A stretch of DNA of 28,506 bases from positions 1 through 28,506 of the IMG/VR virus record IMGVR_UViG_3300020042_002144. One strand, written 5' to 3'. This document shows, piece by piece, positions 1 to 28,506 of the stretch (the stretch's first letter is position 1; each line of letters begins with the position of its first letter). A model generated the notes under the pieces. It searched no databases, had not been told where the DNA came from, and saw nothing but the letters and a program-made list of their open reading frames with translations. Source of the stretch: a virus (Duplodnaviria > Caudoviricetes). A program made the position numbers and the translations under genes.

Positions 1-261
1 TCATGACTTAAGACCTAACCTTTATCTATTACTTGTCGTGCTAATTCTCTAATGCTTTTATTGTGCCTGAGTTGGCGAGCATACGCTTCGCTTCCATCAT
101 TCTCTGTTAGATACACCCAGTTGCATGACAGTACTTGCATAGCACAACTAACTAACCAGTTAGTTTGCAGGCACAACTACCAAACAGTAGGCAAGGAAAG
201 AAAAAAAGTAATTCACCGACTTGGAAGTTGGACCTAGACTTTGTGACTGCTTCTTTGCAAA

Positions 262-593
262 CAACCGCTGGCGTAGCCAAGGGCGTTAGCCGCTTTAGCG
301 GAACAGGATTACTAGCAGTCTTGTCTTAGCCTCCCCCACGGTTTAGGTATCACATTGATACCAAGGTCGCCGTAGCCAAATTCTTTTAGCCGACACCTGA
401 AAGGTTGAACATATGTCGTTGTTCACGCTGCTTGAATCTCTTACACAATAGGGGAACAACCATCTGTTTCAGATGTTCTTGATTGCAGGATTCATCTACC
501 CCAGTTACCTGGTGTGAAACGCCCCGTACCATGCAAACGGTATACAGCCATGCCTGCCTTGACGCTATCCCAGCGTGGAGGTCTTGTGAAGTT
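262..593 (-). ncRNA. Candidate structured non-coding RNA (~270-330 nt), family unknown
   Basis: No credible CDS here. A minus-strand promoter lies at 627-600. There are at least 8 stems: 562-576, 524-547, 501-512 (GUAA tetraloop), nested domain 433-494, pseudoknot 391-425, 374-391, 336-375 and 290-301. Several stems need G-U pairs that form only on the minus strand. The 3' end is uncertain. Confidence 0.5.
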
Positions 594-599
594 GACATC

Positions 600-627
600 A
601 GCATAGCATGTGTTGTGTTACTATCAA
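600..627 (-). promoter_or_regulatory. sigma70/SigA-type promoter on the minus strand
   Basis: The reverse complement reads TTGATA-16 nt-TATGCT, with TGn before the -10 (TGC-TATGCT). Predicted TSS ~593. Confidence 0.55.
616..624 (+). promoter_or_regulatory. Extended -10 promoter for the packaging/structural operon, overlapping the divergent minus-strand promoter
   Basis: TGT-TACTAT at 616-624, then AAGGA SD (648-652) and ATG 659. Confidence 0.45.
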
Positions 628-658
628 CCAATACTTCATAGTTATTTAAGGAATACCG

Positions 659-1012
659 ATGGCAGCAAAAAAATTACCCGCTAAGAAAATGGTGGCACCG
701 TCTAAGCCTAAAGAAAAGCCACATGGTTTTAACCAGACTTTGCCATCGGTTGTGGAAAAAAAGAAGGCAGCCGAACGAGCAGGCGTTCTTGCATCCGATA
801 AAAAAATTCTTGCTGAAGCAGCAAAACTCAATCAAAGGTATCGTGCGCAAGACAAGAAAGATAATCTGGGTTTTGGCTTGATTAATGTTACCTATCGTGA
901 TAAAAGTGGCAAGTTAAAAAACTCCGTAGAAAACCGTGCGCCAGGAACCACTTTTCCTAAAGACGATGTGGTTTACCTGTACAACAAAGACAAACCAAAG
1001 AAGAAGAAGTAA
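659..1012 (+). CDS. Lys-rich hypothetical protein (117 aa)
   Basis: AAGGA SD. Starts MAAKK and ends KPKKKK. TAATG overlap with the next ORF. Confidence 0.75.
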   Translation: MAAKKLPAKKMVAPSKPKEKPHGFNQTLPSVVEKKKAAERAGVLASDKKILAEAAKLNQRYRAQDKKDNLGFGLINVTYRDKSGKLKNSVENRAPGTTFPKDDVVYLYNKDKPKKKK

Positions 1013-1176
1013 TGAAACAGAAGCCTGTTTGGGAAAAAGAAAACCCAAAGAAAAAGTCTTCTCCTCTTACCTCCTCTCAAAAGACAGCAGCAAAAGCACG
1101 GGCTAAGAAGGCGGGTCGTCCGTACCCGAATCTTGTTGATAACATGGCTGCATCCCGAAACAAAAAAGGAAAGTAA
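1012..1176 (+). CDS. Small basic phage protein (54 aa, MKQKPVWEKENPKKK...AGRPYPNLVDNM...), not in the ORF track
   Basis: Translated by hand. TAATG coupling at 1010-1014, stop TAA 1174-1176. Fills the gap exactly. Confidence 0.75.
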   Translation: MKQKPVWEKENPKKKSSPLTSSQKTAAKARAKKAGRPYPNLVDNMAASRNKKGK

Positions 1177-1177
1177 C

Positions 1178-1294
1178 ATGCCACAGGTAGGAAAAAAGAA
1201 GTTCCCATACACAGACGCTGGAATGAAAGACGCTAAAATGGTGGCTAAGAAGTCTGGCAAAAAAATGAAGATGGCTCCTAAGAAGAAAAAGTAA
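1178..1294 (+). CDS. Small basic phage protein (38 aa, MPQVGKKKFPYTDAGMKDAKMVAKKSGKKMKMAPKKKK), not in the ORF track
   Basis: AAGGA SD upstream. ATG is 1 nt after the previous stop. TAATG coupling to 1294. Confidence 0.7.
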   Translation: MPQVGKKKFPYTDAGMKDAKMVAKKSGKKMKMAPKKKK

Positions 1295-1560
1295 TGGCAG
1301 CAAAGAAGGACCCCCGACTTGAACGGGCTGGGGTGTCTGGGTTTAATAAACCAAAGGCAACTCCTAAGCATCCAACTAAATCTCATGTTGTTGTAGCCAA
1401 AGTTGGTAGCGAAGTGAAACTAATCCGTTTCGGACAACAAGGTGTGTCAGGTTCCCCTGACGGGTCTGCACGCAACAAAGCGTTCAAAGACCGTCATGCT
1501 TCTAACATTGCTAAAGGAAAAATGTCTGCTGCGTATTGGGCTGACAAAGTTAAGTGGTAG
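1294..1560 (+). CDS. Basic phage protein (88 aa) with KLIRFGQQG...FKDRH...SAAYWA motifs
   Basis: The motif pattern resembles small basic proteins I recall from aquatic phages. Family not verified. Confidence 0.8.
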   Translation: MAAKKDPRLERAGVSGFNKPKATPKHPTKSHVVVAKVGSEVKLIRFGQQGVSGSPDGSARNKAFKDRHASNIAKGKMSAAYWADKVKW

Positions 1561-1563
1561 AAT
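1555..1563 (+). promoter_or_regulatory. Extended -10 promoter giving a near-leaderless terminase mRNA
   Basis: TGG-TAGAAT overlaps the upstream TAG stop. ATG is 8 nt downstream and there is no SD. Confidence 0.5.
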
Positions 1564-1571
1564 AAAACCCG

Positions 1572-3548
1572 ATGGGAACTAAACGCACAGTTTCCCCCGC
1601 TGACCAAGCAAAATTTTTTGCAGCAATTACAGCAGGGCAAACAATCACACAAGCGTCCCGTACTGCTGGCATCCATGTCAACACAGGTTCCAAATGGTTA
1701 GCAAAAGCCAGAGCCGCAGAAGCAGTCCGTAAAGAAGCAACCGCTAAAGCATCTAAGGTTCAACGCAACGAAGGTGGTAGCCAGCGTGATGATTACAACG
1801 CTTTTATGGATGCTATTGATTTACCTTCTGCTGTCCCTGATGACAAACTGTGTGATGAAGCCCGCCGTGGTAAAGAAGACTTTGCTTTCTTTCGTGAGTA
1901 TTACCTAGGACGGGTACCTTCCCCGTGGCAGGTTGAAGCAGCACTTACTCTTGTAAAACTGTTGGAGTCTGAAGAAAAAGAATTTGTTGTTATGAATGTC
2001 CCGCCAGGTGCAGGAAAATCAACCCTGTTTCACGATGTGGCTGTGTGGGCAATTATTCGTAACCGCAGGGTGCGTGTCATGATTGGTTCTGTATCTCAGA
2101 ACATGGCAAAGATGTATTCACGCCGTATCCGTGAAACCTTAGAACGAGTACAACCAATTGAACCAGACCCAGGTATGGTACAAAAAGGATTAGCAGTAAA
2201 TGCTGGAGGGTGTTTAACAATTGACTATGGAAGATTCAAACCAACCGATAAAGGTGCCCTATGGCGGGCAGAAGAATTTGTCGTGGAGCAACTTGACGGA
2301 AACGGTTTGGACAACAAAGAGCCAACTGTCCGTGCCTACGGAATTGAAGCAGAGTTCATTGGGCACCGAGCCGACCTATGTCTCTTTGACGATGTTGCCT
2401 CACCTGACAATGCACGAGAAAGCGTGGCTAGGGACAAACTTCTGGAAAGATGGGACGGAGTGGCAGAAGCCCGTTGCGACCCAGGCGGGTTGTTGGCTGT
2501 TGTCGGGCAGAGACTCGGTTCGGGGGACCTTTACGCTCATTGTCTCGCCAAAGAAACCTACGACATTGAAGAAGATATCAATTACGATGGGTCAGATGTC
2601 CATACCCCTGAAGATGTATCTGAAGGTGTACCAGTACGGCAAAAAAAGTACCGCCATATCATCTATAAAGCGTATTATGAGGAACTTGACACGGGTAAAG
2701 AATCTCGTTCTTTCAAATCTTTACCGTATCCAGACGGACCGCTACTAGAACCCAAGCGTCTACCCTGGAAAGACCTATCATTTGTACGGTACAACAAACC
2801 AGATGTATTCAAAGTTGTATATCAACAAGAAGACCTGGATTTAGACTCTAAACTGGTACAACGCACCTGGATAACAGGTGGCATAGGACTAGATGGGGTG
2901 GACTACCCAGGATGTGTAGATGCAGACCGTCAACCAGGGTATATCCCTGAAGGTTTAGCGCACCCGTGGGTATCTATCGTCGCTGTAGACCCCTCACCTA
3001 CCATGTTCTGGGCATTTGTGTGGATTATCTACCAGCCAAATACAAACCTTTACCATGTTGTAGATATTGAACGAGTGAAACTATCCGCTGAAGAAGTCCT
3101 CGGTTATGACACCATGACAGGTGAATACTCAGGGTTGATGGACAGGATGCAGGAACGCTCATACCAAATGGGCTACCCAATCTCGCATTGGATTGTTGAA
3201 ATCAACGCAGCCCAACGGTTCCTTCTAGCCCACGACTTTGTACGCAAATGGCAAGCCCTTCACCGTGTCAATGTTGTGCCTCACACCACTAGCCGAAACA
3301 AACTAGACGAATCACTGGGTGTGGAATCATTATTGCCGCCAGTTATCAGGTCGGGAGCCTTACGCCTGCCTTCTATGAAGGGTAACTGGAAGACTCTTGC
3401 CGCTTCAGACGAGTTAACTAAATGGTCTAGAGATAAGAAACATGGCACAGACATTGTTATGGCTTTATGGATGGCTCTACTTAACCTGCCGAACCTAACC
3501 GAATCCAAACCACCACCCCGCCAATGGCGACCATCCTGGCTTAAGTAA
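1572..3548 (+). CDS. terL: Terminase large subunit with N-terminal HTH extension
   Basis: PWQ motif, Walker A PPGAGKST, Walker B LCLFDD, coupling motif VVGQR, RNase H-like nuclease IVAVDPS...DIVMAL. Lies before the portal. Confidence 0.93.
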   Translation: MGTKRTVSPADQAKFFAAITAGQTITQASRTAGIHVNTGSKWLAKARAAEAVRKEATAKASKVQRNEGGSQRDDYNAFMDAIDLPSAVPDDKLCDEARRGKEDFAFFREYYLGRVPSPWQVEAALTLVKLLESEEKEFVVMNVPPGAGKSTLFHDVAVWAIIRNRRVRVMIGSVSQNMAKMYSRRIRETLERVQPIEPDPGMVQKGLAVNAGGCLTIDYGRFKPTDKGALWRAEEFVVEQLDGNGLDNKEPTVRAYGIEAEFIGHRADLCLFDDVASPDNARESVARDKLLERWDGVAEARCDPGGLLAVVGQRLGSGDLYAHCLAKETYDIEEDINYDGSDVHTPEDVSEGVPVRQKKYRHIIYKAYYEELDTGKESRSFKSLPYPDGPLLEPKRLPWKDLSFVRYNKPDVFKVVYQQEDLDLDSKLVQRTWITGGIGLDGVDYPGCVDADRQPGYIPEGLAHPWVSIVAVDPSPTMFWAFVWIIYQPNTNLYHVVDIERVKLSAEEVLGYDTMTGEYSGLMDRMQERSYQMGYPISHWIVEINAAQRFLLAHDFVRKWQALHRVNVVPHTTSRNKLDESLGVESLLPPVIRSGALRLPSMKGNWKTLAASDELTKWSRDKKHGTDIVMALWMALLNLPNLTESKPPPRQWRPSWLK

Positions 3549-3596
3549 GGCTAATATGTTATCGTTGCATTGTTTGAGTCACACTAAAGGTCACGC

Positions 3597-5426
3597 ATGA
3601 AATCAGTTGAAGAAATAGTTGACCTCTACCGCCAGCGTGTTACTGCCCAAGGTCCTATCCTTTCACAAATGCGCCAAGTACGCCAACTTGCTAACGGCGA
3701 TGTGGTTGTCCCACTAAACGAATTAGACCGCAACACTAAGTCTTCTGTTGCAAACCTACTGGTACAAGGTCTTGACCAGATGAGTATGCGTGTATCAAGC
3801 ACTATGCCAGTGCCTTATTTCCCTGCATTGCGTGAAGGTTCAGACCGTTCAATGCAGATGGCTCGTGACCGTAAGCGTGCAATGCTTTCTATCTGGGACC
3901 AGAACCGCATGAATATGAAGATGCGTCGCCGTGCACGACACTTACTTGCATACAGCAACTCACCTATCTATATCAAACCTAACTTTGATAAGCGTATTCC
4001 AGAGTGGCAGTTACGCAACCCACTAGATACCTTCCCCGCACCAGTTTCAGACATTGATAACCCAGTTCCAATGGATTGTATTTTCTCTTATAGCCGTACA
4101 TACGCATGGCTAACTCAAAACTTTGGTCCAATGATTAATGGCACGCTGCGTGTAGGGCAACCACAACCAGATGACATGTTTACTGTGTTGGAATATGTAT
4201 GCGAAACTGAAGTAGTTACCCTTGTTATGGGATACGAAAAAGAGCGTGACCCTATCAGCGGTAGTGCCTACTTTGGTTCCCCATCGGTAGAACTATCCCG
4301 TGTCAGCAACCGTGCAGGTATGCCACTTGTTATTGTTCCACAACGCATTACGCTTGATAAACCACACGGACAGTTTGACGGTCTACTTGGTATGTACTAC
4401 ACCCGTGCCCGTTTACAAGCCCTCACTGAAATCGCTATTGAGCGTGGCATCTTCCCAGATGAATACCTTGTTGCACGACCAGGCGAGAACCCAGAGATTA
4501 TTCAAATTGCTGACGGTAAATCAGGGCAGTTAGGTGTTGTTAAAGGTGGAGACATCCAAATACAACAGTCCAATCCTGGGTATAAAACAGACACAGCACT
4601 AGACCGTTTAGAGCGTCAAGAGCGTCTTGAAGGTGCAATCCCTGCCGAGTTTGGTGGAGAATCAGGAACCAATATCCGTACAGGTCGCCGTGGTGACAGT
4701 GTATTGGCAGCAACCGTAGACTTCCGAGTACAAGAAGCACAAGAAATCTTTGCATCATCCATGATTGAAGAAGACAAAATCGCTATCGCTATTGAAAAAG
4801 CCTATTGGGGTGCTAGTTCTAAATCATTCTTTATGCCAGGTATGGGCGGTGGAATCAAAGATTACACACCAAACAAACTATGGGAAACAGACTTCCACTA
4901 TGTTGCATATTCCGCAGCAGGTTCCGATGTGAACAGTCTCATTGTTGGTCTTGGTCAGCGTCTCGGTACAGGACTTATGTCTAAAGAATCAGCCCGTGAA
5001 GCAGACCCTCTCATTTCAGACCCAGAACTAGAGAAGGACCGTCTCGTTGCTGAAGGTATTGAAGCAGCATTGTTGTCTTCTATTCAGGCACAAGCAGCCG
5101 ACCCGAACGGTCCATACCAACCAGACGACCTTGCATACATCGCATCGCAAGTACAATCAAACAAGATGAATCTTTCACAAGCAATCATGGCTGCACAGAA
5201 GCGTGCGCAAGCACGACAGGCTGCACAAGCACCAGCGGGTTCACCTGAAACAATGCCAGGACTTGCTATGCCAGGTATGGGTGCCGAACAACCTATTGGT
5301 GGCGGTGGACCAGCATCATTAGAATCACTTTTAGGTGGTCTTGGTGGACCACCAGCAGGAGCAGAAGCACAACCAGGGTCACCAGGTGGTGTCTTAAGTC
5401 TTGCTAGTCAACTCGGAGGAGCATAA
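3597..5426 (+). CDS. Portal protein (head-tail connector)
   Basis: 609 aa, directly after terL. Helical, with the Q/A/G/P-rich disordered C-terminus typical of podovirus portals. Confidence 0.85.
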   Translation: MKSVEEIVDLYRQRVTAQGPILSQMRQVRQLANGDVVVPLNELDRNTKSSVANLLVQGLDQMSMRVSSTMPVPYFPALREGSDRSMQMARDRKRAMLSIWDQNRMNMKMRRRARHLLAYSNSPIYIKPNFDKRIPEWQLRNPLDTFPAPVSDIDNPVPMDCIFSYSRTYAWLTQNFGPMINGTLRVGQPQPDDMFTVLEYVCETEVVTLVMGYEKERDPISGSAYFGSPSVELSRVSNRAGMPLVIVPQRITLDKPHGQFDGLLGMYYTRARLQALTEIAIERGIFPDEYLVARPGENPEIIQIADGKSGQLGVVKGGDIQIQQSNPGYKTDTALDRLERQERLEGAIPAEFGGESGTNIRTGRRGDSVLAATVDFRVQEAQEIFASSMIEEDKIAIAIEKAYWGASSKSFFMPGMGGGIKDYTPNKLWETDFHYVAYSAAGSDVNSLIVGLGQRLGTGLMSKESAREADPLISDPELEKDRLVAEGIEAALLSSIQAQAADPNGPYQPDDLAYIASQVQSNKMNLSQAIMAAQKRAQARQAAQAPAGSPETMPGLAMPGMGAEQPIGGGGPASLESLLGGLGGPPAGAEAQPGSPGGVLSLASQLGGA

Positions 5427-5797
5427 TGGCTGAATACCCAAACCGTTCCGACCTGCGTAACCCCGCAGGAAAAATTGCTGCAAAGGCTGCAACAGGTCAA
5501 ACATACGGTGAAGCAGGAAAACAAATGGCTGCACAACAGTCAGTACCTATGGGGGCATCACCAAGTGCTGCGCCTCAGCCAACGCAACCAGTGAATCGTC
5601 CTGTTGCTGGAAGTGTTGTTGACATGATGGCACCAACTCAACGCCCTGAAGACATGATGGCTCCTATCATGAACAACAGACCGTCAATTCTTCCTATGTC
5701 TAACCCTGTTCTTGAAGAACTGGAAACCTTGTACCGCATGTATCCGAACGATGACCTTGCTAGTTTGTTATCTGCAATCAAGTACAATGGAATGTAA
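5426..5797 (+). CDS. Hypothetical virion-associated protein (123 aa)
   Basis: GGAGG SD and TAATG overlaps at both ends. Contains GQTYGE and a Pro-rich middle. Confidence 0.8.
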   Translation: MAEYPNRSDLRNPAGKIAAKAATGQTYGEAGKQMAAQQSVPMGASPSAAPQPTQPVNRPVAGSVVDMMAPTQRPEDMMAPIMNNRPSILPMSNPVLEELETLYRMYPNDDLASLLSAIKYNGM

Positions 5798-8700
5798 TGC
5801 AACCTGTTGAAAACGAAGATGCTATATGGATGACAATTGCGCAGGAAGCCGAACGCCGTCGCCAGATGGCTATTACTGGGACACCAGAACAGGCGTTGCG
5901 TGCAGGGCAACTACATAGCCAGTTCCCATCTTTATCTCCAGGTGTAAAACTTGCAGCCGCAAAAGCAAACCTTACTGACGAACAAGTCAAAGAGATTGCC
6001 CGCACTGCTGCCCCTTTAGATTTAGAACCTAAAACACCAAAGAAAAAATCTTGGATTGACCGCAATGTTACGGACAAAATTAAAACTGCTTCCCGTTATG
6101 GGATGGCTGGTTTAGAGTTCATACCTCAAACGGTTGTTGGTGCTGCAGCACAAATTGCTGACGCTGATGATGGTGGAGATATTGGCGGTTGGTTTATATC
6201 AACAGACCTAGGCTCCCTTATTGCCAATGATGAGGAGGCTGGTGATGGTTTCTTTATTGGTGGTAAAGCAAAACAACTTCAATCAGACCGTGTGCGCAGA
6301 TACCGTGGAACAATCAACGGTGAAGCATTTACCCTTGGTCGTGGTTTAGCATCAACTTTTCTTGAACCAAACACAAACGCATACCGTTTACTATCTGGTG
6401 CTGTTGATGCAGCCACTGCAATTGCAATTCCATCTATCCCAATAGTAGGCGCAATCGGTAAAGCAGCCCGTGCGGTAGAAGAAGGCGCAGACATATCTAA
6501 AGGCTTTGGTCTTGTAGGCAAAGGTTTATCTGCAGTAAGCCAAACCGATACTGGTGCTGAGGTTCTTTCTAAAGTGGGTGCAGCCTCCCGTATCGTAGGC
6601 AAGGGCAGCAAAGAAGTCATGACTACTGCTGCGAACGCAACAGAACGAGCAGCCATGCGTGCCAATGTGGGCATCGTCGGTAACGATATTGACATTGCAC
6701 AAAGCAACAGATTCTTTAGAACAGATTTTGGTCGGCGTATCATTCAACGCACCGCAGAAACAAATGACTTTGCCGAGACACGCAAACTATGGGGTGGCAA
6801 GTTAGACCCTGCAACAACCATGAGACTTGCTGCCGCCAAAACAGAAGAAGAAGTAATGGCTGGCGTACTTGATGTTTTAGGTACACAAGTTTCCAACATT
6901 GCAGGAGTTGGTGGTGGACGCAGAACATATAGGTCGCTCGCCCAGCGCAATAAACTTATTGAACTTGCACCTTTTGGTGAAGGAGTCTCACGAGCATTTT
7001 CAAAGATGCCAATGCACAACATCAACTTGTTCCAGGCTGAAACCCCTCGTGACCAGATTACCCAACTTGACACTGTTGAAAGAGTATTAAAACTATTTAA
7101 GGCTGACCCAGAAAAACAGGCTAGTTATATTAACCGTGCAGGTGAACTTTTACTTTCTAAAGACACAGGTAAAATCGCAGACTTTTACGATGACCTCATG
7201 TTTGAAGCAAAAGATTCAATGAAGTTTTTTGGTACACACCCAGACCTTGTTGACCAACTTTACAAAGTACATGGTGATTATGTAGAAGGTGCTAAAGCCA
7301 ACAGTGTTGACATTTTTGGCAACAGAACTGACGATGGTTTGTACCGCACACTTCATGGTCTACCACCTGATGCGGATGCAAGAATATATGTTGGTGGTAC
7401 TTTAACTTCTGAATTTAGTAAGAACGAATTTTTTATTCCAGACCCTAAACAAGTTCGTCGTTTAACAAACAACTTCAACTGGTTGTGGGTTAAAAATAAA
7501 TCAGACCCTAACCTTATAAATCTTGACAAGGCTGGTGCATTGCGCATGCCTTTTGCTGCGTTGGATTTTGTTCAAGAACAAGTGTGGCGTAAATACATCA
7601 CAACAACAATAGGCAACTTTGTACGAAACACTGTTGACTCTCAAATTTCCCTTGCCTTGTCAGGCAAAACAGGAACAAGTCTTTTCTACCACCCGTTTCA
7701 TTGGATGAGTTATGTCAACCATGAAGTAGGTCAAGAAACCTTGACAGGTAAAAGTTGGAAAATACCTGGTTCCGTAGATAATGTTGATGAATCATTGTCG
7801 GATTACAAGTCGGTTCTAGGTTCTCAAGTTTCTGCATACTATAAAGACCCCCTCATTGCCCGTCAAAGAGCGGCAAGGACTGGACAGTTCACCCAGTACG
7901 AACGCCGTCTTGACCAAGTAGATAACACTGTTGCCAGAGCGCATGGTGATGAGATTGGAAAACTTAACGCTGACTGGGATACCCGAAGAATGGCAGAAGG
8001 AAAAACTGTTGACGAACTTTATGACCTAATTAAACCTGCCGACCCTAAAGCAATCCCTGACCCAGAAGGACTTAAGTGGTTCAAGGAAGTTGAACAAGAA
8101 TTTAAAAGAGGTAAGGAAATTTGGGACAACGCCACACAAACATACAGTTTTGAAAAAATTGATATGAATGTACCAGGCAACCTAAAGCGTTTGATAGAAG
8201 CAAACAGTGCCCGTCTTGAAAAAATAACAGGCAACCATCCTGAACTATTAGACATTGTTGCACAGGGTCGTCTTACCAAGCGTGCCCAAAGAGTTAAAGT
8301 TGGTGACAAGATTGTTGGCGACCTTAAAATTGGTGGTCGTGTTGAAGTCACTAAAGACATAATCGTCTTCGGTAAAAAGAAAAAAGAAACATACCTGGCA
8401 AAAATTGTTAGTGAAACAAAAACTGCTAACGGTACAGAATACTTTGTTGAACCTTTTGCTTTTGTTGAGGGAAACATCACATCCAAACTTGAGTCAGTTT
8501 TAAGAGACAAAAACATTTACATGGACAAACGCATGCCACGGTATGTTGTCGGTGAAGTTCGTGTTCCTAACACTTCAGCACAGGACCAAATTATTAAGTC
8601 AATGGATATGATGGTTGACAAGTTCCACACAACCCTCTATACGAAACCAATCTCAGAACTTGAACGCTCACCAGCCTTCAGAAGTTTCTATTACGAACGG

Positions 8701-10410
8701 ATAGAAAAACTTGCTCAATCACTTGATGAAGTATCTCTAAACAAAATCATTGATGACCTAACAACTCGTGCTGCTTCAGATGGTTCTAAACCAGAAAATT
8801 ATTTGACACCTCAAGTGTGGAACAAACTTCAAGACCTTAAAGCAAACCCAGACAAACTATACGGCACATTAAACGCCGACGAGGTATCAAGTTGGGCATC
8901 TGCCGCAGCAGTTGATGAATACAAAAAAACTTTCTACAACGCTGTTGAACGCCGAAACGGTACAGATGTTATGCGTCTTATCGCACCGTTCGCCCAGCAA
9001 CAGGCTGAGTTCTTTGGTCGTATGTCTCGGTTCTTCTCAGTCCCAGTTGCAGGTGGTTCACTTGGTTATCTGCCTAACCCAGACAACTTCCGCAAACTGC
9101 AGTTCACTGTTGAGAACGGGCGTGAAGCAGACCCAGACGGCGATGGTCGTGGAATTTTTTACAAGGACCCAAGCACGGGGCAATACACTATGTCCATCCC
9201 TCTTACGGGTTACCTAACAAAGATGGTTACAGGGGTAAACGCAGATTTTACTTTTGGTGTTAAAGGTTTGGCACCTGGTCTTGACTTCCGCCCAGGTCTT
9301 GGACCATTCATGACAATGGCTACCAGTGTAATTTTGCGAAAAGTCCCAGAGCAAGACTTTGTTCGTAAAATGCTTTTGCCTTATGGCGAAAGAACAAACT
9401 TTGGTAGCACCTTCACACCAACATGGGTAACCAAGATATATGAGGGAATCACTGGCAATGGTCGTTTCTTTGCTAACACCTACGCTGAAACAATTCAAGC
9501 GTTGGCTGCAACAGGCAAGTATGACCTATCTAATGTGGACGATAAAGCCCGCATGGAAGATGAAGCAGAAGATAAGGCACGAGCATTCGCTATCCTTCGT
9601 GGCGTAATACAGTTCACTGGTCCAGCAGCAGGAGATTTTGATTTCAGTGTTGTAACAAAAGAAGGAGACACCCACACAGTTGGGTTGGCGACAGCACTCC
9701 AGGCACTACGGGAAAACAACCCCGACACAGCCGCTTTGCGCTTCATTGAAATCTTTGGTGAAAATGCGTTTATTTATTTGTCAAACAAAACAACCACCGA
9801 GATGGGTGGTCTTGGAGCGTCAAAAGAATTTGGTAATTTTGAAAGAAGCAACCCAGATTTAATTCGTAAATACAAAGAGATTGCTGGGTTCTTCGGTCCT
9901 TCAGGAACAGACTTTGACTTTGAAGTTTACACCCGACAGTTAGAAACGGGTTTCCGTAAGAGACTTACTCCAGATGAAATGATTGATGCCTCTCAGAAAG
10001 CAATCGGCATGGCTTTCTACAATGACATGAAATCAGAGTTCGGTCCCAAGATGAACAAAGACCAACGGGCATATCTTGCTAACTACAAACTGGCAATCAT
10101 CGCCAAGTACCCTGGGTTTGGCAAGATGAACCTTGACCCAGGTAAAACTTCTCGTAACATCAACCAGTTGTTTGAGGCTGCAAAAACCGAGGGATTGCAA
10201 AACAACGATGTCGCAACTGCTGTTAAGTATTATGAGGAGATTCGTGGTCAAGCACTGGCAGAAGCAATCAGGCGTGGCTTCCCTTCTCTGGCATCTTCTG
10301 AACTTGGCGACCTTCACGAGTACCTTTACGATTATGCCAGCACGCTCACCGAGCAGACCCCTGACTTCGGTAAGGTATATGACAGACTACTTTCACAGGA
10401 ATTGGAATAA
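5797..10410 (+). CDS. Large probable internal virion/DNA ejection protein (1537 aa)
   Basis: Very long, mostly helical ORF in the structural block, with no tail-tube or tape-measure context. Function inferred from size and position. Confidence 0.6.
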   Translation: MQPVENEDAIWMTIAQEAERRRQMAITGTPEQALRAGQLHSQFPSLSPGVKLAAAKANLTDEQVKEIARTAAPLDLEPKTPKKKSWIDRNVTDKIKTASRYGMAGLEFIPQTVVGAAAQIADADDGGDIGGWFISTDLGSLIANDEEAGDGFFIGGKAKQLQSDRVRRYRGTINGEAFTLGRGLASTFLEPNTNAYRLLSGAVDAATAIAIPSIPIVGAIGKAARAVEEGADISKGFGLVGKGLSAVSQTDTGAEVLSKVGAASRIVGKGSKEVMTTAANATERAAMRANVGIVGNDIDIAQSNRFFRTDFGRRIIQRTAETNDFAETRKLWGGKLDPATTMRLAAAKTEEEVMAGVLDVLGTQVSNIAGVGGGRRTYRSLAQRNKLIELAPFGEGVSRAFSKMPMHNINLFQAETPRDQITQLDTVERVLKLFKADPEKQASYINRAGELLLSKDTGKIADFYDDLMFEAKDSMKFFGTHPDLVDQLYKVHGDYVEGAKANSVDIFGNRTDDGLYRTLHGLPPDADARIYVGGTLTSEFSKNEFFIPDPKQVRRLTNNFNWLWVKNKSDPNLINLDKAGALRMPFAALDFVQEQVWRKYITTTIGNFVRNTVDSQISLALSGKTGTSLFYHPFHWMSYVNHEVGQETLTGKSWKIPGSVDNVDESLSDYKSVLGSQVSAYYKDPLIARQRAARTGQFTQYERRLDQVDNTVARAHGDEIGKLNADWDTRRMAEGKTVDELYDLIKPADPKAIPDPEGLKWFKEVEQEFKRGKEIWDNATQTYSFEKIDMNVPGNLKRLIEANSARLEKITGNHPELLDIVAQGRLTKRAQRVKVGDKIVGDLKIGGRVEVTKDIIVFGKKKKETYLAKIVSETKTANGTEYFVEPFAFVEGNITSKLESVLRDKNIYMDKRMPRYVVGEVRVPNTSAQDQIIKSMDMMVDKFHTTLYTKPISELERSPAFRSFYYERIEKLAQSLDEVSLNKIIDDLTTRAASDGSKPENYLTPQVWNKLQDLKANPDKLYGTLNADEVSSWASAAAVDEYKKTFYNAVERRNGTDVMRLIAPFAQQQAEFFGRMSRFFSVPVAGGSLGYLPNPDNFRKLQFTVENGREADPDGDGRGIFYKDPSTGQYTMSIPLTGYLTKMVTGVNADFTFGVKGLAPGLDFRPGLGPFMTMATSVILRKVPEQDFVRKMLLPYGERTNFGSTFTPTWVTKIYEGITGNGRFFANTYAETIQALAATGKYDLSNVDDKARMEDEAEDKARAFAILRGVIQFTGPAAGDFDFSVVTKEGDTHTVGLATALQALRENNPDTAALRFIEIFGENAFIYLSNKTTTEMGGLGASKEFGNFERSNPDLIRKYKEIAGFFGPSGTDFDFEVYTRQLETGFRKRLTPDEMIDASQKAIGMAFYNDMKSEFGPKMNKDQRAYLANYKLAIIAKYPGFGKMNLDPGKTSRNINQLFEAAKTEGLQNNDVATAVKYYEEIRGQALAEAIRRGFPSLASSELGDLHEYLYDYASTLTEQTPDFGKVYDRLLSQELE

Positions 10411-11156
10411 TGGCAGCAAAAAAACAAACACCTAGTACCCCTACAACTGGAACAACTGTTCCTGCTAACCCTTCTTTGGCTCCTGCAAACTATCAAGCAG
10501 CAGGAAACACATTGCCTATAGGCACTGGGTATGCGGCAAACTCCAACACTGGTGTCTCCGAAAACTATTTTATTGAAGGCAACAAGGTTTCTGGAATTAT
10601 TGAAAACGGACAACCAATCCCTTTTTATAATTTAAGCACATTCCCTCGTGAACTCCTTGCTAGTTATGGCACGGATGAAGTCGCAAGAAAAACTTTTCTT
10701 AATAAACTTTACTCCCGTGGATGGTATAAGGGCGACGACAAACCAGGCGGTGGTTTATCTGATGAAGACGAAACAGCAGTCTATAGACTCTTGTATGCTT
10801 CAAACCTGACACAAACACCGTTTACTAAAGTTCTTTCTTCAGTTAAGCAATCACCATTTGTAAGCGCATCAGGGAAGGGTGCAGGTTTTAGACCGTCATC
10901 CACTGAAGACCTTGTTGAAGTAGCAAATCGTACTGCCCTGTCAACTATCGGACGCAAGTTATCTGCTGAAGAATCATCCAGGTTTTCAAGGGCTTACCAA
11001 GCAAGCCAACAAACCGAAGCCTCTGGTGGTATGTCTGCTCCTAGCACTGAAGTATTTTTCAAGAACCGCATTGAAAAAAAGTACGGTGCTGAATCTGACG
11101 GGTACAAATATCTATCTGCTATTAGCAATGTAGCAAAACTTATGGAGAACATGTAA
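10410..11156 (+). CDS. Probable internal virion protein (248 aa)
   Basis: TAATG coupled. MAAKK plus Thr/Pro-rich N-terminus, helical C-terminus. Confidence 0.6.
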   Translation: MAAKKQTPSTPTTGTTVPANPSLAPANYQAAGNTLPIGTGYAANSNTGVSENYFIEGNKVSGIIENGQPIPFYNLSTFPRELLASYGTDEVARKTFLNKLYSRGWYKGDDKPGGGLSDEDETAVYRLLYASNLTQTPFTKVLSSVKQSPFVSASGKGAGFRPSSTEDLVEVANRTALSTIGRKLSAEESSRFSRAYQASQQTEASGGMSAPSTEVFFKNRIEKKYGAESDGYKYLSAISNVAKLMENM

Positions 11157-12694
11157 TGGCTGCTAAAAAAAGAACCCCTGCCCCACCGCTTGCCCCGCTT
11201 GGACAAACTCCTACTGCTACAACACCAACGACAACCGTTGTTCCAGGAACACTCACATACCCAACTGTTGCTCCTGCAGCCAATACAACTCCTCAATGGA
11301 TAAAGAAGCGTGCTGCTGCATATGTAGTTGCTCTTGGTTTAAGTCCTGCTGCTGCAAAAAAGAAAGCAACGGATGAAACAAACGATAGAACTATTGATGC
11401 TGAAGCCAGCGACCCGTTCTTCATAATGGGGTCTGAACCTTTAGAAGGACCTGGTTCAGCAAAGAAATTCCTTGCTGCTTTGAATAAAGCAAAGGTGAAC
11501 CAGGCAACAAGCAGGTGGGCTGTACCTGGTTATGGTTTGTATACCGACCAAGAGTATTACGACCTTCGTGCTGCTGCTGTTAAGTCTGCTGCTGATGAGG
11601 CTGCCTCTGGTGGTGGCGGAGACGACAATGGCGGTTCCAGCGGCGGCGGTGGCGGTAGGGAACCAAGAGATTTTGGCGGAACAAAACCAGCAAGACCAGT
11701 TGAGGGTGACACATACACAAACTCTAAGAAGGTTAAGTTCACATTCAAAGGTGGAAAATATGTACGCACAGCAGTCATCGCTGGTGCCACTGACACAACT
11801 TCAGATGCGTGGAAAAAAAATGTTCAAGAAGAATTTGGTTCTTTATGGGATGTTTACAATAGTGACCCTGAAGTTAAAAAAGTAATTGACGATGCCGTCA
11901 AGGGTGGCTACCAAGACGATGAACAAAAGATGAATGCAAAACTTCAAAACACATCTTGGTATCGCACCACTCAACAGTCAGCACGGCAGTGGGCTGTTCA
12001 GCAATCAACCGACCCTGCCACAGCAGAATCACGGGTTGTTAATTCTATTGAAGAATTAAGAGTTGACGCAAGCAACCTGGGTTTTACCCTCCCTGATGAA
12101 GCATTGCGCAAACTTGCTACTGACTCAATAAAGTTTGGTTGGTCACCCCAACAGAAATTAAATGCTTTAGGTTCGGAGCAGGTAGCAAACGCTCAACTCG
12201 GTGGTGCACAGGGCATGGCTGACTTAAGACAGTCTTCTGTTGCCCGCAACCTTCGTGCTAAAGCAGCAGCCTTTTTTCAGAAACCATCAGAAGAAATGAT
12301 TAGTAGTTTTACACAGCAAATTCTCACTGGTCAAAAGAGTGAGGTGCAGTTTGAAGAAGCAATGCGTGGTTCTGCCCGCACCCAGTTCCGTTCATTGCAG
12401 CCAGCCCTTGACAAAGGTGAAGATGTTGCTACTGCTATGTATGCCTATACACAACAAGCAAAGTCAATCCTTGGCAACGCTGTTGATACAAGCCAGATTG
12501 ACTGGACCCAGGATAAATGGAACAAGGCTTTGAATTTTCAGGATGCAAAGACTGGTGAATACCGTCAGATGGATTTGTGGGAATGGAATAAATATCTGCG
12601 TACCCTCCCTGAGTGGCAGAATACAAATGAAGCAAAATCGGCGTATGGTGACTTAGCCATATCGTTGGCTCGTGGATTTGGAAAGACGGCGTAA
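11156..12694 (+). CDS. Probable internal virion protein (512 aa)
   Basis: TAATG coupled. MAAKK plus Thr/Pro-rich N-terminus, Gly linker, Trp-containing helical C-terminal domain. Confidence 0.6.
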   Translation: MAAKKRTPAPPLAPLGQTPTATTPTTTVVPGTLTYPTVAPAANTTPQWIKKRAAAYVVALGLSPAAAKKKATDETNDRTIDAEASDPFFIMGSEPLEGPGSAKKFLAALNKAKVNQATSRWAVPGYGLYTDQEYYDLRAAAVKSAADEAASGGGGDDNGGSSGGGGGREPRDFGGTKPARPVEGDTYTNSKKVKFTFKGGKYVRTAVIAGATDTTSDAWKKNVQEEFGSLWDVYNSDPEVKKVIDDAVKGGYQDDEQKMNAKLQNTSWYRTTQQSARQWAVQQSTDPATAESRVVNSIEELRVDASNLGFTLPDEALRKLATDSIKFGWSPQQKLNALGSEQVANAQLGGAQGMADLRQSSVARNLRAKAAAFFQKPSEEMISSFTQQILTGQKSEVQFEEAMRGSARTQFRSLQPALDKGEDVATAMYAYTQQAKSILGNAVDTSQIDWTQDKWNKALNFQDAKTGEYRQMDLWEWNKYLRTLPEWQNTNEAKSAYGDLAISLARGFGKTA

Positions 12695-13542
12695 TGTCAG
12701 CAAGAGATGATGCAATTGATTTCCTTCGGCAGTTTGGGTTGGACTCTTTGATTTCCAATCTTGATTCTGCTTTGCAGGATGACCCAACTATTTTTAGTGG
12801 TCAGTATGGTCAGGAGCGTATGTTCCGTGCTATCAACACCACCGAGTTATACAAGAAGCGGTTTGCGGGTATGGCTTTGCGGGAGAAGAACGGTTACAAA
12901 CCTATTAGCGAGTCTGACTATATTGCTATTGAAAAAGAGTTTGACCAGACCCTTCGTGTCAACGGCATGCCTAAAGGGTTTTACGATAAGCAAGAAGACT
13001 TTGCATCATTTATTGGCAACGATGTCCGTGCAGACGAACTCAACACCCGTATCCAGCAAGGATACAAAGCAGTATATGAAACCGAACCAGGCACCAAGGA
13101 AGAACTAAAGCGTCTATACGGTCTTCAAGATAACGACATCGCAGCGTTCCTTATTGACCCAACCAGGTTTAAACAGTCAGAGGCTGTTACCAAGGCTGAG
13201 GCTGCAAGGCGAGCCAACGCTGCCCGTGAGCAAGGACTTCAACTTACTGCTGCCCAATCAGAAGAACTGGTCAACCGTGGTGTTGGTCAAGCAACAGCAC
13301 AACAAGGTTTCCAGGCGTTAGCACAAACCCAAGAACTATTTGGTACAACCACAGCAGAAGCAGCATCAGGTGAACAAGCCATCACCCAAGAAGAACAAAT
13401 TGCTGGGGTCTTTGGAACCAACGCTGAAGCCCGCCAAAAAATTGAAGCCCGTAAACGGAAACGCACCGCACAATTTCAACAGGGTGGTTCACTCCTTGCC
13501 AGTCAAACAGGCAACATAGGTTTAGGCACAGTAGGGCAGTAG
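12694..13542 (+). CDS. Probable internal virion protein (282 aa)
   Basis: TAATG coupled. Helical Q/A-rich C-terminus. Confidence 0.6.
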   Translation: MSARDDAIDFLRQFGLDSLISNLDSALQDDPTIFSGQYGQERMFRAINTTELYKKRFAGMALREKNGYKPISESDYIAIEKEFDQTLRVNGMPKGFYDKQEDFASFIGNDVRADELNTRIQQGYKAVYETEPGTKEELKRLYGLQDNDIAAFLIDPTRFKQSEAVTKAEAARRANAAREQGLQLTAAQSEELVNRGVGQATAQQGFQALAQTQELFGTTTAEAASGEQAITQEEQIAGVFGTNAEARQKIEARKRKRTAQFQQGGSLLASQTGNIGLGTVGQ

Positions 13543-13559
13543 CACACAACAAAACAATG

Positions 13560-13691
13560 TGCTAACTTAAGTCTTGACCCCGATGGGGAGACATTGCTAA
13601 CAGCCCCCCTAGTTAGCGATTGTAAAACGGGGTGTAAATATGTAGCCATCACAGCCCTCCGTTGTGATGTGGACTTAAGGAGAGTGCCATA
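13560..13691 (+). promoter_or_regulatory. Promoter and structured 5' leader of the scaffold/capsid operon
   Basis: TGC-TAACTT at 13560-13568. Hairpins at 13578-13588, 13593-13620 and 13647-13669. AAGGAG SD at 13678-13683. Confidence 0.6.
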
Positions 13692-14150
13692 ATGTCAAAC
13701 TTTGAAGATGATTTCAACGAAGACGACTACGACCAGCCAGCAACTGAAACGAACCCAGTTCGTGCAAGGATGAAGCAACTGGAAAAGGAAGCCAAAGAAC
13801 TACGCAAACAAGTTGCAGAGTTCGCAGTAACCCAACGAGAGTTGGCTTTTGCAAAAGCAGGGATAGACCCCGCTTCACCACAAGCCAAGTATTTCGTTAA
13901 AGGATACGACGGTGACTTAAGTCCAGAAGCAATCAGGGCAGCCGCAGAAGAAGCACAACTGATTACACCCCAACCTGTTCAAGCAGACCCAGACAAGGCA
14001 GCATGGCAGCAAACCAATAGGATTGCCGCTGGAGCCGAGACTGCTTCTGAAGGACCATCTTGGGTTAAACGAATCAGGGACGCATCGTCAGCAGAAGAAA
14101 TTTCTAACATTTTTGCAGAGGCACAAGCCCAAGGTATCAACCTTGGTTAA
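13692..14150 (+). CDS. Capsid scaffolding protein
   Basis: 152 aa, acidic N-terminus, coiled coil, directly upstream of the major capsid gene, strong SD. Confidence 0.75.
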   Translation: MSNFEDDFNEDDYDQPATETNPVRARMKQLEKEAKELRKQVAEFAVTQRELAFAKAGIDPASPQAKYFVKGYDGDLSPEAIRAAAEEAQLITPQPVQADPDKAAWQQTNRIAAGAETASEGPSWVKRIRDASSAEEISNIFAEAQAQGINLG

Positions 14151-14185
14151 CCAAACCCCCCTCTAAAATTTAAGGAAAACCCCAA

Positions 14186-15169
14186 ATGGCTGATTATTAC
14201 GCAGCAGAAACAGGCACCTCCAACCTCAATGTTGACCAGGTTGCCTTTGAGAAGTTGGCATATTTTGCCCTTCGTCCAGAAATGTACTTTGACCAGTTCG
14301 CAGATGTTCAAGCAACAAACGCAACTAACCCAGGTGCATCCGTCAAGTTCACAGTCTTCGCAGACCTTGCAGCAGCAACCACTGCTCTTGGTGAAGCAGA
14401 AGATGTAACTCCAGTCGCCATGAGCGACGCTCAAGTTACTGTGACCCTTGAAGAATATGGTAACGCAACGGTAACAACCGCTAAGTTGCGTGCTTCATCC
14501 TTCCTCCCTGTGGACCCAGTAGCCGCTAACGCTGTTGGTTACAACGCTGGTTTGTCAATTGACACCATCGCTCGTAACGCTGTCCAGGCTGGAACAAATG
14601 TTATTTACGCAACGGGTGGTACAGATACCGCTACGGCTCGTGTTGACATGGATGTTGATGACACCATCACCGCTAAAGATGTCCGTCGTGCAGTGGCTCA
14701 ATTGCGTGGAGCGAATGTTCCAACAATTGGTGGCAACTATGTCGGTTTCATCCACCCAGATGTTTCGTACGACCTTCGTGGTATTACAGACGCATCAGGT
14801 TGGCGTGACTCATACAAGTACACCAACGCAATGCCTCTTTACAACGGTGAAATTGGTATGTTTGAAGGCGTTCGCTTTATGGAGTCGGCTCGTGCTCCAA
14901 TCTTTGCAAACGCTTTCAACGGTTCAGGTGCCGCTGGTACAGGTGACTCATACGGAACACTCATCATGGGACAGCAGGCTCTTGCCAAGGCTGTATCTAT
15001 GGGTGGCGAGTATGGCGCACAGCCAACAATCGTGTACGGAACAGTTACAGACCTCTTGCAGCGTTTCCGCCCAGTTGGTTGGAAGCACTTCGTTGGTTAC
15101 GCAGTATTCCGTCAGGAAGCACTTCGTCGTATTGAATCTGCTTCAAGCATCGGTTCAAACGCCGCCTAA
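14186..15169 (+). CDS. Major capsid protein (HK97 fold, N4-gp56-like)
   Basis: 327 aa after the scaffold. Motifs EEYGNA, YVGFIHPDVSYDL, GEIGMFEGVRF, D-L-RF--VGW. Followed by a terminator. Confidence 0.9.
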   Translation: MADYYAAETGTSNLNVDQVAFEKLAYFALRPEMYFDQFADVQATNATNPGASVKFTVFADLAAATTALGEAEDVTPVAMSDAQVTVTLEEYGNATVTTAKLRASSFLPVDPVAANAVGYNAGLSIDTIARNAVQAGTNVIYATGGTDTATARVDMDVDDTITAKDVRRAVAQLRGANVPTIGGNYVGFIHPDVSYDLRGITDASGWRDSYKYTNAMPLYNGEIGMFEGVRFMESARAPIFANAFNGSGAAGTGDSYGTLIMGQQALAKAVSMGGEYGAQPTIVYGTVTDLLQRFRPVGWKHFVGYAVFRQEALRRIESASSIGSNAA

Positions 15170-15185
15170 TTCCCGACAAGGAATT

Positions 15186-15225
15186 GCGAAAGCCCCTGCC
15201 GAAAGGTGGGGGCTTTTGCTATTCT
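15186..15225 (+). terminator. Intrinsic terminator after the major capsid gene
   Basis: 15-bp stem GCGAAAGCCCCTGCC-GAAA-GGTGGGGGCTTTTGC with a T-rich tail. Preceded by a small hairpin AATTCC/GGAATT at 15168-15185. Confidence 0.85.
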
Positions 15226-15231
15226 TAAGAC

Positions 15232-15489
15232 ATGACTACCTTTAAACCACCCACAGATAACTATGTGAACTGGGCTTTACCAGGCGAGCGTGGCATCCTT
15301 GCTGTCTTAAGACCTGGAAGGCGTGGACGCAATGTGTTCAAAATGAACGACGGTTCGTTCACTGAGTTCCAACCATCAGAACAAGAAGATGTTGCTATCA
15401 CCTACCACGGTGGTCATGTCCACACGATTGATGCCACAGAAGAAGCAGACCTGCGGGCTGCGGGATATGGAGACTACATTGAAGCATAG
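15232..15489 (+). CDS. Hypothetical virion protein (85 aa), leaderless
   Basis: TGC-TATTCT ends 6 nt before the ATG. Post-capsid position. Confidence 0.75.
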   Translation: MTTFKPPTDNYVNWALPGERGILAVLRPGRRGRNVFKMNDGSFTEFQPSEQEDVAITYHGGHVHTIDATEEADLRAAGYGDYIEA

Positions 15490-15751
15490 GGAAACACATC
15501 CAGGTTTGGATGTTGAGGGTTGTTTCGGATGCCGAGTAGCAGGGGTACAGATGGGGTCTAACTCCACCACCACCAAAGGTGAAGCGGTGTCTCATATTAA
15601 CCAGCGTGAAAAGAACTGGTCTAAAGATATGCCTGCCTATAAGCGTTTACGGGCTGAAGGTTTGCAACCTAAAACGATTGACGGATGCCATGCTGTTGAA
15701 CAACTGGCTACTTCTCGCCATCAAATTGAAGGAACGCCAGCACCTCTTTAG
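15479..15751 (+). CDS. Hypothetical protein with an H-x3-H...CFGC putative metal-binding motif
   Basis: Likely start is TTG 15479 (GGAG SD at 15469-15472) or ATG 15467, rather than 15389. Confidence 0.7.
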   Translation: MKHRETHPGLDVEGCFGCRVAGVQMGSNSTTTKGEAVSHINQREKNWSKDMPAYKRLRAEGLQPKTIDGCHAVEQLATSRHQIEGTPAPL

Positions 15752-15769
15752 TGCTACAATCTTTGCTGT

Positions 15770-16108
15770 ATGGCTCAACCCGCTGACCAAGACCTAACCA
15801 TCACTCGTGGTGATACTGAAACCCTCGTTGTGACTATCACGACTGACGGGTCTACAGCCGTTGATATCACAGGTCGCACCTACGCATCTCAGATTCGCAC
15901 CCAGCAGGACTCCACAACTATCAAGGCTTCGTTCACTTGCACGGTTACTTCTGCTGCTACGGGTCAGGTCACTTGTGTCTTAAGTGCGACATCTTCTGCT
16001 ACTTTGTCTGCTGGACTTTATTTCTGGGATTTGCAGGAAACCGCTTCAGGTGTTGTCTCTACTATCTTGTCAGGCAATGTCACGGTTCTTGCTGATGTGA
16101 CGAGGTAG
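15770..16108 (+). CDS. Ig-like (BppU N-terminal-like) structural/fibre-anchoring protein
   Basis: All-beta pattern DLTITRGDT...YFWDLQ...ILSGNVTV. Near-leaderless after TGC-TACAAT. Confidence 0.65.
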
Positions 16109-16110
16109 CA

Positions 16111-18105
16111 ATGGCTACCACCCTTATCACGGTTAATCGTGGCGGTTCATCTTTAACCACTTACTTGATTGCTGTTACTCGTACTACTGAATCTGTTGGT
16201 GCGCTTGCTGTCCCTGCTGTTACGGCTACAACTGTTGACGCTCTTATCACTGTTGTTACTACGGGTAACTCTGGTCCACAGGGGGCGACGGGTCCTACGG
16301 GTCCGACTGGTTCTACAGGGTCGCAGGGTGTAACGGGTCCTACAGGTTCACAAGGTATTCAGGGTGTTACTGGTCCTACTGGTCCAACTGGTGCTGCATC
16401 TACGGTCACAGGACCTACAGGTGCGCAGGGAGTCACAGGTCCGACTGGACCTACAGGTGCCGACTCGTTCGTCACAGGACCTACAGGACCCCAGGGTGTT
16501 ACAGGTCCTACAGGTGCAGCCAGCACGGTTACTGGACCGACAGGTCCTACAGGGGCGCAAGGCGTTACAGGTCCAACGGGAGCGCAAGGACCTACTGGTA
16601 CACAAGGACCACAAGGGGCTTTAGGAAATACTGGTCCAACTGGACCAACTGGACCTACAGGACCTACAGGACCTACAGGTTCAACAGGTGCCGCCTCAAC
16701 AGTTACAGGTCCTACAGGACCTACAGGTGCAACAGGACCAATAGGTGTTACTGGTCCAACAGGTGCCGCTAGTACGGTTACAGGTCCTACTGGTCCGACA
16801 GGTCCAGGTGGACAATCATCTAGTTTCTATGACTATAAAATTGATACAGGGACAACAAGTGGCAACCCTGGAACTGGGTTGATTGCATACAACAACGCAA
16901 CACAAACATCTGCTACACAATTACAAATAAACCATATTGACCAAGATGGTTACGACATTGACTTGTTCCTTGGGATTCTAAAAGCAAACGACACTATCTA
17001 TATTCAAGATGCTGCTAACTCTGCCAACTACCAAAAATTTATTGTTAATGGAACCGTTGTAGATAACGGCAACTCTTGGCTTGATATACCTGTTGCTTAC
17101 TCTGCTAGTGCAGGTACGGGCGCAACTGGTTTTGCCGATAATTTGAATGTCATTGTTGTTGTGGCTAACATCGGTCCTACAGGTCCTACAGGTGCTACGG
17201 GGGCTGCCTCTACGGTGACTGGACCTACAGGTGCGCAAGGTATCCAAGGTATCCAAGGTGTAACTGGACCTACAGGTGCAACTGGTGCAGCCTCTACGGT
17301 CACAGGACCAACTGGACCAACTGGTTCTACAGGTACGGCAGGACCGACAGGTCCTACAGGGGCGCAAGGACCTACTGGTGCGCAAGGTATCCAAGGTATC
17401 CAAGGGAACACGGGGGCTACAGGTCCGACTGGTGCAACTGGCGCAACAGGCATCCCTACTGCTTCACTTCAAATGTTTGCAGGGGCAGTAACACAAACAG
17501 TGCTTGCAGGGGTTGTAACAACAACAGCACCTAGCGGTTGGTTGTTATGCAATGGCAATGCAATTTCACGCACCACATATTCAACATTGTTTACAGCCAT
17601 TGCCACCACCTTTGGTGCTGGTGATGGAACAACAACATTCAATATCCCTGACATGAGTAGCCGTACTCCTATTGGTGTAGGAACAGGTACAGGACTTACA
17701 GCACGAACTCTTGCTGGTACGGGTGGTGTGGAGTCTGTCACTTTGACTTCCGCCCAGTCTGGTGTTCCTGCTCACTCTCATGCAAACACCGCTTCTTTTA
17801 CTGGTACTGCTGCAAGTCATACGCATACACAAGATGCTCATACTCATACTCAGAATAACTTTGGTATTGCGCCAAGTGCGGGTGGTTATCCTTCTGCAAA
17901 CGGTTTTGTTAATGGTGGTGCTGGCGTTGACGCTCAGGGAGGTGGTCGTGGGAACGCTAACGCTACAGCGACAAACCAAAATACTTCCATAACACCATCA
18001 GGAACAGTAGCGATGACCAACGCAAACAACACCGCTGCTAATGCGGCTTCTTCACACGACAACATGAGTCCATACTTGGGTGTGAACTTCATAATCAAAA
18101 CATAA
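16111..18105 (+). CDS. Collagen-like fibre protein with C-terminal phage tail-collar domain
   Basis: Two G-X-Y blocks rich in GPT. Collar motif GWLLCNG...YSTLF...[11 protein letters not shown], HxH motifs, and [10 protein letters not shown] at the end. Confidence 0.88.
16264..16812 (+). repeat. Collagen G-X-Y repeat block 1
   Basis: Degenerate 9-nt repeats (ggtcctaca/ggaccaact) interrupted by AASTVT or ADSFVT. Confidence 0.9.
17173..17457 (+). repeat. Collagen G-X-Y repeat block 2
   Basis: GPT/GAT/GIQ triplets with two AASTVT interruptions. Confidence 0.9.
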
Positions 18106-18128
18106 AAACAAATATAGAAGGGAAACAA

Positions 18129-19166
18129 ATGCGAATCGCTGTATACACAATCGCTAAAAACGAAGAAGCCTTCGTTCAACGCTGGTACGACTCCGCCAAA
18201 GAAGCCGACCACCTCCTCATCCTTGACACAGGCTCAACCGATAACACCACCACCCTCGCCCACTCGCTCGGTATCCACACTGTTACTCGTGAGTTCAGCC
18301 CGTGGCGATTTGACACAGCCCGCAACATGGCGCTATCCATGCTCCCCCAAGACATTGACCTGTGTATTGCTTTAGATATGGATGAACAACTGCAACCAGG
18401 CTGGCGAGAAGCACTAGAGGGGGTATCCAAAGAGATAACACGCCCCCGATACAAATACACATGGTCATGGAACCCCGACGGCACAGAAGGGCTTGTCTAT
18501 GGTGGCGACAAAATCCACAGCAGACACGGCTACACATGGAAACACCCCGTACACGAAGTTCTTAAACCCACCGATGGTGAAACCCAACACTGGGTAGACG
18601 GGCTACAAATTCACCACCACCCAGACAACTCAAAATCCCGCAGCCAATACCTACCCCTACTTAAACTTGCAGTAGAAGAAGACCCACGAGATGACCGCAA
18701 CCAGTTCTACCTAGCACGAGAACTATTCTTCACAGGTGACCATGCCTTAAGTCAGTACCATTTCAGTCGCCATCTTGACCTGTCCACATGGAACCCTGAA
18801 CGGGCAGCATCCCACAGGTACCTAGCCAAGATGGTCCCCAACGCAGCCGACTACCACCTGTACCGTGCCATCGCTGAAGACCCATCACGACGGGAAACAT
18901 GGGTTGACTTAGCCATGTACTACTACCAGCAACTTAACTGGCTCGGAGTTAGAAACGCAGCATCCTCGGCTTTAGCAATCACCGAAAAACCATTGGACTA
19001 TTTATGTGAAGCAGAAGCATGGGGGTGGCTACCACACGACCTCATGGCTATCGCCTGCCATCACCTTGGTGACACCGACGAAGCGTTCTTTCACGGCTCC
19101 GATGCTGTGGCGTTAAACCCAACAGATGAAAGACTTAAGACAAACCTGTCCCATTATCGGCTATGA
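18129..19166 (+). CDS. Family 2 glycosyltransferase with C-terminal TPR-like helices
   Basis: IAKNEE, DTGSTD, FDTARN, DxD motif LDMDE, VHE, then helical repeats (FYLARE, TWVDLA). Confidence 0.88.
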   Translation: MRIAVYTIAKNEEAFVQRWYDSAKEADHLLILDTGSTDNTTTLAHSLGIHTVTREFSPWRFDTARNMALSMLPQDIDLCIALDMDEQLQPGWREALEGVSKEITRPRYKYTWSWNPDGTEGLVYGGDKIHSRHGYTWKHPVHEVLKPTDGETQHWVDGLQIHHHPDNSKSRSQYLPLLKLAVEEDPRDDRNQFYLARELFFTGDHALSQYHFSRHLDLSTWNPERAASHRYLAKMVPNAADYHLYRAIAEDPSRRETWVDLAMYYYQQLNWLGVRNAASSALAITEKPLDYLCEAEAWGWLPHDLMAIACHHLGDTDEAFFHGSDAVALNPTDERLKTNLSHYRL

Positions 19167-19194
19167 TTGCCTTGGCTGAACACAAGGAGTTTCT

Positions 19195-20082
19195 ATGTCC
19201 ACAGTTGGAACAGTAGTAGACCGTACCGTACGCCAGTTAATGTCTGGCACGGTAGAGGAACGCAACAAAACAGTTGGTGCCTTGACTGCTACATCCACAT
19301 CTATTGTGTTCCAGTACGACCTTAATGGTATGCGGGCTGGTGGTGTTATCCAAATAGATAACGAACTGATGTATGTATGGGAAGTATCCCAAGGTTCTAA
19401 AACGGCAACGGTTGAACGGGCATGGAATGGCACGACTGCTGCTGCCCATGTCAGTGGTTCCGTAACTATTATTGACCCTAAGTTTCCTAGGGCACAAATC
19501 CTTGAAGCAATCAACGCCGAGATAGATGACCTGTCTAGCCCGATGAATGGTTTGTACCAAATCAAAAGCCTTGAGTTGAACTACAACGGTACTTGGAACA
19601 TGATTAACTTGCCAACTACAGACAAAATCATTGACCTTGTATCTGTAACGGTACGCTATATTGCTACTGACTACCCAAAGATTACTCGTTGTCGCCTCAT
19701 CCGTGACCTACCGAATGATGATTTCAACGCTGGGTACGCTATCCGTTTTGATGAACAAGTCCGTGCTGGACGCATGATTGTGGTATACAAAGCACCGTTC
19801 ACTAATGTCACGAGCGAAGCACAGAACCTTCAAAACATTGCTGGCTTCCCTACCACTGCTGAAGACATCCTAATGATGGGTGCCCAGATTCGTTTAGTTT
19901 CCCCACGAGAAGTAAAGCGTAACTTCACTGAGTCACAGGGCGACACTCGCCGTTCAGAAGAAGTACCTACAGGGTCGGTGTCTAGTTCTATTAACAACAT
20001 TATCCGTATGCGCCGTGACCGTATCACTGCTGAAGCGGCACGACTTGCAAGGCAATACCCCACTTTTCTTAGCAGGGTTTAA
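19195..20082 (+). CDS. Probable head-tail adaptor / tail tubular protein A-like
   Basis: AAGGAG SD. Contains IQIDNELM and VERAWNGTTAAAH. Precedes a large beta-rich protein. Function inferred. Confidence 0.55.
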   Translation: MSTVGTVVDRTVRQLMSGTVEERNKTVGALTATSTSIVFQYDLNGMRAGGVIQIDNELMYVWEVSQGSKTATVERAWNGTTAAAHVSGSVTIIDPKFPRAQILEAINAEIDDLSSPMNGLYQIKSLELNYNGTWNMINLPTTDKIIDLVSVTVRYIATDYPKITRCRLIRDLPNDDFNAGYAIRFDEQVRAGRMIVVYKAPFTNVTSEAQNLQNIAGFPTTAEDILMMGAQIRLVSPREVKRNFTESQGDTRRSEEVPTGSVSSSINNIIRMRRDRITAEAARLARQYPTFLSRV

Positions 20083-20085
20083 CTA

Positions 20086-21972
20086 ATGGCGGTGACAACT
20101 TTCACCCTGCCGTATTTCGGTACGCCTCCGTTCTATTCTGGTACCGCAGTATCTTCACTGGTACCTAATGTTTTCCCTGTCGCTATTGATGGTCGCCCGT
20201 TTATGGTTGACCAAAAATCAGGCAAGTTTCAACGGGGTTATGAGCAGCGGGTGCGTGACTCTACGGATGATTCAACTACCCCTGGTGAGGGTGCTATTAA
20301 CCCTGGTGGTTTGTGGAGGCGTGGTCAGGATTCTTGGCATAGTGGTGCGGGGCAAGAGTATGCAGATATGAATGATTCCACACCGTTTAGGTTTTACAAA
20401 TCTAAAGGTGTTAACCCTTGGGTCAAGGGACAGTTAAGTCTTCTGCCTGCTACTAAGTTGTCGTTGTCTAATGCTTCTACTACGCAACACATGGTTGTTT
20501 GTGGTACTCGTGTGTATGTGGCGTTGGATGGTGATGTTAAATTCACTACTAATCCATTTGTTTCTAGCCCTACTTGGACTGCTGTTGTTGATGAGGCTGG
20601 AGGTACTGCTGCCGCCACAGGAACCGTTGCTGCTATGGCTACCGATGGTAACGATGTTTACTTGGCGTTTCCTTCCGATAGTGTCCGAAAGGTTGATACA
20701 AGCGTTGACCCTGCGGTAATTAGCAACACAAAGTTTGTTACTGGAACACATAATTTTTATATACTTGGCTTTGCTAAAAACTATATGTTCGGTGCATACG
20801 ACCAAGACTTGCGTTTAATCAAATCAGACGGAACTCATGGCACTACACCTATCACTCCTGATGACACCAACTTCCGTTGGGTCGGAGTGGCATCAGGACA
20901 AAACGCTGTGTACGCAGCAGGGTTCTCAGGCAAGAAATCTCTTATCTACAAAATAACAATTGACAAAACAACAGGTGTTTTAGATAAAGGTATTGTTGCT
21001 CTTGAACTACCAACAGGTGAAGTAGTCACAGCCATCAGTGGATACCTTGGGTTCATTCTTATCGGCACAAACAAAGGTGTCCGTTACTGTTCAACAGATG
21101 CAGACGCAAACCTTATAGCAGGAAAACTAATCCCAACATCAGGCGATGTAAAAAAGTTTGCATCAAACGACAGGTTCTCATATTTCACATGGTCAAACTA
21201 TGACGGCACATCAAGTGGGTTAGGAGCCTTAGACCTATCAGTCTTCACCACACCTAACACCCCAGCATTTGCCACCGACCTCATGTATACCAGCACTGCC
21301 GATGTCAACAGTGTCGTTGTCTTTGCTGACCCAGTGACACCGTACGCCACCAAACGCATCTTTGCTGTCAGTGGTATAGGCATTGTCGTTGAAGATGCCG
21401 ACAACCTAGTTGCTTCAGGAGAAGTAGAAACAGGCACATGGCGTTGGGGTATCCCAGACCGCAAGTTCATCGCCAAGGTAGACACCCGTTCCACCCCTCT
21501 TGTTGGGGCTATCACTTCATACCTTAAAATTGATGACGGCGCATACAATTCTGTGGGTAGATGGGCTGTTACTGACGATGTTGAAAACTCGTTTGACGGG
21601 TCAGATTCTAAAGCCATTGAAGCAGATTTTAAGTTCGTACTAGAACGAGCCACTGCCACCACTGGACCAACCTTCACCCGTTGGATGGCTAGAGCCTATG
21701 CTGCCCCGTTCCGTTCACAAGTTTTCTCTATCCCTATCATCCTGCATGAGTCAATAACGGTAAGGGGCAAGGAATACTATTACGATGTTGATGAAGAACA
21801 AACCTTCTTTGACGGGCTGATTGGGTCGCCTCGTATTGTTACCCTCCAGATAGGGTCTTTCACCCATAATGTTATTGTTGAGGATATTGTTTGGGAACCT
21901 GCCGATTCTGTGGGTAACAGTTGGGCATTTAATGGGACGCTTGTAGTAACCTTGCGTTCGGTAGAAAACTAG
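20086..21972 (+). CDS. Probable tail nozzle / tail tubular protein B-like
   Basis: 628 aa, beta-propeller-like repeats, between adaptor and fibre. Confidence 0.55.
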   Translation: MAVTTFTLPYFGTPPFYSGTAVSSLVPNVFPVAIDGRPFMVDQKSGKFQRGYEQRVRDSTDDSTTPGEGAINPGGLWRRGQDSWHSGAGQEYADMNDSTPFRFYKSKGVNPWVKGQLSLLPATKLSLSNASTTQHMVVCGTRVYVALDGDVKFTTNPFVSSPTWTAVVDEAGGTAAATGTVAAMATDGNDVYLAFPSDSVRKVDTSVDPAVISNTKFVTGTHNFYILGFAKNYMFGAYDQDLRLIKSDGTHGTTPITPDDTNFRWVGVASGQNAVYAAGFSGKKSLIYKITIDKTTGVLDKGIVALELPTGEVVTAISGYLGFILIGTNKGVRYCSTDADANLIAGKLIPTSGDVKKFASNDRFSYFTWSNYDGTSSGLGALDLSVFTTPNTPAFATDLMYTSTADVNSVVVFADPVTPYATKRIFAVSGIGIVVEDADNLVASGEVETGTWRWGIPDRKFIAKVDTRSTPLVGAITSYLKIDDGAYNSVGRWAVTDDVENSFDGSDSKAIEADFKFVLERATATTGPTFTRWMARAYAAPFRSQVFSIPIILHESITVRGKEYYYDVDEEQTFFDGLIGSPRIVTLQIGSFTHNVIVEDIVWEPADSVGNSWAFNGTLVVTLRSVEN

Positions 21973-21979
21973 GAGTTTT

Positions 21980-23338
21980 ATGGCAGTCAACGGTAAAAGC
22001 AGAAGGTCATATCGGGGTGCACCTGTATCTAATACGCTTGGTGCAACTCTAAATGCAGCAGCGACGAGCATCACCTTGGCTGTTGCCGTGTCTGGCTGGT
22101 CTACTGATGCTGAACCTTTCTTTGTTGTGGTTGACCCTGGTACTACCAAGGAAGAAAAGATTTGTGTCAAGTACGCCAGTGCTACAACCCTCACTGTTGT
22201 AGACCCTGCTTCTACTTCTACATGGAGTGCGTCTGCTAATGGTCGTGGTGCTGATGCTACTACTGACCGTCAACATGAACAGGGTGCTGTTATCTACCCT
22301 GTGTTCACAGCATTGGAAGCAAACCAGGCTAACGAATTAGTATCCAACTACGCCAATGCTGGTTCTGTTGTGTATCAAGGTTCAGGTACCCCAGGTACTT
22401 TCACTGAACTTGTTGTTGGTACGGCTGGTCAGGCGTTAAAAGTTAACTCTGGTGCTACCGCCCCTGAATGGGGACAGTTGGCTGCTGCTGGTATTGCTGA
22501 CGGTGCTGTTACTTCAGCCAAGATTCTTGACGGAACCATTGTTGCTGGAGACATTGCTGATGGTGCTATTACTTCAGCCAAAATTCTTGATGGCACTATT
22601 GTTGATGCCGATGTTAATGCTTCAGCCGCTATTGCTTTAAGTAAATTGGCTACAGGTGCGTTACCTACCAGCATCACGGTTGCATCAGCGAACCTTGTTG
22701 ACCTTACGATTGACACGGCAGACATTAATGCTGGTGCTGTGACGCTGGCTAAGTTGGCTGCTGCTGTTGCAAATGCTCTTGTGCCTGTAGGTACAATTGC
22801 TATGTACGGTGGGGCTGCTGCCCCTACAGGATGGCTACTTTGTGACGGCACATCAACTACTGGCTACACAGCGTTGGCTGCCATTGTTGGTGCCAACACT
22901 CCTGACTTCAAGGGTCGTTTCCCTTTAGGTGACAATGCCTCGTTGAATTTGCGTGACACTGGTGGTTCATCCACTATTGGTACAACCAATCTTCCCGCCC
23001 ACTCTCACGCTGTTGGTACTTTGGCTACGGTTGCGAACTCCACTGGTGTTTCCACAACCAACAACAATACAAGTCAGCATTTCCACGCCGTCGTTGCTGA
23101 CTTGTTGACTTCCACAACGGCTCACGGTCATGGTCAAACAGGACAATTCATGGGTGGAACAAGTGCGACACCTGAAGGTACAAGTTCCTTCAATATCGGC
23201 ACAGACGGCAATCATATCCACGACATCACAGACCCAACCCACAGCCACACAATCACTGGTTCTACGGCCGAGACAGGCGGGGCGCAGGCTTACTACCAGC
23301 CATACCTCGTAGTCAACTACATCATCAAACACGACTAG
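21980..23338 (+). CDS. Tail fibre with collar domain and HxH-rich tip
   Basis: AGGAG SD. IADGAVTSAK-type repeats, collar motif PVGTIAMYGG..AP.GWLLCDG, several HxH motifs. Confidence 0.85.
   Translation: MAVNGKSRRSYRGAPVSNTLGATLNAAATSITLAVAVSGWSTDAEPFFVVVDPGTTKEEKICVKYASATTLTVVDPASTSTWSASANGRGADATTDRQHEQGAVIYPVFTALEANQANELVSNYANAGSVVYQGSGTPGTFTELVVGTAGQALKVNSGATAPEWGQLAAAGIADGAVTSAKILDGTIVAGDIADGAITSAKILDGTIVDADVNASAAIALSKLATGALPTSITVASANLVDLTIDTADINAGAVTLAKLAAAVANALVPVGTIAMYGGAAAPTGWLLCDGTSTTGYTALAAIVGANTPDFKGRFPLGDNASLNLRDTGGSSTIGTTNLPAHSHAVGTLATVANSTGVSTTNNNTSQHFHAVVADLLTSTTAHGHGQTGQFMGGTSATPEGTSSFNIGTDGNHIHDITDPTHSHTITGSTAETGGAQAYYQPYLVVNYIIKHD
22493..22612 (+). repeat. 60-bp tandem duplication in the fibre shaft
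   Basis: IADGAVTSAKILDGTIVAGD / IADGAITSAKILDGTIVDAD at 22493-22552 and 22553-22612. Confidence 0.85.
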
Positions 23339-23353
23339 GATAAGATACCAACC

Positions 23354-23581
23354 ATGATTAAACTACAAACACTCATCCTCCGAATCTTTGGGGTATTCGG
23401 CTCATCCGCACTCGCAGCCGTAGCAGGTGGCGCAATCTTCGGAGTTGAACTCTGGAAATCAGCCGCCATCGCAGGTGTTGTAGCCGCAGGAAAAGTAACC
23501 GAAGCATTGCTTCGTTCATGGTCTGAAGACGGAAACCTCACCAGAGAAGAAGTTGCGGCAGCCTTCGGCAAAAAGGCGTAA
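23354..23581 (+). CDS. Small membrane protein, putative holin
   Basis: 75 aa with two hydrophobic segments and a charged tail. TAAGAT lies 7 nt before the ATG. Confidence 0.6.
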   Translation: MIKLQTLILRIFGVFGSSALAAVAGGAIFGVELWKSAAIAGVVAAGKVTEALLRSWSEDGNLTREEVAAAFGKKA

Positions 23582-24590
23582 CGGATACGCCCTCGTAGGG
23601 GTTGCACTTTCCATTCTGTTTCTAGCTTCTAGTGCTAAAGCAGAAAATCCAATCATCACTGGTATCACTGATTACTGGTTTGAATACACCGAGCCGACAC
23701 AGTTTGAAGCACGGACATACATGGTTGACGGGTTTAACTCTGACCCTCAGCTGTGGCTGTACGACGAGCAAGGCACGTTGATTGTCAGTGTTGACGACCA
23801 CTTCGGTTTGCAGTCATACATATCTGTAGAAGTACAACCTGGCAAATACCGTTTACGGGCGGGTACTTGCTGTTGGCAACCAGATATTTGGCGTGGAGGC
23901 GGGGGCTGGAATGAACGGTATGAGTTGAGTTTCAATGGGCAACCAGCGAACACTACATCCACTACTGAGGAGCCGACGACTACTACATCGTCTACGACCA
24001 CAACATCTACTACCAGTACTACCAGTACGACCACTACGACCACTACGACCAGCACTACATCTACCACCACCACAACAGTAGTGCCCACAACAACCACAGA
24101 GTTACCAACAACCACAACATCTACTGTTCCCATTCCTCAAACAACTGTGCCTCCATCAACCGTGCCAACCACGACAACATCAACGCTGGCACCCACAACA
24201 ACAAGTACATCTACTACCTCCACTACGAGTACAACTTCAACGACGCTACCACCAGTAGTTGTACCTCCTGTCGTAAGTCCTGAAGAAGCAGTGGCTTTGG
24301 CTACCGACCCTGAAGCGTTGGCTGTCATCACCGCTGAGGAAGCAACCCAAGTCTTTGATGCCCTAGTCCTTGACGACCTGACAGATGACCAACTAACTGA
24401 ACTTGTGTCAGCCGTTCAAGATGCACCCGTTGCTGTCCGTGAATCCTTTGAGGCTTCAGTCAATGTATTCGGCGGGGCAGTAGACACCTATGTCCCTATT
24501 GGTTCAACGGTACCTGTCAGCACCCGCCGTGCCCTCATCGCCATCACCATCATGACCTCACTCATGGTTATCCCAACTAAACGAAAGTGA
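23553..24590 (+). CDS. Exported, membrane-anchored protein with a PPC-like domain and Thr-rich mucin-like stalk
   Basis: Signal peptide ending AKA. Beta domain DPQLWLYD...DD...PGKY. ~100 aa T/S/P tract. C-terminal hydrophobic helix followed by KRK. TTG start. Confidence 0.75.
   Translation: MRQPSAKRRNGYALVGVALSILFLASSAKAENPIITGITDYWFEYTEPTQFEARTYMVDGFNSDPQLWLYDEQGTLIVSVDDHFGLQSYISVEVQPGKYRLRAGTCCWQPDIWRGGGGWNERYELSFNGQPANTTSTTEEPTTTTSSTTTTSTTSTTSTTTTTTTTSTTSTTTTTVVPTTTTELPTTTTSTVPIPQTTVPPSTVPTTTTSTLAPTTTSTSTTSTTSTTSTTLPPVVVPPVVSPEEAVALATDPEALAVITAEEATQVFDALVLDDLTDDQLTELVSAVQDAPVAVRESFEASVNVFGGAVDTYVPIGSTVPVSTRRALIAITIMTSLMVIPTKRK
23950..24250 (+). repeat. Low-complexity Thr/Ser codon tract
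   Basis: acN-rich repeats encoding TTTTS. Confidence 0.85.
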
Positions 24591-24603
24591 TAAAGTACAA
24601 CCT

Positions 24604-24777
24604 ATGCGTAAATATCTAGGAGCCATCATCAGCCTGTCACTGTGGCTAACCAGCACTGGACTTATGCTTATCACCCTGTCTGGGGATACGCTCAACAAGG
24701 CTCTATACATTAGTGCAGCAGCCTTCGTTATTAACATACTTGCCATCGCTTTTGGCATTGGCGTAGACGAAGAATAA
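24604..24777 (+). CDS. Two-TM membrane protein (57 aa, MRKYLGAIISLSLW...GIGVDEE), holin-like, not in the ORF track
   Basis: Translated by hand. TGA-TAAAGT lies 7 nt before the ATG. Abuts the endolysin gene. Confidence 0.7.
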   Translation: MRKYLGAIISLSLWLTSTGLMLITLSGDTLNKALYISAAAFVINILAIAFGIGVDEE

Positions 24778-24778
24778 A

Positions 24779-25291
24779 ATGCGCAAGTACACAGGCTCAT
24801 CTGATGGGGTATCAAAAACAAAAGCAGCCCGACCTGGCTTACTTAAATTAATAGATTTGTCCCAGCGTAGGTGGGGTTTCACCAATATGGGGTCGTTCTC
24901 CAATCGTATGATGAATAACCCCAAGGCTGTGGCAGGTGACCCTAAGTGGTTGTCCGTCCATGCCACTGGTCGTGCCTGTGACCTCGGATACAAAGACCGC
25001 AAGGATGCAGTAGAGGCATGGGATTGGTTTGTCCTCCATGCTGATGCGTTAGAGATTGAAGAAATCCACGACTACGCATACGATGCAAATGTTAAAGACA
25101 AGGTACAAGGTTGGGGTCGTGGCTACCGTTGCCAGCGTAAACCAGGCGAGAAACTGGTCAAGATTTATAACGATAAAGACAATGCTGGTTCAAGGGGTGG
25201 ACGGTGGTTGCACCTAGAACTTTCTCCTGCTATGGCTGACGACCCTGAACGCTTTGAAGCGGCGTGGCGTTCGCTACCTAAACCTGCATAA
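24779..25291 (+). CDS. Endolysin, Zn peptidase of the M15 (LAS fold) type
   Basis: SVHATGRACD (SxHxxGxAxD) and WLHLE zinc-ligand motifs. Flanked by membrane proteins. Confidence 0.8.
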   Translation: MRKYTGSSDGVSKTKAARPGLLKLIDLSQRRWGFTNMGSFSNRMMNNPKAVAGDPKWLSVHATGRACDLGYKDRKDAVEAWDWFVLHADALEIEEIHDYAYDANVKDKVQGWGRGYRCQRKPGEKLVKIYNDKDNAGSRGGRWLHLELSPAMADDPERFEAAWRSLPKPA

Positions 25292-25521
25292 TGGATATCG
25301 TCAGTGTTCTTGCCACAATTGCTGGGTCTATTGTTTCTATCGGTGTTATCTATCGTGGTGTTGTTAGACCTATTTTTCGGTGGGCACAACGACTAGATAA
25401 AGCAATCACTACTGTTGAGATGCACATGAATAATAATGGTGGTACTTCATTGCGTGATGCTATTGACAGAATTGAAAATCGTATTACAAAACTTGAGGAC
25501 TATGTAACGAAACCTTGGTAG
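25291..25521 (+). CDS. Membrane protein with NGGTSLRD coiled coil (actinophage lysis-cassette type)
   Basis: N-terminal TM plus NNGGTSLRDAIDRIE. TAATG coupled to the endolysin. Confidence 0.75.
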   Translation: MDIVSVLATIAGSIVSIGVIYRGVVRPIFRWAQRLDKAITTVEMHMNNNGGTSLRDAIDRIENRITKLEDYVTKPW

Positions 25522-25540
25522 TGGTAGTGTCTTAAGTCCT

Positions 25541-25675
25541 ATGACTAACGAAGCAATTGAAACTCTCCTATATTTTCTTTCTAAAATCCATGTGCAACCA
25601 GCACAACAAGACCAGTTCTTCTGGGCTGTTAAACAGTTAGAAACCTTACGCAGTAAGCAAACGCAAGCAGCCTAA
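25541..25675 (+). CDS. Hypothetical protein (44 aa, MTNEAIETLLYFL...), not in the ORF track
   Basis: Fills the gap. TGG-TAGTGT and the palindrome GTCTTAAGTC precede the ATG. Confidence 0.55.
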   Translation: MTNEAIETLLYFLSKIHVQPAQQDQFFWAVKQLETLRSKQTQAA

Positions 25676-25695
25676 ACCTCTAGTATTATTAAGGC

Positions 25696-25821
25696 ATGGC
25701 AAATACCCGTGACCTTTTTATGTGCCCGCAATGCGGAGAGATGTGGCTGTCAAAGACGGGGCGGTACTGTGTTGAGTGCCGAGTGGAAGGGGAACCTCTT
25801 GATGACCCAACAGACGATTGA
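25696..25821 (+). CDS. Zinc-ribbon microprotein (41 aa, CPQC...CVEC), not in the ORF track
   Basis: MANTRDLFMCPQCGEMWLSKTGRYCVECRVEGEPLDDPTDD. TATTAT lies 6 nt before the ATG. Confidence 0.7.
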   Translation: MANTRDLFMCPQCGEMWLSKTGRYCVECRVEGEPLDDPTDD

Positions 25822-26083
25822 GTTCGCACCGCAAGAATACCCAGTCGCTCTCATCTACTGGGCTGATGCGTGTGGCGGTGATGCAGGCTGGCTAACACTG
25901 GATGAAGTGGAAGACGACGGCGAAGTTCTCGTGCAATCAGTAGGCTTTCTTGTGCCTGTCGGTGACGCTGGCTCTAAAGAAAACCACATGACTTTACTGC
26001 AAAGCATCCACGATGGCGAAGGTATCAACCTGTTTTATATCCCTGTTGCAATGGTCAGGAAAATTGTTTTACTAAACGCTTGA
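25802..26083 (+). CDS. Phage hypothetical protein (IYWADA...GW...SVGFL...IPxAMV)
   Basis: True start is probably ATG 25802 with GAAGGGGA SD, not 25709. Confidence 0.75.
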   Translation: MTQQTIEFAPQEYPVALIYWADACGGDAGWLTLDEVEDDGEVLVQSVGFLVPVGDAGSKENHMTLLQSIHDGEGINLFYIPVAMVRKIVLLNA

Positions 26084-26108
26084 CATTGACGCACCCCACC
26101 TGTACTCT
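26080..26108 (+). promoter_or_regulatory. sigma70/SigA promoter of the early recombination module
   Basis: TTGACA (26080-26085)-17 nt-TACTCT (26103-26108). Confidence 0.75.
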
Positions 26109-26146
26109 GTGACGCAACAACTGTTACACAGAGAAGGGGAAGTTAA

Positions 26147-27097
26147 ATGACTTTCAATCGTTACCGTATCAACAAAGAACCACACGGTTCACAAGCGTGG
26201 CTGAATCAGCGTTACATGGATGAGCAAGGCAACCGCCGAATCTCAGCCAGTGCCGCAGCCGCTATCTATGGCTTGCATCCTTTCGTAAAGAAAGACCACT
26301 ATGCAGCCGAACAACTATCAGGTGTGGCACCTACACCTATCACCCCTAATGCAGCGATGGAGACAGGCAACCGCCTTGAAGACACCATCATCTCATGGGC
26401 TGGTGACAGACTCGGTGTTGAATTTGAAACACCTAACCAATTGTTCTGTTACGACACAGACAACGGGTGCCATCTCATCTCTACCCTTGACGGATGGAAC
26501 AACGACACTCGCCACATCCTTGAGGTCAAGACCACGAGCCGTGAGTATTCAGGTACTCTCCCTGATTACTGGCGCATCCAAGGCATCACACAATACATCT
26601 GTTCTGATGCCGAGCGTGTGACTTGGGCAATCTTTGATAACACCTTGCGCCTCACATTGGTTGAGCAGGTCATCACTGAAGAAGAAGTCGCTGAACATAT
26701 TGAAGCAGTGACCGAGTGGTTGAATAGTGTTGAGTTGGGCATGACACCATCAGGTGTTAAGTGGTCTTACGAAACTATCCAGACTAGGTATCAGCGTCCC
26801 GTGTCCCGCACGGTTGAGTTGCCTAGTGAAACTGCTGACTTAATACAGAGGTTGCGTCATGTACGCAGTGAACTTGCATCGTACAAGCAGATGGAAGATG
26901 AATTAAAAGCGGAGGTGTGCGAGTTGTTAGGCGAAGCAGATACCGCTATATTGAATGGTGTCACGGTTGCGACATGGAAGGGACAGAAGCGGGAGTCATT
27001 TGATTCTAAAGCACTGCGCCTTGCCCATCCTGACCTTGCCAAACAATATCTAAAAGAAGTACACACCCGTACATTTCTCTTGAAGGGAGAAAAATAA
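26147..27097 (+). CDS. YqaJ-like (lambda-exonuclease family) recombination nuclease
   Basis: WL..R...ISAS, GNRLE, STLDG, LEVKT, Q-x-Q-Y. Confidence 0.9.
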   Translation: MTFNRYRINKEPHGSQAWLNQRYMDEQGNRRISASAAAAIYGLHPFVKKDHYAAEQLSGVAPTPITPNAAMETGNRLEDTIISWAGDRLGVEFETPNQLFCYDTDNGCHLISTLDGWNNDTRHILEVKTTSREYSGTLPDYWRIQGITQYICSDAERVTWAIFDNTLRLTLVEQVITEEEVAEHIEAVTEWLNSVELGMTPSGVKWSYETIQTRYQRPVSRTVELPSETADLIQRLRHVRSELASYKQMEDELKAEVCELLGEADTAILNGVTVATWKGQKRESFDSKALRLAHPDLAKQYLKEVHTRTFLLKGEK

Positions 27098-27759
27098 TGG
27101 AAAAGAAAACAATCGGACTTGATGAAGTCCTCACTAAATACGGGGTACCTGACCCCAAAATCATAGGCAAGTTACCTAAGGGCGGTCAGCAGTTGTCCTT
27201 TGTCGGGCACGCCGATGTGACAAAAATGCTTTTGGAAGTGGACAGTGCATGGACATGGGAGCCAACAGCGTTTGACTCTGATGGTCTACCTGCCTACCGT
27301 GTAGAGAATGGCATGGCACACATGGCTGGATGGATGACAGTGCATGGTGTGCGCCGTCTTGGTATCGGTTCATGCCTACCCAACAAGCCCGATTTGCTGA
27401 AGGAACTTATCAGCGACCTAATTAGGAACTGCGGAATGAGGTATGGATTTTGTCTCAGTTTGTGGACTAAGCAGGAATGGGAAGACCTAGACCACAACCC
27501 AGCCCCATCTAAGCCACGCCCGTCAGCACCCGCCAGTGCCCCTGAGCAGGCTCCTAAGCAGGCTAAACCCAAGACCCTAACCCCACTGTCACAGGCACAG
27601 ATTGACCAGTTCAACACCGCCTGTGAAGCCAAAGGGATAACACCCCTAGCGGTAGCCCTCAACGCAGGCATCCCCGAAGGTACCCCTTGGATGGAGTCAC
27701 ACCTTCCAGCCCTACGGTCAGCGTTCAAGGAACTTGCATCATTCAAGGACGGCGAGTGA
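27097..27759 (+). CDS. Single-strand annealing protein, Rad52/Sak-like
   Basis: LSFVGHADV..LL.VD..W.W and KELISD...N..MRYG..L.LW. Paired with the exonuclease. Confidence 0.7.
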   Translation: MEKKTIGLDEVLTKYGVPDPKIIGKLPKGGQQLSFVGHADVTKMLLEVDSAWTWEPTAFDSDGLPAYRVENGMAHMAGWMTVHGVRRLGIGSCLPNKPDLLKELISDLIRNCGMRYGFCLSLWTKQEWEDLDHNPAPSKPRPSAPASAPEQAPKQAKPKTLTPLSQAQIDQFNTACEAKGITPLAVALNAGIPEGTPWMESHLPALRSAFKELASFKDGE

Positions 27760-27941
27760 TGGCTAACAAAAGAACAGTAGACCCCACCGCCAGTGAAGCA
27801 TCAGCCCATATCATTGGGTTGCGTGTCACACCGTCACAGTTAGAACAGATTGCTTTCTTATGTAAGCAACGCAACACGAAGCGTTCACAATTATTCCGTG
27901 ACTTAATCCGTCAAGAACTAGAAGCAGAACTGGCTAGGTAA
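27759..27941 (+). CDS. Ribbon-helix-helix (CopG/Arc-like) DNA-binding protein
   Basis: IIGLRVT strand, helix, then RSQLFRDLI. Start at the TGATG overlap, 27759. Confidence 0.75.
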   Translation: MANKRTVDPTASEASAHIIGLRVTPSQLEQIAFLCKQRNTKRSQLFRDLIRQELEAELAR

Positions 27942-28159
27942 TGTCCAGTTACGAGGAACTTCTTGACAACATGGAAGAACGAAACAAACTGTTGAGCGTT
28001 CAACTCAAGCAAGCGAAGGCGGAGACACAAGAGTGGAGGCGCATAGCCAATGCGTTAGCCCACTCCAGTGCCCTGTCGTCAGGCAAACACACCCCGTTGG
28101 TGGAACACGAGCACTACCGCAAGTGGGAGAAGAAGAACAGGGCGTGGTGGGGTGTCTAA
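27941..28159 (+). CDS. Hypothetical coiled-coil protein (72 aa)
   Basis: TAATG coupled, heptad pattern. Confidence 0.7.
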   Translation: MSSYEELLDNMEERNKLLSVQLKQAKAETQEWRRIANALAHSSALSSGKHTPLVEHEHYRKWEKKNRAWWGV

Positions 28160-28457
28160 TGAACGCATACACGGACGCTCTACCTACCTGAAATACAAAT
28201 GCCGATGCACTGTATGTGTTGAAGACGCAAGGAAATACCGTGTTGATAGAAAGAAGACTGTCTTAATGCTTGATGGTGAACCGTTGATTGAAAGGCTTGC
28301 TCGTGACGGGCGTATGTTATCTATCAATACCAGCACCAGCCACAAGTGGAGGACTAGAGGGTTAAGTGTTTACTTAGCCGACAGGTGGGCAGTGAAACTT
28401 GGATACCACCCATATGAAATATGGGGCAATGAATTTTACAGAGGATGTAATGAGTAA
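28152..28457 (+). CDS. Putative DNA-binding protein (HG..Y..CRC..C Zn motif plus HTH ending HPYEIWG)
   Basis: Likely GTG start at 28152, overlapping the previous stop. Confidence 0.65.
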   Translation: MSNERIHGRSTYLKYKCRCTVCVEDARKYRVDRKKTVLMLDGEPLIERLARDGRMLSINTSTSHKWRTRGLSVYLADRWAVKLGYHPYEIWGNEFYRGCNE

Positions 28458-28506
28458 AGCAAAACAAAAAGGAACATCGGCTGAGACCGCCGTAGTTAAC
28501 TGGCTT
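28450..28506 (+). CDS. Holliday junction resolvase-like (Hjc type), N-terminal fragment cut by the window edge
   Basis: MSKAKQKGTSAETAVVNWL matches the KG..xE..V start of phage Hjc-like resolvases. AGAGG SD. Confidence 0.6.
   Translation, partial: MSKAKQKGTSAETAVVNWL

Follow-up and report, generated by a model that had tools for sequence, protein, structure and literature searches.

Among the elaborate RNAs of phages, the pRNA of phi29 is a structured RNA that lies near the genome end and points outward, and GOLLD and ROOL are ornate RNAs of unknown role. Plasmid ColE1 has no initiator and primes its replication with RNA II (PMC5043065), and the anatomy of an RNA-primed origin is laid out for this plasmid in the relevant parts of PMC5043065 and PMC5935869; what keeps the transcript on its template is, in the sections of PMC5043065 that address it, still speculative even for ColE1. 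The MRB plasmids of Vibrionaceae carry an RNA-only replicon of 250-500 nt, and as of PMC3035462, in the portion that treats this question, ColE1 and MRB plasmids were the only replicons for which initiation by an RNA had been described. The ARRPOF, GEBRO and PAGEV motifs, which measure 223-349 nt, are presented as replication-linked in the corresponding part of PMC5737381.

The element described here lies in a 28.5-kb record of a tailed phage, 73% complete; the whole stretch of 28,506 nucleotides that was analysed is called the window below. The original prediction had proposed a functional, pseudoknotted phage RNA on the minus strand, outside any Rfam family, and covariation among relatives together with conservation of the promoter bore this out: we are highly confident that the element is a functional structured RNA and represents a new ornate phage family. 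ARAGORN found no tRNA or tmRNA in the window, as had been predicted, and no Rfam family matched the element at the gathering score, or at E 10 in positions 1-1000; Rfam searches of 39 further members and blastn against annotated phages and plasmids gave chance-level matches only. No description of the motif was found in the literature searched, and a fragment may be among the 8,495 short IMG/VR motifs, at most 151 nt long, of PMC10690425 (Fremin 2023).

The locus and its carriers

The features of the locus, by window position, are as follows.

1..185, strand not applicable: non-native flank, inverted join (L001 reverse match and RNA-library contig)
199..300, minus strand: optional 3' extension with small hairpins and a U-rich tract (hairpin motif 42/129, T-tract 26/129); possible end near 200
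329..593, minus strand: core of the predicted structured RNA, spanning some 265 nt here; model R1 gives the window 199 bits
600..627, minus strand: predicted promoter TTGATA-16-TATGCT, with TG; the -35 box is 627-622, the extended -10 box 605-600, and transcription is predicted to begin near 593
659..1560, plus strand: four small Lys-rich ORFs, a variable cargo whose set differs freely between relatives and is untied to the RNA
1572..3548, plus strand: terminase large subunit (terL) with an N-terminal TerS-like region (phrog_38, E 1e-60; phrog_4102 over residues 12-121, E 9e-6), divergent from the RNA

The element thus sits upstream of the four small ORFs and terL, on the opposite strand, and profile matches place terminase, portal, capsid, tail, RecE and an annealing protein on the plus strand. 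The HTH/TerS-like region of TerL corresponds to window 1572-1935, and no separate small terminase gene is evident in the phages of group 1 (defined below). After the portal cluster, a 1537-aa ORF (5797-10410) is almost without family match (weak phrog_29117).

When we compared the left end of the window with the near-identical complete record L001/G258, positions 113-195 matched L001 2444-2362 in reverse, the join lying at a short inverted repeat, while the first 112 bases had no match in the L001 stretch compared. Since an RNA-library contig also runs from 186 into L001-type flank, window 1-185 is an inverted join, likely an assembly chimera near the putative genome end. The AT-rich repeat region that had been read after the RNA is therefore not native below 186; the native, L001-type flank has C/A-rich repeats instead.

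Two promoter-like sites were found in positions 1-1700, against 1.8 expected, so the predicted minus-strand promoter, although present as described, is at chance level in the window alone. Its -10 box is nevertheless conserved: a TANNNT box followed by a CAAC-type +1 region occurs in 95/136 non-redundant members, against 28.7 in shuffles. In the window (592-661) and in relatives, the promoters of the late operon and of the RNA seem to overlap in back-to-back orientation. A reverse ATG stands 26-28 nt from the -10 box in 32/95 members, which suggests a leaderless late mRNA. Contigs from RNA libraries of lake and wetland samples cover 186-638, two of them crossing the predicted promoter, to 612 and 638, and capsid and other genes are covered as well; these libraries (6 runs of 14, contigs only) were selected because the element occurs in them, and DNA may be present in them too. 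The runs richest in it are labelled lake water and wetland.

Of 80 terL relatives, 37 extend 2.3 kb or more upstream, and every one of these carries the element, as do 56 of the 58 with enough flank in a second, more distant set, at 80 to 1872 nt from terL. In two terL relatives, L325 and L333, about 3 kb of upstream sequence was free of the element at E 1e-4; they may have lost it, or it may be situated beyond that stretch. Scans with a DNA pattern returned 63 and then at least 120 viral loci (about 480 IMG/VR stretches estimated) and at least 120 metagenome loci (about 470 stretches estimated), and 119 of the 120 metagenome matches listed are recovered by the full profile too. There is overlap between the sets, and in members found with the pattern the pattern bases are invariant through selection by the scan itself; members anchored on terL show the same core. 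The element is single-copy in each of nine complete genomes.

Three unrelated phage groups carry it. In group 1, a terL of the window type lies divergently upstream in 177/229 loci (42 are too short and 10 are without it). Group 2 (G001-G003 and G005) encodes SSB and WhiB and, several genes away from the RNA, an unrelated terminase of 530 aa; its TerS-like gene is separate, and most genes there run opposite to the RNA. Group 3 comprises the myovirus G004, with tail sheath and WhiB and with the RNA inside its replication module, and similar contigs. Because WhiB occurs in some carrier phages, their hosts are likely actinobacterial. The exact DNA pattern has no match in 185,579 species genomes, and the terL profile found three contigs there, all short pieces inside MAGs, so that no host was assigned from them.

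Fold and covariation of the predicted RNA

The conserved core of about 175 nt stands alone in minimal members, and the family ranges from 175 to 270 nt. From 5' to 3' on the minus strand, the order is P1, CA-N-G, P2 to P7, AA, base 341, then GU and the G-run, as follows in the window.

557..581, minus strand: P1, an optional 5' hairpin with a conserved G-N-Y-GGGA loop (loop in 92/159); covariation at 576-562, 575-563 and 573-565
521..552, minus strand: invariant CA-N-G, then P2 (548-521), with a 3-bp stem, a GUA/CGG internal loop, a 4-bp stem and the loop bearing PK1
498..515, minus strand: P3 hairpin with a GNRA tetraloop (508-505) and a conserved A.G opposition; GNRA in 48/48, 26-27 compensatory cells at each of two pairs
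433..494, minus strand: P4, a variable domain; the outer stem covaries, the inner tiers are optional (long form 49/159)
428..431, minus strand: PK1 partner, pairing with P2 loop 536-533; 100% paired in 48 rows, 7 compensatory cells
407..424, minus strand: P5 hairpin with an AACG loop, missing from type-B members
364..398, minus strand: P6, the invariant core helix, with bulged base 368, which pairs with 341
346..362, minus strand: P7, a variable hairpin; DnaA boxes in a few relatives, some inside the P7 loop
329..343, minus strand: AA, base 341, GU, a run of 5-8 G and the PK2 strand 331-329, whose partner is 374-376

Folded on its own, the minus strand of 300-595 gives an MFE of -82.2 kcal/mol against -82.8 for shuffles (z 0.11; plus strand z -0.67), so for the single sequence the nearly complete pairing that was claimed does not exceed chance. 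Its support comes from compensatory changes in relatives, which make a strong comparative case. In an alignment built from the 75 most diverse members, of which 48 remained after type-B and some ragged rows were left out, 95.9% of 1698 cells pair and compensatory changes occur at 21/36 pairs, in 337 cells against 102 in shuffles. Slid controls drop pairing to 27-46%, a comparison that flatters the structure, as it was drawn from the same 48 sequences. Among 119 non-redundant sequences, the pairs with the highest mutual information are almost all canonical helix pairs. The excess of G-U over A-C cells on the minus strand (195 vs 12 in the 48 rows), together with GNRA loops in all 48, fixes the strand as minus, in agreement with the strand preference originally read from G-U pairs.

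All motifs quoted in the original prediction are present at their minus-strand places, and several of the helices come through this comparison intact. Compensatory changes back the 5' ACGCU/AGCGU hairpin, the CCAG-GNRA-CUGG hairpin, the UGAACA/UGUUCA hairpin, the GGUAUCA/UGAUACC stem and most, not all, of the 548-521 arm; in the four-tier domain at 433-494 they back the outer UGAAUC/GAUUCA stem, and the inner tiers are optional. Three proposals have to be given up. The CGACA/UGUCG pseudoknot has its middle pair unpaired in 30/44 rows, the closure of the ends by CCUCC/GGAGG involves words found in 23/159 and 25/159 non-redundant members respectively, and of the 6-bp helix CUACGG/CCGUGG the single pair 368-341 alone covaries.

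In place of the CGACA/UGUCG pairing, the alignment supports two other predicted pseudoknots, PK1 and PK2, which with 368-341 make three tertiary contacts. The 368-341 pair is canonical (G-C, C-G or U-A) in 135/137 non-redundant members. Most of the 22 type-B members replace PK1 with other loop-loop complements of 5-9 nt, in at least five different sequences. PK2 (376-374/331-329) reads GCU/AGC in 69, GCC/GGC in 14 and GUC/GAC in 11 of 137 members; it is only 71% paired in the fixed alignment and competes with a short GCU/AGC stem of P6. A candidate pairing between the 5' CA-N-G and Y-GUG is 98.6% paired with zero covariation.

A putative origin primer and its rivals

Our favoured reading, held at about even odds, is that the predicted RNA serves as the pre-primer of a phage replication origin. 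This reading draws on three lines: DnaA boxes at the 3' end, a place before initiator and loader genes, and the lack of recognised replication proteins in the scanned parts of the genomes of about 40 kb. With the conserved 3' G-run, they make up the anatomy of an RNA-primed origin as in ColE1. Counting exact matches to the DnaA box consensus, we found 18 boxes at -60 to +200 of the core end, in 11/129 non-redundant loci, against 0.53 in shuffles (maximum 4). Of the 17 boxes in a 2.4-kb span, 16 fall within 200 nt of the core end, and the 11 loci are spread over several dissimilar groups. No box occurs at the element in the window.

In the myovirus G004 the RNA lies directly 5' of, and on the same strand as, an initiator gene (phrog_16167, E 6e-14) and a helicase-loader-like gene (phrog_2289, E 1e-3). 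The divergent contig L394 has the same arrangement (E 1e-5 and E 8e-5, respectively), and the two initiators, of 123-137 aa only, are 43% identical. Initiator-family proteins in L351 (15297-16185) and L394 (409-1311) match positions 171-268 only of the 315 in the profile and are followed by a loader-like gene. The L399 locus, where the RNA comes after WhiB and an ORF without assignment, adds little.

No initiator of the phrog_16167 family was found in the four complete group-1 genomes of about 40 kb, and no primase, polymerase or DnaB was recognised among the scanned ORFs of the window and parts of G258, G259, G262 and G264. Only RecE/RecT, RusA or endo VII, SSB and an SNF2 helicase were recognised in the scanned ORFs of such genomes. 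A divergent initiator may be missed, since most ORFs match no family, the genomes were scanned in part, and one PHROG 'primase' label fell on a DNA methyltransferase.

If the element is a pre-primer, host RNA polymerase would transcribe it from the conserved promoter, and the folded core (P2-P7, PK1, PK2 and 368-341) would position the 3' G-run while the nascent RNA stays hybridised to the template. The hybrid would be trimmed just past the G-run, by host RNase H or through pausing, and then extended by host polymerase. The displaced strand would receive the host helicase, with DnaA boxes helping in some members and, in the larger phages, with a phage initiator fragment and loader helping to bring the helicase on. 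More ambitiously, and with a little less confidence, this could be a third, independently evolved RNA-primed origin, and the first on an ornate pseudoknotted RNA in tailed phages, which would replace initiator and primase in actinobacterial phages of about 40 kb, recruit a truncated initiator and a loader in larger ones, and have spread as a module across podo/sipho- and myovirus lineages that are unrelated to each other.

Several observations weigh against the primer. DnaA boxes are confined to the 11 loci above, four tests detected no homology to ColE1 RNA II, and an antisense control RNA was not found. A fork leaving the 3' end would meet transcription head-on in group 2, where most genes run opposite to the RNA, and beyond the core the strand of the RNA is rich in C (C 0.30, G 0.20-0.22), a composition unfavourable for a long R-loop. 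The original guess of a primer or R-loop RNA gains independent support from the boxes, the initiator and loader adjacency and the small genomes, and none from RNA II sequence.

The RNA also points at a conserved terminus-like motif, located 86-426 nt 3' of the core in 83/129 loci against 2 in the upstream control, which likely marks a genome end. This would also fit a packaging or genome-end RNA, in which transcription toward a pac/terminus would license terminase cutting or T7-like terminal-repeat duplication, or the RNA would join the motor as phi29 pRNA does. Such a role would agree with the constancy of the element in terL-anchored loci with enough flank (37/37 and 56/58), with a divergent terL of the window type just upstream in 120/133 of the viral loci listed, which were found by DNA pattern alone, and with the ends of viral contigs, which lie no more than 500 nt off on the 3' side in 20/133 of these loci against 2 on the 5' side. 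This asymmetry is gone in the general metagenome set (17 vs 21), the same RNA stands several genes away from an unrelated 530-aa terminase with its separate TerS and inside a myovirus replication module, and the terminus-like motif is absent from the eight such loci checked. With no Rfam match either, pRNA included, the earlier guess of a packaging RNA is weakened, and we regard this role as unlikely. In the native flank of group-1 phages, 200-330 nt 3' of the RNA (L001 2440-2620), a conserved block combines C/A-rich repeats and a AAAAGAGTGA word with a TA run and with a G/C-run motif; it is a candidate for the pac/terminus and the TerL-HTH binding sites.

Rather unlikely, in our view, is a trans-acting RNA of host takeover that binds a conserved actinobacterial machine such as RNA polymerase, a nuclease or a ribosome factor, which would set it beside GOLLD and ROOL. 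In keeping with it are the many unpaired bases that never vary, the modular tertiary fold that unrelated phages have in common and the pieces of the element in lake and wetland RNA libraries; its fixed place, where an operon or replication module begins, and the nearby DnaA boxes suggest action in cis instead, no terminator is conserved, and the RNA model found no counterpart in 150 sampled actinobacterial genomes, bar one 18-bit match read as coding.

Covariation cannot separate single-stranded DNA from RNA, as the part of PMC5737381 dealing with such motifs points out, and a single-strand origin or a primosome site, in which the structure would act as single-stranded DNA, would fit the covariation and the origin context, and also the RNA-library contigs that run across the predicted promoter. 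We consider it improbable given GNRA loops in 48/48, the bias toward G-U over A-C cells and the conserved -10 box at the 5' edge. A partnership of the RNA with the adjacent basic peptides, as in the original suggestion, in which the RNA might be an antitoxin or a chaperone substrate, has their adjacency in the window in its favour and can practically be dismissed, as many members lack these ORFs and terL may start as little as 80-120 nt from the element.

If the primer reading is true, this compact phage RNA of 175-270 nt, which offers an invariant core, two predicted pseudoknots and natural variants by the hundred, would be a tractable model for transcript retention on the template; the replication of small phages without recognisable replication proteins would have an explanation, and actinobacteria would gain a new replicon. 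Whatever its function, the element is a new ornate RNA family suited to cryo-EM.

Comparison with described systems

Several likenesses were set aside. A loop-loop kiss, a GNRA arm and a single covarying bulged pair recall alpha-alpha', theta and EBS3/delta of group II introns, but a domain 1 identity was rejected, as neither the profile HMM, run against 29 intron loci, nor the RNA model, run against 15, gave a match; models of D1-D4 and D5/D6 had no match either, and no D5, D6 or reverse transcriptase was found. Likenesses to RNase P, group I introns and 23S rRNA were dropped by inspection and Rfam. The raiA RNA (RF03072), described in the pertinent part of PMC12968392 as a pseudoknotted Actinobacteria RNA of about 200 nt, resembles the element in its 3' GUGGGG and in some look-alike words in the same order; raiA has a long P1 joining both ends, which is absent here, and its identity with the element was rejected on that ground and for lack of a match in either direction on real loci.

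Like phi29 pRNA, the element is structured, near a (putative) genome end and pointing outward. Unlike in phi29, the phage has a nuclease-type large terminase and the RNA persists with unrelated motors; no pRNA match at the element and no phi29-type ATPase were found. ARRPOF (RF02933), tied to replication without Rep in the section of PMC5737381 that covers it, is of similar size and ornate as well, with no match in five records at E 10. As proposed here, the element would share an RNA-only replicon with MRB RNA II and PAGEV (RF03037); PAGEV had no match at the element in five records at E 10, and no antisense RNA was seen.

The closest comparison is with ColE1. Against model R1, ColE1 RNA II gave a best E of 0.16, and apart from a 2.2-bit fragment the matches lay outside the origin region; nhmmer found nothing, the block chain reached 21.9 against 24.6 +/- 4.0 in shuffles, and a reverse profile of six ColE1-type origins matched 0/275 members at 5 bits. 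No RNAI family match and no plus-strand promoter-like site in 1-1700 were found for an antisense RNA of the RNA I type. The element differs from RNA II in being about half as long, in its pairing partners, in the failure to find RNA I and Rop, and in belonging to tailed phages rather than enterobacterial plasmids, with no detectable homology. By eye, both it and ColE1/pMB1 RNA II are non-coding and combine a GAAA-type hairpin with a stem and with a G-run near the 3' end, and the 3' part of ColE1 RNA II follows a similar order of GNRA-type hairpin, UGUCGG, GCNACC, stem and G-run. ColE1 (NC_001371) also has a DnaA-type box downstream and is a replicon without its own initiator; no initiator or primase was recognised in the scanned parts of the phage genomes of about 40 kb, and an initiator gene lies next to the RNA in two other phages. 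The element, which we do not file as RNA II, may work like it.
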